DNA of 63,994 nt, filler included, from Archaeoglobus sp. JdFR-37 (GTDB lineage: Archaea; Halobacteriota; Archaeoglobi; Archaeoglobales; Archaeoglobaceae): the NCBI GenBank assembly GCA_002010215.1. It is 4 parts of 4 records of this genome, joined end to end, with 100 filler letters (N's around TTAATTAATTAA, not from the genome) between each part and the next. Parts side by side here need not be neighbours in the genome. Positions count along the whole stretch, not along the records: positions 1 to 22,351 come from MTMY01000048.1; 3 more parts are not named here. One strand, written 5' to 3'. The notes beneath the pieces were generated by a model. That model was not told the origin of the DNA. It made no database searches and saw nothing but the letters and a program-made list of their open reading frames with translations. Positions within the stretch are counted from its first letter, which is position 1; each line of letters opens with the position of its first letter. A program made the position numbers and the translations under genes. Shown one piece after another: positions 1 through 63,994 of the stretch.

Positions 1-1
1 A

Positions 2-79
2 GCTATCAGCTACCTCGTCCTCTCAGTCTCTCTATGGTACACTTTGAGGGAGATAAGGGAGTTGGTGAAGGTTGGGTGA
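2..79 (+). CDS. C-terminal fragment of a membrane protein (runs off window start)
   Basis: Open frame AISYLVLSVSLWYTLREIRELVKVG*, hydrophobic stretch followed by charged tail. Confidence 0.45.
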   Translation, partial: AISYLVLSVSLWYTLREIRELVKVG

Positions 80-208
80 TAGGTGGTTGTAAGTTCAGAA
101 AAGCGGAAGTAAATTGAGACATTCTAAAATTTATCTTCAACGGTTAACGAACTCGAAATGCAACTTCTATATTATCATCTACAGCCGTGGGTTTTCTCAA
201 TTCTATCT

Positions 209-328
209 CTATTGTTCTGAAGACTTTACGTACTTTGTCAGCATTTCCAACTTTTGTTTTGTATGCTCTCTATCAACTTTGAGTACCTGTAAATATCTTT
301 CTTCGAAGCAATGTTTTACAGTTGGCAT
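209..328 (-). pseudogene. Possible N-terminal relic of a HEPN-domain protein
   Basis: MPTVKHCFEERYLQVLKVDREHTKQKLEMLTKYVKSSEQ* with GAGGGT upstream; resembles the CFExGxL...xxLEMA start of archaeal HEPN proteins; followed by several stops. Confidence 0.25.
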
Positions 329-454
329 CGCAATACCCTCTGACCTTTCCATTATGGTCTCAAGCCTAGAGCTATTTTAGAAGTAATCAATTTCTCTAGT
401 GAAAAGTAACTGAATGTGATTTAGCTTAAATAGTTTTCGGCATATAGACATGAC

Positions 455-832
455 ATGAACTTCTTTGAGGAACTCGAGAAAGACAGATTCAGAAGGTTCC
501 TCGGAGCTGAGATCTTAGAAGTTTCAAGGGGATATGCAAAGGTTAAAGGGGTCGTTAAAGGCGATTATCTGAACTTTCACGGAACTGCTCACGGTTCATA
601 CATAACGGCCCTCGCAGACTTTGCCTTTGCAATCGCTGGAAATTCAGATGGCATAAAAAGGTCTGCAGTTTCCATTAAAATAGACTTTTACAGGGCTGTT
701 TATGAAGATGATGAGCTGATTGCAGAAGCTAAGATCGTTCATGGGAGGAAAATAGCCTTCTTTGAACTTAAGGTGATGAGAGGAGATGATATAGTTGCTA
801 AAGGGGAGGCGATTGCCTATGGAAGGGGTTGA
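455..832 (+). CDS. PaaI-family hotdog-fold acyl-CoA thioesterase
   Basis: 125 aa with NFHGTAHGSYITALAD motif. Confidence 0.9.
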   Translation: MNFFEELEKDRFRRFLGAEILEVSRGYAKVKGVVKGDYLNFHGTAHGSYITALADFAFAIAGNSDGIKRSAVSIKIDFYRAVYEDDELIAEAKIVHGRKIAFFELKVMRGDDIVAKGEAIAYGRG

Positions 833-1203
833 AAACAGAGGTTTTGTGGTAATTGGCTTTGAGAAGTCTTGATTTGAAATAAAGCATAAAACGTTTGGCA
901 GGAGACCCACAAACGAAGTTTGGGGCACCGTGCTACGCACGTGTGAATGCTATTGAGAGCTCCTTTCTTTGTTAAAAGAGTGGGCAAAGGGGCTCATAAC
1001 AGATGCCCTTCAATACCAGTTTTGATTCAGTTCAAATCTGCTGGAGAGTTTTGTAGTATTCTGTGGTTATTGGAAGTCTTGACACTTTTCTTCTTTCGGT
1101 TTCAACTGGAATTTTGAATACTTCTGATTTGAGTACTTGTAAATCATATTTGAAGTGAATCAAGTAGTGGAGAGGAGGGTTAGATTCCCTCTTCTATACA
1201 AAA

Positions 1204-3246
1204 TCACTCCCTAAATAGTCTCTTGGCATAATCCGTAACCTTCCCCAGGACACTAATGGCCGTTATCACGTCCGGATAAACTGGGAACTCGTTAAGTTCG
1301 TAGTTGTTCTTGGTTTCAAAAACCGCCTCCCTCATCCCCTCAACGACAAAGTAAATGGGCTTTCCGTACTCCTTGATCTTCTTGAAATCCGGGCTGTAAG
1401 TGGGCTCTGCAATTTCAACTCCTGCCCATATCGCAACGATAATGGAATCGACGTTATCATCTTCAAGAAGGGCAGTGATGGCTGTATCATATGCTCTGTA
1501 TATACCATTATATTCCACCATCGGCCAGATGTCAACAGGGTTGTTCACCATGTGCCACTCAGGTGTCACCTCTGAGATTCTTTCAATGGTCTCCTTTTCT
1601 GGCTCTGCCAGTTTTAAGTTGCTGAAATATATTGCATCAGCACCCTGAACGCAACCCGAGCCGGTGTAGTGTATAAGTGCAACTCTGTCTCCTCTAGGGA
1701 GGGGCTGGAGAGAAAATGCCTTTGTAACGTTGAAGAGCTCTTCAAAGCTGTATACTCTTGTGATGTTGGCTTGTCTGCATACGGCATCAAAAACTTCGTC
1801 ATCACCGCAAATGGATGCTGTGTGACTCAGTGCTGCCTTCTGACCGTAAATACTTCTCCCACTTTTGAAGACCACAATCGGCTTTTTTGCCTGCTTTGAA
1901 ACCTCATAGAAAGCCCTTCCGTTTTTGATTCCCTCTACATACATTCCTATTACCCTCGTCTCTCTATCATCAAGCAGGAAATCCAGAACTTCGTAATCCT
2001 CCACATCTGCTTTATTCCCCATTCCCACTACCTTGCTGAAGCCTATGCTTGGATGATTTGTTGCCACGTGCGCCATCATTATGCCAAGGAAAAGCCCGGT
2101 CTGTGCAACGATTCCAATTTTCCCCACCTTTATCACCGGCATCTTTGCAAATGTAGTTATGAAGCTGTTATCCGTATTGAGAACTCCAGTTGTGTTGGGA
2201 CCGAAAACCCGGATTCCATTCTTTTTAGCGATTTCGAGTACCTTCCTCTCGTACTCCGCCCCAACTTCACCTTCCTCGCTGAATCCTGAGCTAACTATTA
2301 CAACTCCTTTCACCATCTTCTCCGCACATTGCTCCATGACTTCCGGCACAATTCTCGCTGGAACCGCGATGATTGCTACATCAACGTCGTCCGGTATATC
2401 GAGGATGCTCGGGTAGCATCTGTAGTCCAGTATCCTGTCTGCATTTGGATTGACAGGGAATACTTTTCCCGTAAATCCGTGCTGCTTTAAATTCCAGACA
2501 ATGTTGTATCCTGGCTTTCCAACCGTTCTCGAAGCCCCGATAACTGCAACGCTTTCGGGGTAGAAGAGTCTGAAGAGTTCATCTCTGCTAAGTTTCCTCC
2601 TAAAGCTTTTCCTCTCACCAACAACAGCCCTTGCGTCAGCTACAGCATAACCTTTTTCGTAAACAAAAACGGGATTCAAATCCATCTCGATTATGTTCTC
2701 CTCCTCAACAACCTTGCTTACCTTGAGTAGCAAATCAACCAGAGCGTTGAAATCTCCCTTATAACCCCTGAAACCCTCAATCAGCTTGTGACCTCTAACT
2801 TCTTTGATCATCTCCACAGCATCTCTTCTTGTAAGTGGCAGGAGCCTGATGGAAACATCCTGTAAAACTTCAACAAAAACACCGCCAAGGCCGAACATGA
2901 TGACACTGCCAAACTGCTGGTTTTCAGAAACACCGACTATAACTTCTATACCCATCTCAAGCATCGGCTGAACATTTACGCCTTCAGCACCTTCAATTGC
3001 CATGAGCCTCCTGAAAGCCCTCCTAACTTCTTCCTCATTCCTGATTCCAAGGACAACTCCGCCAGTATCACTCTTATGGACTATTTTACGAGATGCTACT
3101 TTCATAACAACTGGAACGGCTGGAAAACCAACCTCCCTTGCAGCATCAACGGCTTCGTCTTCACTTTCTACGAACTTACATCTTGCAGTTTTTATTCCAT
3201 GCTCTTCCAGAATCTCTTTGACTTCGTGCTCCATCAAGAATTTCAT
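1204..3246 (-). CDS. ADP-forming acyl-CoA synthetase, fused beta(ATP-grasp)-alpha(CoA-binding) type
   Basis: N-terminal HKSDTGGV and EMDLNPV ATP-grasp motifs; then VAVIGAS, GPNT and phospho-His motif SHTAS. Confidence 0.92.
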   Translation of the reverse strand: MKFLMEHEVKEILEEHGIKTARCKFVESEDEAVDAAREVGFPAVPVVMKVASRKIVHKSDTGGVVLGIRNEEEVRRAFRRLMAIEGAEGVNVQPMLEMGIEVIVGVSENQQFGSVIMFGLGGVFVEVLQDVSIRLLPLTRRDAVEMIKEVRGHKLIEGFRGYKGDFNALVDLLLKVSKVVEEENIIEMDLNPVFVYEKGYAVADARAVVGERKSFRRKLSRDELFRLFYPESVAVIGASRTVGKPGYNIVWNLKQHGFTGKVFPVNPNADRILDYRCYPSILDIPDDVDVAIIAVPARIVPEVMEQCAEKMVKGVVIVSSGFSEEGEVGAEYERKVLEIAKKNGIRVFGPNTTGVLNTDNSFITTFAKMPVIKVGKIGIVAQTGLFLGIMMAHVATNHPSIGFSKVVGMGNKADVEDYEVLDFLLDDRETRVIGMYVEGIKNGRAFYEVSKQAKKPIVVFKSGRSIYGQKAALSHTASICGDDEVFDAVCRQANITRVYSFEELFNVTKAFSLQPLPRGDRVALIHYTGSGCVQGADAIYFSNLKLAEPEKETIERISEVTPEWHMVNNPVDIWPMVEYNGIYRAYDTAITALLEDDNVDSIIVAIWAGVEIAEPTYSPDFKKIKEYGKPIYFVVEGMREAVFETKNNYELNEFPVYPDVITAISVLGKVTDYAKRLFRE

Positions 3247-3348
3247 GATGCTAGTTTTTAGAGTTCATTATAAATATTGTCCATTACTTTTGGCAGGTAG
3301 CAATCTCAAGAGACAATCAATGAAATTTTGCTCTCAAACAACTAAGTT

Positions 3349-3816
3349 TTATAGCAAATCTTTTTCGAGAATCACACCTCTTTCCTCAAACCCGCACCTT
3401 TTATAGAACTCCTTCGCCTTGGTGTTAGTGAACTCAGTACTCACTTCAACCTCGGAGCATCCGAGCTGCTTGCACTTTTCGACAGCAGCATCTAGCAACT
3501 CCCTGCCCACACCTTTGTCACGGAAACTGCTTGCAACAACCAGTTCGTCAATCAATGCCGAAGGAGCGGAATGCAAAAGCGTTTTGCGGGTTGTGAAATT
3601 GATAAATCCCACGACAGCTCCACCCATCTCTGCAACCAGAATGTAGGAGTTAACTTCATTTAAGATGTCTCGGCATCTCTCATGCACCCTGTCAACCTCA
3701 ATACCTCTTCTGATCTCCATTGCGTCAACGAGTTCCATTACTAATTCTCCAATCATTGGTAAATCAGACCCTTCTGCTTCTCTGATGCAGATATTGCTCA
3801 TTTGGATATCACTCAT
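3349..3816 (-). CDS. GNAT-family N-acetyltransferase
   Basis: LVVASSFRDKGVGRELL acetyl-CoA motif and AKEFYKRCGF. Confidence 0.88.
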   Translation of the reverse strand: MSDIQMSNICIREAEGSDLPMIGELVMELVDAMEIRRGIEVDRVHERCRDILNEVNSYILVAEMGGAVVGFINFTTRKTLLHSAPSALIDELVVASSFRDKGVGRELLDAAVEKCKQLGCSEVEVSTEFTNTKAKEFYKRCGFEERGVILEKDLL

Positions 3817-3919
3817 CCATGCTCACCTTTCGTTCCTGCTTAAGAAAATAGTATATCGTCTTTTCTACTCTCCATCTTCGACCAGAGAAGTTATCAACAC
3901 CTTCTCTGTTCTCACCGTG

Positions 3920-4789
3920 ATGCTCAGGAAACTGTTTGATAAACTGTTTAACAAGTGGGTGGTGCTAATATCCACGATTCTCTTCTGGGGACTTGCCTTT
4001 ACTGCCATCAAGTACTCAGTCAACTACCTCAGCCCGGTGGAGCTTGCGGCTCTTAGGTTTGCGATTGCCGATTTATTCTTTGTAACAGGGATTGCATTAA
4101 ATGGGCTCAGGGTTGATAAAGGCGACATCCCAGCAGTTTTTGCGCTGGGCATCTTTGGGGTGGTGATTTACCATACTGCCCTGAATGCAGGAGAAATTTA
4201 CATAAGTTCGGGCGTCGCAAGCCTTATAATCTCCACAGCCCCCATTTTCGTCCTTATGTTCTCATGGGCCTTTTTAAAAGAGAGAATTACAAAATTAAAG
4301 GTGCTTGGGACGCTGATAGCCTTTGCTGGAGTGGCGGCTCTCTCAAAACCAGAAACCGGCAATGGCGATGTAGCTGGAATTTTACTCGTCCTCCTGAGTG
4401 CCATCTCCGCGGCAGCCTACACAGTGCTGGGAAAAAGGCTGATGGGTAAATATGATTCTGTCACGCTTACGAATTACGCAATGATGCTCGGCTCAATTCC
4501 TCTACTTGTATTTGCAGCTCCTGCAGTTAAAAAAGTTTTAAACGTTCCTGATTTCACCTTAATCTCATCAATCCTTTTTCTGGGGATTTTTTCCACATAC
4601 CTTGGATATCAGGGGTGGTACTACTTTCTTCAAAGAGAAGAGGCCTCCAGAGCATCAGTTTTCCTTCTGGCAATACCCTTTGTCGCTATATTAGCTGGTG
4701 CTCTTTTGCTGAATGAATCGATTACACTTCTGACTGTCGTCGGAGGCCTTGCAGTGGTATTGGGGATTGTTGTGGTTATAAAAAGCTGA
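3920..4789 (+). CDS. EamA/DMT family transporter
   Basis: About 10 TM segments, duplicated EamA halves (FWG...LRF, LKERIT, LLNESIT); start moved to ATG 3920 to avoid overlapping the GNAT gene. Confidence 0.88.
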   Translation: MLRKLFDKLFNKWVVLISTILFWGLAFTAIKYSVNYLSPVELAALRFAIADLFFVTGIALNGLRVDKGDIPAVFALGIFGVVIYHTALNAGEIYISSGVASLIISTAPIFVLMFSWAFLKERITKLKVLGTLIAFAGVAALSKPETGNGDVAGILLVLLSAISAAAYTVLGKRLMGKYDSVTLTNYAMMLGSIPLLVFAAPAVKKVLNVPDFTLISSILFLGIFSTYLGYQGWYYFLQREEASRASVFLLAIPFVAILAGALLLNESITLLTVVGGLAVVLGIVVVIKS

Positions 4790-4807
4790 AAATGGATTTA
4801 TCCCCAT

Positions 4808-6217
4808 TTATCTCGAAAGCTTCCTTTTTACCTCTCCATATTCAGCCAAAGCTGCCATGGCCTTGGCAGCAAGCTCGGGAGTCGGGAAAGTGGGCACTCC
4901 GTTTTCTTCCAGCTTCTCTTTTTCTTTCTCCCAGATGCTCAGTGGATACTTCAGACACATGGTGATTGGTTTTCCTGAGCTCTCCGCAGCATCAATTATG
5001 GCATCAGTCGGCAGTTTCAGGAAGTCATCTCCCCACGAATAGATGTAATTCAGAACGACGCCCTGTACATTCTCGTCCTCGAACACAGCTTTTATCACTT
5101 CCCCGCACACGTCTGGATCATTTGCTACGAAGCCCAGATCAACGGGATTGGTTCTTATAGTGTAGGGCGGGAGGAGTTTGAATATCTCTTCCTTTGTCTC
5201 CTTTGTAAACTCTACAAGCTTCAGTCCCGTCTCCTCGCACACATCTGCTGCAACCATTCCTAAGCCAGCCACCAGAGAGACGACAGCAACGTTTCTGCCT
5301 TCTGGCGGGTTCTGAAAAGCAAGAGCCTTTGCTGAAGAGATGAGTTCAATCAAATCCTCCACCACTATAATCCCCGCCTGCCTGAATGCAGATTTGTAGA
5401 TTGTGTAGTTTCCAGCAAGGGATCCGGTGTGAGATTTCGCCGCTCTGTTTGCTGCTTCGAACCTTCCGGCTTTATATGCTACTATCGGCTTTCTCTTCAC
5501 AACTTCTCTTGCAACCTCAATCATCTCCCTCGGATTGTCAATGCCTTCCACGTAGAGTGCTATGCTCCTCGTTTCCTCATCGAAAGCCAGATATTCCAGC
5601 ATATCAGCGAAGTCAACATTGAGCCTGTTTCCAAGCCCCACGATTTTGCTCAGGCCTATTCCTTCCTGAATTGCGTATGGAAAGAGGAGATGGCAGACTC
5701 CACCACTCTGGCTTATCAGAGCAATATTCCCTTTTTTGACTTCAGAAAGGACTGGTGTGAAACTCGCATTGAGATTTGCGTGTGTGTTGACCATGCCGAA
5801 GGTGTTGGGGCCGATAACCTTGATTCCTGCGCTATTAACGAGTTCAGCAAGCTCTCTGTGAAGTTCACTCCCATCTTCTATCTCCGCCTCCCTGAAACCG
5901 GCTGTCACTATTACAAGAGCTTTAACTCCTTTTTCTATGCATTCCTTAATCACATCAAAGAGCATCTGTCTCTGCACGACGAGAATTGCTAGGTCCACTT
6001 TTCTTGGAATGTCTTTCAGGGAAGGATAAGTTTTCAAACCAAATAATGTGCTGTAGTTGGGATTTACTGGATATATGTTTCCCGGAAAGTTTCTGATGAG
6101 ACTCTTCAGCACATGGCACCCCATCTTTTTTGAATTGTTTGTTGCTCCAACAACTGCAACACTCTCTGGGTAGAAGAGTGGTTTAAAGGCTTCAGAACTC
6201 TCTTTGTTTAAATCCAT
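4808..6217 (-). CDS. ADP-forming acyl-CoA synthetase alpha subunit (no ATP-grasp domain)
   Basis: VAVVGAT, GPNTFG, SQSGG, SHTGSLAG phospho-His motif, NPVDL. Confidence 0.9.
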   Translation of the reverse strand: MDLNKESSEAFKPLFYPESVAVVGATNNSKKMGCHVLKSLIRNFPGNIYPVNPNYSTLFGLKTYPSLKDIPRKVDLAILVVQRQMLFDVIKECIEKGVKALVIVTAGFREAEIEDGSELHRELAELVNSAGIKVIGPNTFGMVNTHANLNASFTPVLSEVKKGNIALISQSGGVCHLLFPYAIQEGIGLSKIVGLGNRLNVDFADMLEYLAFDEETRSIALYVEGIDNPREMIEVAREVVKRKPIVAYKAGRFEAANRAAKSHTGSLAGNYTIYKSAFRQAGIIVVEDLIELISSAKALAFQNPPEGRNVAVVSLVAGLGMVAADVCEETGLKLVEFTKETKEEIFKLLPPYTIRTNPVDLGFVANDPDVCGEVIKAVFEDENVQGVVLNYIYSWGDDFLKLPTDAIIDAAESSGKPITMCLKYPLSIWEKEKEKLEENGVPTFPTPELAAKAMAALAEYGEVKRKLSR

Positions 6218-6342
6218 GTTTCAAATCTGAATCGAGTAATTAAATAATTCTTTTGATGGTTGCCAGATTATTGTCCAGATTATTGCCAGATATTCAGCAG
6301 AACAAATTCCAGAAAATTTTATCCAACTTCTGCAATCTGTTT

Positions 6343-6672
6343 TTACTTTAACTCTTCAAGCACTCCTTTAAATTGGGCAACAAGATCCCCTCTTTCTCTT
6401 TCCTCATCTATTGATATAACTGTCATGACTGTCATAACTGTCCCATCGAAATTTTGGCTGATTGAGTTTATTGACTCCACCGCACACCCTCTTTTACAAC
6501 CACTTATACCCACTACCACATCAGCCTTCTTCAAACCTTCCAAATCTCCAGAAGAAATATGGAAGAAATGGGCTTCCGGGAAGCTCTCTCTAAGGATTTC
6601 CTCTATCTTTTCACGCCTGAATGCTGGATTGCATCCTCCACAGTACTTTATACCGATCTTGACTGCCATCAA
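6343..6672 (-). CDS. Small Cys-rich protein (KYCGGCNP...GCKRGC)
   Basis: Starts 2 bp after the dehydratase stop; four clustered Cys. Confidence 0.75.
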   Translation of the reverse strand: MMAVKIGIKYCGGCNPAFRREKIEEILRESFPEAHFFHISSGDLEGLKKADVVVGISGCKRGCAVESINSISQNFDGTVMTVMTVISIDEERERGDLVAQFKGVLEELK

Positions 6673-6674
6673 AT

Positions 6675-8192
6675 TCAGCCATTCTTTATCTTTTTCAGCA
6701 TCTCCTTGAAAAACTCCTCCTCACTCTTCCCCACTATCTTTCTGAAGTGCTCGTCCTTGCTAACCCCTGCAATAATCTTGGCAAGCTCTTTCTTCATGTC
6801 CACGCTGCCCCTTCTCCATATCATTATTTTCTGAGCCTGCGGAGATCCTGCTCCGTGCATGGACTCCGGCAGCTGAGCTCCAATTGCAAGATTCTCAACC
6901 AGCCTGAACATCCTCAGCCTGTGCTCAGTTTCAACACCATCAACGCCTTTCATGTACTTCTCAATCAGCTCTCTGGTCTCAGGATTCCTCAGATCCTTCT
7001 CAGAAGGCGTGGTTATTACGAACCCACCAGCAATGTCTTGGGCGAGCCTCGACCACTCGTAGGGGAAGCGAGTCACATTCAGTTTTGTCACATTTGCAAG
7101 CATTGGGTTCGGCACGTAAGCCCCCGAAGGCGTTTTGTAACCTTCATAGGAGCATGCTAGGGAGCAGCACCAGCAGGTTTCGGCCAGATGAATCATCTCC
7201 GTCAGCTTGTCGACGATATGCGATGCTTTTGCAACTCCATTATATTCTGCCAGATTTGCTGTTGCGCCTATCAGCACATCAGCAACACCAACCTTGCATC
7301 CGCCATAGTTCTGCCTGTGGAAGGTTGCAAATGTTTCAACAAGCTGGGCTGCAAAATCGTATTCGCCACACATGAACACCCTTTCCCAGGGAACAAAGAC
7401 ATCGTTGAAGATCATCAGAGTTTCTCCACCCACTATGCCGTACTTTGCATTTCCGCAGTCTATGTCTCCATCCAGTCTTCTGGTGTCGTTTGTTTGTCTT
7501 GAGAATATATTTATCAACCCTTCAGCATCTATGGGTACAGCAAAGGATACAGCATAGTCCTTATCTTCAGGCCCCAAAGCTCTTGTTGGCATTACAATGA
7601 CCTCGTGGGAGTTCACGGCTCCAGTCTGATGTGCCTTCGCCCCTCTGACAACAATTCCATCCTCCCTTCTCTCGACGACATGCACATACAAGTCGGGATC
7701 CTTTTGCTGATGCGGTCTAAGACTTCTGTCACCCTTGACATCGGTCATAGCTCCAACACACATCAAGTCGTTCCTCTGCACGTATTTTAGGAAGTCCACA
7801 AACCTCTGATGATAATCTGTGCCGTGTTTCTTGTCAACATCGTAAGTTGTTATATAGAGGGCATTCAGAGCGTCGAAGCCTACGCATCGCTGGAAGCACG
7901 TGCCGGTTTTCTGGCCAAGCAATCTCATCATTCTTACTTTCTTAACCAGATCATCCACGCTTTGATGGATGTGAGTGAACCTGTTTATCTTCTCCCCAGT
8001 CAGATGCGATGTTGCCGTCATGATATCTTCATATCTCGCATCATGGGCAAGCTCATACGTCATAGCAGCAGCATGAATGTGGGGGCGAAACATCGGCTCG
8101 TCTGCAACGCTTTCAATTTTCCTGCCCATGAAGTATATTGTCGGCCTGTATTTTCTCAAACTCTCAATATACTCCTTTCCGTTCATCATCAT
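6675..8192 (-). CDS. abfD: 4-hydroxybutyryl-CoA dehydratase / vinylacetyl-CoA isomerase
   Basis: CFQRCVG, MTDVKGDRS, HRQNYGGCK Fe-S ligands and ESMHGAGSP. Confidence 0.92.
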   Translation of the reverse strand: MMMNGKEYIESLRKYRPTIYFMGRKIESVADEPMFRPHIHAAAMTYELAHDARYEDIMTATSHLTGEKINRFTHIHQSVDDLVKKVRMMRLLGQKTGTCFQRCVGFDALNALYITTYDVDKKHGTDYHQRFVDFLKYVQRNDLMCVGAMTDVKGDRSLRPHQQKDPDLYVHVVERREDGIVVRGAKAHQTGAVNSHEVIVMPTRALGPEDKDYAVSFAVPIDAEGLINIFSRQTNDTRRLDGDIDCGNAKYGIVGGETLMIFNDVFVPWERVFMCGEYDFAAQLVETFATFHRQNYGGCKVGVADVLIGATANLAEYNGVAKASHIVDKLTEMIHLAETCWCCSLACSYEGYKTPSGAYVPNPMLANVTKLNVTRFPYEWSRLAQDIAGGFVITTPSEKDLRNPETRELIEKYMKGVDGVETEHRLRMFRLVENLAIGAQLPESMHGAGSPQAQKIMIWRRGSVDMKKELAKIIAGVSKDEHFRKIVGKSEEEFFKEMLKKIKNG

Positions 8193-8264
8193 ATCTCCTC
8201 CTTTTTTGATTACGTTTATCCTTCTAATTATCTCTCATGACACCTCCGATCTGCATCCCAAACC

Positions 8265-9302
8265 TTAATCCTTGAAAGCTGGCAGTATCCTGTTAGCAAA
8301 AACATCCATGACGTATTTCGGATCGGGACCCATGTTTATCAGGATGAAGTGCTCAACCCCTGCCTTAACGAACTCCTCAACCTTCTGCAGGCAGTCTTCA
8401 GGCGTTCCAACTATTGAGAAGTCCTCAACAGCTTCGTCCGGCACGTATTTCCCAAATTCCTCGTATTTTCTCATTCCATCCTCTCTGAGGGTGATTTCAG
8501 AGTAGAGGTTCTTCCCAAGATGCTCCGGGATTTCAACGTTGTAGCCTGCCTCCTCGATGACCTTTGGGAAGAAAGCCACTATGGGCTTTATCTTCTTGAG
8601 CTGTTCAAATGCATCATCATATTTATCTGCTACAGCGGTGTAGATGTAGATTCCACACTCGAAATTGTTCAGGCTTCTTCCAGCTTTCTCTGCTGCGTCT
8701 TCAATCTCCTTCAGGTGCTTTCTGTAAAGCTGAGGAGGTCGAGGGGTGGGCAGCCACCCGTCAGCAATCTCTCCTGTCAGCCTTCTGGTTCTTGGACCAT
8801 TAGCTCCGAAGTAGATTGGTATGGAGCTCCTCACAGGTTTTACCTGAAGTAAAGCATCTTGGAATTTCCAGAATTTTCCATTGTAGCTAACCCTTTCCTC
8901 TTTCCAGAGCATCCTGACAATCCTTGTAAACTCCTCCATTCTGGAAACCGGCTTATCCCACAGTATACCGAACTGATCCAGATTCATTGCCTCTCCTGGA
9001 CCCAAGCCTATGATCATTCTGCCATTGGAGATTTGATCCATGGTGGCAGCTTCCTGAGCAAAAACGGCCGGATGTCTTCTGTGAGGGTCTGAAACACACG
9101 TGCCGAGCTGAATCCTCTCTGTAACTGTAGCAATTGAGGTAAGCAGGCTGAAAGCCTCAGGAACGATTCCCGTAGGAATCATCAGGAGGTGATCTGGAGC
9201 CCACACTGAATCGAAGCCAGAATCCTCAATCCTTTTGGCAATTTTTATCAGGTTGTTTACGGGCATTGCAGGTATGGGCAGCAGAAATCCGAATTTGGTC
9301 AT
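8265..9302 (-). CDS. LLM-class, probably F420-dependent, oxidoreductase
   Basis: GFDSVWAPDH, RRHPAVFAQ, GLGPGE, ADGWLP; start at MTKFGFLL. Confidence 0.88.
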   Translation of the reverse strand: MTKFGFLLPIPAMPVNNLIKIAKRIEDSGFDSVWAPDHLLMIPTGIVPEAFSLLTSIATVTERIQLGTCVSDPHRRHPAVFAQEAATMDQISNGRMIIGLGPGEAMNLDQFGILWDKPVSRMEEFTRIVRMLWKEERVSYNGKFWKFQDALLQVKPVRSSIPIYFGANGPRTRRLTGEIADGWLPTPRPPQLYRKHLKEIEDAAEKAGRSLNNFECGIYIYTAVADKYDDAFEQLKKIKPIVAFFPKVIEEAGYNVEIPEHLGKNLYSEITLREDGMRKYEEFGKYVPDEAVEDFSIVGTPEDCLQKVEEFVKAGVEHFILINMGPDPKYVMDVFANRILPAFKD

Positions 9303-9333
9303 GTTATCACTCTCCTCTGTAACGACCGTAACG

Positions 9334-10662
9334 TCACTCCAGAACAAATTCAACCCTCTTTGCCTTGAACTCGGTCCTCTCAAGGCTGTTGGGTGGAAGT
9401 ATCTCAACTTCAACCCTGACGAGCAGAAAATCTCTCAGAGCCTTTTTGACTCTTTCTTTCAGCTCCCCTACGTTCTTCACTTCAGTAGCAAGCTCCGCAA
9501 GAACCTCAACATTGGTTACTATGCCAGTATCCTCGCTCTTGGTCACAACAATCTTGTACTCATTGCCTAACTCCGGGAATGATCTTATGACTTCCTCTAT
9601 CTGACTTGGGTACACATTTTCGCCCTTGAAAACGATCATATCGTCAGCCCTACCAAGAATGCCCCCAACAGCCCTGATGTGAGTTCTACCACATCCACAT
9701 TTCTCGTCTTCAAGCTTGACGATATCGTTAGTCCAGTATCTTATCATTGGCGTACCCTCTCTGCTGAGATGGGTTATAACAAGCACACCTTTCTCTCCCA
9801 CTGATAAGGGTTCTCTTGTTTCTGGATCTAGAACTTCAATCAGGTAGTGATCCTCCACAAAATGCAGTCCAGCCTTTTCTCTGCATTCAGCTGCAAAGGT
9901 GGGGCCAATTTCTGCCAAACCATAGAAGTCGTAGGCATCAATCCCTAACCCATCCTCAAGCCTTTTTCTGGTAGCAGGATTCTCAGTGCCGGCTTCGCCA
10001 CCAAAAGAGCCAATTCTGAGGTTTATATCTTCTGGTTTAACTCCCTTTTCTTTAAGCTTCTCTGAAATGTACAGACCAAAAGAGGGTGTTGCGAATAAAA
10101 CAGTTGATTTTGCGTGCTGTAGGTAATAAATTTGTCTCTCAGATGACGTTGCACCGATTGGAATGACAAAGGAACCTATTTTTGCTGCGGCATAGTGTAC
10201 AGCTATTCCAGCAACCCATAATCCGTAGCTGAACCCGTTCTGTATCACATCCTCTTTCCTGACACCAAACCCCCAGATGAGTCTGGCTGTGTGGTCGGTG
10301 ATTATTTCCGTGTCTCTGTAAGTCCACAGGGTGTTTACGGGAACGCCTGTTGTGCCTGTAGAAGGATGGAGTTCCCTCCAGTCTGATGGTGGAGCAACAG
10401 CATATCTGCCAAAAGGAGGATAACTCGTTTGCTCCTGCCGCAATTCACCCTTTGTAACAACGGGGAGTTTTGAAATGTCGTCGAGAGATTTTATATCTTC
10501 CGGCTTAACCCCTACCTTCTTAAACCGCTCCCTGTAAAACTCAGAGTGCTTGTAGACCCTTTCCACCTGCCATTTCAGCTTTTTCAGCTGAAGTTTTTCA
10601 AGTTCATCCCTTTTCATCGTTTCAACCTGTGGGTTCCAATATTCAGCCTTCGCATTTTTCAC
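9334..10662 (-). CDS. Phenylacetate-CoA ligase family protein
   Basis: STGTTG P-loop, YGLAE, RYWTND, GRADDM, C-terminal KAKRV. Confidence 0.9.
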   Translation of the reverse strand: MKNAKAEYWNPQVETMKRDELEKLQLKKLKWQVERVYKHSEFYRERFKKVGVKPEDIKSLDDISKLPVVTKGELRQEQTSYPPFGRYAVAPPSDWRELHPSTGTTGVPVNTLWTYRDTEIITDHTARLIWGFGVRKEDVIQNGFSYGLWVAGIAVHYAAAKIGSFVIPIGATSSERQIYYLQHAKSTVLFATPSFGLYISEKLKEKGVKPEDINLRIGSFGGEAGTENPATRKRLEDGLGIDAYDFYGLAEIGPTFAAECREKAGLHFVEDHYLIEVLDPETREPLSVGEKGVLVITHLSREGTPMIRYWTNDIVKLEDEKCGCGRTHIRAVGGILGRADDMIVFKGENVYPSQIEEVIRSFPELGNEYKIVVTKSEDTGIVTNVEVLAELATEVKNVGELKERVKKALRDFLLVRVEVEILPPNSLERTEFKAKRVEFVLE

Positions 10663-10679
10663 ATTTACACCCCCGCTAA

Positions 10680-11399
10680 CTAGCTGAATGCCAGAAATCG
10701 CTCCAAATCCTGCCTGGATAACTCATCCATCTTTCCGCTGAGCTTTATCTCCCCCTTGTCCATCACATAAACCCTATCGGCAATTTTTTCCACAAAAGGC
10801 AAATTTTGGTCAGCAACCAGAAGAGATACGCCATATTCCTGTATGGTTTTAATTATCTCGGCTATATTGTGAACGATCTTTGGTGCCAAACCTTCTGAGG
10901 GTTCGTCAATGAGGAGGAGATCAGGATTAAGGAGGAGACCTCTGGCAATGCCGAGCATTCTTCTTTCTCCACCGCTCAGCGTTCCTGCTACCCTCTTTGC
11001 AAATTCTTTAAGCTGAGGGAAAATTTTGAAGATCTCTTCCATATCGAAAATTCTGTCTGACTGTCTGACTGATTGTTTGATGGAAATTTTCAGATTCTCC
11101 TCCACCGTGAGGTTCGGAAAAACACCACCATAATCGGGAACGTATCCCACACCATGTTTTGCAATTCTGTAAGGTGGCAGCTCTATCAGATCAACCTCTT
11201 CCCTGAAAACTATCTTTCCAGTTCTCTTAGACACCAGGCCCATAATTGTTCTGAGGGTTGTTGTCTTGCCAACGCCGTTTCTCCCGAGAAGTACTACAAC
11301 TTCTCCTTTATCCACTTCCAAGGAGACATCAAAAAGGATGTGGCTCTTGCCATAGTAAGAATTCACATCAGAGAGTTTCAGCATTTTCACGCTCTTCAT
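10680..11399 (-). CDS. Liv-type ABC transporter ATPase (LivF-like)
   Basis: GRNGVGKT, LSGGE, DEPSEGLAP. Confidence 0.92.
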   Translation of the reverse strand: MKSVKMLKLSDVNSYYGKSHILFDVSLEVDKGEVVVLLGRNGVGKTTTLRTIMGLVSKRTGKIVFREEVDLIELPPYRIAKHGVGYVPDYGGVFPNLTVEENLKISIKQSVRQSDRIFDMEEIFKIFPQLKEFAKRVAGTLSGGERRMLGIARGLLLNPDLLLIDEPSEGLAPKIVHNIAEIIKTIQEYGVSLLVADQNLPFVEKIADRVYVMDKGEIKLSGKMDELSRQDLERFLAFS

Positions 11400-12115
11400 A
11401 TCTCGACCCCCTTAAGGTAAACCTCTCTGACCGCTTTGTCATCCTTAATTTCCTCTGGCGTCCCATCTGCCAGAATCCTCCCTCTGTTCATCACCACTAT
11501 TCTCTCAGCCATTTTGAAGACAACATCCATGTCATGCTCCACTATCACAATTGTAAGCTTCTCCGTCTCTTTCAGCCTCATAACGATCTCTAGGATTCTG
11601 TGTTTTTCAGCAGGATTTACGCCAGCTGTAGGTTCGTCCAAAAACAGGATTCTGGGTTTTGTGGCAATAGCCATGGCCATTTCCAACAGTCTTTGGTCAC
11701 CGTGGGAAATCTCTGAAGCAAGAGCGTCTTTTATGTCTTCAAATTCGAATACTTTCATTAGTTCTTCCAGTTCACTCAACGCCTTATCTCCTCTGCTGAG
11801 AAGAGGGATGCGGATGTTTTGAGCAACCGTGAGGCCGGGAAAGATGTTAGAGATCTGAAAAGTTCTGGAAATGCCCATAAGAACCCTTTTATGCGGAGGA
11901 AGGTGGGTGATGTCTTCACCATTGAAAATTATTTTTCCGGTGTTTGGCTTCAGAAGACCTGTACAGAGGTTAATGAACGTCGTCTTTCCCGCACCGTTGG
12001 GCCCGATGATTGCAGTGATAGACTCCTCCTCGAAGCTAAGCGATACATCATCCACTGCTCTGAGTCCTCCAAAGAATTTTGAAAGGTTCTGGGTCTCGAG
12101 TATCACAGTCATCAC
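11396..12115 (-). CDS. Liv-type ABC transporter ATPase (LivG-like)
   Basis: GPNGAGKT, RTFQ, DEPTAG, VEHDM. Confidence 0.92.
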   Translation of the reverse strand: MMTVILETQNLSKFFGGLRAVDDVSLSFEEESITAIIGPNGAGKTTFINLCTGLLKPNTGKIIFNGEDITHLPPHKRVLMGISRTFQISNIFPGLTVAQNIRIPLLSRGDKALSELEELMKVFEFEDIKDALASEISHGDQRLLEMAMAIATKPRILFLDEPTAGVNPAEKHRILEIVMRLKETEKLTIVIVEHDMDVVFKMAERIVVMNRGRILADGTPEEIKDDKAVREVYLKGVEI

Positions 12116-13089
12116 CTCCCTCTGAGATATCTTTCAACGATGCCCACAACTCCGCCCCTGAAAAACAGAACCACTGCCACAATTGCCACTCCGAATATGA
12201 ACTGCCAGTAGAGGGTGTATTTTGTTATCAGATCCTGAATTATGACGTAAACGATTGTACCCACTGCCGGGCCGATGAAGCTCTGTGGGCCACCTAAGAG
12301 GGTCACAATAACCGGTATAGCTGAGAAGGTCCAGTGGGCAATGGTAGGTGTCACAGTTCTGTCTAGGAGTGCCCATAAAACTCCAGCTACCCCAGTAAAC
12401 GTTCCCGAGACTATCATTGCGTACAGCCTGTATTTGAGGGTAGAGTGACCGGAGAACTGGACTCTGGTCTCATTCTCCCTTATCCCCTCCAGTATCAGGC
12501 CTATATCCGACTTTACAAACCTGTACATTAGGTATGAACAGATGACCACCACCAGCACTGTGAAGTAATAGAACCAGAACATGGAAAAGCCACGTGGAAA
12601 GCCTGTTATTCCATCTTCTCCGCCTGTAACATCCCTCCATTTCATCACTATACCCCAGAAGAGCATGGAGAAAGCCAGAGTGACCATTGCGAAGTGTATC
12701 TCCCTATGTCTGAGGGACAGGGTTCCGACAACCGCAGAAAATAGTGTCGCTGCAGCTATGCCCAAGATGAATCCAACAACAAGCGGGTAGTCAAGCCGGG
12801 CCACAAGGATGGCTAGAGTATATGCACTACCTGAAAAGAATAGTGCGTGACCGAAGCTCAGCAATCCTGAGTAGCCAAACAGAACGTTAAAGGCTATTGC
12901 ATACAGAATCAGTATCCATATCTTGGTGGATAGATACAGAGCATACTTGTTCCCAGTAAGCGGGATGAGGAGCGAAGCTGCGATAACTGCTATTACAGCT
13001 ATCAGCGATTTTTCCATTGTGGGAACTGTTTCAATTGTTTCGACCGTTGTTTCAACTGCTCCTCCTTCTGACATTTCCTCAGACTTCAC
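12112..13089 (-). CDS. Liv-type ABC transporter permease (LivM-like)
   Basis: GYSGLLSFGH, TGGEDG, IRENE, polytopic. Confidence 0.9.
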   Translation of the reverse strand: MKSEEMSEGGAVETTVETIETVPTMEKSLIAVIAVIAASLLIPLTGNKYALYLSTKIWILILYAIAFNVLFGYSGLLSFGHALFFSGSAYTLAILVARLDYPLVVGFILGIAAATLFSAVVGTLSLRHREIHFAMVTLAFSMLFWGIVMKWRDVTGGEDGITGFPRGFSMFWFYYFTVLVVVICSYLMYRFVKSDIGLILEGIRENETRVQFSGHSTLKYRLYAMIVSGTFTGVAGVLWALLDRTVTPTIAHWTFSAIPVIVTLLGGPQSFIGPAVGTIVYVIIQDLITKYTLYWQFIFGVAIVAVVLFFRGGVVGIVERYLRGR

Positions 13090-13936
13090 CGAAGATCCCC
13101 TCCGGTCTCAACAGCAGAACTGCGGAAAGGGCTATGTATGGCAGAGCTATCGCGAGCCAAGGGACGAAGAAGGCTCCAAGAGCTTCAATAATTCCTATAA
13201 TCAGGGCTGAGATGAATGCACCCTTTATGCTGCCTAACCCACCTATAACCGTGACTATGAATGCGTAGATTATGATGTTCTCACCCATTCCGGGAGCCGC
13301 AGAGCTGATTGGCAGTGTTAGACCCCCTCCAAGCCCTGCAAGGAAAGCGCCGAACATGAATGCGGTGGCGTAGAGGAATGAGGGGTTGAGGCCGCAGCAC
13401 ATGGCCATTTCAGGATCAGCAGTAATCGCTCTTATCTGCATCCCCCAGTAAGTTCTCGAAAGCACGTAGTACAGCAGCAGAGCAATCAAAACTCCGGCGA
13501 TTATGATATAAATGGAAAACATGGGAAGCGTTCTGCCGAAGACTGATAGCGAGCCTGTGAACTGGGCCATCATCATCCTTGGTACTGCTCCCCAGACCAT
13601 TCTGACCATGTCCTCGAATATCAAAATTAAACCGAAGGTCAGGACGAGCTGGAATGGTACAGGCAGATGATAGATTTTGGATATGAATGCCCTTTCACAG
13701 CCTGCCCCAATCAATCCCACAAGTAACGAGCCGACCAGCAGCGCCACCATGTAGTTTCCGATGACTTCAAAAAAAGTAAGGGTGAAGTATGCTCCCAGCA
13801 TGTAGAATGCTCCATGTGCGAAGTTGAGTATTCTTGTAACTCCAAAGGTAAATGTGAGGCCTGAGGAAACTATCCAGTAGAGCATCGCTGTCGCTATACC
13901 TATGATTAGCTGAAACGCTATCGCTCCCGGGTCCAT
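13079..13936 (-). CDS. Liv-type ABC transporter permease (LivH-like)
   Basis: LNFAHGAFY, GGLGSI, RPEGIFG. Confidence 0.9.
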   Translation of the reverse strand: MDPGAIAFQLIIGIATAMLYWIVSSGLTFTFGVTRILNFAHGAFYMLGAYFTLTFFEVIGNYMVALLVGSLLVGLIGAGCERAFISKIYHLPVPFQLVLTFGLILIFEDMVRMVWGAVPRMMMAQFTGSLSVFGRTLPMFSIYIIIAGVLIALLLYYVLSRTYWGMQIRAITADPEMAMCCGLNPSFLYATAFMFGAFLAGLGGGLTLPISSAAPGMGENIIIYAFIVTVIGGLGSIKGAFISALIIGIIEALGAFFVPWLAIALPYIALSAVLLLRPEGIFGEV

Positions 13937-13973
13937 ACCTGATCTTCCCTTGCTATCCTAATTATCCAGCTGC

Positions 13974-15302
13974 CTATTTCGTGAAGGGTGGTACCTCATC
14001 AAAGGGTGGCTTCTTGTAGTACATCTGGGCTGGCATGGCTTTGAGGTTCTCAAGCACCGGTATCGGATAGTTGGGATCATGCTTTACTTGGCCGTAAGGC
14101 ACCTCGTACACAGCCTGATGATCTTCCTTCCTTATCAGCCTAGCACCAGCCGGTGAATAGACCACCATGTCTTCCAGTGCTTTGATGTGGGTGTCTATGT
14201 CTAAGGTCTGGGTTAGCTCGATGAGCTTCTTGATGAGGTAAACTGCAGTGTAGGAAGTCTCTCCACTGTATGCTGGATAGTGCCCCCACTTGTCCAAGTG
14301 TGCCTTGACAAACTTCCTGTTGAGGGCTGTGTCGGGATATGGCCACACATACCTTCCAGAAATCCAGCAGCCTTCTGGATATTCAGTTTTGAGAGCCTCC
14401 ATTGCGTCGATGGAGTAGCCCATGGGGTTTATCCATGCATATCCTCCATCATACTTTACTGCATCAAACAGACCCATCTGTTTTGCCTGTCTTACGAAGG
14501 TGAAGAGGTCAACTCCCCATTCTACTGTATGAATGCCGTCGGGCTTCTTCTCCATTACTGAGGAGATATATGGTGTGAAATCTGTTGTCCCTATCTTGGC
14601 CCACGCCTCAGCGACGAACTCCACATCCGGCCTGAGCTTGGATAGTGTTTTCTGGAAGAGTTCCCATGATGCATAACCGTACTCGTAATCGGGGTGTACG
14701 GCAGCCCACCTTGTTGCTGGAAGCTGAGCTGCTATAAAAGCTGCCATTATACCATCCTGATATACCGGGACAGCAAGTCTGAACACTTCCTTTATTCCTT
14801 TCTTGTAAACCAGATCTTCTGTCAGACGATGTGTGGCTGCATGGGTAACAAACAGCAGTTTGTTGACTTCTGGCATCACCTCTGCAACGCCCAAAACCAC
14901 ACCGCTTGAATCTATGCCGATAATAAAGTCGCAGCCCTCGTTCTCTACAAGGCTTCTTACCTGCTTTACAGCCTCTGCCGGCTTTGCAGCAGAGTCTCTG
15001 TAGATTATCTCAACTTTGCTGCCCATAATTCCTCCAGCAGCGTTTATTTCTTCCATAGCGAGCTGAGAACCTCTTTTCTGCAGCTCGCCATATGTTCCAA
15101 AAGGTCCGGAGAAAATTGCTATGTGTCCTATTTTTATTGTATCTTTAAGCTTCTTCTCCCCAACCACTGGAGCTTCCTTTGGTACAACCTGAACTTCTGG
15201 TTTTTTGAGGCTGTACCCTACCCCTCCTCCAATCAGCAGCCCTGCACCAAATGCTGCAGTATATTTCAGAAAATCTCTCCTACTAATCTCTTCAGGCGGC
15301 AT
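13974..15302 (-). CDS. Liv-type ABC substrate-binding protein with Tat signal
   Basis: SRRDFLK twin-arginine motif; INAAGGIMG, DYEYG. Confidence 0.9.
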   Translation of the reverse strand: MPPEEISRRDFLKYTAAFGAGLLIGGGVGYSLKKPEVQVVPKEAPVVGEKKLKDTIKIGHIAIFSGPFGTYGELQKRGSQLAMEEINAAGGIMGSKVEIIYRDSAAKPAEAVKQVRSLVENEGCDFIIGIDSSGVVLGVAEVMPEVNKLLFVTHAATHRLTEDLVYKKGIKEVFRLAVPVYQDGIMAAFIAAQLPATRWAAVHPDYEYGYASWELFQKTLSKLRPDVEFVAEAWAKIGTTDFTPYISSVMEKKPDGIHTVEWGVDLFTFVRQAKQMGLFDAVKYDGGYAWINPMGYSIDAMEALKTEYPEGCWISGRYVWPYPDTALNRKFVKAHLDKWGHYPAYSGETSYTAVYLIKKLIELTQTLDIDTHIKALEDMVVYSPAGARLIRKEDHQAVYEVPYGQVKHDPNYPIPVLENLKAMPAQMYYKKPPFDEVPPFTK

Positions 15303-15540
15303 CTTCTATCACCTGTTTTGTAAATGATTAATTATTGGTCAATTATTCACTATAAAAGGCTTTCGATAGGTATCTTTTTAGATTAATTAAAAATTTTTCT
15401 AAAGTTTTATTGCATTGAAATCTACCACTTTTAGAAAAATCTAACTGAATTATTGTATAAATTAAATAAATTATTTAAAAATTTAGCAAAACAAAAAACC
15501 CAAAGTTTAAAAACTGTTTTCGGCTTAATATTATTTGCTC
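15303..15540. promoter_or_regulatory. AT-rich divergent promoter region between the ABC operon and the second PaaK-like gene
   Basis: Very AT-rich intergenic region between divergent genes with several TATA-like elements (TTTATA, TTTAAA). Confidence 0.55.
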
Positions 15541-16797
15541 ATGAATAATGACTACTGGGACCCCAAAATCGAGCTGATGAGCAGAAAAAACCTTCAGAAT
15601 TTGCAGTTAAAACGGTTGAGGTGGCAGATAAAAAGATGTTACGATAACTCCTTATTTTACAGATTTAAGTTTAAAAAGGCCAATGTAGCTCCGGAGGATA
15701 TAAGAAGACTAGATGATGTGGAGAAGCTCCCCTTCGTATTCAAGGGTGAGCTCCGAGAGGAGCAGAGAAGGTTTGGCGTTAATAGATACCTTGTTACCAG
15801 AGACAAGCTTGTGGAAGCCTATCCAACTTCTGGAACCACAGGGGAGCCAGTTCTTAATTTCTGGACTGAAATGGACAGGGAGTATATAATCGATGTCACA
15901 GCGCGAACACTCTGGAGTATGGGGTTGAGGAGCGAGGATGTGGTTCACAACGCATTCAAATATGAACTCTGGGCAGTGGGTATGGCCATTCATCGGGCCG
16001 TTCAGAAAATTGGAGGATTTGTTCTGCCAATTGGCGATGGGAAGTTGATGAGACAGATAGAGTTTCTGGTTAAGATGTCACCAACGGCCATTCTCTCAAC
16101 ACCCACTCTGGCACTTAAAATAGGAAGCAAGCTTCATGAGCTTGGATACAGCGGCGATGATCTAACCTTAGAATTCGGGGCGTTTGGTGGTGAACCTGGG
16201 GCAAGCATACCATCCACTCGAAAAAAGATAGAAAAGCTGCTGGGTATCGATGCTTACGATTACTACGGGCTCATGGAAATCGCACCCACCTTTGCGTCCG
16301 AATGTACGGAGAAGGCAGGCCTTCACTGGAGTGAAGATTATCATTTGGTGGAGGTAGTTGACCCGAAGACTAGCGAGAGAGTTGAAGAAGGGGAAAAGGG
16401 TGTGGTGGTCATTACACATCTATCCAAAGAAGCCACACCCATGATAAGGTATTGGACTGGAGACATAGCCAAGCTCGAATACGATAAGTGCTCCTGTGGC
16501 AGAACTCATGCTAGGTCTCCGGGTGGAATAGTCGGGCGAACTGATGATATGATAATTTATCACGGAATAAGCTTTTATCCTAGCGAAATCGAAGAAGTTT
16601 TGCGTCTTTTCCCGGAAGTTGGCACTGAATACACAATTACTCTAACTGACCAGGATAAGTGTGTGGTAGAAATAGAGCTTGACCCTAATTTCGTTTCCCA
16701 AAGAAGAGATGTGTACTCCCTAAGGCAGGAGATTTCCGAATATCTTACCAGCTTCTTTGGTGTTCCCATTGAGGTGGAGATAAAAAATATCAATTAA
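15541..16797 (+). CDS. Phenylacetate-CoA ligase family paralog, C-terminally short
   Basis: TSGTTG, YGLME, RYWTGD, GRTDDM; clearly similar to 9334-10662 but ends before the KAKRV segment. Confidence 0.85.
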   Translation: MNNDYWDPKIELMSRKNLQNLQLKRLRWQIKRCYDNSLFYRFKFKKANVAPEDIRRLDDVEKLPFVFKGELREEQRRFGVNRYLVTRDKLVEAYPTSGTTGEPVLNFWTEMDREYIIDVTARTLWSMGLRSEDVVHNAFKYELWAVGMAIHRAVQKIGGFVLPIGDGKLMRQIEFLVKMSPTAILSTPTLALKIGSKLHELGYSGDDLTLEFGAFGGEPGASIPSTRKKIEKLLGIDAYDYYGLMEIAPTFASECTEKAGLHWSEDYHLVEVVDPKTSERVEEGEKGVVVITHLSKEATPMIRYWTGDIAKLEYDKCSCGRTHARSPGGIVGRTDDMIIYHGISFYPSEIEEVLRLFPEVGTEYTITLTDQDKCVVEIELDPNFVSQRRDVYSLRQEISEYLTSFFGVPIEVEIKNIN

Positions 16798-16840
16798 GGT
16801 GGTGGAGAAGCGGAGAAGAAGGAAGCTATGACTAACTCGG

Positions 16841-18538
16841 TTAAGCCTGCCTCCTCCACCCTCTGAGCTTATAGTATTCCTCAAGCATAGCTTTAAAGCT
16901 CCCCTCGTCAACAGCAAATTCCTTGTCGTATTTTCTCAGAGGTTTGAAGAACGTGGATGGGAGCCTCTCATTTACAACTCCCTCTCTGAGGTTGAACTCT
17001 CTTGTGAGATTGTGAATTCTTTCTCCGGCTTTTTTGAGATCCTCAACACTTGTTTCTCTGCCGGTAATAATACTCAACAGCTCAGCAATTTCCTTCCAGC
17101 CCATGCCTATCACTGGCAGACACAAAAACCTGCAGAAGACTAGCGAATCTACCACGCAGTAGAAGTCCTCTAAGTCTTTAACCAGAGCAGCCTGACCCTC
17201 TGGAGAGAATCTATCCAGAAGTCCTGTGAGGTTGGGGCGATAGGCACAGCTTCGCATGTGGCAAGCTCCTCTTTGTGACGTTACATATGCTAAAGCCATT
17301 CCATACAACCCTCTGGGGTCATAACCTGCGGGTTCAAGCCCTTTAACGTGAACCGGCTCTGAGGAAACGTTAAGCAGTTCTGCAGCTCTCATAACTCCTT
17401 CAGCCAGTATATTGCCTATACCCTCTCTGAAAGCTATTTTTCTAAGCAACTCCAGAATTGCTTCGCCATCGCCGAACTGAAGCCTCTCATCAACCTCGCC
17501 GCTCTCGTTGCATGCCATCAAGAATGCTATGGTGTTGCCAGCAGAAATTACATCCATCCCAAACCTGTCGCATAGATCGTTGGCTTTGATTATTGATTCC
17601 AGGTCGCTATTGTAGCACAGAGAGCCGAAAGAGAAGAGGGTTTCATACTCTGGGCCTTCCACTTCTACGTCTGCAACCTTGCTTATCTTCCCGCATGCAA
17701 CAACGCAAGCATAGCATGCAGTGTTTCTTTCAACGTATTTCTGCATAGCCTCAGCATTTATACTCTCGAACCCATCAAAGCTCCCTTCCTGCCAGTATTT
17801 CGTGGGTAAAACCCCGGTTTCATTCGTCAAGGCCATTATGCCGGGTGTACCGTACTTTGTCATTCCCTGCAAGTTATTTACTACATTTTGATTCAGCCAT
17901 CTTCTGAATTCCTTCAATTTTTCGGGTTCAGCTACTTCAATCTTCTTGCTACCCCTGATGACTACCCCTTTCAGATTTTTAGAACCCATCACCGCTCCAG
18001 CTCCGCCCCTTCCAAACTGTCTCCCCCTTCTATGGTTTATGCAGGCAAACCTGACCAGATTCTCACCTGCTTGTCCTATTGAAAGCACTTCACCGTCCTC
18101 ATCCTTTCTAAGAATATCTTCGGTTTCATAGCTATCCTTTCCCCAGAGATGGGATGCGTCTTTTATCTGGACGTTCTCATCTTCGACCACGATGTAAACT
18201 GGTTTGTCGGCTTTTCCAGTGATAAACAGGAAATCTATGCCAGCTTTTCTCATTTCATAGGCTATGAATCCCCCGCACTGAGATTCACCGTATCCACCAG
18301 TCATAGGTGATTTAAAAACGCAGGTCATTCTCGTCGCTCCAGATAGAGCTATTCCATTGAGTGGACCTATTCCGAATATTAATGCATTCTCTTGGTGGAA
18401 GGGATCTATTTTTGGTGGAATCTCGAAAAGAAGTTTTGTCGCAACACCTTTTCCGCCGATGTATTCTTTCTCCCAGCTTGTTGGTAATTCGGAAATTCTA
18501 ACAATGGATTTGGACAGATCAATTCTTGCTACTTTCAT
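16841..18538 (-). CDS. Tungsten/molybdopterin aldehyde:ferredoxin oxidoreductase family
   Basis: KSPMTG, GRGGAGAVMGSKNLK, CYACVVAC, EYET, DRFGMD, RGACH. Confidence 0.92.
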   Translation of the reverse strand: MKVARIDLSKSIVRISELPTSWEKEYIGGKGVATKLLFEIPPKIDPFHQENALIFGIGPLNGIALSGATRMTCVFKSPMTGGYGESQCGGFIAYEMRKAGIDFLFITGKADKPVYIVVEDENVQIKDASHLWGKDSYETEDILRKDEDGEVLSIGQAGENLVRFACINHRRGRQFGRGGAGAVMGSKNLKGVVIRGSKKIEVAEPEKLKEFRRWLNQNVVNNLQGMTKYGTPGIMALTNETGVLPTKYWQEGSFDGFESINAEAMQKYVERNTACYACVVACGKISKVADVEVEGPEYETLFSFGSLCYNSDLESIIKANDLCDRFGMDVISAGNTIAFLMACNESGEVDERLQFGDGEAILELLRKIAFREGIGNILAEGVMRAAELLNVSSEPVHVKGLEPAGYDPRGLYGMALAYVTSQRGACHMRSCAYRPNLTGLLDRFSPEGQAALVKDLEDFYCVVDSLVFCRFLCLPVIGMGWKEIAELLSIITGRETSVEDLKKAGERIHNLTREFNLREGVVNERLPSTFFKPLRKYDKEFAVDEGSFKAMLEEYYKLRGWRRQA

Positions 18539-18688
18539 CTTCTCCCTCCAGTGATTGCAGATTATGAGGGTAGCTTTCAGTATGATTATCCCTTATAAAT
18601 TTTTGGTGGGATTTGAGTGTCTTTTAATAACTCTTTAATAAACACTTTAATAATCATCTTTTTAAAAACGATCCATCATAAATTCTTC

Positions 18689-19501
18689 ATGCCAGAGTTA
18701 CTGGAGCTCATTGATGATGCCATAAATTTAATGCCAAAGGAAAGGATGTTGCATATCTATGATAAACGATTTACTGTTATTGGAGATGTTCATGCGGATC
18801 TGCAAACATTCAAATTTCTTGAGAGAAAGATTGAAGGTGTGGCAGTCTTTCTTGGGGATTACGCTGATAGAGGAAGCTTTCCTGTTGAAACATATTCAAG
18901 AATCCTCAAACTTTTTGTTGAAGGAAGGGCTATACTGTTGAGAGGAAACCACGAAAGCACCGGTGTTTTTCCCCACGAGTTACCATATCAGCTAAAAGAG
19001 GAATTGGGTGACGGCTCCGAAGACCTATATAAGGGGCTTCAGAAGCTGTGGGAAATAATGCCAATCTCTGCTATCGTCGAAAATGAGCTCTGGCTTGTTC
19101 ATGGAGGAGTTCCTACGAAGAGATGCAGAATTGATGAGGAGGGTATAGAGTTCAGAGATGTGGCAAAGCCTGATGAATATGCAATTCTGGAAATGCTCTG
19201 GAATGATCCATGGGAAAAGCAGGAGTGCGGGGAGAACTACAGGAGAGGTGTCATGTATTTCTTTGGCAGGAAAGCCACAAAATGTTTGCTGGATGCACTC
19301 GACGTCAGGGTGGTTGTGAGAGCTCATGAACCCTTCAAGGTTTTGAAGGTGGAGCAGGATGGAATGGTGGTAACTCTCGGCACATCTCCAGTACCCTATG
19401 GGCTTTCAGAGGCAGCCATTCTAAAAATTGAAGTGAATAAGGGTATCTCAGATGGCTACGACTTGGTGAGAAAATTCGGATACGTTTTCTCTGTGGTATA
19501 A
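18689..19501 (+). CDS. PPP-family Ser/Thr protein phosphatase (metallophosphoesterase)
   Basis: GDVHAD, GDYADRG, LRGNHE, HGG, LWNDP, RAHE. Confidence 0.9.
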   Translation: MPELLELIDDAINLMPKERMLHIYDKRFTVIGDVHADLQTFKFLERKIEGVAVFLGDYADRGSFPVETYSRILKLFVEGRAILLRGNHESTGVFPHELPYQLKEELGDGSEDLYKGLQKLWEIMPISAIVENELWLVHGGVPTKRCRIDEEGIEFRDVAKPDEYAILEMLWNDPWEKQECGENYRRGVMYFFGRKATKCLLDALDVRVVVRAHEPFKVLKVEQDGMVVTLGTSPVPYGLSEAAILKIEVNKGISDGYDLVRKFGYVFSVV

Positions 19502-19538
19502 CTGCTGAATTACATGAGTCAACCAGAGCGGTCTTTTA

Positions 19539-20606
19539 TCAGAAATTTTGAAGGTCTTGAAGGTTCTGAAGCTCCACCATTCTCGTTTCATTGAGATAGT
19601 AAACTCTAGCATAAGCGACTCTCCTCCTGAACTCCAAATCCGCAGCAAGCTTATCGAGGAAGTGGACTATGACGTCATTTGACATAAGACTGTAGCATGC
19701 ATTGCAGACACTGTTTCTGATATATTTCTCAGGCAAATGTTGTCCCAGATTACCTTCTTCGATAATTGAGATCAGTTTTTTTGGCCCCCAGATTCTTATG
19801 GCATGGAGGATTGAGTTGAGTTCAGCCCTATCAAATATTTCTTCCAGAGATTTCTCTCTCAAATTTCCCAGCATGAGTGGATGACTGGATTTCAGGTCTA
19901 TTACTGGGCCGATACATGCTATCACTCGCCCATCAGGGAAAATTATAGGGGAGCTACCGGCAGAGCAGGCGGAAATAGGTGGTTTTGTAGTCGTCTGGTA
20001 TTTCAACGCATCAATTTCTTTCAGTGCTCGCCCTGCAGGGAAGGTGATGGCTGTTTTAATCATATTGTCCTCAACTATCTCTCTGAGTTTTTCCAGTATT
20101 TCTTTGTACTCTTCGTCATCCTCATTTTCGGTGCACACGGCTATGTGGTAAGGTATTCTACACGCTTCGGCAGCAAACACTGCATTTTTTACGTTCTCGA
20201 AGGGAATGGATTCCTGATGGTGGACATCGGTGCTGATGGCTAGCATTTTGATTGCAGGTAATCTCCTGAGAACTCTGACTGCTTTCTCCGGTGTTTTTGC
20301 CCAGTAAGCGTTTGTTACTGCTGATACAATCAAACCGCACATCTCTCCGAATTTGGCTATCTTTTCTAGGGTAAACAGGTTGTAAAATGGTTCACCACCC
20401 GTAAGGGAAAGAACCTTGACATAGTCATTTCTATAGCTCGCTATTTGCTGAATCCAGTTAAATGCATCCTGAAGTGTCAGCTCCTCGGTTCTGTGAGGCC
20501 CTGCTTCAAGTATGCAGTGGGGGCAGGTTACCTGGCATTTGTAAGTTATAATAAGCCCAACGTTCCTAAGAAAGGGCATTTCGGGGAGATTATCTTCGTC
20601 CGACAT
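19539..20606 (-). CDS. Radical SAM protein with twitch/SPASM-like domain, EpeE(YydG)-like putative peptide maturase
   Basis: CQVTCPHC, LTGGEPF, TNAYWA, ISTDVHH; auxiliary-cluster Cys in SACS, DGRVIAC, CNAC; AGGAG RBS before ATG 20606. Confidence 0.85.
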   Translation of the reverse strand: MSDEDNLPEMPFLRNVGLIITYKCQVTCPHCILEAGPHRTEELTLQDAFNWIQQIASYRNDYVKVLSLTGGEPFYNLFTLEKIAKFGEMCGLIVSAVTNAYWAKTPEKAVRVLRRLPAIKMLAISTDVHHQESIPFENVKNAVFAAEACRIPYHIAVCTENEDDEEYKEILEKLREIVEDNMIKTAITFPAGRALKEIDALKYQTTTKPPISACSAGSSPIIFPDGRVIACIGPVIDLKSSHPLMLGNLREKSLEEIFDRAELNSILHAIRIWGPKKLISIIEEGNLGQHLPEKYIRNSVCNACYSLMSNDVIVHFLDKLAADLEFRRRVAYARVYYLNETRMVELQNLQDLQNF

Positions 20607-20624
20607 ATTTGATCTCCTGACAAT

Positions 20625-20666
20625 AAATTTCGAAGCCCTACCCGTTTTGGGCAGGATTCGTAATTT
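20625..20666 (-). promoter_or_regulatory. Intergenic stem-loop between peptide gene and radical SAM gene
   Basis: Minus-strand RNA CGAAU-CCUGCCC-AAAAC-GGGUAGG-GC-UUCG with an outer AAAUU/AAUUU pairing. Confidence 0.6.
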
Positions 20667-20687
20667 CAAACGTATTCTCAAATCATC

Positions 20688-20879
20688 TTATCGAAACTCT
20701 CTGGGTACCAGCATGATATCAAAATCATCCCTCAATTTCTTGAGCAGATCGGGTTTTAGCAGGAATTCAGGCACCGGAATGCCGATCACCCATGGATGCC
20801 TTACAACAATTCTTACTTCCTTGTCAAACTCTCTTAAAAGTTCTACCGGAATTCTAATGGATAATTCGCCCCTTTCCAT
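20688..20879 (-). CDS. 63-aa small protein, candidate precursor/substrate of the adjacent radical SAM enzyme
   Basis: MERGELSIRIPVELLREFDKEVRIVVRHPWVIGIPVPEFLLKPDLLKKLRDDFDIMLVPREFR; AGGAGGTGA RBS at 20885-20893; TATA box upstream. Confidence 0.8.
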   Translation of the reverse strand: MERGELSIRIPVELLREFDKEVRIVVRHPWVIGIPVPEFLLKPDLLKKLRDDFDIMLVPREFR

Positions 20880-20924
20880 GAATTTCACCTCCTTTCGGTA
20901 ATACATTCGTTAATTCGTTCTTCT

Positions 20925-20940
20925 TATTTAAATCTTTTTG
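20925..20940 (-). promoter_or_regulatory. Archaeal BRE/TATA promoter of the peptide-radical SAM operon
   Basis: Minus strand CAAAAAGA-TTTAAATA, about 45-55 bp upstream of the peptide ATG. Confidence 0.65.
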
Positions 20941-21049
20941 AATCTATATTAACTACAATCATATGTAACTTATTAGATAGATTATTATATTCGTTGAACT
21001 AAAAGTAATACGCTGAATTGATTCACTATGCTGAAAATCACTTATATTA

Positions 21050-21229
21050 ATGAGGTTCCAGCCTATTGTCAACGCAATAAAAGAAAACAACGGATGGAGA
21101 TCAGATTTATCACCTGAAGAGGCAGCAAGGCGTGTTTTCATGGTTTTTCTGGAGGATTTCAAGCTCGATGTTGTTACTGTAAAAAAGAAGGTTCTCCGTG
21201 TTTTTCCTGAGCTGGAAGGTGTGATATGA
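21050..21229 (+). CDS. 59-aa hypothetical protein, possibly a C-terminal remnant
   Basis: MRFQPIVNAIKENNGWRSDLSPEEAARRVFMVFLEDFKLDVVTVKKKVLRVFPELEGVI*; below the ORF-track length cutoff. Confidence 0.4.
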   Translation: MRFQPIVNAIKENNGWRSDLSPEEAARRVFMVFLEDFKLDVVTVKKKVLRVFPELEGVI

Positions 21230-21248
21230 GTTTAGAGGAGGTGGAAGC

Positions 21249-21377
21249 TTGACCATCCACGAGCTTGCCGAATCCGGAACCTGCCTTTGTGGCGGGAATT
21301 TTGAGGATAGGGGAGACAGGCTGGTTTGTGGGAAGTGCGGTTTGGGGATTTTGCTGGATCCAAAGAGTGATGCCTGA
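21249..21377 (+). CDS. 42-aa zinc-ribbon-like microprotein
   Basis: TTG start after GGAGGTG RBS; MTIHELAESGTCLCGGNFEDRGDRLVCGKCGLGILLDPKSDA* (CxC...CxxC). Confidence 0.6.
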   Translation: MTIHELAESGTCLCGGNFEDRGDRLVCGKCGLGILLDPKSDA

Positions 21378-21389
21378 TGCCGGCTACAT

Positions 21390-21557
21390 TGTGTCCACAT
21401 CCACAGGACCGTTATTGTGGCCACAGTCCAGAGATCTCCCTTTTGTGGTCACAACCTCCTGGTTACTGTGTCCACAGGGTGGACGTCCACCTTGTGTCCA
21501 CAACACCGCAGCTGCTGTTGTGGTCACAGCTCGAGGATCCAGGGTATTGTGTCCACA
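21390..21557. repeat. Array of seven palindromic TGTG-NN-CACA boxes
   Basis: Boxes start at 21390, 21416, 21444, 21467, 21493, 21519, 21548 (periods 26, 28, 23, 26, 26, 29). Confidence 0.9.
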
Positions 21558-21582
21558 ATGGACCTGTGTGGGGGGTTGAACC

Positions 21583-21894
21583 ATGTCCGTGAAGATAGAA
21601 TTTGAGAAGGTCTGGGGAGAGGGCTGGTGGGCGAGAGAGAAGAAGGTGGGAAAGCACAAGTGAAGGCTCAACGGCGGGGAGTACGTCAGCCCTCGCATCG
21701 TTCTCAGCAGCGATTACAACCATTTCATTGGCAAGAACTTCGAGGTTTACCAGGCTAAAGGGACCATTACAAAAGAGGAGTGGAGCCAAACAAGAGAGCG
21801 CACCGGAACCTTCCTGATCCTGTTCTTCCCGGATGTCCAGGTTGAGGAGTTTGAAGATGAGGAGGAGTTCGATGATTTCGATGAAGAATTCTGA
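21583..21894 (+). pseudogene. 103-codon acidic-tailed hypothetical protein with one in-frame TGA at 21661
   Basis: MSVKIEFEKVWGEGWWAREKKVGKHK*RLNGGEYVSPRIVLSSDYNHFIGKNFEVY...EEFEDEEEFDDFDEEF*; protein-like on both sides of the stop. Confidence 0.6.
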
Positions 21895-22183
21895 GGTCCA
21901 TTGTGGTCACATGGAGCTCCCTGTGTCCACAGAGGTTCCAGGAGATTGTGACCACAACAGAGGACCATCAAGGTCTCGATGCAAGGTCTGCCAGAAGGGC
22001 CTCGCAAAGCAGGTTGAGGAGTTGAGGTCCCAGGGTTGCGGGTACAGGACCATCGCCAGGAGGCTGGGATGGAGAGTCAGCTACCAGACAATCAGGAGGC
22101 ACCTGCAGAACTGTAACACACAGTTTGAGGATTCAAGCCCAGTTGGAAGTGGTAAAGAGGTGTTACAGTTTGGGGAGGTCTGA
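21881..22183 (+). CDS. CxxC plus HTH DNA-binding protein of mobile-element type
   Basis: RCKVCQ...ELRSQGCGYRTIARRLGWRVSYQTIRRHLQNC; exact start uncertain. Confidence 0.6.
   Translation: MKNSEVHCGHMELPVSTEVPGDCDHNRGPSRSRCKVCQKGLAKQVEELRSQGCGYRTIARRLGWRVSYQTIRRHLQNCNTQFEDSSPVGSGKEVLQFGEV
21902..21956. repeat. Second cluster of three TGTG-NN-CACA boxes
   Basis: TGTGGTCACA 21902, TGTGTCCACA 21922, TGTGACCACA 21947. Confidence 0.88.
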
Positions 22184-22331
22184 GAGATACAATGGCCCGA
22201 CATTCGAACAGGCCTTCTGGCTCGATGTTGCTGTGATGATTAAGCTCGCCCAGGTGGTCGGGCAGGTTTTAGCTGAGGTGTGGAGAAAGAAGCTGGAGGA
22301 GTTGAGAGAAGATGATGAAGCAAACCCATGA
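22125..22331 (+). CDS. Small hypothetical protein of the element
   Basis: Protein-like C-terminal half (PTFEQAFWLDVAVMIKLAQ...WRKKLEELRE); start uncertain. Confidence 0.4.
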   Translation: MRIQAQLEVVKRCYSLGRSERYNGPTFEQAFWLDVAVMIKLAQVVGQVLAEVWRKKLEELREDDEANP

Positions 22332-22351
22332 GATTCCGGATGTGCTATATA

Positions 22352-22451
22352 NNNNNNNNNNNNNNNNNNNNNNNNNNNNNNNNNNNNNNNNNNNNTTAAT
22401 TAATTAANNNNNNNNNNNNNNNNNNNNNNNNNNNNNNNNNNNNNNNNNNNN
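22352..22451. other. Artificial contig linker
   Basis: N-run with central TTAATTAATTAA (stops in six frames). Confidence 0.98.
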
Positions 22452-22592
22452 GCTCCCTGTCGTTGAATCTGAGCTAGGACTTGACAGATTTTATGAATGA
22501 ATAGGTGTAGCTACCTGTGTAATTCTCCTTCTCCATCACACTGATAAAGTCAGAGTTCTGACTCATGAGCCATATCTGAGCTTTGAAAGACA

Positions 22593-22988
22593 TTGTTAAA
22601 TCCCCTAAAGGCAATCAGAGAATGGGCCAGAGTAGTCAAACTTGGTGGAAAGGTTGTGGCAATTGACGGAAAATGGTTGAGTAATGGAGTTGACAGGCTT
22701 AAATGGCTGGTGGGCAATATGGTGGTGGCAGCCTATGAAAGACGAAATCCATGGAGAAACAGATATAGAAAGGATGTGTGCAGAATGCTCCTGTTCTACA
22801 ATGGATCCAGCCCCGAGAAAATTGTGGAAATGTTTCGGGTTGCTGGCCTCGCGGTAACTTCTGTCAAGGACCTCATGTGGCTGAGGGAAGCGCAAAGGAG
22901 GAACATGCCTCCAGTTTACTGGCTGATATGGGGTTCAAAATCGTACTACTTTGTGGAAGGCTTTAAGGGGATTAAAGTAGATATGTAG
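22593..22988 (+). pseudogene. C-terminal fragment of a class I SAM-dependent methyltransferase
   Basis: NPLKAIREWARVVKLGGKVVAIDG post-motif segment present; the N-terminal SAM-binding motif is absent. Confidence 0.65.
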
Positions 22989-23052
22989 ATTAAGGTAGAT
23001 TGAGGTTGGATTTAGATAGTTTTTAAAAGATTTTTAGAGAAGCGAATAGCGA

Positions 23053-23628
23053 TTACATCACAAAAACGGCAGCCGCGACGACAGTTGTATAGCCATCTTT
23101 TACCTTAGCTTTCTTCGTCACATTAAATGTCTTGAAATCGTCAATGCCGAAGGCTGTGCTGAGCATGTAAGCGGCCATTTCTTCTGAATGCTTCCCAATC
23201 TTCTCTTCGCTCTCATTTTCATCACAGTAACCGTAGTATTCTGTCAGATATCCGTTGAGTGTCGAGTCTTCTGGTATGGCCGCTCCGATGCTGGCGTATA
23301 TTTGCTTGCCCTCTTCATTACTGCTAATCTTGGCCATCACGCAGAATACTATCTGGCCTGGCATGAGCTCACCCAACCCCTCCTCAACCTCTACTTTCTC
23401 GCAGCCAGGTGGGTAGATGCTGCTCACTGTAACCAGATTGAACTTCTCTATCTTGGCATCTCTTAATGCCAGCTCGAAGCTCACCAACTCATCCTCATGC
23501 CTGCCAACACCGGTGGTGAAGAATATCTTTTTGGGGAGGAGGGGATTATTTGCCACAAACATCTCCATTCCTATTTTCCCAGTTTTTTCTGCAGTTTCCT
23601 TTGCTCTCTCTGTCGTTTCTCCCGGCAT
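23053..23628 (-). CDS. pdaD: Pyruvoyl-dependent arginine decarboxylase
   Basis: SFELALRDAKIEKFNLVTVSSIYPP with the Ser-Ser autocleavage site. Confidence 0.9.
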   Translation of the reverse strand: MPGETTERAKETAEKTGKIGMEMFVANNPLLPKKIFFTTGVGRHEDELVSFELALRDAKIEKFNLVTVSSIYPPGCEKVEVEEGLGELMPGQIVFCVMAKISSNEEGKQIYASIGAAIPEDSTLNGYLTEYYGYCDENESEEKIGKHSEEMAAYMLSTAFGIDDFKTFNVTKKAKVKDGYTTVVAAAVFVM

Positions 23629-23755
23629 TCTGTTATGGCATGTCTGGATGAACTTAAAAACTTTTTCCAGCGGGTTGACTTCAGGGCTTGCTCAGGTTTG
23701 CTTAGGGCGTTTCAGTGTCGCTTCAGGCTTCAGAGCTTCAGCTTTATAAACTGTG

Positions 23756-24925
23756 ATGAAGAAAAAGCCTCTAATGAAGTATCTCGCCTCAGCAGCCCTT
23801 GCAGTCTTCACAGTAATGCTGGGTGTTGGGATAGTCTCACCAATCTTACCAATCTATGCCACCAATCTTGGGGCGACAGGGATCTGGATCGGGCTAATCT
23901 TCTCCATATTCTCCTTTTCACGGTTTCTCTTTCTGCCAGTTTTCGGGAAAATTGGGGATGATGTGGGAAAGAAGAAGGTAATTCTCATCGGTCTCCTCTT
24001 TTACGCCATGATGTCTTTTGCCTATATACTCACCTCAAACCTTCTGGAACTGACGGCTGTAAGGCTCCTCCATGGCATTGCTTCGGCAATGGTAATTCCG
24101 GTAGCGCTTGGAATTGTTGCAGAAAAGGCCAGAAGAGGGAGTGAAGGATTCTCCATGGGCGTGATGAACCAAGCAATCTTTCTGGGGATGGCTGCAGGTC
24201 CTCTTGTGGGGGGAGTGATTGGCAACATCGCCATTGAGCTCAGCTTCGCGTCCATGGGTATTCTGAGCCTTATTGCATTAATCCTCGTCCTCTTCACGTT
24301 CCCTGCCGATACTGGAAAGAGAGAAACGAAATTCAGGAAGGTCATCGAAAGCAAAATTGTTAGAGCGGCAATCCTCTTCAGAATTCTGAATGCCTTTGGC
24401 AGGGGTAGCGTCATGAGCTTCTTCCCAATTTATCTGGCACTGCTGGGATACGATTTATCCTTTATAGGTCTCGCAGTAACTCTCACTCTCCTCATGTCTG
24501 CAGTCATGCAACCCTTTGCCGGAAAACTTGCAGACTCCATCGACATGGTGAAGCCTGTTTTTCTGGGAACCACCCTCACGTCTCTCCTTCTGTTTGCGAT
24601 AGTCAGGGTTGAGAGCCTGATGGCAATATTAACAGCATCTATAGGCTTGGGGCTGGTGAGCGGAATTGCACTGCCAGCAGTCAGCGCAGCAGTGGCCATT
24701 AACAGCAGAGGGCACGAATCTTCAGCCATGGGGCTGTTGTCAGCATCAAAAAGCTTGGGTAGGATGGTAGGGCCTCTGACTATTGGAATAATCTACGATT
24801 TGGCTGGAGGTGGTGTGGAGGCGATACGCACCGCATTCCTTTTCGCTTCCGCCATGACCTTTCTTGCCGGAGTGATATTTGTCAGGATGGCTGGTAGGGA
24901 AGAGATTATGGTTGATATTGATTGA
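23756..24925 (+). CDS. MFS transporter
   Basis: About 12 TM segments; FGKIGDDVGKK motif A; start could be ATG 23774. Confidence 0.9.
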   Translation: MKKKPLMKYLASAALAVFTVMLGVGIVSPILPIYATNLGATGIWIGLIFSIFSFSRFLFLPVFGKIGDDVGKKKVILIGLLFYAMMSFAYILTSNLLELTAVRLLHGIASAMVIPVALGIVAEKARRGSEGFSMGVMNQAIFLGMAAGPLVGGVIGNIAIELSFASMGILSLIALILVLFTFPADTGKRETKFRKVIESKIVRAAILFRILNAFGRGSVMSFFPIYLALLGYDLSFIGLAVTLTLLMSAVMQPFAGKLADSIDMVKPVFLGTTLTSLLLFAIVRVESLMAILTASIGLGLVSGIALPAVSAAVAINSRGHESSAMGLLSASKSLGRMVGPLTIGIIYDLAGGGVEAIRTAFLFASAMTFLAGVIFVRMAGREEIMVDID

Positions 24926-25015
24926 TTTGGGGTGAAGCATCTGAAAGCGGGTATAATGTGGAGCGGCAGAGCTACGATGTTGTCACCAAAAATGGATTCA
25001 GGTTTAAGTGGGACA

Positions 25016-25549
25016 ATGAAAGCTCTGGGTATTATATCGACAGCCATCATCTCCACCCTGTTAATCATAGGCTGCACCCAGCCGATTGAAAAACCGGAAA
25101 AGGCCCCACAAATTGAAATCTTCCCGTCTGCAGGTTCATATCTCCCAAAATATGAACGATTTGCAACGGTTTATGATAAAACAAACCTTCTGCTTATCAA
25201 TTTCAGTGTCAGGGTAACCAAAGCGGAAAAAGGATACGGTTCCACAATGGACAGAGAAAAACCATATGAGATCATGCCTGGCGACCGGATTATAGTAATA
25301 GAAGGCTGGGTCAGGAATGAGGATGAAGAGACAGAATACTTGGTTCTGACAGCAAGGGGATACGATTCTTCTGGAAATGAAATAGTCAGGTCTTATGGTT
25401 TGGGGGCTCCAGGAACCGCTCCATGGATGGGAGATTATTTCAGGCTTGGAAAGGGTGAGGAGGGAAAGTTCAGGCTGGTTTTGAAGCACAATGACAGGAT
25501 TTCTACCATCAGAATCTTCGCAGATTTGTATAAAATGCCTATACCGTGA
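25016..25549 (+). CDS. Putative lipoprotein of unknown function
   Basis: MKALGIISTAIISTLLIIGC signal peptide with lipobox; beta-rich body. Confidence 0.7.
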   Translation: MKALGIISTAIISTLLIIGCTQPIEKPEKAPQIEIFPSAGSYLPKYERFATVYDKTNLLLINFSVRVTKAEKGYGSTMDREKPYEIMPGDRIIVIEGWVRNEDEETEYLVLTARGYDSSGNEIVRSYGLGAPGTAPWMGDYFRLGKGEEGKFRLVLKHNDRISTIRIFADLYKMPIP

Positions 25550-25679
25550 TAATTTTAATTATACGTGCACGTTAAGTATTTTTCAGTTTGTCAAGATCGT
25601 ACCTCCCTCTGTTGGTGCGACCATAATCCCAATCTGTTAAAAATTTATTCTGATTTGGAACAGAACTTTTTCCCATGTT

Positions 25680-25875
25680 TATTTTTCAAGTTAAGAGACC
25701 TTACTATTCTCATTCCCGTCATCCAGCAAACCGCCAGACCATTTTTCTTTGCCAAGGTAATTGCTTCAGCCCCCCTTCATCCAAAAATGCCGGGAGAACT
25801 TTGGCAAGTTCTCCTTTCACCTCGTTGGCGATAATAATCCAGTCCTCATCCACATGTTTTTCCTTCAGACTTTCT
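25680..25875 (-). pseudogene. Frameshifted relic of a DUF3368-like PIN-domain protein
   Basis: Across frames: DWIII...FLDEG / AEAITLAKKNG / LLDDG / RIVRSLNLK, matching the LDxGEAEAIxLA...LxDD pattern. Confidence 0.5.
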
Positions 25876-25918
25876 GAGTGTCAATATATTTAAATACAAT
25901 TACGTATACGTATTAAAC

Positions 25919-26167
25919 ATGAAAGTGGTGCCGGTTAGATTAGATGACAGAAAATTGAAAGATTTAGACCTGCTCGTAAAAGCTGGCATATACAAGAATA
26001 GGAGCGAAGCTTTGAGAAAGATAATTGAAAACGGGATGAAAAAAGTCGAAGCTGAAATTGAATACCTTAAAAAGATTGATGAGATTGTTGACAAAATAAT
26101 CGACTCCGAGCTCAACTTTGGTGGAATGCTGAGGAAATCACTGGAAGAGGTGAGAGACAGGTGGTAG
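25919..26167 (+). CDS. Ribbon-helix-helix antitoxin (CopG/VapB-like)
   Basis: VVPVRL...LDLLVKAGIYKNRSEALR; overlaps the PIN gene. Confidence 0.85.
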   Translation: MKVVPVRLDDRKLKDLDLLVKAGIYKNRSEALRKIIENGMKKVEAEIEYLKKIDEIVDKIIDSELNFGGMLRKSLEEVRDRW

Positions 26168-26652
26168 TTTACGTTGATACGAGCGTAATAGTGGCAGCCA
26201 TCGATAGAGGTGATAGAAGAAACAAGGAAGCAGATAAATTCCTTTTAAGAGAGAAGGAAAAGATAATATCCCCTCTCGTGCTGGCAGAAGTGTTTTCAGT
26301 AGTTTCAAGGAATTCTGATAGATTAATGTCTGGATTTGACGTGGAAATTGACGAAGAAGACCTACCTGCAGTCATCGCAAGATTGAGCATGAAAAAGTAT
26401 GGGTTAAATGTCATCTATTCCTTCGATAAGGAATTTACCATATTTGGAGAGGTTCCGGCTGAGATTAAGCTGGCAATCACACTCGCACCAAAATTAAAGC
26501 TTCGAACCCTAGATTTGCTGCACTTAAGCAATGCATGGAATCTCAGGTTGAATGGATATGACGTTGATGAATTCGCAACCTTTGACAGTGGAATTCTGGA
26601 AAAGGCCGTAGTGGTTGGGGAGCTGACAAATATTAGGGTAATTGAGCCCTGA
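26161..26652 (+). CDS. PIN-domain toxin (VapC-like)
   Basis: YVDTSVIV, LAE, LRTLDLLH, TFD acidic residues. Confidence 0.88.
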   Translation: MVVYVDTSVIVAAIDRGDRRNKEADKFLLREKEKIISPLVLAEVFSVVSRNSDRLMSGFDVEIDEEDLPAVIARLSMKKYGLNVIYSFDKEFTIFGEVPAEIKLAITLAPKLKLRTLDLLHLSNAWNLRLNGYDVDEFATFDSGILEKAVVVGELTNIRVIEP

Positions 26653-26764
26653 GCCCTGAACCGTATGTGGAGAGGATGTCAGGGTGGCTCTACAGGGTGT
26701 CTCGGTTGTGATGTTGTAAGTTTGAGTTATGGTGGGCGTAAGTTGTGAGGGGGGGGTTTTGAGT

Positions 26765-26918
26765 CCTCTTACCACCCTCGCCAGACTTATAGAATTTGCA
26801 AGCTGCTAGTTTTTATATCCGATAGCTCCTTGTCTTTCTTAGATATTTCACCTGCATTGAGTCTTCCCAGCTCCTTTCGGCATCCCATCTCGTAGTCTAT
26901 GCTTCTCCAGCTATCCAT
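26765..26918 (-). pseudogene. N-terminal relic of a tyrosine integrase
   Basis: MDSWRSIDYEMGCRKELGRLNAGEISKKDKEL / IGYKN*QLANSISLARVVR; shares WRSIDY...IS.K.K.L...YKN with the relic at 48482-48598. Confidence 0.5.
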
Positions 26919-27011
26919 CGGTATATAACCGGTTGATTTTAGAATTTAAACCCTCTAGGTTTGTTAACGTGCCCAAAACCTTGTTATGAGGACTCATACC
27001 GTGATCAATCC

Positions 27012-28049
27012 TTAAACAAGATTTGTGAGCTTTGAAGATGCAATCTCCATGGCTCTCCTCATTTCTGTCCCGCTCAATCTTCTTGCGATTTCAGGGTAGT
27101 CGTAGGCTTTGAACGTGGGGTAGTATTGAAACATCAGGTTGAATCGAACTTTTCTGCCAAGGTTCTCTGCTATCCACTCTACAATTTTCGCTGTACAGCA
27201 CTCGATGTGTCCGGGCATTACTAGGTGCCTTATCAGAAGCTCTCCCGTCCTGTTTGCCAGCGTAAAGTTACGGGTAACAACCTTCCAGTAGTTTCTGACG
27301 TTGCTGTAGTGCTTAGCACACTCATCGTTCCCGTACTTGAAATCTCCAAGCCAGACGTCAACAATATCTTCTATAACCTCATGTAGCTCTATGCTGTGGT
27401 ACATGTTAGAGTTCCAGACCACAGGTACGTTCGACTCCACATTGCCAAGGATTTCCATAATGGTGTGGGCATGCTGATCCGGATTTCCGCCAACAAAGTT
27501 CACATTTCTGCTTCCCTGCCTGAACCTGACATCTATTACTCTACCAAGCTCTTCAGGGTCAACTCTGCCATCGTTCCTGTAAACTATATCGAAATTCTGG
27601 CAGAAAACGCATGCAAAGGTGCATCGGTTGAAGAAGATGGTGTGGGATGGAACCAGCTCCGGCTCCTCGCCAAAATGAAGAAATTCGCTGCTGTAATAGC
27701 TTGTTATACCGCACTTGCAGAAGCCGGTCTTCTCATATCGGTTAACTCCACATCGCCTCTCGCAGAAGTTGCAGTTTTTCAGCATCTCTTTTAGGAGAGC
27801 TAGTTTGAGCTGGAGGAAGGAAGGAGAGCCAGGAGGGGTGTCGAGGAAGTCGGGATTGTTGCCCTCTTCTTTCAGTAATCTACTGAATTCTTTTTTGTAC
27901 TGTCCGTGCAGCTCCCACAGCTTCTCCAGACGCCCTTCATCGCTGTCCTGCTCCAGAAAATCCTCAACTTCCATTCTCCTAGCTATCTGGAATTTGGCTA
28001 TGGCCTCGCCACGGTTTATGGCTTCGTATCTTTCCAGCCCCCTGACCAC
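27012..28049 (-). CDS. PflX-like radical SAM protein
   Basis: CNFCERRCGVNR, HFGEEPEL, CTFACVFCQN, DFKYGN, RHLVMPG. Confidence 0.88.
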   Translation of the reverse strand: MVRGLERYEAINRGEAIAKFQIARRMEVEDFLEQDSDEGRLEKLWELHGQYKKEFSRLLKEEGNNPDFLDTPPGSPSFLQLKLALLKEMLKNCNFCERRCGVNRYEKTGFCKCGITSYYSSEFLHFGEEPELVPSHTIFFNRCTFACVFCQNFDIVYRNDGRVDPEELGRVIDVRFRQGSRNVNFVGGNPDQHAHTIMEILGNVESNVPVVWNSNMYHSIELHEVIEDIVDVWLGDFKYGNDECAKHYSNVRNYWKVVTRNFTLANRTGELLIRHLVMPGHIECCTAKIVEWIAENLGRKVRFNLMFQYYPTFKAYDYPEIARRLSGTEMRRAMEIASSKLTNLV

Positions 28050-28062
28050 GAGAATTTATTGG

Positions 28063-28121
28063 AGCTGAACAGGATAAAGTTTTCTGGTATTTCTGGTAGC
28101 TGAACAGGATAAAGTTTTCTG
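28063..28121. repeat. Exact 24-bp direct repeat AGCTGAACAGGATAAAGTTTTCTG
   Basis: Copies at 28063-28086 and 28098-28121. Confidence 0.9.
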
Positions 28122-28205
28122 TGTTTGGTGAATTCTCTTGATTGAACTCTCTTGATATTAGCTAACAGTAGTAAATTTTATTAATACAAAATTGTAATAC
28201 AGATT

Positions 28206-28433
28206 ATGGAGTACGTGACAATCTCTGCAAGAATCAGAAAAGAGTTGAAAGAGGAGATGGACAAGCTCGGAATTAAACCTTCGGAGGTTATAAGGGAAGC
28301 TGTGGAGGAAAGCATAAGGAGAAAGAAAATGGAAATACTCAAAGCAAGGCTGAAGGAAGCTGAAGAAATACTGAAGAAGGTTAGTGAGGAGGAGTGGGTT
28401 TCTGCCGTTAGAGAGAGCAGGGAGGAAAAATGA
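28206..28433 (+). CDS. Antitoxin (VapB/RHH-like)
   Basis: VTISARIRKELKE...SEVIREAVEE, C-terminal VRESREE; overlaps the toxin gene. Confidence 0.85.
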   Translation: MEYVTISARIRKELKEEMDKLGIKPSEVIREAVEESIRRKKMEILKARLKEAEEILKKVSEEEWVSAVRESREEK

Positions 28434-28822
28434 TGAAAAAGCTACTCTTTGACGCTTCAGCCATAATAAACCTCTGCAGCAGGGGAGAGGTGGAAAAGCT
28501 TGAATGTTATACTTCAAGCTTGGCAATTTACGAAATTGGAAATGCAGTCTGGAAGCAAGTTTACCAAAGGAAGAATCTCAGCGTGGAGGAAGGAATAAAA
28601 GCACTAGACGTGCTACATGAAGTTCTGAAAAACCTTGAGAAACTCGAAATGTCAGAGCCAGAAAAAGCTTTCAAGATGGCAATTAATGAAGGTTTAACTT
28701 TCTACGATGCTTCATACCTTCATCTCGCCTTTGAAAACGGTTTGGCTCTTGTTACAGATGACGAGAGGCTTTACAGAATTGCAGAAAAGCACGTCAGAGT
28801 GTTGAAGAGCAGAGATTTGTAA
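28430..28822 (+). CDS. VapC-family PIN toxin
   Basis: LFDASAI, YEIGNA, LTFYDASY, LVTDD. Confidence 0.9.
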   Translation: MMKKLLFDASAIINLCSRGEVEKLECYTSSLAIYEIGNAVWKQVYQRKNLSVEEGIKALDVLHEVLKNLEKLEMSEPEKAFKMAINEGLTFYDASYLHLAFENGLALVTDDERLYRIAEKHVRVLKSRDL

Positions 28823-28842
28823 ACGAGATGTACGCATCTTAC

Positions 28843-29970
28843 CTACCTCTTTTCCGCAAACCATCTTTTCCTCAGCTCTCTGATAATAGAGGGCATATCT
28901 ATCTCCATGGGGCAAACTTCCCTGCATTTTCCGCAGAGACAGCAGAGAAAGACTTCAATGCCGATGTTACGAGTGATGATGTAGCTCAGCACGAGCCCCA
29001 TGGGCCCGCCGTAAATGCTTCCCCAGTAATTTCCCAGCATCTGGAAAACCGGACACTCCGTCTGGCATCTCCCGCACCTTATACATGCCAGCTGCTCTCT
29101 GGCGAATTCTGGAGCGTCTTTTCTTCCATTATCCAGAAAGACAACATGTATTTCTTGGCTGCCCGGCTCATTGATGTTGATGTAGGATGGCGGAAAGGTG
29201 CCTGCAAAGGCTGATTGAACCAGCACAGACTTCAGGCAGAGTTCATCACTTGGCAGCATCTTATCTATGCTCACGATGGCAACGTATTTCTCCGGCAGGG
29301 TGGTTGAGATCCTTATGTTTCCCTCATTCTCCACAAGAAAGATTCTTCCGGTCTCAGCCGAAAAGGCGTTGCAGCCTGAAATGCCGACATTGGCAACGAG
29401 AAACTTCTCTCGCATAAATCCTCGTACACCTTCTGCCAAATCCTCAACAGATTCGCCCCTTATACCCACCTTTTCCAGTATCCTAGCTGCCTGCTTTTTC
29501 GAGTAGTGGATTGCGGGGGCTATCAGGTGCATTGGCCTGTCATTTGCAAGCTGGACAATAAAATCTCCGAGATCAGTTTCCCAGACTTCATTTCCAAGCT
29601 CATGAAGGAACTTTTTTAGGCCAATCTCTTCTGAAACCATGGATTTGGCCTTGACGATTACTTTCCCACTCCTCACAACCTCCCCAATAATTTTCCTCGC
29701 ATCTTTCTCATTTTTAGCATAGTGAACATAGCATTTGCTTTTGGACCTGTTAGCTGCATTTTCAAAGGCTCTCATGGCTTTATCAATCCAATATTCGTAG
29801 TTCGAACTAACTTCCATCTTTGCAATCTTTACTTCCTTCGCATAATCCAGCACGAAAGGGTAGGTTTTAATGACACTTTCAACTGCTCTCGAAATATTTT
29901 GCCATTTCCTGAGAATTCCCGCCCTTATTGATTCGTTATTCAGGGCCTTATAGAGGTCTTTCTCCCTCAC
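28843..29970 (-). CDS. LutB/LldF-like LUD-domain Fe-S protein
   Basis: KAKSMVSEE, ETDLGD, ENEGN, CIRCGRC, CCLCGKCREVCP. Confidence 0.88.
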   Translation of the reverse strand: MREKDLYKALNNESIRAGILRKWQNISRAVESVIKTYPFVLDYAKEVKIAKMEVSSNYEYWIDKAMRAFENAANRSKSKCYVHYAKNEKDARKIIGEVVRSGKVIVKAKSMVSEEIGLKKFLHELGNEVWETDLGDFIVQLANDRPMHLIAPAIHYSKKQAARILEKVGIRGESVEDLAEGVRGFMREKFLVANVGISGCNAFSAETGRIFLVENEGNIRISTTLPEKYVAIVSIDKMLPSDELCLKSVLVQSAFAGTFPPSYININEPGSQEIHVVFLDNGRKDAPEFAREQLACIRCGRCQTECPVFQMLGNYWGSIYGGPMGLVLSYIITRNIGIEVFLCCLCGKCREVCPMEIDMPSIIRELRKRWFAEKR

Positions 29971-30355
29971 TTTCCACCTCCAGAATAACAGTGAACTTTC
30001 TGGGGCCGTGCATCCCCCAGATTAACTTCCCCTCAATATCGGCAGTTTTGGAAGCTGACGAAGAAGCGAAAATGAACCTGGATTTGGATGCTGCCAACTT
30101 ATATGCCTCCACCGTATCTCTACATACAACATCTCGCCTCACAATTGCGATGTGGTGTTCTGCCAGCGCTGCTTTTTTCCTTTCATCAAAACCTCCAAAG
30201 AAGATTATGCCTGTGTCAGCAGCGGCGCTAAGAGCTTCGCTCACGAAACTATCTGGATCCGCATTCAGATTTGAAGAAAAAATGACATTGACAAAATTCC
30301 GTTTCAGGGATTCTACAAAGATTTTGAGCAAATCATCCAATTCAGCTTCGGTCAT
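29948..30355 (-). CDS. LutC/LldG-like LUD-domain protein
   Basis: SKTADIEGKLIWGMHGP motif. Confidence 0.85.
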   Translation of the reverse strand: MTEAELDDLLKIFVESLKRNFVNVIFSSNLNADPDSFVSEALSAAADTGIIFFGGFDERKKAALAEHHIAIVRRDVVCRDTVEAYKLAASKSRFIFASSSASKTADIEGKLIWGMHGPRKFTVILEVESEGERPL

Positions 30356-31274
30356 GTGCTCTCCTCCTAGCCCTCCACAGCACTTCAGCTATGTCTTTAA
30401 CATCTCCCGAGACTCTAAAATTCCCCAGACATATGGGGCATGAAGTCACCACGTCACATCCAATCCCTTTCATTTCCATGTATCTGCTTCTGGAAATCTC
30501 CATGCTCAGCTTTGGTGAAAAACTCTCAATGGGACCTCCACAACATGATGTAAGCCTTCCGGAGTTCCTGATGTCTATGCACTCTAATCCAAATTCCTGT
30601 AAAACTTTTCTGGGCACTTCATGCATTTCAAGACATCTTGCATAGTAACATGGGTCATGAAAAGCAACTTTCCAACTTTTAGAATCTTTGTTCTCATCGG
30701 CCTTCAAAACTTCAAGATAGGTTTTGACCTCAAAGCTGATGCCGGTGAATTGTGGGTAAAGAACCTTCAGAGCGTAGGTTGTGTGGGGGTCTACTGTTAC
30801 CACTTTCCTGACTCCCTGCTCCTTAAGCCTTTCGGCAACGAAAGATGCATATTCTGCAAAGCTCTCATCGTCGCCCATTTCATAGAGGAGAATTCCAGAA
30901 TAGAAATCAAGCTCTGGGTCATAGAAGAACTCAACTTCTGAATCTATGAGGAGTTCTGATATTTTCCAGAGAATGCTGTTGAAGTACTGTTTATCCCGAT
31001 CATCTACTTTTAAAAATCTTGAAAAAGGACTTGAAAATGTACTGACGACTGAAACAAGCTTCTCTGCTCCGCTCCCCTCAAATTTATGCATTATTTGGGT
31101 TAGTTTTGTTATATAAGGCATCATCTGGTACATCAGACCGGTGTAAAACATGATATCACTGCCATCCTCGTCACTCCACCAGGTGTTGATTTTTGAAGCT
31201 GGAATACCCAGAGGAGTCCATGTCTTTCGGATATTTCTGGCTATAACTCTTGCAAGAGTGTGGGGAGGATACAT
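30342..31274 (-). CDS. CCG-domain Fe-S oxidoreductase subunit (LutA/GlpC-like)
   Basis: HDPCYYAR, CCGGP, TSCPIC. Confidence 0.82.
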   Translation of the reverse strand: MYPPHTLARVIARNIRKTWTPLGIPASKINTWWSDEDGSDIMFYTGLMYQMMPYITKLTQIMHKFEGSGAEKLVSVVSTFSSPFSRFLKVDDRDKQYFNSILWKISELLIDSEVEFFYDPELDFYSGILLYEMGDDESFAEYASFVAERLKEQGVRKVVTVDPHTTYALKVLYPQFTGISFEVKTYLEVLKADENKDSKSWKVAFHDPCYYARCLEMHEVPRKVLQEFGLECIDIRNSGRLTSCCGGPIESFSPKLSMEISRSRYMEMKGIGCDVVTSCPICLGNFRVSGDVKDIAEVLWRARRRAHDRS

Positions 31275-31442
31275 CTGTGTAACATTTGCTTTAACTTTTT
31301 AAATGCTTCACCATCTTTGAGCTGCTGAGGTTCATCACAACAAATCGGTATGGATAGTTTTAAGGCTGATAGAAACACTCTGAATCCTTTTTCCCGGTAA
31401 AACAACCGAAATAATTAAATACGCAAATTTTTTTAATGATTT

Positions 31443-32306
31443 TTGATGATTGAAACCCTCTTAAACCTCATAGTGAGCGGCATTCTAATAGGCGGCCTTT
31501 ATGCTCTCGCTGCTCTCGGTCTTACAATTGTTCTGGGGGTTATGAGGATAATAAACGTCTCACATGGAGCCTTCTATACGCTTGGAGCCTACTTCACTTT
31601 TCTGTTCTCAGTCATGCTTGGGATGAATTATATTGCCGCATTCCTTCTTTCAGTGGTCATCGTATTTGCTGTAGGCGTTATATATGAGAGGGCCCTAATC
31701 AAACCGATACGAAAAGAAGAGCTGAATGTTCTGATTTTAACCTTTGCAGCAGCCTTCGTCATAGAAGAGATTGTGAAATTCACCTTTGGTCCGAGATACC
31801 GAAACATTCCACCCTATCTCAGCGGAACAGTTACCTTCTTCGGAGGCTCTGTTGATGTGCAGCGAGTATTCTCCTTTGTCATAGCAATTGCCATTGTTAC
31901 CCTCCTGATTCTGGCCTTGAGGTTCACGAAAGTGGGTAAGGCCATGAGGATGGTGGCTGAAGATGAAGAGGTTGCGGGGCTTCTGGGCATAAATGTTGAG
32001 AGAATTCAGATGGTCTCCTTTGGGTTTGGTGCTGTGCTCGCTGCTGCTGCTGCAGCACTGCTAAGCCCAATCTATTTGCTTTACCCGGCAATGGGGTGGG
32101 ATCCGTTGCTGAAAGCTTTTGCCATCGTCATCTTTGGCGGAATGGGGAGCATAACTGGCACAGTTCTTACAGGCATCATCTTTGGGGTTGCTGAAGTCCT
32201 CACAGGCTATTACATTTCTCCCACTTGGAAGACTGTTGTGCCATTCATTCTGCTAATACTGATCATTTCTGTAAAGCCCACAGGATTGTTTGGAGAGGAG
32301 GAGTGA
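31443..32306 (+). CDS. Liv-type ABC permease (LivH-like)
   Basis: INVSHGAFY, GGMGSI, KPTGLFG. Confidence 0.9.
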   Translation: MMIETLLNLIVSGILIGGLYALAALGLTIVLGVMRIINVSHGAFYTLGAYFTFLFSVMLGMNYIAAFLLSVVIVFAVGVIYERALIKPIRKEELNVLILTFAAAFVIEEIVKFTFGPRYRNIPPYLSGTVTFFGGSVDVQRVFSFVIAIAIVTLLILALRFTKVGKAMRMVAEDEEVAGLLGINVERIQMVSFGFGAVLAAAAAALLSPIYLLYPAMGWDPLLKAFAIVIFGGMGSITGTVLTGIIFGVAEVLTGYYISPTWKTVVPFILLILIISVKPTGLFGEEE

Positions 32307-32312
32307 AGAGGA

Positions 32313-33308
32313 ATGAGGGGGATGAGACAGGGAATGGGGCAAGTGGGGCAGGGAATGGGGCTGATGCAGCCCAAAAAATTTGCTGTGCCTTTAGTTTTTG
32401 TGGCGATCGCTACCATCATCCCATTTATAGCTCCAAGTGTGTATCTGCTTCATGTCCTCATTCTGGCTCACATTTTTGTCATATATGCGGCAAGCTGGGA
32501 CATCTTGACAGGTTATACGGGACAGCTAAATCTGGGTCATGCAATGTTCTTCGGGCTAAGCGCATATGTGGTTGCTATAACCAATACCATGTTAAAAACT
32601 CCCCTCTTCCTCTCTGTGCTGATGGGGGTAGCTTCAGCCTTTATTCTGAGTGTTGCAGTTGGTTTGCCCTGTCTGAGGCTGAGAGGGCCTTATCTTGCAA
32701 TAACTACCTTCTCTTTCTCTTGGGTTCTTTTCCTGCTGGCAAGCAGTGCCATGATATGGCTGAGTGGAGGGGAAGAAGGCGTCAGGGGTGTGAAAACCTT
32801 TATTGTAGGGACAATTCCAAACTATTACCTCTCTCTGGTGTTAATGCTGATCTCTGTTTATATACTCTACCGCATAGCCAGTTCTGAAACCGGATTGATA
32901 TTGAAGGCAATAAAAGAGGATGAGGATGCGGCGATGGCATGTGGTATAGACACTACAAGGTATAAATTGCTGGCGTTTCTGATGAGCGGCACATTTGCTG
33001 GTATTGCTGGAGCTTTTTACGCCCAATACATGAGAATCGTTACAGTTGATGTTGTGACGCTGGAGCTCTCAGCTTCAGCCATAGCTTTCTCTCTTGTTGG
33101 AGGCATAGGCACCATAATCGGCCCAGCAATGGGGGCGTACATTCTCACAATTCTCTTCGAAGGCTTTGCCTGGCTTGCCGATTACAGAGTTCTAATCTAC
33201 AACCTGATAATCGTCTCATTCGTCCTCTTTCTGCCTGGAGGCCTGATGAGCTTAAGAGACCTGTTGAGAAGAAGAGAGGAGGAAGGAGGAGGGGTGGGTG
33301 GAGCATGA
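32313..33308 (+). CDS. Liv-type ABC permease (LivM-like)
   Basis: GYTGQLNLGH, LRGPYLAI, GGEEG; repetitive N-terminus makes the start uncertain. Confidence 0.9.
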   Translation: MRGMRQGMGQVGQGMGLMQPKKFAVPLVFVAIATIIPFIAPSVYLLHVLILAHIFVIYAASWDILTGYTGQLNLGHAMFFGLSAYVVAITNTMLKTPLFLSVLMGVASAFILSVAVGLPCLRLRGPYLAITTFSFSWVLFLLASSAMIWLSGGEEGVRGVKTFIVGTIPNYYLSLVLMLISVYILYRIASSETGLILKAIKEDEDAAMACGIDTTRYKLLAFLMSGTFAGIAGAFYAQYMRIVTVDVVTLELSASAIAFSLVGGIGTIIGPAMGAYILTILFEGFAWLADYRVLIYNLIIVSFVLFLPGGLMSLRDLLRRREEEGGGVGGA

Positions 33309-34060
33309 GTAGGAGTGGAGAGTTCTTAGAGGTCATTAATCTGAGCAAGCACTTCAAGGGTCTGAGAGCGGTTGATGATGTCACGTTCTCTGTAGGTAAT
33401 GGCGAGTTTCTCGGCATAATCGGCCCCAATGGTGCAGGCAAGACAACGCTTTTCAACCTCATTACCGGATTCCTAAAACCCACTTCAGGAGAAATCCACT
33501 TTGTGGGGAGAGACATAACTGGGATGAAACCTCATGAGAGAGTGAAGCTGGGAATTGCCAGAACTTTTCAGGTTACAAAGCCCTTCAAGAAACTTACAGT
33601 CATGGAGAATGTGATAATAGCAGCGTTGATTGCCAGAAAGCAGGGTAAAATAAAGGAGGATGAGAAGAATTTTGCTGCAGAGGTGCTGGAGAAGGTAGGA
33701 CTACTTCACAGGAAGGATATGGCTGCAGAGAATTTGCCTCATGGCGAGGTGAAGAAGCTTGAGATAGCAAGAGCCCTTGCAACGAAGCCTGAACTGCTTT
33801 TGCTGGATGAGCCCTTTTCTGGCCTGACAGGTGAGGAAGTAGCCTCGCTTCAAGAAGTCATCAAAAGCATTCATGAGGATGGTATCACGGTAATTCTGAT
33901 TGAGCATGTTTTGAAGGCTTGCATGGCATTGTCAGAGCGAATAATTGTCCTGAATTACGGGAAAATAATTGCTGACGGAACTCCTGAGGAGGTGTGCATG
34001 GATAAGCAGGTTATAGAGGCCTATCTAGGAAGAAGGGGGTTAGAATTTGCTTCAGGTTAA
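33305..34060 (+). CDS. Liv-type ABC ATPase (LivG-like)
   Basis: GPNGAGKT, RTFQ, LLLDEP, EAYLG. Confidence 0.92.
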   Translation: MSRSGEFLEVINLSKHFKGLRAVDDVTFSVGNGEFLGIIGPNGAGKTTLFNLITGFLKPTSGEIHFVGRDITGMKPHERVKLGIARTFQVTKPFKKLTVMENVIIAALIARKQGKIKEDEKNFAAEVLEKVGLLHRKDMAAENLPHGEVKKLEIARALATKPELLLLDEPFSGLTGEEVASLQEVIKSIHEDGITVILIEHVLKACMALSERIIVLNYGKIIADGTPEEVCMDKQVIEAYLGRRGLEFASG

Positions 34061-34754
34061 AGAGCTGACGGTTCATTATGGAAAAGCCCTTGCTGTTGAG
34101 AACGTGAGTCTTGACGTGAAGGAAGGAGAGTTTGTTGCTGTTATAGGCCCTAATGGAGCAGGCAAGACAACGCTGTTCAAAACGATTTCCTCGGTGATAA
34201 AACCATCGTCTGGTGAGATATATTTCGAAGGAAAGAGGATAGATACGCTGCCACCACATGAAGTTGCAAAACTTGGAATTGCCCACTGCCCTGAGAGGAG
34301 GAGGCTGGCCTACCGCATGACGGTCATGGAAAATCTGGAGCTGGGGGCCTATCTGCGTGATGACAGAGAAGGAATAGCCGAAGACCTCAACTATGTATTT
34401 GAGTTATTCCCTATCCTTAAAGAGAGGAAAAACCAGAAAGCAGGCACTCTCAGCGGTGGAGAGCAGCAAATGCTAGCGATAGGCAGAGCTTTAATGGCAA
34501 ATCCTCGCCTCCTTATGATGGATGAACCATCTGTTGGTTTAGCACCCCTTATGAAGGAGAGGATTTTTGAGGCAATTGAGGAGATAAAGATGGAGAGGAA
34601 GGTAACAATTCTTATCTCCGAGCAAGATGCGAGCCTTGTTCTTCCTATGTCTGACAGGGCTTATGTGATGGAAACGGGAAAAATAAAGATGGAAGGAAGA
34701 GGAAAGGAGCTGATGGATAACGATTATGTGAAGGTAACTTATCTGGGGCTTTGA
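34047..34754 (+). CDS. Liv-type ABC ATPase (LivF-like)
   Basis: GPNGAGKT, LSGGEQQM, DEPSVGLAP. Confidence 0.92.
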   Translation: MLQVKELTVHYGKALAVENVSLDVKEGEFVAVIGPNGAGKTTLFKTISSVIKPSSGEIYFEGKRIDTLPPHEVAKLGIAHCPERRRLAYRMTVMENLELGAYLRDDREGIAEDLNYVFELFPILKERKNQKAGTLSGGEQQMLAIGRALMANPRLLMMDEPSVGLAPLMKERIFEAIEEIKMERKVTILISEQDASLVLPMSDRAYVMETGKIKMEGRGKELMDNDYVKVTYLGL

Positions 34755-34877
34755 AGTAGATTCTGGTTAAGCAATCTGAGAGGTTTATGGCAAACACTCT
34801 TACAGTCACAAATACCACAAAACATATAATTGAGTTATATTGCATTATTAATCACTACATTTTGGGGGTGCAAAAAA

Positions 34878-36128
34878 GTGTTTATTCTGGACAGAGGTGT
34901 GACCCGCAGGGGTTTTATGAAGGGGGTTGCAGTGGGCGCAGCCTCTCTGATGGCTGGCAACTCACTTCTCGGCTGTGCCCAGAAGCCTGAGGAGAAAAAA
35001 CCGCTGAAGCTGGGAGCTCTTGTTCCCCTCTCAGGCCCATCATCAGAGGGTGGGAACAGGATGAAAAATGCCTTTGAGATGGCAAAGGAAGACATAAACA
35101 AGGCAGGAGGAATCCTCGGAAGGCCGGTTGAGCTGGTTTACTACGATACAGCCGGAAATGCGGAGAAGGGAGTTACAGGTGCAAAGAAGCTCATTGAAGA
35201 GGACAAGGTGTTTGCTTTAGTTGGAGTGTATACGAGTGGTGTGGCACTGGCAATAGCAGATGTGGTGGCTGATTACGGGGTTCCGCTGATGGTAACTGTT
35301 GCTGCTTCGCCTAAGATTCCGCAACTGGTCCGAGATGACCCAGAGAGGTACAAGTACATGTTCAGGACAGGAGCAGATGTTACCCACTTTACCCTAAACA
35401 CAGCCCCCTTTGTTACAGATATAGTGGGAGCCAAGACGTATTATTACGTTGGACAGGAGGCTATATGGTCAAAGGCTTTGGATGGAGTTTTTGAGAAGTT
35501 TCTGAAGGAGAAAGGCGTTGAAAAACTTGGCAGCTCTTTTGTACCGAGAGGAACCCAGGAATTCAGCTCCATAATTGCGGACATAAAGAGTAAGGACCCC
35601 GATGTTGTTGTGGCTAGCACAGTTTCTGCTGAGGGTGTGCCTTTTGCAAAGCAGTATTACGATGCGAAGATACCCGTGCCTTTCATAGCAACTGCTGGCA
35701 TTCTGACCTTCGAGGACGTTGTGAAGGAGATGGGTGAAAAGGGTAACTATGTCTGCTTCATGAGCTGGTGCTGGGATGTGCCATTCACCTCAAAGACCCA
35801 GGACTTCTACAAGAGGTACAGGGAGACCTATGGCTATGCCCCAACCGGCTATGAGGATGTCAGGAGCTATGACGGGCTGATGGTGTTTGCTCAGGCAATC
35901 AATAAAGCCGGAGAACTGGATTATGACAAGATAAAAGAGACTCTTGAAACAAACAAGTTTGAGAGCGTTGCTGGCTACTATGAATTTGACGATGGACATC
36001 AGGCAAAGTGGGGTGAAGGGTTGCTAACGGGAGTTATTGGCGAGTGGTATAATGGTGAAGCAAGAATACTCTGGCCTGGCAACGTCAAGACAGGCGACCT
36101 CATCAAGGCGCCCTGGTGGAGAGTTTGA
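34878..36128 (+). CDS. Liv-type substrate-binding lipoprotein with Tat signal
   Basis: TRRGFMK and LLGC lipobox; INKAGGILGRPVEL; GTG start after GGGGTG. Confidence 0.88.
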   Translation: MFILDRGVTRRGFMKGVAVGAASLMAGNSLLGCAQKPEEKKPLKLGALVPLSGPSSEGGNRMKNAFEMAKEDINKAGGILGRPVELVYYDTAGNAEKGVTGAKKLIEEDKVFALVGVYTSGVALAIADVVADYGVPLMVTVAASPKIPQLVRDDPERYKYMFRTGADVTHFTLNTAPFVTDIVGAKTYYYVGQEAIWSKALDGVFEKFLKEKGVEKLGSSFVPRGTQEFSSIIADIKSKDPDVVVASTVSAEGVPFAKQYYDAKIPVPFIATAGILTFEDVVKEMGEKGNYVCFMSWCWDVPFTSKTQDFYKRYRETYGYAPTGYEDVRSYDGLMVFAQAINKAGELDYDKIKETLETNKFESVAGYYEFDDGHQAKWGEGLLTGVIGEWYNGEARILWPGNVKTGDLIKAPWWRV

Positions 36129-36163
36129 ACGCTGAGAATGTGAAATGGTGGGGAGGGTTGTGA

Positions 36164-37789
36164 TTGGATAAACCCTGGCACAAATTTTATCCTCCTCATG
36201 TTCCCCCCTCGATAGACTATCCTGTTAGACCGGTGTTTGAAAATTTGAAGCTTGCTGCTGAGAAATTTCCTGAAAGGGCTGGCGTGATATATCAGGGGGT
36301 GGAATACTCATACGAAAAGCTCTGGGGCCTCGCTGCGAGAATGGCAAATGCCCTTCGCAATCTAGGTGTGGAAAAGGAGGATAGAGTTGCCATATATCTG
36401 CCTAACGTCCCACAATTCATCATCGCTTATTATGGCATCCTTGCATGTGGTGCCGTTACAGTTGCCTGTAACGCAATGTACAGGGAAAAGGAGATAGAGT
36501 ACCTGCTGAAAGATTCAGGAGCGAAGATAATCATTACCCTTGATGAACTGAAGCCGGTAGTGGATGCCGTCAGGGATAAAACTGACATTGAACAAGTCAT
36601 AGTAACGTCGAGAGATGAAGCACTGTCGCTTATGTCCGCAGAATCTGCCGAATCTGCCGTATCAGAAGAGAGTATGGCAAAGCTGCTTTCAGAAAGCCGT
36701 GCAGAGCTATCGAAAGTGGATTTAAATCCAAAGGAGAATCTGGCTGTCCTCCAGTACACTGGAGGGACGACAGGGACGCCGAAGGGGGCCATGCTGACCC
36801 ACTACAACCTCATTGTTGATCAGGTGCAGGAAGCAACATGGTTCGAGTTCAGGGAGGGGAAGGAGACTGCCATAATATTCCTCCCCATATCCCACATCTA
36901 CGGCATGAACTGGTGTATGAACACCATGATTCTTGTTGCTGGTACCATCGTTCTGATGGAGAGGTTTGAGCCTAGCAAGGTTCTTGAATATGTCAACCTC
37001 TATAAACCAACCATTTTCTATGGAGTTCCCACTGCATACATTGCCCTCTTAGACCATCCAGATGTGAAAAAAGCTGATTTCTCAAGAATGAGGACGTGCT
37101 TTAGTGCTGCAGCACCTCTTCCGCCTGAAGTGAGGCGGAGATGGAAGGAGGTTACGGGTGCAGACATCATCGAGGCATGGGGGTTGACAGAGGCTGCACC
37201 TTGCCTGACATGCACACCTCTGGGGATGAGCGGAGATAAGCTGATTGGGGTGCCGATGCCTGATACAGAGGTGAAAGTGGTGGATATAGATACTGGAGAA
37301 GACCTGCCGCCTGGAGAGGTAGGAGAGCTGGTAGGAAAAGGCCCGCAAATCATGAAGGGTTACTGGAACAAGCCTGATGAAACGAAGAATGTGCTGAAGG
37401 ATGGCTGGCTTTTCACCGGAGACCTTGGCTATATGGATGAGAACGGCCTCTTCTATTTCATAGACCGCAAGAAAGACCTGATAAACGTTGCGGGATACAA
37501 GGTGTGGCCGGATGAAGTGGAGAACGTGCTATATGAGCATCCCGCTGTAAAGGAAGCAGCAGTAGTGGCATCTCCAGACCCTCAGAAGGGTGAGGTACCA
37601 AAGGCTTTCGTTGCGTTAAGGGAGGAGTATAAAGGGACAGTGAGTGAAGAGGAGTTGATAAAGTTCTGCAAGGAGAAGCTTGCCCCCTTCAAGGCTCCGA
37701 AGAAAATAGAGTTCGTTGATGAACTACCCAAGACACCGGTGGGGAAGATTTTAAGGAGGGCGTTGAGGGAGAGAGAGTGGAGTTCCTGA
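36164..37789 (+). CDS. Long-chain fatty acid-CoA ligase
   Basis: YTGGTTGTPKG, WGLTE, TGDLG, PKTPVGK. Confidence 0.92.
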   Translation: MDKPWHKFYPPHVPPSIDYPVRPVFENLKLAAEKFPERAGVIYQGVEYSYEKLWGLAARMANALRNLGVEKEDRVAIYLPNVPQFIIAYYGILACGAVTVACNAMYREKEIEYLLKDSGAKIIITLDELKPVVDAVRDKTDIEQVIVTSRDEALSLMSAESAESAVSEESMAKLLSESRAELSKVDLNPKENLAVLQYTGGTTGTPKGAMLTHYNLIVDQVQEATWFEFREGKETAIIFLPISHIYGMNWCMNTMILVAGTIVLMERFEPSKVLEYVNLYKPTIFYGVPTAYIALLDHPDVKKADFSRMRTCFSAAAPLPPEVRRRWKEVTGADIIEAWGLTEAAPCLTCTPLGMSGDKLIGVPMPDTEVKVVDIDTGEDLPPGEVGELVGKGPQIMKGYWNKPDETKNVLKDGWLFTGDLGYMDENGLFYFIDRKKDLINVAGYKVWPDEVENVLYEHPAVKEAAVVASPDPQKGEVPKAFVALREEYKGTVSEEELIKFCKEKLAPFKAPKKIEFVDELPKTPVGKILRRALREREWSS

Positions 37790-37964
37790 GTGGTGTGATT
37801 TGTAGTTAATAATCTCATTGATTCTCTATTTTCTTATATTTTCTTATTTAGCGAGTTTGCAACTGAGTTTGCAACTCCCTCAGATATCTTGTCTCTTTTG
37901 TCTCTCGGATAATTCTACAAACGACTTCGATAGCATTTTTAACTAAAAGGAAAATATCGGAGCC

Positions 37965-38537
37965 ATGAACTTAAGGGAGGCCTTTGTAACTGGACTTCTA
38001 GTGTTGGTACCTATTGCAGCAACGTTTCTCATCATTTACTGGGTGGTCTCGCTTATAGAGCGAATGATTTCCCCAGTCATCTCAACAATTTTTGGATTCT
38101 ACTTCCCTGGCCTCGGTTTGGCTCTGCTTATATTAATCATACTGCTGACAGGCTTTTTTGCTAGAGTTACGTTATTCAACAGGATAATATCTGTGTTTGA
38201 ACAGGTACTGGTGAAAATTCCGATAATAAGGACTGTTTATGCTGGAGTTAAAGAGGCAAGCAGATCAGTATTCTTCAGCGAGCCGGAAAGGTTGAAGGGG
38301 GTTGTGCTGCTTGAATATCCGAGAAAAGGCGTGTTCGCACTAGGTTTTACTACAGGGGCGGAGGTGGAGGAAGCATGCGAAGCTACCGGAAAGAAGCTGA
38401 TAAACGTGTTCATTCCTACTTCTCCAAATCCGACGTCAGGGCTGGTTCTCATGGTTCCTGAAGAGGAACTAATTTACTTGGATATGAGCGTGGAGGACGC
38501 TATGAAGGTGGTAATTTCAGGCGGATTCTCAAAATAG
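37965..38537 (+). CDS. DUF502 membrane protein
   Basis: IPIIRTVY, EYPRKG, PTSPNPTSG, VISGG. Confidence 0.88.
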   Translation: MNLREAFVTGLLVLVPIAATFLIIYWVVSLIERMISPVISTIFGFYFPGLGLALLILIILLTGFFARVTLFNRIISVFEQVLVKIPIIRTVYAGVKEASRSVFFSEPERLKGVVLLEYPRKGVFALGFTTGAEVEEACEATGKKLINVFIPTSPNPTSGLVLMVPEEELIYLDMSVEDAMKVVISGGFSK

Positions 38538-38562
38538 AGAGGGTTTAGTGATTGATCAGATG

Positions 38563-38871
38563 TCAATCGTACTCTCTCCATGTCTTCCCACATTTCGTGC
38601 ATCTGAAGAATCTCACTTCACTCTCGTCAGCAGCACGAAGCTGGCGAAGCCACCAGTACGCCTCTCTATTCCCGCAGGCAGGACATAAAACTTCGGTTGT
38701 GGGCAGCGTCTGTATATTATCTCCTTCTATCACTGGAATCTCATCTTCATTCCTCTTCGTGACGATAATCATCTCGCCATCCTCAGCTTCCTTCTCATAT
38801 CCGCATTTTCTGCAAACTGCCTTGTTGCCCTGATACAGCATCAGGCTTTTACATTTCGGACAGAATTCCAT
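38563..38871 (-). CDS. tfs: Transcription factor S
   Basis: FCPKCKS Zn ribbon; CPAC...QLRAADE...FFRCTKC. Confidence 0.95.
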   Translation of the reverse strand: MEFCPKCKSLMLYQGNKAVCRKCGYEKEAEDGEMIIVTKRNEDEIPVIEGDNIQTLPTTEVLCPACGNREAYWWLRQLRAADESEVRFFRCTKCGKTWREYD

Positions 38872-39265
38872 GCAGAATCACCTCCGCATCTCTGATCATC
38901 CTCTCATGGTCAAAGGCCAATCTGGGGAGCCTGTTCAGAGGAAATATGGAAACATCCTTTGCATCATCTCCAGCTTTAAGCTCCCCGCCTTCTGGAAGTA
39001 CCACAAAGCATATGGATACGTAGTGCCCCCTCGGATCCCTCTCAGGCTCCGAATAAACTCCTACAAGCTTAAATATCTTTCCTTCGATACCAGTCTCCTC
39101 TTTCACTTCTCTGAGCACAGCATCCTCAACTTTCTCACCATACTCAACTATCCCACCTGGAAGGGCATAGAATCCAGCAAAAGGTTCATTTGCCCTTCTG
39201 ACGAGAATCACTCCATTCTGGTAGGGGATTACAGCATCAACCGTTAACGTTATACATTTTTTCAA
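38849..39265 (-). CDS. NUDIX hydrolase (ADP-ribose pyrophosphatase-like)
   Basis: GGIVEYGE...REVKEETG Nudix box, RDPR, LAFDH. Confidence 0.92.
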   Translation of the reverse strand: MKKCITLTVDAVIPYQNGVILVRRANEPFAGFYALPGGIVEYGEKVEDAVLREVKEETGIEGKIFKLVGVYSEPERDPRGHYVSICFVVLPEGGELKAGDDAKDVSIFPLNRLPRLAFDHERMIRDAEVILHGILSEM

Positions 39266-39906
39266 GAACGAACCTCCTTTATGAACCTCCCATTTTTCAG
39301 GTATTTTGATGAATTAATGCACCACTCTATCTCCCCTATTCTGTCTGCTGTGTGGGCATCGCTTCCAAAGGAGTACCGGAGTTTTCTGGAGGAGGCTCTT
39401 AGCAAAAACTCTGTTGTAGGGCACGTATGATAGGAGTTGAGTTCCACAGCAACATCGTTTTCCACAAGAAGGTCTATGATCTCTAGGTCTCTCTCCTCCC
39501 TCCATCCGTTGTTCATGGAAAAGATGGTGGATTGGAAGTGGCCAAGAATGTCGAATTCACAGTTTTTAAGACAAAGCTCAACCCTCCTGTAATACTCATC
39601 TCCATACACGAGATCATGGATAGAGGCGATTATAACATCAAATTTGAAAGATGGTAGGGATATTTCCCCTCCTGCACCAATTCCACATTCGACACCACTC
39701 AGAATTTCTATATCATACCTATCTATAGCTTCTTCAATCTCTCTCTGCCTCATTGCAGCCTTTCTTTCAGTAAGACCGAAGCGATGCTCTGTGGAGTGGT
39801 CAACTATGGCTATTGCCTTTAAACCCCTTTCCTTTGCCTTCTTTGCAATCTTCATCACACTCATACTGCCGTCAGAGTAACTGGAATGGATATGAAAGTC
39901 ATACAC
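39262..39906 (-). CDS. PHP-domain phosphoesterase
   Basis: DFHIHSSYSDG, VDH, GSDAH. Confidence 0.88.
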   Translation of the reverse strand: MYDFHIHSSYSDGSMSVMKIAKKAKERGLKAIAIVDHSTEHRFGLTERKAAMRQREIEEAIDRYDIEILSGVECGIGAGGEISLPSFKFDVIIASIHDLVYGDEYYRRVELCLKNCEFDILGHFQSTIFSMNNGWREERDLEIIDLLVENDVAVELNSYHTCPTTEFLLRASSRKLRYSFGSDAHTADRIGEIEWCINSSKYLKNGRFIKEVRS

Positions 39907-40014
39907 GTAAAAAATTGGTTACCAGAGTATTTAAATGTGTCTGGATTCCCTGATTCTGCTGCAATTCTAGAGCAATCCTAAGAGAAAAAAGAAGAATTCA
40001 GAAAATTAAAAAAT

Positions 40015-41223
40015 TCAGTCGTAACGTCTTTCTGTTTTCATCCAGAGCGGCGGTTCATCCCATGGAGGCAGTAGTTTGACAAAGATTGCCAGCAGTATGA
40101 AGGGTAGTACCATTATTGCCAAAGCCAGCGTAAGGCTTTCTGGACCGAAGAGGGGCATGATGTAGTATCCATAGCCTCTGAACGTCTTTGAAAGTATCTG
40201 ACCCCCTATGACCACATTCCACCTCATTGCAAAAACGCCTATCAGTGTAAGCAGGGATGCGGAGATGTAGAAGAACTTTCTTACCTTCGCTCTGAACAGC
40301 CCTGTCTTTGACAGCACAAGTAGCGTTATTGGAATGAGCGTACCGAAGAATATCTGGATGATTATGAAGGAGACAAAGAGCTTGTCGTTTATCAGTATAA
40401 GAATGGCGTCAATCCCTTCCTCCTGTGTATACAGGAGATGAGCTATCTCCATGAACTCAAGACCCAGATCCAGTATGTAGGTATACAGCAGGTAACCTGC
40501 CAGTGTATCAACACACTCCATGTCCATCTCTTTACCTCTCAGCTTGGTGCTTGCCATGTATATGAGCAGAACTAGTGCAATTCCCGAAACCATAGCGGAG
40601 AACAGGAAGATGATGGGCATCAGTGGTGAGCTCCACCAGGGATTCGCTTTAACGCTGCCAAATATGAAACCGACGTAACCATGCAGGAAAGCAGCAGAAG
40701 GCAGACCTATAACTGTTATTATGCCTACGAGCTTCTCATCTTTCTTGAGAGTCTCCTCGCTTATGTCGTAGTCGCCCATTGTCAGAATGCGGTAGAGGAA
40801 ACCTCTGAAACCGGTAGCTGTCTGAGCCCATTTAACAACATCTTTCCTGTAGTCATAACCCAGTTCGAGGAGCAAAACGATCAGAAGGTACCATGCATAG
40901 ACGAAGCCGAAACCTGCCATTGCAGAGGTGAGATGAGGCGTAAACATGATTTCAAGGGCCCTTTCTGGATGTCCAAGGTGAGCTACAAGGGGCAGTGGAG
41001 CCGCAAGCAGGAATGCTAGGGCTGTGAGCAGAGCGAGCCTGTATGTAGGCTTGACGGCCTCAACCTTGAAAACCCTCTCCAGTGATGCAACAATGAACGC
41101 TCCAGCAACAAGACCAGTGATATAGGGGTAGAGGGCTATGAGCACGCTCCAGTTCACTTCAACCTCGTTGGGGTATATGAATCCTTCAATGTGATTCAGG
41201 ACTTCCCATAAAATCTCACTCAT
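40015..41223 (-). CDS. NrfD/PsrC-family membrane quinone-interacting subunit
   Basis: YPYITGLVAG, HLGHPER, HGYVGFIFG, RWNVVIGGQ. Confidence 0.88.
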   Translation of the reverse strand: MSEILWEVLNHIEGFIYPNEVEVNWSVLIALYPYITGLVAGAFIVASLERVFKVEAVKPTYRLALLTALAFLLAAPLPLVAHLGHPERALEIMFTPHLTSAMAGFGFVYAWYLLIVLLLELGYDYRKDVVKWAQTATGFRGFLYRILTMGDYDISEETLKKDEKLVGIITVIGLPSAAFLHGYVGFIFGSVKANPWWSSPLMPIIFLFSAMVSGIALVLLIYMASTKLRGKEMDMECVDTLAGYLLYTYILDLGLEFMEIAHLLYTQEEGIDAILILINDKLFVSFIIIQIFFGTLIPITLLVLSKTGLFRAKVRKFFYISASLLTLIGVFAMRWNVVIGGQILSKTFRGYGYYIMPLFGPESLTLALAIMVLPFILLAIFVKLLPPWDEPPLWMKTERRYD

Positions 41224-41988
41224 TTATCGCACCTCCGTATCAATTCCTATGTAGAATACTTTGGGCTTCGTTCCCTGTTCAGGCTTTAAGACAGATATAC
41301 GGTTCTCATCCAGTAATTTGTGAATCTCGTCGTTTGGATCCTTGAGATCGCCAAACTTTCTCGCACCTACTGGACATGCCTCGACGCACGCAGGCTTCAG
41401 GCCTTTAGTTATTCGGTGGTAGCACCATGTGCACTTGTCAGCAGTTCCACGCCTGCTTTTTCTGGGACCGTTAAACGGATAGAGGTATCTTGCCCCATAC
41501 GGGCATGCCTGAATGCAGTATCTGCACCCTATGCAGTATTTTTCGTCAACCAGCACGACGCCATCCTCCGTTTTGTATGTAGCACCAACAGGACACACCT
41601 GGACGCACGGGGGCCGATCGCACTGATTGCAGAGCTTGGGAACGAAATAACTCTTTCTTATGGCTTTCTCATCGTATATAACCGGGAACCCTTCAAATCC
41701 ACCATTTGGAGAATCGACGTAGGGCTCTTCCTCCCCTTTGAGCCAGATATAACGCTCAACCCACGTTCTGAAAAAGAACGGTTCTAAAGGTACTTCATTT
41801 TCCAGTTTACAGGCTCTAACGCATCTTCCACACCCAATGCACTTTGTCGAGTCCACTACGAAACTGTAATAGTGTTTTGACCAGTCATAGTACTCTGTCG
41901 GTTCGGCCCTTGAAGTCTTTGCAGAAACTCCGGCAGCAGTAGCGGAAAGGAGACCAAGAGCCTTCAGGAACTTTCTTCGGGTTATCAT
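41224..41988 (-). CDS. NrfC-like multi-[4Fe-4S] protein with Tat signal
   Basis: TRRKFLK; CIGCGRC, CNQCDRPPC, CIGCRYC, CTWC. Confidence 0.9.
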   Translation of the reverse strand: MITRRKFLKALGLLSATAAGVSAKTSRAEPTEYYDWSKHYYSFVVDSTKCIGCGRCVRACKLENEVPLEPFFFRTWVERYIWLKGEEEPYVDSPNGGFEGFPVIYDEKAIRKSYFVPKLCNQCDRPPCVQVCPVGATYKTEDGVVLVDEKYCIGCRYCIQACPYGARYLYPFNGPRKSRRGTADKCTWCYHRITKGLKPACVEACPVGARKFGDLKDPNDEIHKLLDENRISVLKPEQGTKPKVFYIGIDTEVR

Positions 41989-41991
41989 GTG

Positions 41992-42444
41992 CTACTCACC
42001 TCCAAAAACCCATGGTGAGTGGGGATTGTGGCACACTACACAGAGATTTCCGTTACCGTGGGTGTCCATGTCTATTTGCGGGAAGTCTGCTGGGCGAGAA
42101 GGATTCTGGGCATGACAGAGTCCGCAGAACTCTCTGCTATTATCAACATTGGCAGAAACGATTATGGGATCTTTTGTATGGGAGTATGAGGGCCCATGAC
42201 ACGATTCACAGCTCACTGTGCTGTGGGCACCACCACTCCAGAGATCGTAACGCTCACTGTGACAGTCTTTGCACACTGTTGCGTTGGCATGCTGGGGAGG
42301 CAACTCCATAATCTCCCTGACTGAATCGCCACGATACCAGTCGTATTCACCGAATGTGGGTGGGACGACGAAGCTCCTGATTATCAGGAACAGTATTGCG
42401 GCGGTTATGTACACCATTGCCACTCTAATATGTATTTTCCTCAT
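41992..42444 (-). CDS. Membrane-anchored tetraheme cytochrome c
   Basis: N-terminal TM helix; CKDCH, CESCH, CGLCH, CVVCH. Confidence 0.88.
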   Translation of the reverse strand: MRKIHIRVAMVYITAAILFLIIRSFVVPPTFGEYDWYRGDSVREIMELPPQHANATVCKDCHSERYDLWSGGAHSTVSCESCHGPSYSHTKDPIIVSANVDNSREFCGLCHAQNPSRPADFPQIDMDTHGNGNLCVVCHNPHSPWVFGGE

Positions 42445-42785
42445 ATATTCTCCCTCCGATAAAAATAAAGCCCAAGCACACGTGGATGTTGCGTATATTA
42501 ATTTTTCGAATTATTTTTTCAAAGTTCTCGATTAAACGTGGTCTGAATTTAGTGCTTATTAATATCACACTCCTGAGTTTTAAATAATGTAACTCAATTA
42601 TTTTTAATCAAAATTGTTCCATCTCGTTTACTTGTTTGAATGTTCACCTGTTTAAAAATGGAAGTAGGGCAAAAGCTCCCGACAATCCAAATAATATTAG
42701 AAATCCCCATAAATCTGCTGAAAAAGCCCTGTCAACGGCTATAGTCATTAAAATCAGGGCTAAAAATTTGGATATCAAGTGTTTT

Positions 42786-43190
42786 CTATTCGAAAATGAT
42801 TCCGTAGATTGTGAAGAAGAGCACCGCTGCAACAGTTATCACCCCCAGCAGGACAGCAATGGGCCGCCTTTTTAGATTTACTTCCGGATTTCGGTCTATG
42901 AATGGAACCAAGAAAAGCAGAAGTGGGAACAGAACCATAGAGATAATTATTCCCAATGTTTTTGCTTTTAGTGGTCCTATATCCCAGGTCCAGAACTTAA
43001 GGAATCCGTAAACGTAAAGGAAGTACCATTCAGGAAATATTGGTTTCGGCGTTTCAAAAGGATTTGCTGGCTCCAGAAGACTTGCAGGGAAAAGAGAGGC
43101 CAGCAGAAATATGCTGGCAGCTGTTGTAAACATTATGACAACTTCTCTCAATAGGAAGTTGGGAAAGAAGGCAAGACCTCTGACTCTCAT
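42786..43190 (-). CDS. Cytochrome b6f subunit IV-like (C-terminal part of cytochrome b)
   Basis: ANPFETPKPIFPEWYFL Qo-site motif; three TM helices. Confidence 0.9.
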   Translation of the reverse strand: MRVRGLAFFPNFLLREVVIMFTTAASIFLLASLFPASLLEPANPFETPKPIFPEWYFLYVYGFLKFWTWDIGPLKAKTLGIIISMVLFPLLLFLVPFIDRNPEVNLKRRPIAVLLGVITVAAVLFFTIYGIIFE

Positions 43191-43861
43191 TACAGATACC
43201 TCCCGGAAATTCCGTGAATTCTTACTAGGATGAAATGTATCCCCAACAGCAGAGTCAAGGTTATGGGAAGGACTATTGTGTGGATAGCGTAAAACCTGGA
43301 CAACGTGTTGGGGCCAATTTCATTTCCACCCATCAGAAGTTTCCCGATATAGGAACCCACAATGGGAATTCCGGAGTTTATCTGAATGCCGATGGTTGTT
43401 GCCCAGTATGCGAGCTGATCCCAAGGAAGAAGATAGCCGGTGAAGCCAAAAGCCGTGGTGAGAAGGAAAAGGAGGACACCTATAACCCAGTTAAGCTCTC
43501 TTGGGGGTTTATAAGCTCCAGTGAAGTACACCCTTATCATGTGAAGCATGACTGCTGCAACCATCATATTTGCCGCCCAGTGATGCACACTTCTGATGAA
43601 TGCCCCCATAGGCACTTCCTCCATGATGTATCGGATGCTGTCATATGCTTCATCAGGGGTTGGTTTGTAGTACATGGCTAGAAACATGCCTGTTACCACG
43701 AGAATTATGAAGCAAAGAAAAGCGATTCCTCCGAGACAGTAAACAGGGTTCGTTCTAACACCATCCGAAACATGGGGTGGAACTGGATGTTTTGCAATAG
43801 AATCCCAGTATTTGCTAAGCTTTGTTCTTTTGTCAATCCACTCATAAAGCTGCCTCCTCAT
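43190..43861 (-). CDS. Cytochrome b6-like subunit of a Rieske/cytochrome b complex
   Basis: YCLGG, RSVHHW, MLHMIRV, YKPPRELNW, LPWDQ, RFYAIH, GIHF. Confidence 0.93.
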   Translation of the reverse strand: MRRQLYEWIDKRTKLSKYWDSIAKHPVPPHVSDGVRTNPVYCLGGIAFLCFIILVVTGMFLAMYYKPTPDEAYDSIRYIMEEVPMGAFIRSVHHWAANMMVAAVMLHMIRVYFTGAYKPPRELNWVIGVLLFLLTTAFGFTGYLLPWDQLAYWATTIGIQINSGIPIVGSYIGKLLMGGNEIGPNTLSRFYAIHTIVLPITLTLLLGIHFILVRIHGISGRYL

Positions 43862-43871
43862 TCTTCACACC

Positions 43872-43970
43872 TCACGCATACATAGACAGCGACCTCATGT
43901 ACTCCACATCCTCCCAGCCAACCGCATATACCCCGTCATCCCTCTCCTCAATCTTTATTACAGGAAGGGG
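43872..43970 (-). CDS. C-terminal fragment of a probable Rieske iron-sulfur protein (cut by contig end)
   Basis: PLPVIKIEERDDGVYAVGWEDVEYMRSLSMYA*, typical Rieske C-terminal PLP...DGxYAxG, directly upstream of cytochrome b. Confidence 0.65.
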   Translation of the reverse strand, partial: PLPVIKIEERDDGVYAVGWEDVEYMRSLSMYA

Positions 43971-44070
43971 NNNNNNNNNNNNNNNNNNNNNNNNNNNNNN
44001 NNNNNNNNNNNNNNTTAATTAATTAANNNNNNNNNNNNNNNNNNNNNNNNNNNNNNNNNNNNNNNNNNNN
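43971..44070. other. Artificial contig linker
   Basis: N-run with central TTAATTAATTAA. Confidence 0.98.
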
Positions 44071-44939
44071 GTTGTTTTACCGCTCGCCGTCCCTCCAGCA
44101 AATATCAGGCTCTTCTTGTTTTCTATGCACAGCCAGAGGTAAGCCATCTGTTCCGCTGAGAAAGTACCCCAGGTGATTAAGTTTATGGGAGTTAGGGGCT
44201 CTTTCTTAAATCTTCTAATGGTGAATGTGGAGCCGTGATCCGTAATCTCCCTGCCTAAAGTCATCTGGATTCTACTCCCGTCGGGCATCGTGGCATCAAC
44301 CATGGGCTCTGCTAGGTTGATGTGTTTTCCGCATTGCTGGGCGAGTTTCACAATAAATCTGTCAAGGTAGTCAGGATCATCGAAGATTATGTTCGTTTTC
44401 AGGTTTGTGTAGCGGCTGTGGAAAACATAAACTGGCTTTCCATGACCGTTACAAGAAACGTCTTCGATATAGGGATCGTACATAAATGCAGTAATTCGAT
44501 CATACAGGACAGTTCGCTTGAGTATTTCGTAAAAAACCCTTGCATAAGAGTCTGGAGGGAGAACAAACCTAAAGTCATGGAGTATTTTGTCAACATGCTC
44601 CTTCAGCAACTCCTCTTTTGAACGCTCTGTAACTTCTTCAGGTGCAATGGGGACATATTCCAGCTTTTTTAAAACCTCATCAACAACGTTCCTCTCCTCA
44701 TCGCTGAGTTCAGGTTCATGCAGATAATACATGAGATCCTCATCCTTGGCGAGGATATGAACGCTGGCAAATACATAATCTCCGTATATGGGGTAGCTGG
44801 TGACCTGTTCCCAGCCTTCAGGGGGCTGAAAACTCTTTTCAAGCTCTTTAGCCAATTCTTCAGTGCTCGCGTCAGTTCTCTGCAACTCCTCTTCGGGAGA
44901 CTTGTGAAAAAGTTTCAACTTGTTAATCACAATCATCAT
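44071..44939 (-). CDS. Type II/IV secretion or pilus ATPase (FlaI/VirB11-like), truncated at contig end
   Basis: DPYIEDVSCNG, PDGSRIQ, FTIRRF, Walker A GGTASGKT at the break. Confidence 0.9.
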
Positions 44940-45005
44940 AATAGCATTAAGAGAACAAAAATCTTTTGGTCAATGAGGCTTTCCTGAGAATTCAGAGCTG
45001 CCGCC

Positions 45006-46574
45006 TCACTCGAAAATCTCTACTATCTCCCCCATCCCTTTACTTCTCCCCTCCCTGAAAATGAACTTCTGGCCTGGCAATATGAACTGGGGATGGTACT
45101 TGAAGCGCATTCTCACTCTGCCTCTGTCTCCAGCTTTCAGATATTCCACATCCATTTCTTCAAAAACGACAGTTTCGGATATGGTTTCCAGATGGATTAC
45201 GGGTTCGTATCCGGGCTTTATTCTGGTGGGGTGACTGAAAACGTACACATCAGCTTCAAACTCCCAAACTGTTCTTGGAGGAAGCTTGGTAACAACCATT
45301 CCTCTCCTCAGCTCATCGTATCTCACGCCTTTCACAGCCAGACCTACTATGTCTCCTCTCTCAGCCTTCTCAACCCTGTAATAGTGCATCTCGATGCTCA
45401 GAATCTTCGTCTTCCTGAAACTGCCATCTTGGAACGGGCCTATCAGTACTTCTTCACCCTCTCTAATGACTCCGCTCTTTATACTCCCGCTCACAACAGT
45501 TCCAACTCCGCTGACGCTATATATTCTGTCAATGTACATGATGAAGTCTCTTTCAATGTCTCCTCTTTTAGGCAGGCGATAGAGGAGTTCTTCAAGTAGT
45601 TGATAGCCTTCTAAGGTGATGGATGATACCTCTATAACAGGTACTATCAGATCTTTGCTAGCGACAAGCCGGGCAGCTTTTTTTGCATCTTCTCTGCTCT
45701 TCACAGCATACGGGATCCTTCCGACCTTTCTGAGGGTTAGCGTAACTTCGCTCCAGACTTTTTCCAGCTTCTCCGCATCAACCATATCTGTTTTAGTTAT
45801 TGCAATTATGACTGGCAAGTCCATGGCCAAGAGAATGCCAAGGTGTTCTCTGGTGGTACGCATGATTCCATCATTTGCAGCAACTACCAGCAAACCGTAA
45901 TCTATTTTCTGGCCCAAGAGGCCTCTGATTGTTGTGCGGAGCCAGGGCTCATGCCCGACAGTGTCGACAAACGAAACTATCTTGTCAGCATTTTCCACAA
46001 TCCAGGCCTTCTCCGACTTGCTCAGCGGGTTTTTGAGTCTTATTGGTTTGCCATCTTTAAATCCAAAAACTGCAAAGCTGAGGTCAGCACTAAGACCCCG
46101 TTCAATTTCGTGCTTGAGTACGTCGAGGTATACTCTTGCTGCTCCATCTCCATCGTCAGGTTTTCCTGTCAGCAAACAGCCTACAAGCGTTGACTTGCCG
46201 TGATCAACATGCCCCGCTGTACCAACCAGAATGTGCTCTTTTGGCTTCGCCTTCCCGATTTCAACGATCCCGACAACTCCACCGTTTATTTCGTATTTCT
46301 CCACAGAAATAATTTTGGCACCAATCTCTATGGCCAGCATTTCAAGAACAGATAGTGTTTCATCAAAGCTCTCCTGACTTATCCCTTTCAGGCTGCCAGA
46401 ATCGGAAACACCGACAACATATATCGCCCTGCCTTTCCCCATCAAAAGACGGTGATTCATCTGACAGGCCAGGCTCTGGAATCGCTCAGCCTTCAGATGG
46501 TGAGATGACAGCATCTCCTTGAACTCTACGTTCTCCCTTTCTCCCTCTCTGACTATTTCCAGTAATTTTTCCAT
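45006..46574 (-). CDS. GTPBP1-like translational GTPase with N-terminal AlbA/Schlafen-like domain
   Basis: GERENVEFKE; GHVDHGKST, DTVGH, TKTD; EF-Tu-like domains II and III. Confidence 0.88.
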   Translation of the reverse strand: MEKLLEIVREGERENVEFKEMLSSHHLKAERFQSLACQMNHRLLMGKGRAIYVVGVSDSGSLKGISQESFDETLSVLEMLAIEIGAKIISVEKYEINGGVVGIVEIGKAKPKEHILVGTAGHVDHGKSTLVGCLLTGKPDDGDGAARVYLDVLKHEIERGLSADLSFAVFGFKDGKPIRLKNPLSKSEKAWIVENADKIVSFVDTVGHEPWLRTTIRGLLGQKIDYGLLVVAANDGIMRTTREHLGILLAMDLPVIIAITKTDMVDAEKLEKVWSEVTLTLRKVGRIPYAVKSREDAKKAARLVASKDLIVPVIEVSSITLEGYQLLEELLYRLPKRGDIERDFIMYIDRIYSVSGVGTVVSGSIKSGVIREGEEVLIGPFQDGSFRKTKILSIEMHYYRVEKAERGDIVGLAVKGVRYDELRRGMVVTKLPPRTVWEFEADVYVFSHPTRIKPGYEPVIHLETISETVVFEEMDVEYLKAGDRGRVRMRFKYHPQFILPGQKFIFREGRSKGMGEIVEIFE

Positions 46575-46899
46575 TTTCAAGAACAAGTATGATAATGAAA
46601 ATTTATAACATTTCCGATTTGGTGGACATCCGTTGATTCATGATCAGATTGAGGATTAATAAAAACAGAGTTACAGAGTCTGTCTGGTTTAAAACTCTAA
46701 TAATGGGCTAGATGGAGGGTTAAAAGATAAAATTGACTAAAGGAAATAGAAGGAGTAAAAGGCTCCTGTTTGCTCATTTACGCCTCTTATCGGATCTTAC
46801 ATAGAGTTTTTGAAGTGGGAAGTAATTTCGAGAAGACCTAGTAAGCATTTAACCACAACATTTAAAAATCTCAGAGGTGCGGATTTGCTGCTTAGAAAT

Positions 46900-46997
46900 G
46901 CCCGGGTGGTGTAGCCAGGCCTAACATGCGGGCCTGTCGCGGTTCACAAGTAAACCGCAGAAAGCCCGCGCCTCGGGTTCAAATCCCGGCCCGGGCG
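46900..46997 (+). tRNA. tRNA-Asp(GTC) with a 23-nt intron at position 37/38 (46940-46962)
   Basis: GCCCGGG/CCCGGGC acceptor stem, CTGTCG^A loop, GGTTCAAATCC T-arm; bulge-helix-bulge CG^C / CUGU:GCAG / AA^A. Confidence 0.93.
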
Positions 46998-47055
46998 TGT
47001 CTCCTTTTGGTTTAACCTATTATTTTATCTATCTGATTTTTAAGAGGTGTTTCTG

Positions 47056-47178
47056 ATGTCTGTCATCGATATTCACAACGAGTTAAATCTCTTAGGGTGG
47101 AAAGAGCACGATTATAGAAGAGTTTTACTGAAATATGTGCGACTGTTAGAGCTGACAAGAATGAGAATTATAAACTAA
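47056..47178 (+). pseudogene. Possible degenerate integrase N-terminus downstream of tRNA-Asp
   Basis: GAGGTG RBS; MSVIDIHNELNLLGWKEHDYRRVLLKYVRLL; shares AACGAGTTAA (NEL) with the 48482-48598 relic. Confidence 0.3.
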
Positions 47179-47287
47179 AAAGAGAATTGCAGCTGATTTT
47201 CAGCCTATTCATAAAAATTCACAATTATTAGTCAATAGTATTAAAAAATTTTTTGAGACGTGTAGTCTAGTTCATTTGGTGAAGGGT

Positions 47288-47965
47288 ATGGCGGATATTT
47301 CATCCATCATCAAAAAGCTTGAGCATCTTAAAACAAGAATCGTTTTTAATTCAAGATACCCGATGCTGAGCTTACTATTTCATTATATAGTTCCTTGCTT
47401 TTCCTCAAAAAGGCAGATATTTGTTGTTTTCTCCGATACGATGTGTAGAAGGCTGGAGACTGCATACCTATCGTTCAAAGAAGTGTCTCCGATAAAAGAA
47501 GTTCTCAAAAATGCGCACATAATAAAGGTTGGTTTGAGTGAAGATGTGCCGTTTGGCGTGCTATATGCGCAGATAACCTATGAAGAGCCAAAAGAAGTGC
47601 TCTCGGAGATCGAAGATGTGTTGAGCAAGATGAAAAACGAAGACCTAGTTGTATTTTATGGAGTGCACTTCATACCTGCTCTCTACGGTGCCGATGTTTT
47701 GGGCAACATTTTAAGAATATTCGACGTTTTGCCTAAGAGGATCACTCTATTCGCTCCTGAACCCAACAACGTATATGAAAGACATGTGGACAACCTAATA
47801 CAGAGATTCTATGATGTTGTTCTGAGAATCAAGAGAAGCGAAGATTTTGTGGGGTTCGGTGAGGAAACGTATTTCATTGGGGTTGAGCAGAGCTACGTCT
47901 GGGGTATTCCACCCGGTTTTGCGAGGTTCTGTATTGGAAAGGATGGCAGATTAGAGGAGGTTTAG
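47288..47965 (+). CDS. Hypothetical protein, DUF257/RecA-like fold without a Walker A motif
   Basis: Intact ORF with alpha/beta pattern and FYDVVLRIKR segment; family assignment tentative. Confidence 0.65.
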   Translation: MADISSIIKKLEHLKTRIVFNSRYPMLSLLFHYIVPCFSSKRQIFVVFSDTMCRRLETAYLSFKEVSPIKEVLKNAHIIKVGLSEDVPFGVLYAQITYEEPKEVLSEIEDVLSKMKNEDLVVFYGVHFIPALYGADVLGNILRIFDVLPKRITLFAPEPNNVYERHVDNLIQRFYDVVLRIKRSEDFVGFGEETYFIGVEQSYVWGIPPGFARFCIGKDGRLEEV

Positions 47966-48192
47966 AGGTTTAAAGTACAATGACGAGAAGTTCTTTGGCA
48001 ATCTCAACTCTAACGTAAACCATTTTGCTTTTAAGGCTTTAAACCGAGAATAAAACTGCCGCGTGAGGATAATCAAATAGTCGCTGAAGAGCAGACTATT
48101 CAGAAGATAGATTCTTTTAAGTAGCAAGACAACGAGTCTGCCATAGAGATATCCCGGAATAATTTCACTCTTCAAATGGCTGCTATAACCCC

Positions 48193-48481
48193 CATTGAGT
48201 GATTTCTTTCGTAGCGAGCCCACTTTCTCTACCTCTTTTTGTTCATGTCCTCCTCAACTAATCCATTGTTTACCAGGAGTTCATAGATTGTGTTGTGGGG
48301 GATAAGCAACATATGAGCTTCCCCTATCTTCTTTCCGAGATACACTGGACTTAGATTGTCTATGAGCTTCTAAGACAATCTTCTCTGTGTTTTGATCAAT
48401 CTCCTAGGGTTTTCTTCCTGCTTTTTGAAGGAATAGGATTTTACGGGTTTTCTTGAACTTGTTTATTATCTGGTGGATTCG
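48193..48481 (-). pseudogene. IS481-family transposase relic
   Basis: RIHQIINKFKKT...AGRKP*...IPHNTIYELLVNNGLVEEDMNKKR*RKWARYERNHSM with stops and a frameshift. Confidence 0.7.
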
Positions 48482-48598
48482 TTGTTTTTGTATCTCAAAA
48501 TTAGTTTCTTGTTTTTTTCAGATATTGGGCTTTTTTCCAAGCAGCCTTAACTCGTTATCCAATCTCTTATGGTAGTCGATGGATCTCCATTTTCTCAT
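48482..48598 (-). pseudogene. N-terminal relic of a tyrosine integrase next to the tRNA-Gly 3' end
   Basis: MRKWRSIDYHKRLDNELRLL / EKSPISEKNKKLILRYKN (frameshift). Confidence 0.55.
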
Positions 48599-48684
48599 GT
48601 CCACCCGCTTCATTACTAATTTGCCATTGCTGTCGATATTTATACTCTGTAACTTTGTCCCCGTGCGTCGGACTTCCAAAATAG

Positions 48685-48758
48685 TGCGCCGGCCGGGATT
48701 CGAACCCGGGGCAGGGGCGTGGCAGGCCCCTGTGTTAGCCAGGCTACACCACCGGCGC
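48685..48758 (-). tRNA. tRNA-Gly(GCC)
   Basis: GCGCCGG/CCGGCGC acceptor stem, GGGGC-CTGCCAC-GCCCC anticodon arm, GGTTCGAATCC. Confidence 0.95.
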
Positions 48759-48898
48759 GTAAGATAAGGCTTGAATTGTTGTTAATAACCCTTTCGCTTA
48801 GGGCACTAGTTAGGCCTGAATAAATTTTAGTAATCTTAGTCAAGTCTCAGTTAGGCCGAAAGTAAGTTAAAAAGACATGCCGAGAAAACTCAATAACT

Positions 48899-49804
48899 AT
48901 GATTCGCGAAAGCGAATCAGGTAATCTGATAATTCTGGTGGTTGGTCTGCTTCCCTACGACTCAGGGAAGACCACTCTGGCGAAATCTTTGGTTCTGAAA
49001 GCAAGAGAATTAGGCATAGATGTGGGAGTTTCAAAGCCGATCACAGCGGTTAGCGGATGGTACCATTATGAGTCTGTTTTGAAGAGTATCGAACTTGGAG
49101 TGCTTGTGGGAAACGATATTTACTCTCTCCATTCCGCCGCAAGCAGTTCTGATCCTGTTGAGGTGGAAAGTGCCGTAGTTTCCCTTCTCATGCCACCGGA
49201 TCCTGAAAGAGTTGGCTGGCAGAGCTCAGCATATACGGCTTTCAGCCTCCTCGATCAAGTGGTCTGCATGCGCGTCACAGGGATCGGTGCAGAAGGTGTT
49301 AAAGAGACTAGGCATTTCTATGTCCCATCGAACATTCAAAAACTTCCACATACATTGAAAAACGAGATTAAACGACTTCTAGACTCTCTTCAGCCAGAAG
49401 CTGTGGAAGTGACTCAGGAGCAGGTAGAGAACATCCTACTTAACTCATATAGGCTGGCAGACGACTGTTTGAAGTATGTGACTGAAAAGCACCGCATTGT
49501 TGTTGTGGAATCTTATAGTAACGCTGCGGCACCTACTCAAAGCGCTCTGAAAGCCACAGTTGTAATTGCCGTTGCTCCCGGCAAGGTTGCAATCTATGAT
49601 GGTAAGCTCTACAGAAAGGCTTTGATGGCAATTTCGGACATCAAAGAGCCTTGGCTAACCACAACAGATGAAGTGATAAGACTGCTGAAACCCGTGTTAA
49701 CCCTTGAGTTAAAACCTGTTAGCGGGATAAAGAGTAGAATAGAGAGAATTGACGGAGTTGATAGAATCCTCAACACAATTTTCGAATCAGAGCTAATTCA
49801 TTGA
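48899..49804 (+). CDS. Predicted archaeal P-loop ATPase/GTPase
   Basis: GLLPYDSGKTT, KPI, VVESYSNAAAP. Confidence 0.8.
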   Translation: MIRESESGNLIILVVGLLPYDSGKTTLAKSLVLKARELGIDVGVSKPITAVSGWYHYESVLKSIELGVLVGNDIYSLHSAASSSDPVEVESAVVSLLMPPDPERVGWQSSAYTAFSLLDQVVCMRVTGIGAEGVKETRHFYVPSNIQKLPHTLKNEIKRLLDSLQPEAVEVTQEQVENILLNSYRLADDCLKYVTEKHRIVVVESYSNAAAPTQSALKATVVIAVAPGKVAIYDGKLYRKALMAISDIKEPWLTTTDEVIRLLKPVLTLELKPVSGIKSRIERIDGVDRILNTIFESELIH

Positions 49805-49855
49805 TGATGGTCGGTGTGGTGGGCATTGTGTGATGTAATACCTTTCGCCATTCTG

Positions 49856-50596
49856 TCACAGTTCTGAAATGTATGGATTTGCTACCGGTAGGCCTTTCCC
49901 AATAATCTTAGCCCTCTTGGCAGCCTCGATTACGTACAATCTTGCTTTTCTAGCAGCGTCGATGACAGATTCTCCTCTCGCAAGAAAGCAAGTGAGGGCT
50001 GAGCTGTAGATGCAACCGGTTCCGTGGATGGTTATACTTCCCATTTCAGCCTCGACAAAATGAACCTTTCCGTCATAAATGACATCAACTCCTCCAAGAC
50101 TCCCACCTGTTACAATAACCTTCACATTCGCTTCCTGATGCAATTTCTCAGCGGCTATAATGGCATCATCCACAGAATTCACCGCAATTTCGGAAAGAGC
50201 TGCAGCTTCATGAGCATTGGGCGTCACAACGTCATATGAGGGCAGCATATGCTTATAAACGTCTATTTTAGATAGTTTCCCACCCACACTTGCTTCAATA
50301 ACTGGATCAAGCACTTTCACCGCATCTATATCTTCAATGCCTCTTTTAACCTCTTCTGCAGCACCCATACTATATATCATGCCTGTTTTTATGCCAACTA
50401 TTTTCAGATCACTCTTGATAGTCTCTATTTGCCTCTCGATCTCCCCAGTTAGATCGAAAACCCCTTCCAAGCGCTGAGTATTCTGGAATGTTACGGCAGT
50501 TATTACTGCAGCAGGATGAAATCCCAGTGATGCGACGGTTCGGACATCTGCAACTATCCCGGCACCGCCACTCCCATCTAGTCCTGCAATTGTCAT
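49856..50596 (-). CDS. thiD: Hydroxymethylpyrimidine/phosphomethylpyrimidine kinase
   Basis: TIAGLDGSGGAGIVAD, KTGM, LDPV, TPN, HGTGC. Confidence 0.9.
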   Translation of the reverse strand: MTIAGLDGSGGAGIVADVRTVASLGFHPAAVITAVTFQNTQRLEGVFDLTGEIERQIETIKSDLKIVGIKTGMIYSMGAAEEVKRGIEDIDAVKVLDPVIEASVGGKLSKIDVYKHMLPSYDVVTPNAHEAAALSEIAVNSVDDAIIAAEKLHQEANVKVIVTGGSLGGVDVIYDGKVHFVEAEMGSITIHGTGCIYSSALTCFLARGESVIDAARKARLYVIEAAKRAKIIGKGLPVANPYISEL

Positions 50597-50607
50597 TATG
50601 GAAGGTG

Positions 50608-51057
50608 TCAGGTGGGATTCCAGATCAGCACCCCCTGCATCATTTTAACCATCAGAAATACGGAAATGAAGATGAAAAATAAGTTTGCTGTAAGGCTGTC
50701 GTACTTAACGTGCTTCGCCACTAAGGGCAGCGAGTACCTCTTTTTTGAGAGAGGGTGGTAGAGCGGTACACCACCTCTGGTGAGAGAATCCAGAAACAAG
50801 TGGCTGAGAATCCCGATTGCTGCAGAGAGCCACGCAAGTTCGTATCCTTTAGGTGAGGCCACATACAGCATTAAAGATACTAAAAAGGTGAAGGACAGAG
50901 AGTGGGTGAAATCCCGGTGCTTCAGACCAATAACAGTATCTAGATCGCTTAGAACGGCAAAAATACCAGTCATCACTATGTATTCGTAACTCCTTAAACT
51001 CCTGAAAACTAGTGAGGCAATTGCCATTCCAAAGAGTGCATGAGTTTTTTTGAGCAT
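50608..51057 (-). CDS. YdjM-like membrane metal-dependent hydrolase
   Basis: TH, DLD, HRDFTHS, SHLFLDSLT motifs. Confidence 0.85.
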   Translation of the reverse strand: MLKKTHALFGMAIASLVFRSLRSYEYIVMTGIFAVLSDLDTVIGLKHRDFTHSLSFTFLVSLMLYVASPKGYELAWLSAAIGILSHLFLDSLTRGGVPLYHPLSKKRYSLPLVAKHVKYDSLTANLFFIFISVFLMVKMMQGVLIWNPT

Positions 51058-51081
51058 GATATATATTTGAACACTTTGCAT

Positions 51082-52074
51082 TTAAAGCTTCTCGATGGAC
51101 TCCATGAACTCCCTGATGTTTTCTACCAGCTTTTCATTCTCAGTTCTGCTTTTCACAGCTATTCTGAAGTGCTCCCTACCAAGACCTCTGAAATCCCTGC
51201 ATGTCCTTATCAAAATCCCTCTCCTATAAAGGAAATTGAAGAGCTCTTCAGCATCAAAGGATGCCTTTACAAGCAGAAAATTTGCTCTACCTCTGCAATC
51301 AAGATTCATTTTGATGAATTGCTCAATCATCCATTTTCTCTCCTTCGATATAGCTTTCCTTATCTGTCTAGAGAAATTCCTGAGGTCTGGAAGGTAGTGG
51401 AGGGCAACTTCCATTGCAATCACATTCACATGCCAGGGGAATCTGATGCGTTCAAACTTTCTGGCGAAGCTTTCAGGAAATCTGCCGTAGCCAAAGCGTA
51501 GCCCCGGAATTGCAAGAATCTTGGTTAAAGACCTCACTATAAAATTCTCGCCCTCATTGGGCGCCTCACCACCTTCAACAAAATCAATAAATGCTTCATC
51601 TATCAGAAAGGGTTTGCTGGCTCTGAAATCTTCAAGATTGAGGAGATCACCGGTTGGATTGTTGGGATTGCATATTACAGACACGTCAGCATCGTTACTG
51701 GTGAAAATGTCTGAGTAGGGGCGATGAATAATTTTAAGGCCGTATATTGAAGCGCATCTTTCGTATTCAGTGAAGGTGGGGTATGGGATTGTCACGGTCT
51801 TCCCCTGGTTAAACCTGAAAAAAGCATCTATAAGCTCTATTGAACCATTGCCCATGACTACTTCCCGTCCATCGCATCCCAGATGCTCCGCAACCATTCT
51901 TTTCAGCTCAAGATAACTGCTCTCCGGGTAATATCGAGCCTTTCTGGCTGCCCTAATAATGACTTCCTCAAGATCACTAGGCGGAAACGGATTGATGTTT
52001 GAAGCAAAATCGAGTATTTCTTCAGGTCTCATTTCCAGCTCTTTTGCTGCTTTTAAAATAAAATCACCGTGCAC
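51082..52074 (-). CDS. Threonine-phosphate decarboxylase (CobD)/HisC-family PLP enzyme
   Basis: MHG, DFASNINP, CNPNNPTG, DEAFIDF, RSLTKILAIPGLRFGY. Confidence 0.85.
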   Translation of the reverse strand: MHGDFILKAAKELEMRPEEILDFASNINPFPPSDLEEVIIRAARKARYYPESSYLELKRMVAEHLGCDGREVVMGNGSIELIDAFFRFNQGKTVTIPYPTFTEYERCASIYGLKIIHRPYSDIFTSNDADVSVICNPNNPTGDLLNLEDFRASKPFLIDEAFIDFVEGGEAPNEGENFIVRSLTKILAIPGLRFGYGRFPESFARKFERIRFPWHVNVIAMEVALHYLPDLRNFSRQIRKAISKERKWMIEQFIKMNLDCRGRANFLLVKASFDAEELFNFLYRRGILIRTCRDFRGLGREHFRIAVKSRTENEKLVENIREFMESIEKL

Positions 52075-52157
52075 AGTGATGGCAGGAGTGGAGATTAGAA
52101 ATATTTTACTCTATTCTGCTCTTTTCTAATATCTCCAAATATACAAAATTCTGTGAT

Positions 52158-52970
52158 CTACTCCATAATTTCGCCCTGAATGAGTTTCTCCACAAGCTCT
52201 GCAGTGACGACGTTGTGATGAACTAGCCCGCTCTTATCAACATCCATACCCATTGCAATGGCTAGGAGCTGGATGTAATGTATCGCAGGGACATCATAGT
52301 CTTCTCCTCTCTGTTCTCTCAACTCTATCTGCCCCACATCGAACTGATGGAGGCAGAGAGGGCATATTACGACGATGGCATCCACCTCTGCTGCGCTTAT
52401 AGCATCCATTTTCAGATTCAGAATGTCGTTGGCAACCTCTGTGGCTGCCGCCCTCACTCCCCCTCCCCCGCCACAGCACACAAATTTATGCCTGTAGCTT
52501 ACACTCTCAGCCCCTATTGCTTCCACGAGTTCATCCAGCATTATCGGCTTCTCGGAATCCATACCTTTGCTTTTGCTAGGTCTGAAAAAATGGCAGCCAT
52601 AGTGAACTGCCACTCTTATTGGTAGCTTCTTGACAACCCTCTTTTTTATTTCTTCAATGCCAACTTCTCTGTAAAGGAATTCTGCTACATGTCTTACATC
52701 CACACCATTTATCTTGGAGCTGGCCTCCAGAAGTGTTGTAAAACATCCGTTACAGGCAGTCAAAATATCTTCATCACTCAGGCTTAGATTTCTGCTGGCA
52801 AGCTCTATCCAGAGTTCCTCGCTTATAGATTTCACCACTCCAGGGGCTGGACAGCACGATGAACCTTCGAGGGGTGAGATTTTTATTCCAAGTTTGTCAA
52901 AAACGTAGTAAAGGGATGCCTCAATTCCCGGATATCTGTTGTGGATCATGCATCCCGGGAAAAACTTCAT
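52158..52970 (-). CDS. hdrB: Heterodisulfide reductase subunit B-like protein
   Basis: FPGC, CCPAP, CNGC, HYGCH, CCGGGGG, CPLC. Confidence 0.9.
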   Translation of the reverse strand: MKFFPGCMIHNRYPGIEASLYYVFDKLGIKISPLEGSSCCPAPGVVKSISEELWIELASRNLSLSDEDILTACNGCFTTLLEASSKINGVDVRHVAEFLYREVGIEEIKKRVVKKLPIRVAVHYGCHFFRPSKSKGMDSEKPIMLDELVEAIGAESVSYRHKFVCCGGGGGVRAAATEVANDILNLKMDAISAAEVDAIVVICPLCLHQFDVGQIELREQRGEDYDVPAIHYIQLLAIAMGMDVDKSGLVHHNVVTAELVEKLIQGEIME

Positions 52971-53416
52971 ATCAGCCCTCCGATGTGTTTCTCAACGATT
53001 TTGCTTACCTCCTCTCTAGCATCATCCCTGAACTGTGCTGTGTACAGTGTGAGCCCAAGGTCCTCCCTCAGCTTCGCATGCTCATCCTTTGCTGGGACTA
53101 GGCTTCCCGTTTTCAAAAGAGCCTTGAATGCTTTGTCAAGCCTGCCAGGGAGCCCCTTCTCCTTGACTAATTGTCTTCTGGCTTTGAGAAGGATGTCTGT
53201 TAGGGGAATATTTCTGGGACACCTTTCAGTGCATGCGTAACAGGATGTGCAGAACCATATTGCATCATTCTCCTCAATCGGTTTTCCTTTAGCAATAAAT
53301 TTCATGAGGATTTTGCGAGTATTCAGAGCGGTAAACCTGCCAGAATAACAGCTTCCAATGCATGTTCCGCACTGAATGCAGGTATTGAGTGCTTTGATGT
53401 CCTCCCTGCTAATCAT
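52967..53416 (-). CDS. hdrC: Heterodisulfide reductase subunit C-like protein
   Basis: CIQCGTCIGSC and WFCTSCYACTERCP; start at MISRED. Confidence 0.9.
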   Translation of the reverse strand: MISREDIKALNTCIQCGTCIGSCYSGRFTALNTRKILMKFIAKGKPIEENDAIWFCTSCYACTERCPRNIPLTDILLKARRQLVKEKGLPGRLDKAFKALLKTGSLVPAKDEHAKLREDLGLTLYTAQFRDDAREEVSKIVEKHIGGLI

Positions 53417-53618
53417 CCACCAATGCTTCTTTTGACATATAATTAAAACTATCGTCATTGTGTTATGAAAACACAAAGCTCTCTTGGGGCTTCTCTATTT
53501 GGGCTTATAAATGAAGGTGAATGGAAAGATAATATATTTGCTCTATTTTGCTACCCTATATTGTCCCCGAAACTCTTACCCGAGGCGTTTTTATATCCAT
53601 GTGCGAAAGTGAAATGGA

Positions 53619-54626
53619 ATGAGCCAGGGAATGAGAAGATGTGCCAGTTGCGGAAGTGAGACAGAATGGGATGTATGTGGAAAGTGCTACATGAAGAAGC
53701 ACTCCATTATTCAGTTAGATGACATAATCAAACTCAAAACCTGCCCGAAATGCGGTTTTTACCAGATTCAGGGGAGATGGAGGAATATTTGTTTTGATGA
53801 AGCCCTTAATTCTGAGCTTGAGAGGTCTCTGCATGTTCATGAAGATTTCATGGTAGAAGAGATCGAGCTTGCACCACTGGGTGGCAGTAGCTATTCGATA
53901 ACCCTTTACGGAACCTTCAGAGATGCTCCAACTGAAATCAACAAGTCATTTGAAGTCAGAATTGCAAAGGAGACATGCTACAAGTGCAGTAGAATCTCAG
54001 GGGGTTATTATGAATCGATCTTACAACTCAGGGCTGATGGGAGAGATCTAGAAGAGTTAGAGGTTCAGGAAGCGAAGAGGATTGTGGAAGCAGTACTCCA
54101 GAAGGAGGTTGAGAATCCCAAGGCATTTGTGAGCAAAATTGTTGAAAAGAGAGCCAGTCTTGACATTTACTTCGGTGACAGGAATCTAGGCAGAAAAATC
54201 TCCAGAATGGTGGCTAAAGAGCTGGGTGGTAGTATAAGCGAGAGCAAGAAGATTGCTGGAAGGAAAGATGGTGTTGACTTTTACCGCTTTACTTATTCAG
54301 TAAGACTCCCCTGTTACAGGGTTGGGGATGTGGTGGAGGCCGAAGGCAGGATTTTATTGGTAACTAACAAGAAGGCGAGGAAGGGAGTAGATGTAAGGAC
54401 AGGTGAGAGCGTTACCATTGGAAATGCAAGGTTACTGGCTAGAAAAGAGGACATCAGAGAGAGTGTGGTCATTTCTGGAGACGAGTTCGCTATCGACATA
54501 CTGCATCCTGAAAGCGGTAAGGTTATTACCACAAGGAAGCCGGCTGCGAACCTTAAGCCCGGGGACGAGGTTCTGGTTGCCATCTCCAGAGACGAAGTAA
54601 TTGTCATCCCCAAGGGACTGATATGA
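53619..54626 (+). CDS. NMD3-family ribosome biogenesis protein
   Basis: Four CxxC pairs, GYYESILQLR, YRFTYSVRLP. Confidence 0.9.
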   Translation: MSQGMRRCASCGSETEWDVCGKCYMKKHSIIQLDDIIKLKTCPKCGFYQIQGRWRNICFDEALNSELERSLHVHEDFMVEEIELAPLGGSSYSITLYGTFRDAPTEINKSFEVRIAKETCYKCSRISGGYYESILQLRADGRDLEELEVQEAKRIVEAVLQKEVENPKAFVSKIVEKRASLDIYFGDRNLGRKISRMVAKELGGSISESKKIAGRKDGVDFYRFTYSVRLPCYRVGDVVEAEGRILLVTNKKARKGVDVRTGESVTIGNARLLARKEDIRESVVISGDEFAIDILHPESGKVITTRKPAANLKPGDEVLVAISRDEVIVIPKGLI

Positions 54627-55627
54627 AGGCCGTGAGGATTCCCAGAGTCGAAGCTGAGAAGGTCAGAAGGCTGGCTGAGAAAACTGGAGCCAAAGATAAA
54701 AACAGACTAATCGTAACAAGAGGAGAATTCGTTGAAATACCCATTTACGATGGTTATGAAGAGCTCTTCAGTCAGTATGAGATAATTCAACAGGAGAATC
54801 CTGTTTTCAAGAAAAAGGCTGACCTGCTTCACGTTCTCAAACCACTGATCCCGGAAAATCTGCACCATCTCATTCCGAGAAGCTACAAAATAGTTGGTGA
54901 TATTGCACTGGTTAAAATACCTCATGAGCTGGAAAGCTTTGCAGAACTGATAGCTGAGAAGATAATGGAGATCCATCCACGACTCAAGGCAGTATGGAGG
55001 GATTTTGGTAAAGAAGGGATGCTCAGAAGACCTCACCTCCAGCTTCTTTCTGGAGAGGGAAGTGAAACTCTGCATAGAGAATTTGGATGTGTTTACAGAC
55101 TTGATGTGACCAAGGTGATGTTCAGTCCTGGCAACCTAGGAGAGAAGATGAGGCTCGTCAGGCTTGTGAGAAATGGTGAAACGATTGTGGACATGTTTGC
55201 GGGAATAGGCTACTTCACCATTCCGCTTGCCGTGCACACAAAGGCCAGGAGAATTTATTCCATAGAGATCAATCCCGACTCCTATCACTACCTGCTAGAG
55301 AACATCCAGCTTAACAGAGCTGAGAACGTGATAACCATTCTGGGTGACTCCATGAAGGTTACTCCTGAAGGTGTTGCAGACAGGGTTGTTATGGGACACA
55401 TTTTCTGCCACGAATTTCTCCAAGTGGCCATATGCGCTCTGAAGCCTGAGGGAGGTGTGATACACTACCATGAATCCGTACCGGAAGCTGTCATCCAGAG
55501 GCCGGTAGAGAGGGTGAAGAATGCAGCTGAAAAGGCTGGAAGAAAAGTTGAGATTACTGGTTTCAGGAAGGTTAAAAATTACTCTCCAGGCGTGGTTCAT
55601 GTTGTTGTGGATGCTAAGATTGTGTAA
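54623..55627 (+). CDS. Taw2/Trm5-family SAM-dependent tRNA modification enzyme
   Basis: VMFSPGNLGEK, DMFAGIGYF, EINP, HYHE, VKNYSP. Confidence 0.88.
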   Translation: MKAVRIPRVEAEKVRRLAEKTGAKDKNRLIVTRGEFVEIPIYDGYEELFSQYEIIQQENPVFKKKADLLHVLKPLIPENLHHLIPRSYKIVGDIALVKIPHELESFAELIAEKIMEIHPRLKAVWRDFGKEGMLRRPHLQLLSGEGSETLHREFGCVYRLDVTKVMFSPGNLGEKMRLVRLVRNGETIVDMFAGIGYFTIPLAVHTKARRIYSIEINPDSYHYLLENIQLNRAENVITILGDSMKVTPEGVADRVVMGHIFCHEFLQVAICALKPEGGVIHYHESVPEAVIQRPVERVKNAAEKAGRKVEITGFRKVKNYSPGVVHVVVDAKIV

Positions 55628-55961
55628 TTGGGAACTTTGGTAGATATTTTCCTTTCTTTGGTATCTCTTTTCAGTCTCCCCACTCAGCTTCTTCCGGGAG
55701 ATTCATAGTAACACACTGGTCGGCAAGAAATCCCCAGCTTCAGCTTGCAATGAATTTATCCAAAATGAGCTAGCAATTTCCCGCTTTCAGCAAGCAGCAT
55801 CATAATCTGTGCTTACCCGATTTAGTAAAGATGATTTAAATTTAGTCTGGAGAGAATGTAGCAAATATTAAAAAATTGTTATTTTCTATTTTATTTTTTA
55901 AGACGAAAGATTTATTAGGAATGGAAACTTAATTGCAAAATCAATAAAAGGAGGTGATAAA

Positions 55962-56279
55962 ATGCCGGTTCTTTACGTTATAAAATGGGATATTCTACCT
56001 GACAAAATAGAATCCTATACTCAGTGGACACAGTCTGCCATACAGCGGATCCTTGCCGTTCCTGGAGTCATTGAGTTTCGTGCATACCGGTCAGCCACTG
56101 GCTCTTCTCAAGCCGTGGTCACCTATGAATTTGCAGACATGGCTACTTGGGCAGCTTGGTATTCCAACGAAGAGGTGCAGAAAGTTCTGAATGAGTTGCG
56201 TACATTCGCTACCAACATCAGTATGGAACTCTTGGGCCCCTCACCGATTGTGCCCGAGCCGGTTCGTCCAGGTAAGTAG
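55962..56279 (+). CDS. Small dimeric alpha-beta barrel (ABM/EthD-like) protein
   Basis: AGGAGGTGA RBS; VPGVIEFRAYR...YEF...WAAW pattern. Confidence 0.75.
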   Translation: MPVLYVIKWDILPDKIESYTQWTQSAIQRILAVPGVIEFRAYRSATGSSQAVVTYEFADMATWAAWYSNEEVQKVLNELRTFATNISMELLGPSPIVPEPVRPGK

Positions 56280-56353
56280 TTAGAAAAGGTGCAAAATGGC
56301 AGAATATACTTATCCCAATTTTTTATTTTCTTTTATCTCCCAGTTGCTTGCAA

Positions 56354-56382
56354 GACCCCTTGCGAAGCGATGGGTGATTCAC
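56354..56382 (+). mobile_element. Orphan IS200/IS605-type end hairpin
   Basis: GACCCCTTGCGAAGCGATGGGTGATTCAC; first 16 nt match 59341-59356 (GACCCCCTGCGAAGCG) at 15/16; ends in TTCAC. Confidence 0.55.
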
Positions 56383-56493
56383 TTATGCTAACCTGAAGAG
56401 GGTAGTGATGGTTGGGTAAAATTGTAGAATTTGTAGAATAGTAAATGAGATTAAAGAAACAAAAAGATAAAAATTGTAATTCACTTAATTTAA

Positions 56494-57546
56494 TTACATC
56501 TTGGACTCGACGACCTCGTAGTAACTCCTCTCAACCTCTTTCAGAAACTCCTTGCTGCTCATACCTCTGGCATAGGCCAGCAATGTTGCTCCACCGGCTC
56601 CAACGCCTTCCTTCACGAATCCCTCTGCATAGGCTCTCAATCCGAGCTTCGATGAATTACCTAGCATGGGATCGGCAGCAATTACTGGCACATCAGGTGA
56701 GATTCCCACCATGTCAGCAGTTTCATCCCCAGCAACATATGTGGTGGTAGCTATGGCAATGTCTGTATCCTCATCCAGTTTCCTGATGATCTGGGCAATT
56801 GCCGCCATTTGCGTTCCACCAGCCAGCAGTACCGGCTTTGTAGAGCCAATAGCCATTCCGGCAACTCCAACCATCACGGGATCGCCCACCGCAGCCACAA
56901 CATCCAGAGGGTCACTGCTGTCAATCCCTTCCACCCTCTCAACAGCCTTTGAAATGACCTCTTCCTTTATCTTTACCGGATTATCTGGCATGCTGGATGA
57001 CACTGCTGCTTTAATCCCAAAAGCCTTGAGAACCGCTCCTGCTGTAGTTGTGCCAGCAGGTATACTCTCACCTATTATCAGGACATCAGAGATCCTTGAT
57101 AGCATCTCTCCAAGCTTTTTAGCCCTTTCAAAAGCTTCTTTGGCCTCTTCAATCTTCATGGCTGGCTTTTCAGCTATGTTTTCACCAACTGGTGCTGCTA
57201 TATCAAAATATGGAATATTTGGTTTTGTCATGAGACCACTATCTACAACGAAAAAGGGAACACCAGTAGTTCTGAGGGCGGTGTAAGTTATCAAAGCCGG
57301 GGTTGGTTTACCATCAGGCGTGGCTGGAGGAAACGGGATTATCTTGCAGTGGCCGTAGTGGAGAAGTTCAGCATCGGCAGGAGGGGTGAATTTTATCAGT
57401 TCAGGATTTGCTCCAGCAACAGTTATTCCTGGAACTTCAGCAGTTTTTGTGTTCCCGATTGCAAAGGCAAAAACTGGATCACCTTTGAGCAGCTCGATAA
57501 ATCTTTCTGCGTCTCCTTTTTCTCCCTTTAGAACTTCCCAAGACAT
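56494..57546 (-). CDS. cobT: Archaeal CobT-type nicotinate mononucleotide-dependent phosphoribosyltransferase
   Basis: PGITVAG, TPPADAE, ESIPAGTTT, LAGGTQM, VKEGVGAGG. Confidence 0.88.
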   Translation of the reverse strand: MSWEVLKGEKGDAERFIELLKGDPVFAFAIGNTKTAEVPGITVAGANPELIKFTPPADAELLHYGHCKIIPFPPATPDGKPTPALITYTALRTTGVPFFVVDSGLMTKPNIPYFDIAAPVGENIAEKPAMKIEEAKEAFERAKKLGEMLSRISDVLIIGESIPAGTTTAGAVLKAFGIKAAVSSSMPDNPVKIKEEVISKAVERVEGIDSSDPLDVVAAVGDPVMVGVAGMAIGSTKPVLLAGGTQMAAIAQIIRKLDEDTDIAIATTTYVAGDETADMVGISPDVPVIAADPMLGNSSKLGLRAYAEGFVKEGVGAGGATLLAYARGMSSKEFLKEVERSYYEVVESKM

Positions 57547-57616
57547 GGATTGAAAATGTGGGAAGCTGATGAAATACCTTGTTTTTGTATTACATTTGTT
57601 ATACATCAAACCTCAG

Positions 57617-58585
57617 CTATTTGCCCTTTTTGCCAACCAGAGATAAATACGCAAGATATGCATCGAGCTGTATCCGCTCATGGGCACCTTCCGTCAGCCT
57701 GAAGTCCACCTCACCTAGTTTATCAATCAGCACAACTTTCAGCTTCTCCTCAAGAGGTGATGAGAGAATTTCTCTGAACAGTTGAGAAACTATATCTTCT
57801 CCAGCCATGCCGTATTCTATCATGAGCTTGTTGAGCATCTCTCTTGCTTCCATGAAGTTCCCATTCAGGGCAGTTTCCAGTAACTTGCCCAACTCTTCGG
57901 GACGGGCGGTAGCAGTAATCTGGTAAATTGCCTCAGCATCCACAATTTCTCCAATGGCAGCGGCGCCCTGCAAAGCGTTTATGGCCTTTCTGAAGTCACC
58001 ATTGGAAACGTAGATCAGGGCTTCAAGACCATCTTCGGTTATATTTACACCTTCATTCTCGCATATCTCTAACAGCCTTTTTCTCATCGCCTCCGCAGGG
58101 ACTGGCCTGAATTTGAAAACAGCACATCTGCTCTGGATGGGTTCAATTATCCTACTCACATAGTTACAGCTCAGGATGAAACGGCAGATTTTGGAATACA
58201 TTTCCATGGTTCTCCTCAGCGCAGCCTGAGCATCGGCAGTCAAAGCATCTGCTTCATCCAAAAATATAATCTTGAAGGGAGCATCACCTATAGGAGCCGT
58301 TCGGGCAAACTCCTTTATCTTGTGTCTGACAACGTCAATTCCCCTTTCATCGCTTGCATTCATCTCTATGAAGTTGTCTCTCCAGTTCTCACCGAAAAGG
58401 TCTCTGGCAAGAGCTATTGCTGAGGCAGTCTTACCAGTTCCTGGTGGACCAGCGAAGAGGAGATGAGGGATGTTTTTTCTCTGCACATATCCCATGAGCC
58501 TCTGCACAACTTCTTCCTGCCCCACTATCTCGCCGAGAGTTTTGGGGCGATACTTCTCAACCCAGATCTCGCTGTCCACTGGCAT
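57617..58585 (-). CDS. rfcS: Replication factor C small subunit (no intein)
   Basis: WVEKYRP, GPPGTGKT, NASDERG, DEAD, QSRC. Confidence 0.96.
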   Translation of the reverse strand: MPVDSEIWVEKYRPKTLGEIVGQEEVVQRLMGYVQRKNIPHLLFAGPPGTGKTASAIALARDLFGENWRDNFIEMNASDERGIDVVRHKIKEFARTAPIGDAPFKIIFLDEADALTADAQAALRRTMEMYSKICRFILSCNYVSRIIEPIQSRCAVFKFRPVPAEAMRKRLLEICENEGVNITEDGLEALIYVSNGDFRKAINALQGAAAIGEIVDAEAIYQITATARPEELGKLLETALNGNFMEAREMLNKLMIEYGMAGEDIVSQLFREILSSPLEEKLKVVLIDKLGEVDFRLTEGAHERIQLDAYLAYLSLVGKKGK

Positions 58586-58769
58586 CGATTCATCTTTTGA
58601 GAGATTAGTATAAAAATACTTGCCATCCCAGCATTGGTTACAATCGCAATGATTAATTTTTAAATTCTCTAAAAACTTTAAAATTTAAATAGATTCTTAC
58701 ATTCAGGTTGCTTAGATCCAAGGTCGGTTTCAAGATTAACCAATCCAGATTATTTAAGTTCTAAAGCAG

Positions 58770-59294
58770 GTGTCAGAAATGGAACCAACACAAGTCACGC
58801 TATCTACAGGGGAAGAAGTCGTACTCAGAGAAGTCAGAGATGATGATTTACTCAAGCTAATCGAGATGTATACGACTCTCAGCGATAAATCTATGAGATT
58901 TCTTCGCCCTTACAGATTTACAGCTAGCGAAGTTAGAGAGATGCATGCAAGAGTTGACAGAAAAAAGGTATTCTCGATAGTTGCAGAAAATAAGGATGGG
59001 AAGATAGTGGCAGAGGGTAGACTTATACGATACTCCAACTCTTCAGCGGAGTTCGGGATGATTGTTCACGACTCATATCAGAATAAAAAGCTCGGTCAGG
59101 CTCTTCTCAGGGCAATTTTAAATCTTGCAAAGAATGTGGGTGTGAAGAGGCTCATCGGTTTCTGCAGTGTGGAGAACAAGGTTGCCATACACATTTACAC
59201 AAAATTTGGGTTCAGGATTGAGAAGGAGTTCAAGCCAGAGGAGTCTATACTTGGGAGAGAGGAGGGTGTGGTGAGGTTATCTATTTCTTTATAA
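58770..59294 (+). CDS. GNAT-family N-acetyltransferase
   Basis: AEFGMIVHDSYQNKKLG, NKVAIHIYTKFGF. Confidence 0.85.
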   Translation: MSEMEPTQVTLSTGEEVVLREVRDDDLLKLIEMYTTLSDKSMRFLRPYRFTASEVREMHARVDRKKVFSIVAENKDGKIVAEGRLIRYSNSSAEFGMIVHDSYQNKKLGQALLRAILNLAKNVGVKRLIGFCSVENKVAIHIYTKFGFRIEKEFKPEESILGREEGVVRLSISL

Positions 59295-59340
59295 CAACCG
59301 ATTTGTGCCTCTTCAGAGCCATTTAACAATCACAGGCGGG

Positions 59341-59962
59341 GACCCCCTGCGAAGCGTAACGATTAGAGCCCACATTCACTCCACTCTCAAGATATATATT
59401 TATGATAATGCAGATCATAGATTGAATAAATATATCACAAAACTCCTCACAGGTGAGTAAATGCTGATCAGCTATAAATTCTGCATTTATCCCTCCCAAA
59501 CAGTTCAAAATATTCTGGAAGAGCAGCTTGAGCTGTGTCGCTGGCTCTACAATCGCTTGCTCTCGAAGGTGAACAGAGCTGGGAAAGTGAAAAGATGTTA
59601 AAGATGTGGTATAGAACGGAAAATCAACAACCCTCAATCGGGCACATTCACGATTCCTCCTGGTCAAAATTCGTGAAGCTACTGTGCGAGAAGGCTGAAA
59701 GAGCTGCTCGCACAGCAGTTAAGGTTGACCCTGCAAACACTTCAAAGAGATGTGCTAAATGTGGCTATATTGTCAAAGAACTGAATCTGACTGATCGAAC
59801 GTTCACCTCCCCAGAATGCGGATGGGAGGCGGACAGAGACTACAACGCCTCCCTCAACATTCTGGATGTGGGGCTGGGACGGTCTCTGACTGTGGAGGGA
59901 GAACCTCTACCCCTCGTGATCTCGTGTAGAGAAGTGATCGAGGGGCAAGTTCTCTCGCTGAA
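59341..59962 (+). mobile_element. tnpB: Internally deleted IS200/IS605-family tnpB element retaining the 3' omega-RNA region
   Basis: 59461-59601 MLISYKFCIYP...LELCRWLYN (TnpB N-terminus); other frame IHDSSWSKF...VDPANTSKRCAKCG...DRDYNASLNI (C-terminus); the middle is missing. Confidence 0.85.
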
Positions 59963-60062
59963 NNNNNNNNNNNNNNNNNNNNNNNNNNNNNNNNNNNNNN
60001 NNNNNNTTAATTAATTAANNNNNNNNNNNNNNNNNNNNNNNNNNNNNNNNNNNNNNNNNNNN
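59963..60062. other. Artificial contig linker
   Basis: N-run with central TTAATTAATTAA. Confidence 0.98.
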
Positions 60063-60278
60063 TACTTGAAATCCCCAGCTGCGATTTGTAAGCAAACCAA
60101 ATCCTCCAGTTATCAAAAGAGTTGCCGTCAGAAATTCTGCGAATATGTGGAATGAAGTGGAAAGCGGTTCGGTTTCCAGTTCAGGCACCTGACCACTTAC
60201 AAGCAACTTCATCCACATCCCGAGCATTGCGATCCCGATGAACACGGAATAATAAATTGCTGCTTTTCTGGTTTTCAT
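60063..60278 (-). CDS. Membrane protein of unknown function, truncated at contig end
   Basis: GGAGGT RBS; two hydrophobic helices, FHIFAEF motif. Confidence 0.7.
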
Positions 60279-60518
60279 TACCTTACCTCCAATTAGTTTC
60301 ACTTATCAGTGGCTGTATTCTGTTCAATCATCAAGTTCATTCATATCAAGACACTTGCTGCTTGTCAGAATTCTTCAGCTTGCAAGATGGATTGCGTCAA
60401 AGCTAAACTATTTCTCTTTTTCTGCAAAGAGTGAGTTGCGCTCTAGTCTACTATTACCCATGCCTAGTATTTAAATGAGATATTACATAAAAATTTTTTA
60501 AATTAAAATAAATAATCT

Positions 60519-61007
60519 CTAAACAATTATTGTACGTCGATGGTCTTTATGGGTCCTTGATGCTATAAATGTCTGGATGTGGTTTATATTAATTTCATTT
60601 TTTCTGAGCCATTTCATAAAAAGTCTCCTCTGTTGTCTATATTCTTCAATGTCCTTATACCTAACAATAAAACCTAGGTCGTAGGGTGAACCCACTATCT
60701 CAAAAACGTTCTCTACAAAATCGAGTTTTTTAAGATGGTTAATCAACAAATCGATTTTGTCCTTAGAATCCATAGCTAAGTCTAAAAAAGTAACATCAAG
60801 CAAACTCAATCCTAATTTTTGATAATTAGCAACCCAATATCCTTCTTTAAGTTTGATCAAGTAATTTTCATCTTCTAAAACCTTCATTCTGTTTTGTACA
60901 GTTCTTAGAGTTATACCAAGTATTTTTGCAATTTCGCTTTGAGTTTTTCCTTTAAGAATATATTCAATAATCTTCTTATCAACTTCATCAAGTTCTCCCC
61001 TTCGCAT
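60519..61007 (-). CDS. Lrp/AsnC-family transcriptional regulator
   Basis: LDEVDKKII...QSEIAKILGITLRTVQNRM HTH; YQKLG; GSPYDL; AT-rich. Confidence 0.88.
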   Translation of the reverse strand: MRRGELDEVDKKIIEYILKGKTQSEIAKILGITLRTVQNRMKVLEDENYLIKLKEGYWVANYQKLGLSLLDVTFLDLAMDSKDKIDLLINHLKKLDFVENVFEIVGSPYDLGFIVRYKDIEEYRQQRRLFMKWLRKNEININHIQTFIASRTHKDHRRTIIV

Positions 61008-61391
61008 AATGTGAAAAATCTTTTGAAGTTTATCTAATTTTCGGTTTTGTTTTTTGACGCCTTTTAGAACCCAAAAAACTAGCACGACACCTTTATTGGA
61101 AAAAAGATAAACTGAGAGTTTTTGTACTTTTGAATGCAATCACTCAGTATCTCTAGCTCGATATCAATACATATTTCAAAAGATTTTTTCCAATGACGAT
61201 TAGGTTTTTTCTTGGAGATGATTAGGTATCATGTTTCATCTACTAAATTTTACGGAAAAATTGGAGAGTTCAGTCACATATGGCTATTTATCTGACTAAG
61301 ATTCTAAACCCTCTTGCCAGTTAACTTTCGCATTTTAATAATATTATCGGCCATCGAAATCGTTAAATATGAAATAATCATGGTTAATATT

Positions 61392-63050
61392 ATGAAAATT
61401 GTGAGGCCTTGGCTGAAGTTCTGGCCAAAAATGCTGACTAAGGAGCTGGATTACCCCAAGGTGCCTCTATTCGAGTTTCTTGAAACCTCTGCAAGAAGAT
61501 ATCCTGACAAGGCTGCCATAATTTACTACGGAAGGAAAATAAGCTACTCAGAGCTCTGGGATGTCGTAGAAAGATTTGCCACATATCTTGCATCAAAAGG
61601 TATCCAGAAGGGAGATAGAGTGGCAATATACATGCAGAATTCCCCACACTTCGTGATTGCCTATTTTGGTATACTGAGAGGGAATGCGGTTGTTGTTCCC
61701 GTAAACCCGATGTTAGTTGAAAGAGAACTGGAGTACATTTTATCAGATTCGGGCTGCAAAATAGTTGTTACAACTTCTGAGCTATATCAGAGAATTGCTC
61801 CAGTTGCAGAAAAGCTTGGTAAAGAGGTAATTTGCGGTCATCATTCGGATTATATACCTGATGAGCCGGAATTGCCTGTTCCAGAATTTGCTAAGAGTAA
61901 AATAGATACTGGAGATGCCACATCATGGGAAGAGGCTTTGAAAGAGAGAAATCCGCCTGAAGTTGCTATTAGCTGTGAGGATTTGGCCTTAATTCCCTAT
62001 ACTGCCGGTACGACTGGGACGCCTAAAGGATGCATGCATACTCACTCCACAGCAATTGCCAACGTCTTGAGCTCAGCTCACTGGTGGAACCTTACACCCG
62101 CTGCTGCCTGTCTTGCAACGCTTCCGTATTTCCACGTGACGGGCATGATCCACTCAATGCTTGCCCCGATTTACGTTGGAGCAACAATAGTGTTGCTCTC
62201 GAGATGGGATAGAAACACTGCTGTACAAGCAATCGAAAAGTATCGCTGTACGCACTGGGTAAATATAACTACAATGGTTGTTGATTTGCTTGCAGATCCG
62301 GAAATATCAAAGAGAGATTTGAGCTCGCTCATAGCTGTGGGCGGTGGCGGCGCTCCGATGCCAAAAGCAGTTGCGGAAAAGCTTTTGCAGTTGACTGGTC
62401 TTGAGTACATTGAAGGATACGGACTCACCGAGACTATATCCCAGACACATATGAACCCGCCTGATAATCCCAAGCTCCAGTGTTTAGGTATACCGGATTT
62501 CGGTGTTGATGCTCTTATAATCGATGTTGAAACTGGGAAAGTTCTGCCTCCAAATGAGCAGGGCGAACTCGTTGTGAGCGGACCGGAAATATTTAAAGGA
62601 TACTGGAACAAACCAGAGGAAACCGAGAAAGCTTTCATCGAAATCAATGGTGAAAGGTACTTCAGAACCGGTGACCTTTGCTATATGGACGAAGATGGCT
62701 ACTTTTTCATCGTAGACAGAATAAAGAGGATGATAAACAGAGCTGGGTTCAAAGTCTGGCCTGCAGAGGTCGAAGCAGTCTTGTACAAGCATCCAGCGAT
62801 TAAAGAGGTCTGTGTTATAGGTGTTCCGGATAGCAGGGTTGTTGAGGAGGTAAAGGCGTTTGTTGTACTAAAACCCGAGTATGAGGGGAAAGTTACCGAG
62901 CAGGAAATAATTTCCTGGGCTAAAGAGCAGATGGCTGCCTACAAGTATCCTCGTATAATTGAGTTCGTTAAGGAGCTTCCAAAAAGCGGGGCGGGTAAGA
63001 TTCTCTGGAGAGTTCTCCAAGAGAGGGAGAAGCGGAAAGGGGGTGAGTGA
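61392..63050 (+). CDS. Long-chain fatty acid-CoA ligase
   Basis: YTAGTTGTPKG, YGLTE, RTGDL, PKSGAGK. Confidence 0.92.
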   Translation: MKIVRPWLKFWPKMLTKELDYPKVPLFEFLETSARRYPDKAAIIYYGRKISYSELWDVVERFATYLASKGIQKGDRVAIYMQNSPHFVIAYFGILRGNAVVVPVNPMLVERELEYILSDSGCKIVVTTSELYQRIAPVAEKLGKEVICGHHSDYIPDEPELPVPEFAKSKIDTGDATSWEEALKERNPPEVAISCEDLALIPYTAGTTGTPKGCMHTHSTAIANVLSSAHWWNLTPAAACLATLPYFHVTGMIHSMLAPIYVGATIVLLSRWDRNTAVQAIEKYRCTHWVNITTMVVDLLADPEISKRDLSSLIAVGGGGAPMPKAVAEKLLQLTGLEYIEGYGLTETISQTHMNPPDNPKLQCLGIPDFGVDALIIDVETGKVLPPNEQGELVVSGPEIFKGYWNKPEETEKAFIEINGERYFRTGDLCYMDEDGYFFIVDRIKRMINRAGFKVWPAEVEAVLYKHPAIKEVCVIGVPDSRVVEEVKAFVVLKPEYEGKVTEQEIISWAKEQMAAYKYPRIIEFVKELPKSGAGKILWRVLQEREKRKGGE

Positions 63051-63838
63051 AAATGTATGTGATTAAGCCACTAAAGCAAGCTGAAATAACGGCTCCTCTG
63101 GGAGTCGTACATATGCTTGGAGATATGACGAGGTTAATTGGTGGGCCAGTCTATGTCTGGTATCTAGAAGGTGAGAAAAAGGTTTTGATAGATGCAGGAA
63201 TTGAAGAGCCGGTTAATGGCTTGGTACACAACTTTCCAGTCTCTGGAGGTGGAGAGAAGGGCCTAAGGGATGCGCTCAACCAAGTGAATGTAAAGCCTGA
63301 GGAGATCGATATTCTGATTCTCACCCATCTGCATTTCGACCATGTAGCCAACGCCGGGCTCTTCCATAACGCCAGAATTTACGTGCAGAAGCGTGAGTGG
63401 GAGAGCGCATTCAACCCGCCACCGCACTACAGACTCACTTACGACCAGAAGCTCTTCCAGCCTCTTGAGAATATGGACATTTGCTTGGTAGATGGAGATG
63501 CTGAGATTGGTGATGGATTAAAGCTGGTACTGTTACCGGGTCACACAAAGGGTTTACAGGGGGTGGCTGTTGAGACTGAAAAGGGAACATATCTAATTGC
63601 TGGGGATCACTTCTATACGTATCTCAATCTAAATCCACCAAAGGAACCAATTGAAATCGAAGATGTAACAGGAAACAAGATTCAGATTCAGCCAATTCCT
63701 TTGCCATTTGCTCCTGTCGGATTGCATGTTGATTTGAGTGAGTGGTACGATAGCAGCTATAAGGCACTTTCGATTGCAAGAAGGGCAAACATCTTGCCAG
63801 GACATGAGCCTTCTATCGCAGGTAAGAGCTTTCCATGA
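63047..63838 (+). CDS. N-acyl homoserine lactonase-family metallo-beta-lactamase
   Basis: THLHFDH, PGHTKG, AGD, PGHE. Confidence 0.85.
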   Translation: MKMYVIKPLKQAEITAPLGVVHMLGDMTRLIGGPVYVWYLEGEKKVLIDAGIEEPVNGLVHNFPVSGGGEKGLRDALNQVNVKPEEIDILILTHLHFDHVANAGLFHNARIYVQKREWESAFNPPPHYRLTYDQKLFQPLENMDICLVDGDAEIGDGLKLVLLPGHTKGLQGVAVETEKGTYLIAGDHFYTYLNLNPPKEPIEIEDVTGNKIQIQPIPLPFAPVGLHVDLSEWYDSSYKALSIARRANILPGHEPSIAGKSFP

Positions 63839-63904
63839 ATTGTTACTTTAATTTTTTATATTTAAAAATACTTGACATTATTGGTCATATCTTGAGGTGA
63901 ATAT

Positions 63905-63994
63905 ATGCAATTCGGAACAGTTGCCCCAACATTCCCGCCAATCGAAGAAGCCAGAAAGACTGCCAAAAGATTAGAAGAGAAGGGATACAGCTCT
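63905..63994 (+). CDS. Start of a probable LLM-class oxidoreductase (runs off window end)
   Basis: GAGGTGA RBS; MQFGTVAPTFPPIEEARKTAKRLEEKGYSS resembles the N-terminus of 8265-9302. Confidence 0.6.
   Translation, partial: MQFGTVAPTFPPIEEARKTAKRLEEKGYSS

Follow-up and report, generated by a model that had tools for sequence, protein, structure and literature searches.

The window, the whole stretch of 63,994 nucleotides analysed here, comes from Archaeoglobus sp. JdFR-37 (GCA_002010215.1), an archaeon whose genome encodes TBP. Positions 1 to 22351 form one contig (MTMY01000048.1), after which a gap of Ns begins. On this contig lies a module of two genes, both on the minus strand and 81 nt apart, which code for a small protein, hereafter the partner, and for a radical SAM enzyme (Table 1). 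Both genes are borne out, with positions, strands, and layout unchanged from a preliminary description of this DNA.

Table 1. Features of the two-gene module and the adjoining DNA, with positions in the window
Feature	Position	Strand	Basis or remark
BRE/TATA-like element CAAAAAG-ATTTAAATA	20925..20940	-	sequence pattern only
Shine-Dalgarno sequence AGGAGGTGA, 5 nt 5' of the small-ORF ATG	20885..20893	-	sequence
Small ORF, 63-aa partner mini-protein	20688..20879	-	conserved IPxxLLxxF segment, RxV strand, variable loop, G-hydrophobic strand, C-terminal strand ending VPR/K
Gly33 codon of the partner	20781..20783	-	most conserved residue; putative modification site
Intergenic stem-loop	20629..20666	-	folding energy compared with shuffles
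Ribosome-binding site of the enzyme gene, AGGAG	20614..20618	-	sequence
Enzyme gene, 355-aa radical SAM protein with EpeE-like twitch (T-SPASM) domain	19539..20606	-	Pfam, NCBIfam, and PDB matches
CxxxCxxC radical-SAM cluster motif (C24, C28, C31)	20514..20537	-	invariant in alignments
C231-I232, aligned with EpeE C222-C223	19911..19916	-	alignment to EpeE
DNA accompanying the likely ~3-kb insertion: repeat-rich stretch and weak HTH ORF	20941..22351		outside the conserved module

Close homologues of the partner begin at the same methionine, and a 72-aa version with an alternative start, the ATG at 20906, is present in a database. For the pattern AGGAGGTGA, 0.11 occurrences are expected in the window and two are present. 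An ad hoc BRE/TATA-like pattern occurs 11 times in the window, overlapping pairs included, where 3.1 occurrences are expected, so that the site upstream of the small ORF is a match to the consensus and no proof of a promoter. The hairpin between the two genes has a folding energy of -25.1 kcal/mol (z -3.28), equalled by none of 200 shuffles, and z values below -2 were obtained for 23 of the 57 distinct intergenic spacers tested. Possibly, this stem-loop stabilizes the transcript or acts as an attenuator favoring the small protein. A search of Rfam returned no match.

To the left, the module is bordered by a metallophosphoesterase gene, the phosphatase of the preliminary description, and to the right by repeats and an ORF with a weak HTH match. 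The latter suggest the mobile-element remnant that had been proposed there, and stop short of proving its mobile nature. On a longer, near-identical contig, a tRNA-Glu gene lies ~225 bp past the contig end and points into the module, while in a genome of the same genus a tRNA-Glu gene with a different anticodon lies no more than 130 bp beyond the phosphatase. These two arrangements fit an insertion of ~3 kb beside a tRNA gene. An att duplication was searched for at this local insertion, and none was found.

Linkage and distribution of the two genes

For the study of linkage, we used the best 80 of at least 283 confirmed metagenome loci together with locus L005. The resulting set of 81 includes near-duplicates and, as L007, essentially the window itself. 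Two partner profiles were applied, A1, which was built from the 8 closest partner sequences and is non-circular, and A3, which comprises 129 sequences and was partly built from ORFs of the loci. With A3, the partner was found directly upstream of the enzyme in 79 of the 81 loci, the two loci without it (L080 and L009) holding only 15 and about 230 bp of upstream sequence. With A1, an upstream partner ORF was detected in 77 of the 81 loci, with E values from 1e-35 to about 2. The co-occurrence of enzyme homologues with a small upstream ORF, which the preliminary description had set as the test of its proposal, is thus borne out. In whole genomes, all four partner matches adjoin the enzyme gene (G000, G418, G643, and G765). 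Both data sets therefore display a stable link between the putative precursor gene and the candidate modifying enzyme, a trait by which RiPP systems are judged.

A scan of 79 plus 301 genomes for the partner gave one match. No partner was detected in four genomes with only more distant enzymes (G393, G463, G537, and G653), and in G385 a contig end truncates the enzyme gene. One genome, G207, is a true exception: its enzyme, which reads CIGP at the donor site, lies behind a 414-aa gene, and the partner was not found in this genome, which is about 90% complete. We considered the 414-aa neighbor as a partner homologue and rejected it, since its C-terminus has a GMLLPE run but shows no profile similarity to the partner (probability 0.3 in the profile comparison). 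The distances among enzymes and among partners are correlated (Mantel rho 0.54, with 0 of 2000 permutations reaching this value), a result that shared descent alone can give.

Clustering of 350 neighbor ORFs did not reveal a conserved third gene. A Pfam scan of 125 of the 185 long neighbors gave unrelated functions, and neither a protease nor an exporter or an RRE gene is conserved, in good agreement with the absence of such genes noted for the window itself. Secreted peptidases (S8, C25, C1, and pro-kumamolisin) are encoded near about 7 loci; we rejected them as a part of the module because their families and positions differ between loci.

Of 95 further genomes from the class of the host, none gave an enzyme match; such matches came from 3 of 400 genomes of the host's phylum (one of them distant) and from 5 of 301 genomes of the phylum of G418, distant ones included. 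Among the homologues that carry a name are those of Methanoperedens, Bathyarchaeota, Planctomycetota, and Acidobacteriota. The distribution of the module is sporadic and spans archaea and bacteria, and the term "archaeal" used in the preliminary description is hence too narrow, homologues being labelled Acidobacteriota and Planctomycetota too. Phage records gave no match, and the plasmid and viral matches are distant, with at most 27% and 34% identity, respectively.

The enzyme and its donor position

The enzyme matches PF04055 (E 4.5e-11; 43.6 bits against a cut-off of 29.5), which places it in the radical SAM superfamily, and PF13186 (E 4.3e-5; 24.2 bits against a cut-off of 21.5), which places it in the SPASM/twitch subclass. 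Its best NCBIfam model is TIGR04078 (YydG), at 93.1 bits against a cut-off of 300, and it is therefore not a member of this family; two of its homologues scored 95.5 and 96.6 bits, also below 300. The sole strong sequence matches in the PDB are to EpeE (E 4.7e-15, residues 14-312). Taken together, the PDB and TIGR04078 matches support the description of the enzyme as EpeE/YydG-like. PADLOC returned a generic viperin match covering the radical-SAM core only.

The CxxxCxxC motif is invariant in all 77 distinct locus enzymes and in all 119 closest database homologues. C214, C231, C301, and C304 are kept in 119 of 119 of these homologues and wherever they could be read in the 77 locus enzymes. As had been noted for the window enzyme, four potential auxiliary-cluster ligands are thus retained, and we predict from the alignments that these cysteines ligate the cluster and leave no donor cysteine. 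Indeed, the PCCSP of EpeE aligns with ACIGP in the enzyme, Ile232 aligning with EpeE Cys223 and Ser219 with EpeE Asp210 (EpeE residues were counted from the PDB sequence alignment). The positions changed in the deposited EpeE structures with Cys-to-Ala and Asp-to-Ala variants are those that align with Ile232 and Ser219.

According to work on EpeE, this enzyme has one auxiliary cluster, and its substrate is held between SAM and the face formed by Cys223 and the auxiliary cluster, Cys223 lying on the substrate face opposite SAM (PMC13012085). In the same work, quenching of the radical is described as slower in the C223S variant, which still makes some epimerized product, and the role of the auxiliary cluster is said to have escaped probing by mutation (PMC13012085). 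A review mentions that mutation of Cys223 leads to breakage of the peptide (PMC8326336).

Absence of the donor cysteine, first noted for the window enzyme, turned out to be family-wide. In the 76 locus enzymes read at position 232, Ile accounts for 73, Val, Asn, and Ala for one each, and Cys for none; in the 119 closest database homologues, the counts are 111 for Ile, 5 for Val, 2 for Cys, and 1 for Thr. The two homologues with Cys232 (P0038 and P0054) also have Phe189 and Phe223->Leu and nest within the clade. From these counts and the nested pair, we conclude that loss of the donor cysteine is a property of the clade, with rare reversion. Position 219, which corresponds to EpeE Asp210, is Ser in 59 and Ala in 13 of the 76 locus enzymes.

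More distant sister enzymes with 25 to 34% identity to the window enzyme (L095, L096/L098, L090, and L099) keep the adjacent cysteines, reading ACCGD, ACCNT, PCCGM, or ICCGM. These CC-type enzymes fall outside the clade with CI (FastTree only, SH-like support 95), and the nearer ones share an ALRxxGP motif and the C-terminal helix with the window enzyme. Each lies behind a leader/core-like ORF of 130 to 175 aa, some with Tat-like starts, which is not the partner described here.

The enzyme might still be an epimerase that inverts the residue after Gly33 of the partner (Ile34), with Gly33 fitting the backbone and with hydrogen supplied by a relocated Cys158 or Cys221 or by a solvent-linked donor. 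We regard this as quite unlikely. The two spare cysteines are distributed as relocation would have it, Cys158 alone occurring in 50 of 76 enzymes, Cys221 alone in 21, and both in none; the residue after Gly33 is always hydrophobic, like the Ile/Val targets of EpeE, and the nested pair has regained CC. Moreover, one study reports the rescue of a different radical SAM enzyme by a cysteine introduced close to its substrate (PMC5682303). However, 5 of the 76 enzymes have neither cysteine and yet have the partner, and Asp210 is replaced as well. The exchange of Cys158 for Cys221 is confined to one clade and thus amounts to one event. Finally, Cys158, found in 51 of 77 distinct locus enzymes, is also present in CC-type relatives and therefore predates the loss of the donor, which weakens it as a replacement. 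We infer that the chemistry of the enzyme is other than epimerization.

The partner, its possible modification, and known systems

A word search found 7 homologues of the partner and a profile search 79 representatives, indicating that the small ORF encodes a conserved protein family and did not arise by chance. In an alignment of 129 sequences of 60 to 91 aa, Gly33 is present in 127, the other two rows having Cys, and in all 60 rows chosen by adjacency to the enzyme. In one of the two lineages with Cys, all 4 cluster members have it; in the other, the cluster mate has Gly. Pro11 (126), Phe18 (117), Ile10 (116), and Arg23 (114 of 129) are also well conserved, Arg23 being missing in 11 of the 60 adjacency-chosen partners. 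The loop ahead of Gly33 varies in sequence and in length (7-16), and the residue that follows Gly33 is I in 28, Y in 16, L in 9, W in 4, V in 2, F in 1, and M in 1 of 61 partners. Conservation is 0.59 for residues 8-18, 0.69 for residues 33-37, and 0.52 for residues 53-60, and thus returns in the C-terminal strand. Cysteine is absent from 116 of the 129 partners, and mutual information within the partner was noisy.

The preliminary description had looked to HPW/GIPVP for the conserved core. Among the 129 partners, 37 have His28 and 40 have Trp30, which makes HPW clade-specific (HPWxxG is retained in the clade nearest the window), and it is the motif of Gly33 followed by a hydrophobic residue that is constant. 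For the same reason, the cross-link between His and Trp suggested there cannot be the reaction of the family. A broader proposal, in which a cross-link or C-H activation affects His28, Trp30, or an Ile/Val of RHPWVIG, or in which Phe18 or Arg23 is linked to the Gly33 carbon, seems improbable to us. It draws on HPWxxG in the nearest clade, on the frequency of Phe18 and Arg23, and on the fact that cross-links of aromatic residues and of Arg are known radical SAM reactions. However, the conserved residues of the enzyme are common to all partner clades, unlike His28 and Trp30, and Arg23 is missing from some of the adjacency-chosen partners.

No described family accounts for the small protein, as had been anticipated: none of the 129 members has a Pfam or NCBIfam match below E 0.01, the glycyl-radical domain PF01228 included (0 of 129). 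A profile search of the PDB gave no significant match, PADLOC no match, and profiles of the RRE/PqqD or AbrB/MazE type no match, the models being of too low a confidence for a verdict on the fold of either type. AlphaFold2 models were of low confidence both for the single partner (pLDDT 74, pTM 0.37) and for a tandem duplicate that occurs in nature (pLDDT 63, pTM 0.39). With the low-confidence partner models, one fold search found nothing at Z >= 2, the best hit of another had a Z of 2.5, and Foldseek gave nothing at E <= 0.001, so that these searches speak neither for a novel fold nor for one already known. An Atlas search yielded unnamed clusters only (at most 0.84), with a weak lead (0.79) to a cluster with 11% MazE, and no match for the tandem duplicate. 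Fusions of the partner within longer proteins (161-2000 aa) were not found, which is weak evidence.

We saw no cleavage motif or protease for the partner, in which the N-terminal segment, the central Gly motif, and the C-terminal strand are all conserved. Natural tandem duplicates and two-copy loci also exist. On account of these duplicates and of its conservation over the whole length, the partner looks more like a mini-protein than like a leader/core RiPP precursor.

These features raise the question of whether the partner is modified at all. It could be an obligatory folded subunit, a chaperone, a regulator, or an antitoxin-like protein, while the enzyme acts on something else. Conservation across all segments and tandem duplicates are in line with this view, as are loops with Pro/Asn-Gly, which are typical turns, the lack of processing and export genes, the sporadic distribution with an insertion beside a tRNA gene, and the G207 enzyme without a partner. 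Nevertheless, we consider it unlikely. EpeE and the CC-type sisters accompany peptide substrates or precursor-like ORFs, the partner has no PADLOC match, and no confident fold was predicted for it alone or as a tandem. A purely structural turn glycine would usually accept Asn or Asp, and neither is found at the Gly33 site (0 of 129). The small protein is probably the substrate of the enzyme.

If so, the reaction that we tentatively favor, while giving it slightly less than an even chance, is abstraction of the Cα hydrogen at Gly33 or Ile34 that is not quenched by a thiol and is followed by oxidation, with scission of the backbone or a −2 Da product as the outcome. The partner would dock on the enzyme through the IPxxLLxxF segment conserved near its N-terminus, and the 5'-deoxyadenosyl radical would then take the Cα hydrogen, as in EpeE. 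Given that Ile replaces the donor cysteine, the resulting radical would be oxidized rather than re-reduced: the auxiliary cluster, with its four predicted Cys ligands, would accept an electron and leave an N-acyl imine. Oxidation through this cluster is the simplest ending in the absence of a thiol donor. Since most partners are Cys-free and have no other obvious conserved nucleophile, addition of water would split the backbone into a part with a C-terminal amide and a fragment with a glyoxylyl or 2-oxoacyl group, or an oxidized product of −2 Da would form. Such scission would also account for the absence of a protease. We expect the product to remain intracellular.

The near-constancy of Gly33 amid flanking loop residues and a loop length that vary speaks for such an oxidation. 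So do the coupling of the two genes, the replacement of the donor Cys and of Asp210, the place of the EpeE substrate between SAM and the Cys223 face, the peptide breakage reported for mutated Cys223, and the lack of a conserved protease. In addition, an aromatic residue after Gly33 pairs with Gly230 of the enzyme, beside a cluster ligand, in 20 of 21 cases and in 2 of 39 otherwise; this covariation, which comes down to 2-4 independent events and does not reach significance (p 0.5), hints that the Gly33 loop may enter the active site. Several observations point the other way. A spare Cys158 or Cys221, possibly a relocated donor, is present in 71 of 76 enzymes, and EpeE C223S retains some epimerization (PMC13012085). 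One partner lineage uniformly has Cys at the Gly33 site, and the G207 enzyme stands without a partner. A folded subunit in which Gly33 has a structural role would be compatible with the end-to-end conservation of the partner as well. Furthermore, two CC-type precursors end in VGNIIF and TGYVIY and resemble the GYITF/GYIIF of one partner clade. Such Gly-hydrophobic ends suggest that Gly33 may be a positioning residue, which shifts the odds from Gly33 towards Ile34.

A narrower version, in which the enzyme is a natural "C223I" descendant of EpeE that carries out O2-independent scission of the glycine backbone (leaving a C-terminal amide and an N-glyoxylyl group) or generates a stand-alone glycyl radical, appears rather unlikely. 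Taken by itself, a long-lived glycyl radical generated on Gly33 by the enzyme, which would make the partner a stand-alone radical carrier (cf. PMC11528403), is in our view very improbable. The partner does offer an invariant Gly at a strand-loop-strand position, neither the enzyme nor most partners have a quenching Cys, and one partner clade has a VAGY loop, which we take to resemble the glycyl-radical motif. Glycyl Cα radicals are also the favored stable kind, according to one report (PMC13012085). However, the VAGY-like loop is limited to that clade, PF01228 is lacking among the partners, and a chain of 63 aa affords little burial. A glycyl-radical domain was found in only 2 of 5 enzyme-bearing genomes and in none of the 125 neighbor ORFs scanned, and no PflA-type model is among the 25 best NCBIfam matches listed for the enzyme.

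Overall, the two genes form a real module, and the pair is previously undescribed: sequence look-ups returned no description of it, and none appeared in listings of openly available papers, supplements apart. About 130 partner sequences represent the pair across archaea and bacteria. The enzyme is a natural version of the EpeE Cys223 mutant, retained across a whole clade, and with two genes, a short, soluble-looking partner, and one predicted target, the module lets one test directly which fate a peptide Cα radical meets without a thiol donor. It also allows the part of the auxiliary cluster to be tested in a setting where evolution has removed this donor. If true, scission or amidation at Gly would add to the reactions known for radical SAM enzymes, would be an anaerobic equivalent of peptidylglycine amidation for which no protease is needed, and might serve as a tool for anaerobic amidation or aldehyde tagging.

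Among known systems, the closest is EpeE/YydG with EpeX/YydF, the Bacillus subtilis epipeptide pair (PDB 8AI1-8AI6; TIGR04078), to which the enzyme is similar over its full length (residues 14-312). Both have the radical-SAM motif, aligned twitch-domain cysteines (four), no RRE, and a small gene directly upstream, and we infer that the enzyme acts like an EpeE-type Cα-radical maturase. Nevertheless, it falls outside EpeE proper by score (93 bits against 300), by the donor position (Cys223 replaced by Ile, and Asp210 by Ser or Ala), and by operon content. Unlike EpeX, the partner belongs to a family of its own, in which a central Gly is invariant and conservation extends from end to end. No protease or exporter is co-encoded here, unlike in epeXEPAB, where EpeX is cleaved and exported (PMC13012085). 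Epipeptides are described as confined to Bacillota, whereas the present module occurs in archaea, Acidobacteriota, and Planctomycetota.

The likeness to PflA-type activases and to GrcA, an autonomous glycyl-radical cofactor and thus the model of a stand-alone carrier, would lie in radical SAM abstraction of a Cα hydrogen at an invariant Gly, provided that the readings centered on Gly33 hold. In contrast to these systems, the enzyme is of a different subfamily, with a twitch auxiliary cluster, the partner lacks PF01228, and no glycyl-radical enzyme is linked. CrpC/CrpA of Methanococcus voltae resembles the module in that an archaeal radical SAM enzyme modifies a neighboring protein and not a short peptide (PMC13692751). 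CrpC differs, however, in having a SPASM domain with two auxiliary clusters and an RRE and in forming thioethers on a Cys-rich substrate (PMC13692751), whereas the partners described here are mostly Cys-free.

Sequence surroundings of the module

The module, made up of the 63-aa partner mini-protein and its EpeE-like radical SAM enzyme, lies beside a repeat-rich stretch that includes inverted repeats with 37-nt arms, 78% complementary. The window is a scaffold in which position 22351 is followed by an N run with a short spacer, and the DNA past this position is not a true genomic neighbor of the module. The real continuation beyond the contig end, as seen in the near-identical contig L007, carries tRNA-Glu(TTC) and tRNA-Pro, and two further contigs begin with a copy of the final 70 bp of this one. 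Near the module, seven loci encode large secreted peptidases (S8, C25, C1, and pro-kumamolisin) (L010, L016, L017, L019, L023, L055, and L085), differing in family and position from locus to locus.

Features beside the module and at other enzyme loci
Feature	Position	Content
Repeat-rich stretch	21440-21960	Several TGTG(A/T)CCACA-type repeats, direct and inverted
Weak HTH ORF	21833-22183	TGTG(A/T)CCACA-type repeats around the ORF
CC-type sister systems	L095:1492-3022; L098:823-3645; L096:2528-3175; L090; L099	Tat-like or helical-leader precursors
L100 (G207)	6527-8850	414-aa protein, then CIGP enzyme
L038 operon	497-2659	Long-loop partner, CIGP enzyme, directly followed by a second enzyme paralogue with CCGG

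Partner variants and loci of other composition

In one partner lineage, the site of the nearly invariant Gly is occupied by Cys in 4/4 cluster members (P0165 and P0210-P0212). Pro-rich lead-ins (IGTWPTPEKP and IDTVPLPE) recur at many partner N termini (e.g., L016, L018, L020, L039, P0005, and P0009) and are also repeated inside the linkers of tandem partners; a literature search on these lead-ins found no relevant paper.

One sister system retaining the donor Cys (CC type) harbors two radical SAM genes and an extra ORF, which looks heme-oxygenase-like by eye and had no match in NCBIfam. In genome G207, which encodes a CIGP enzyme without a partner, the upstream 414-aa protein matched no Pfam family. 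It contains a THGG motif and a C-terminal PGPDGRPDGGMLLPE run and, judged by eye, possibly adopts a caspase-like fold.

Donor-site variants among the enzymes

Two close enzyme homologues (P0038 and P0054; ~68% identity) have regained CC, accompanied by Phe189Leu and Phe223Leu. P0013 (616 aa) is a tandem fusion of two enzyme copies, with CMG and CIG as donor sites, and the CIGP and CC types are both present within the single operon of L038.
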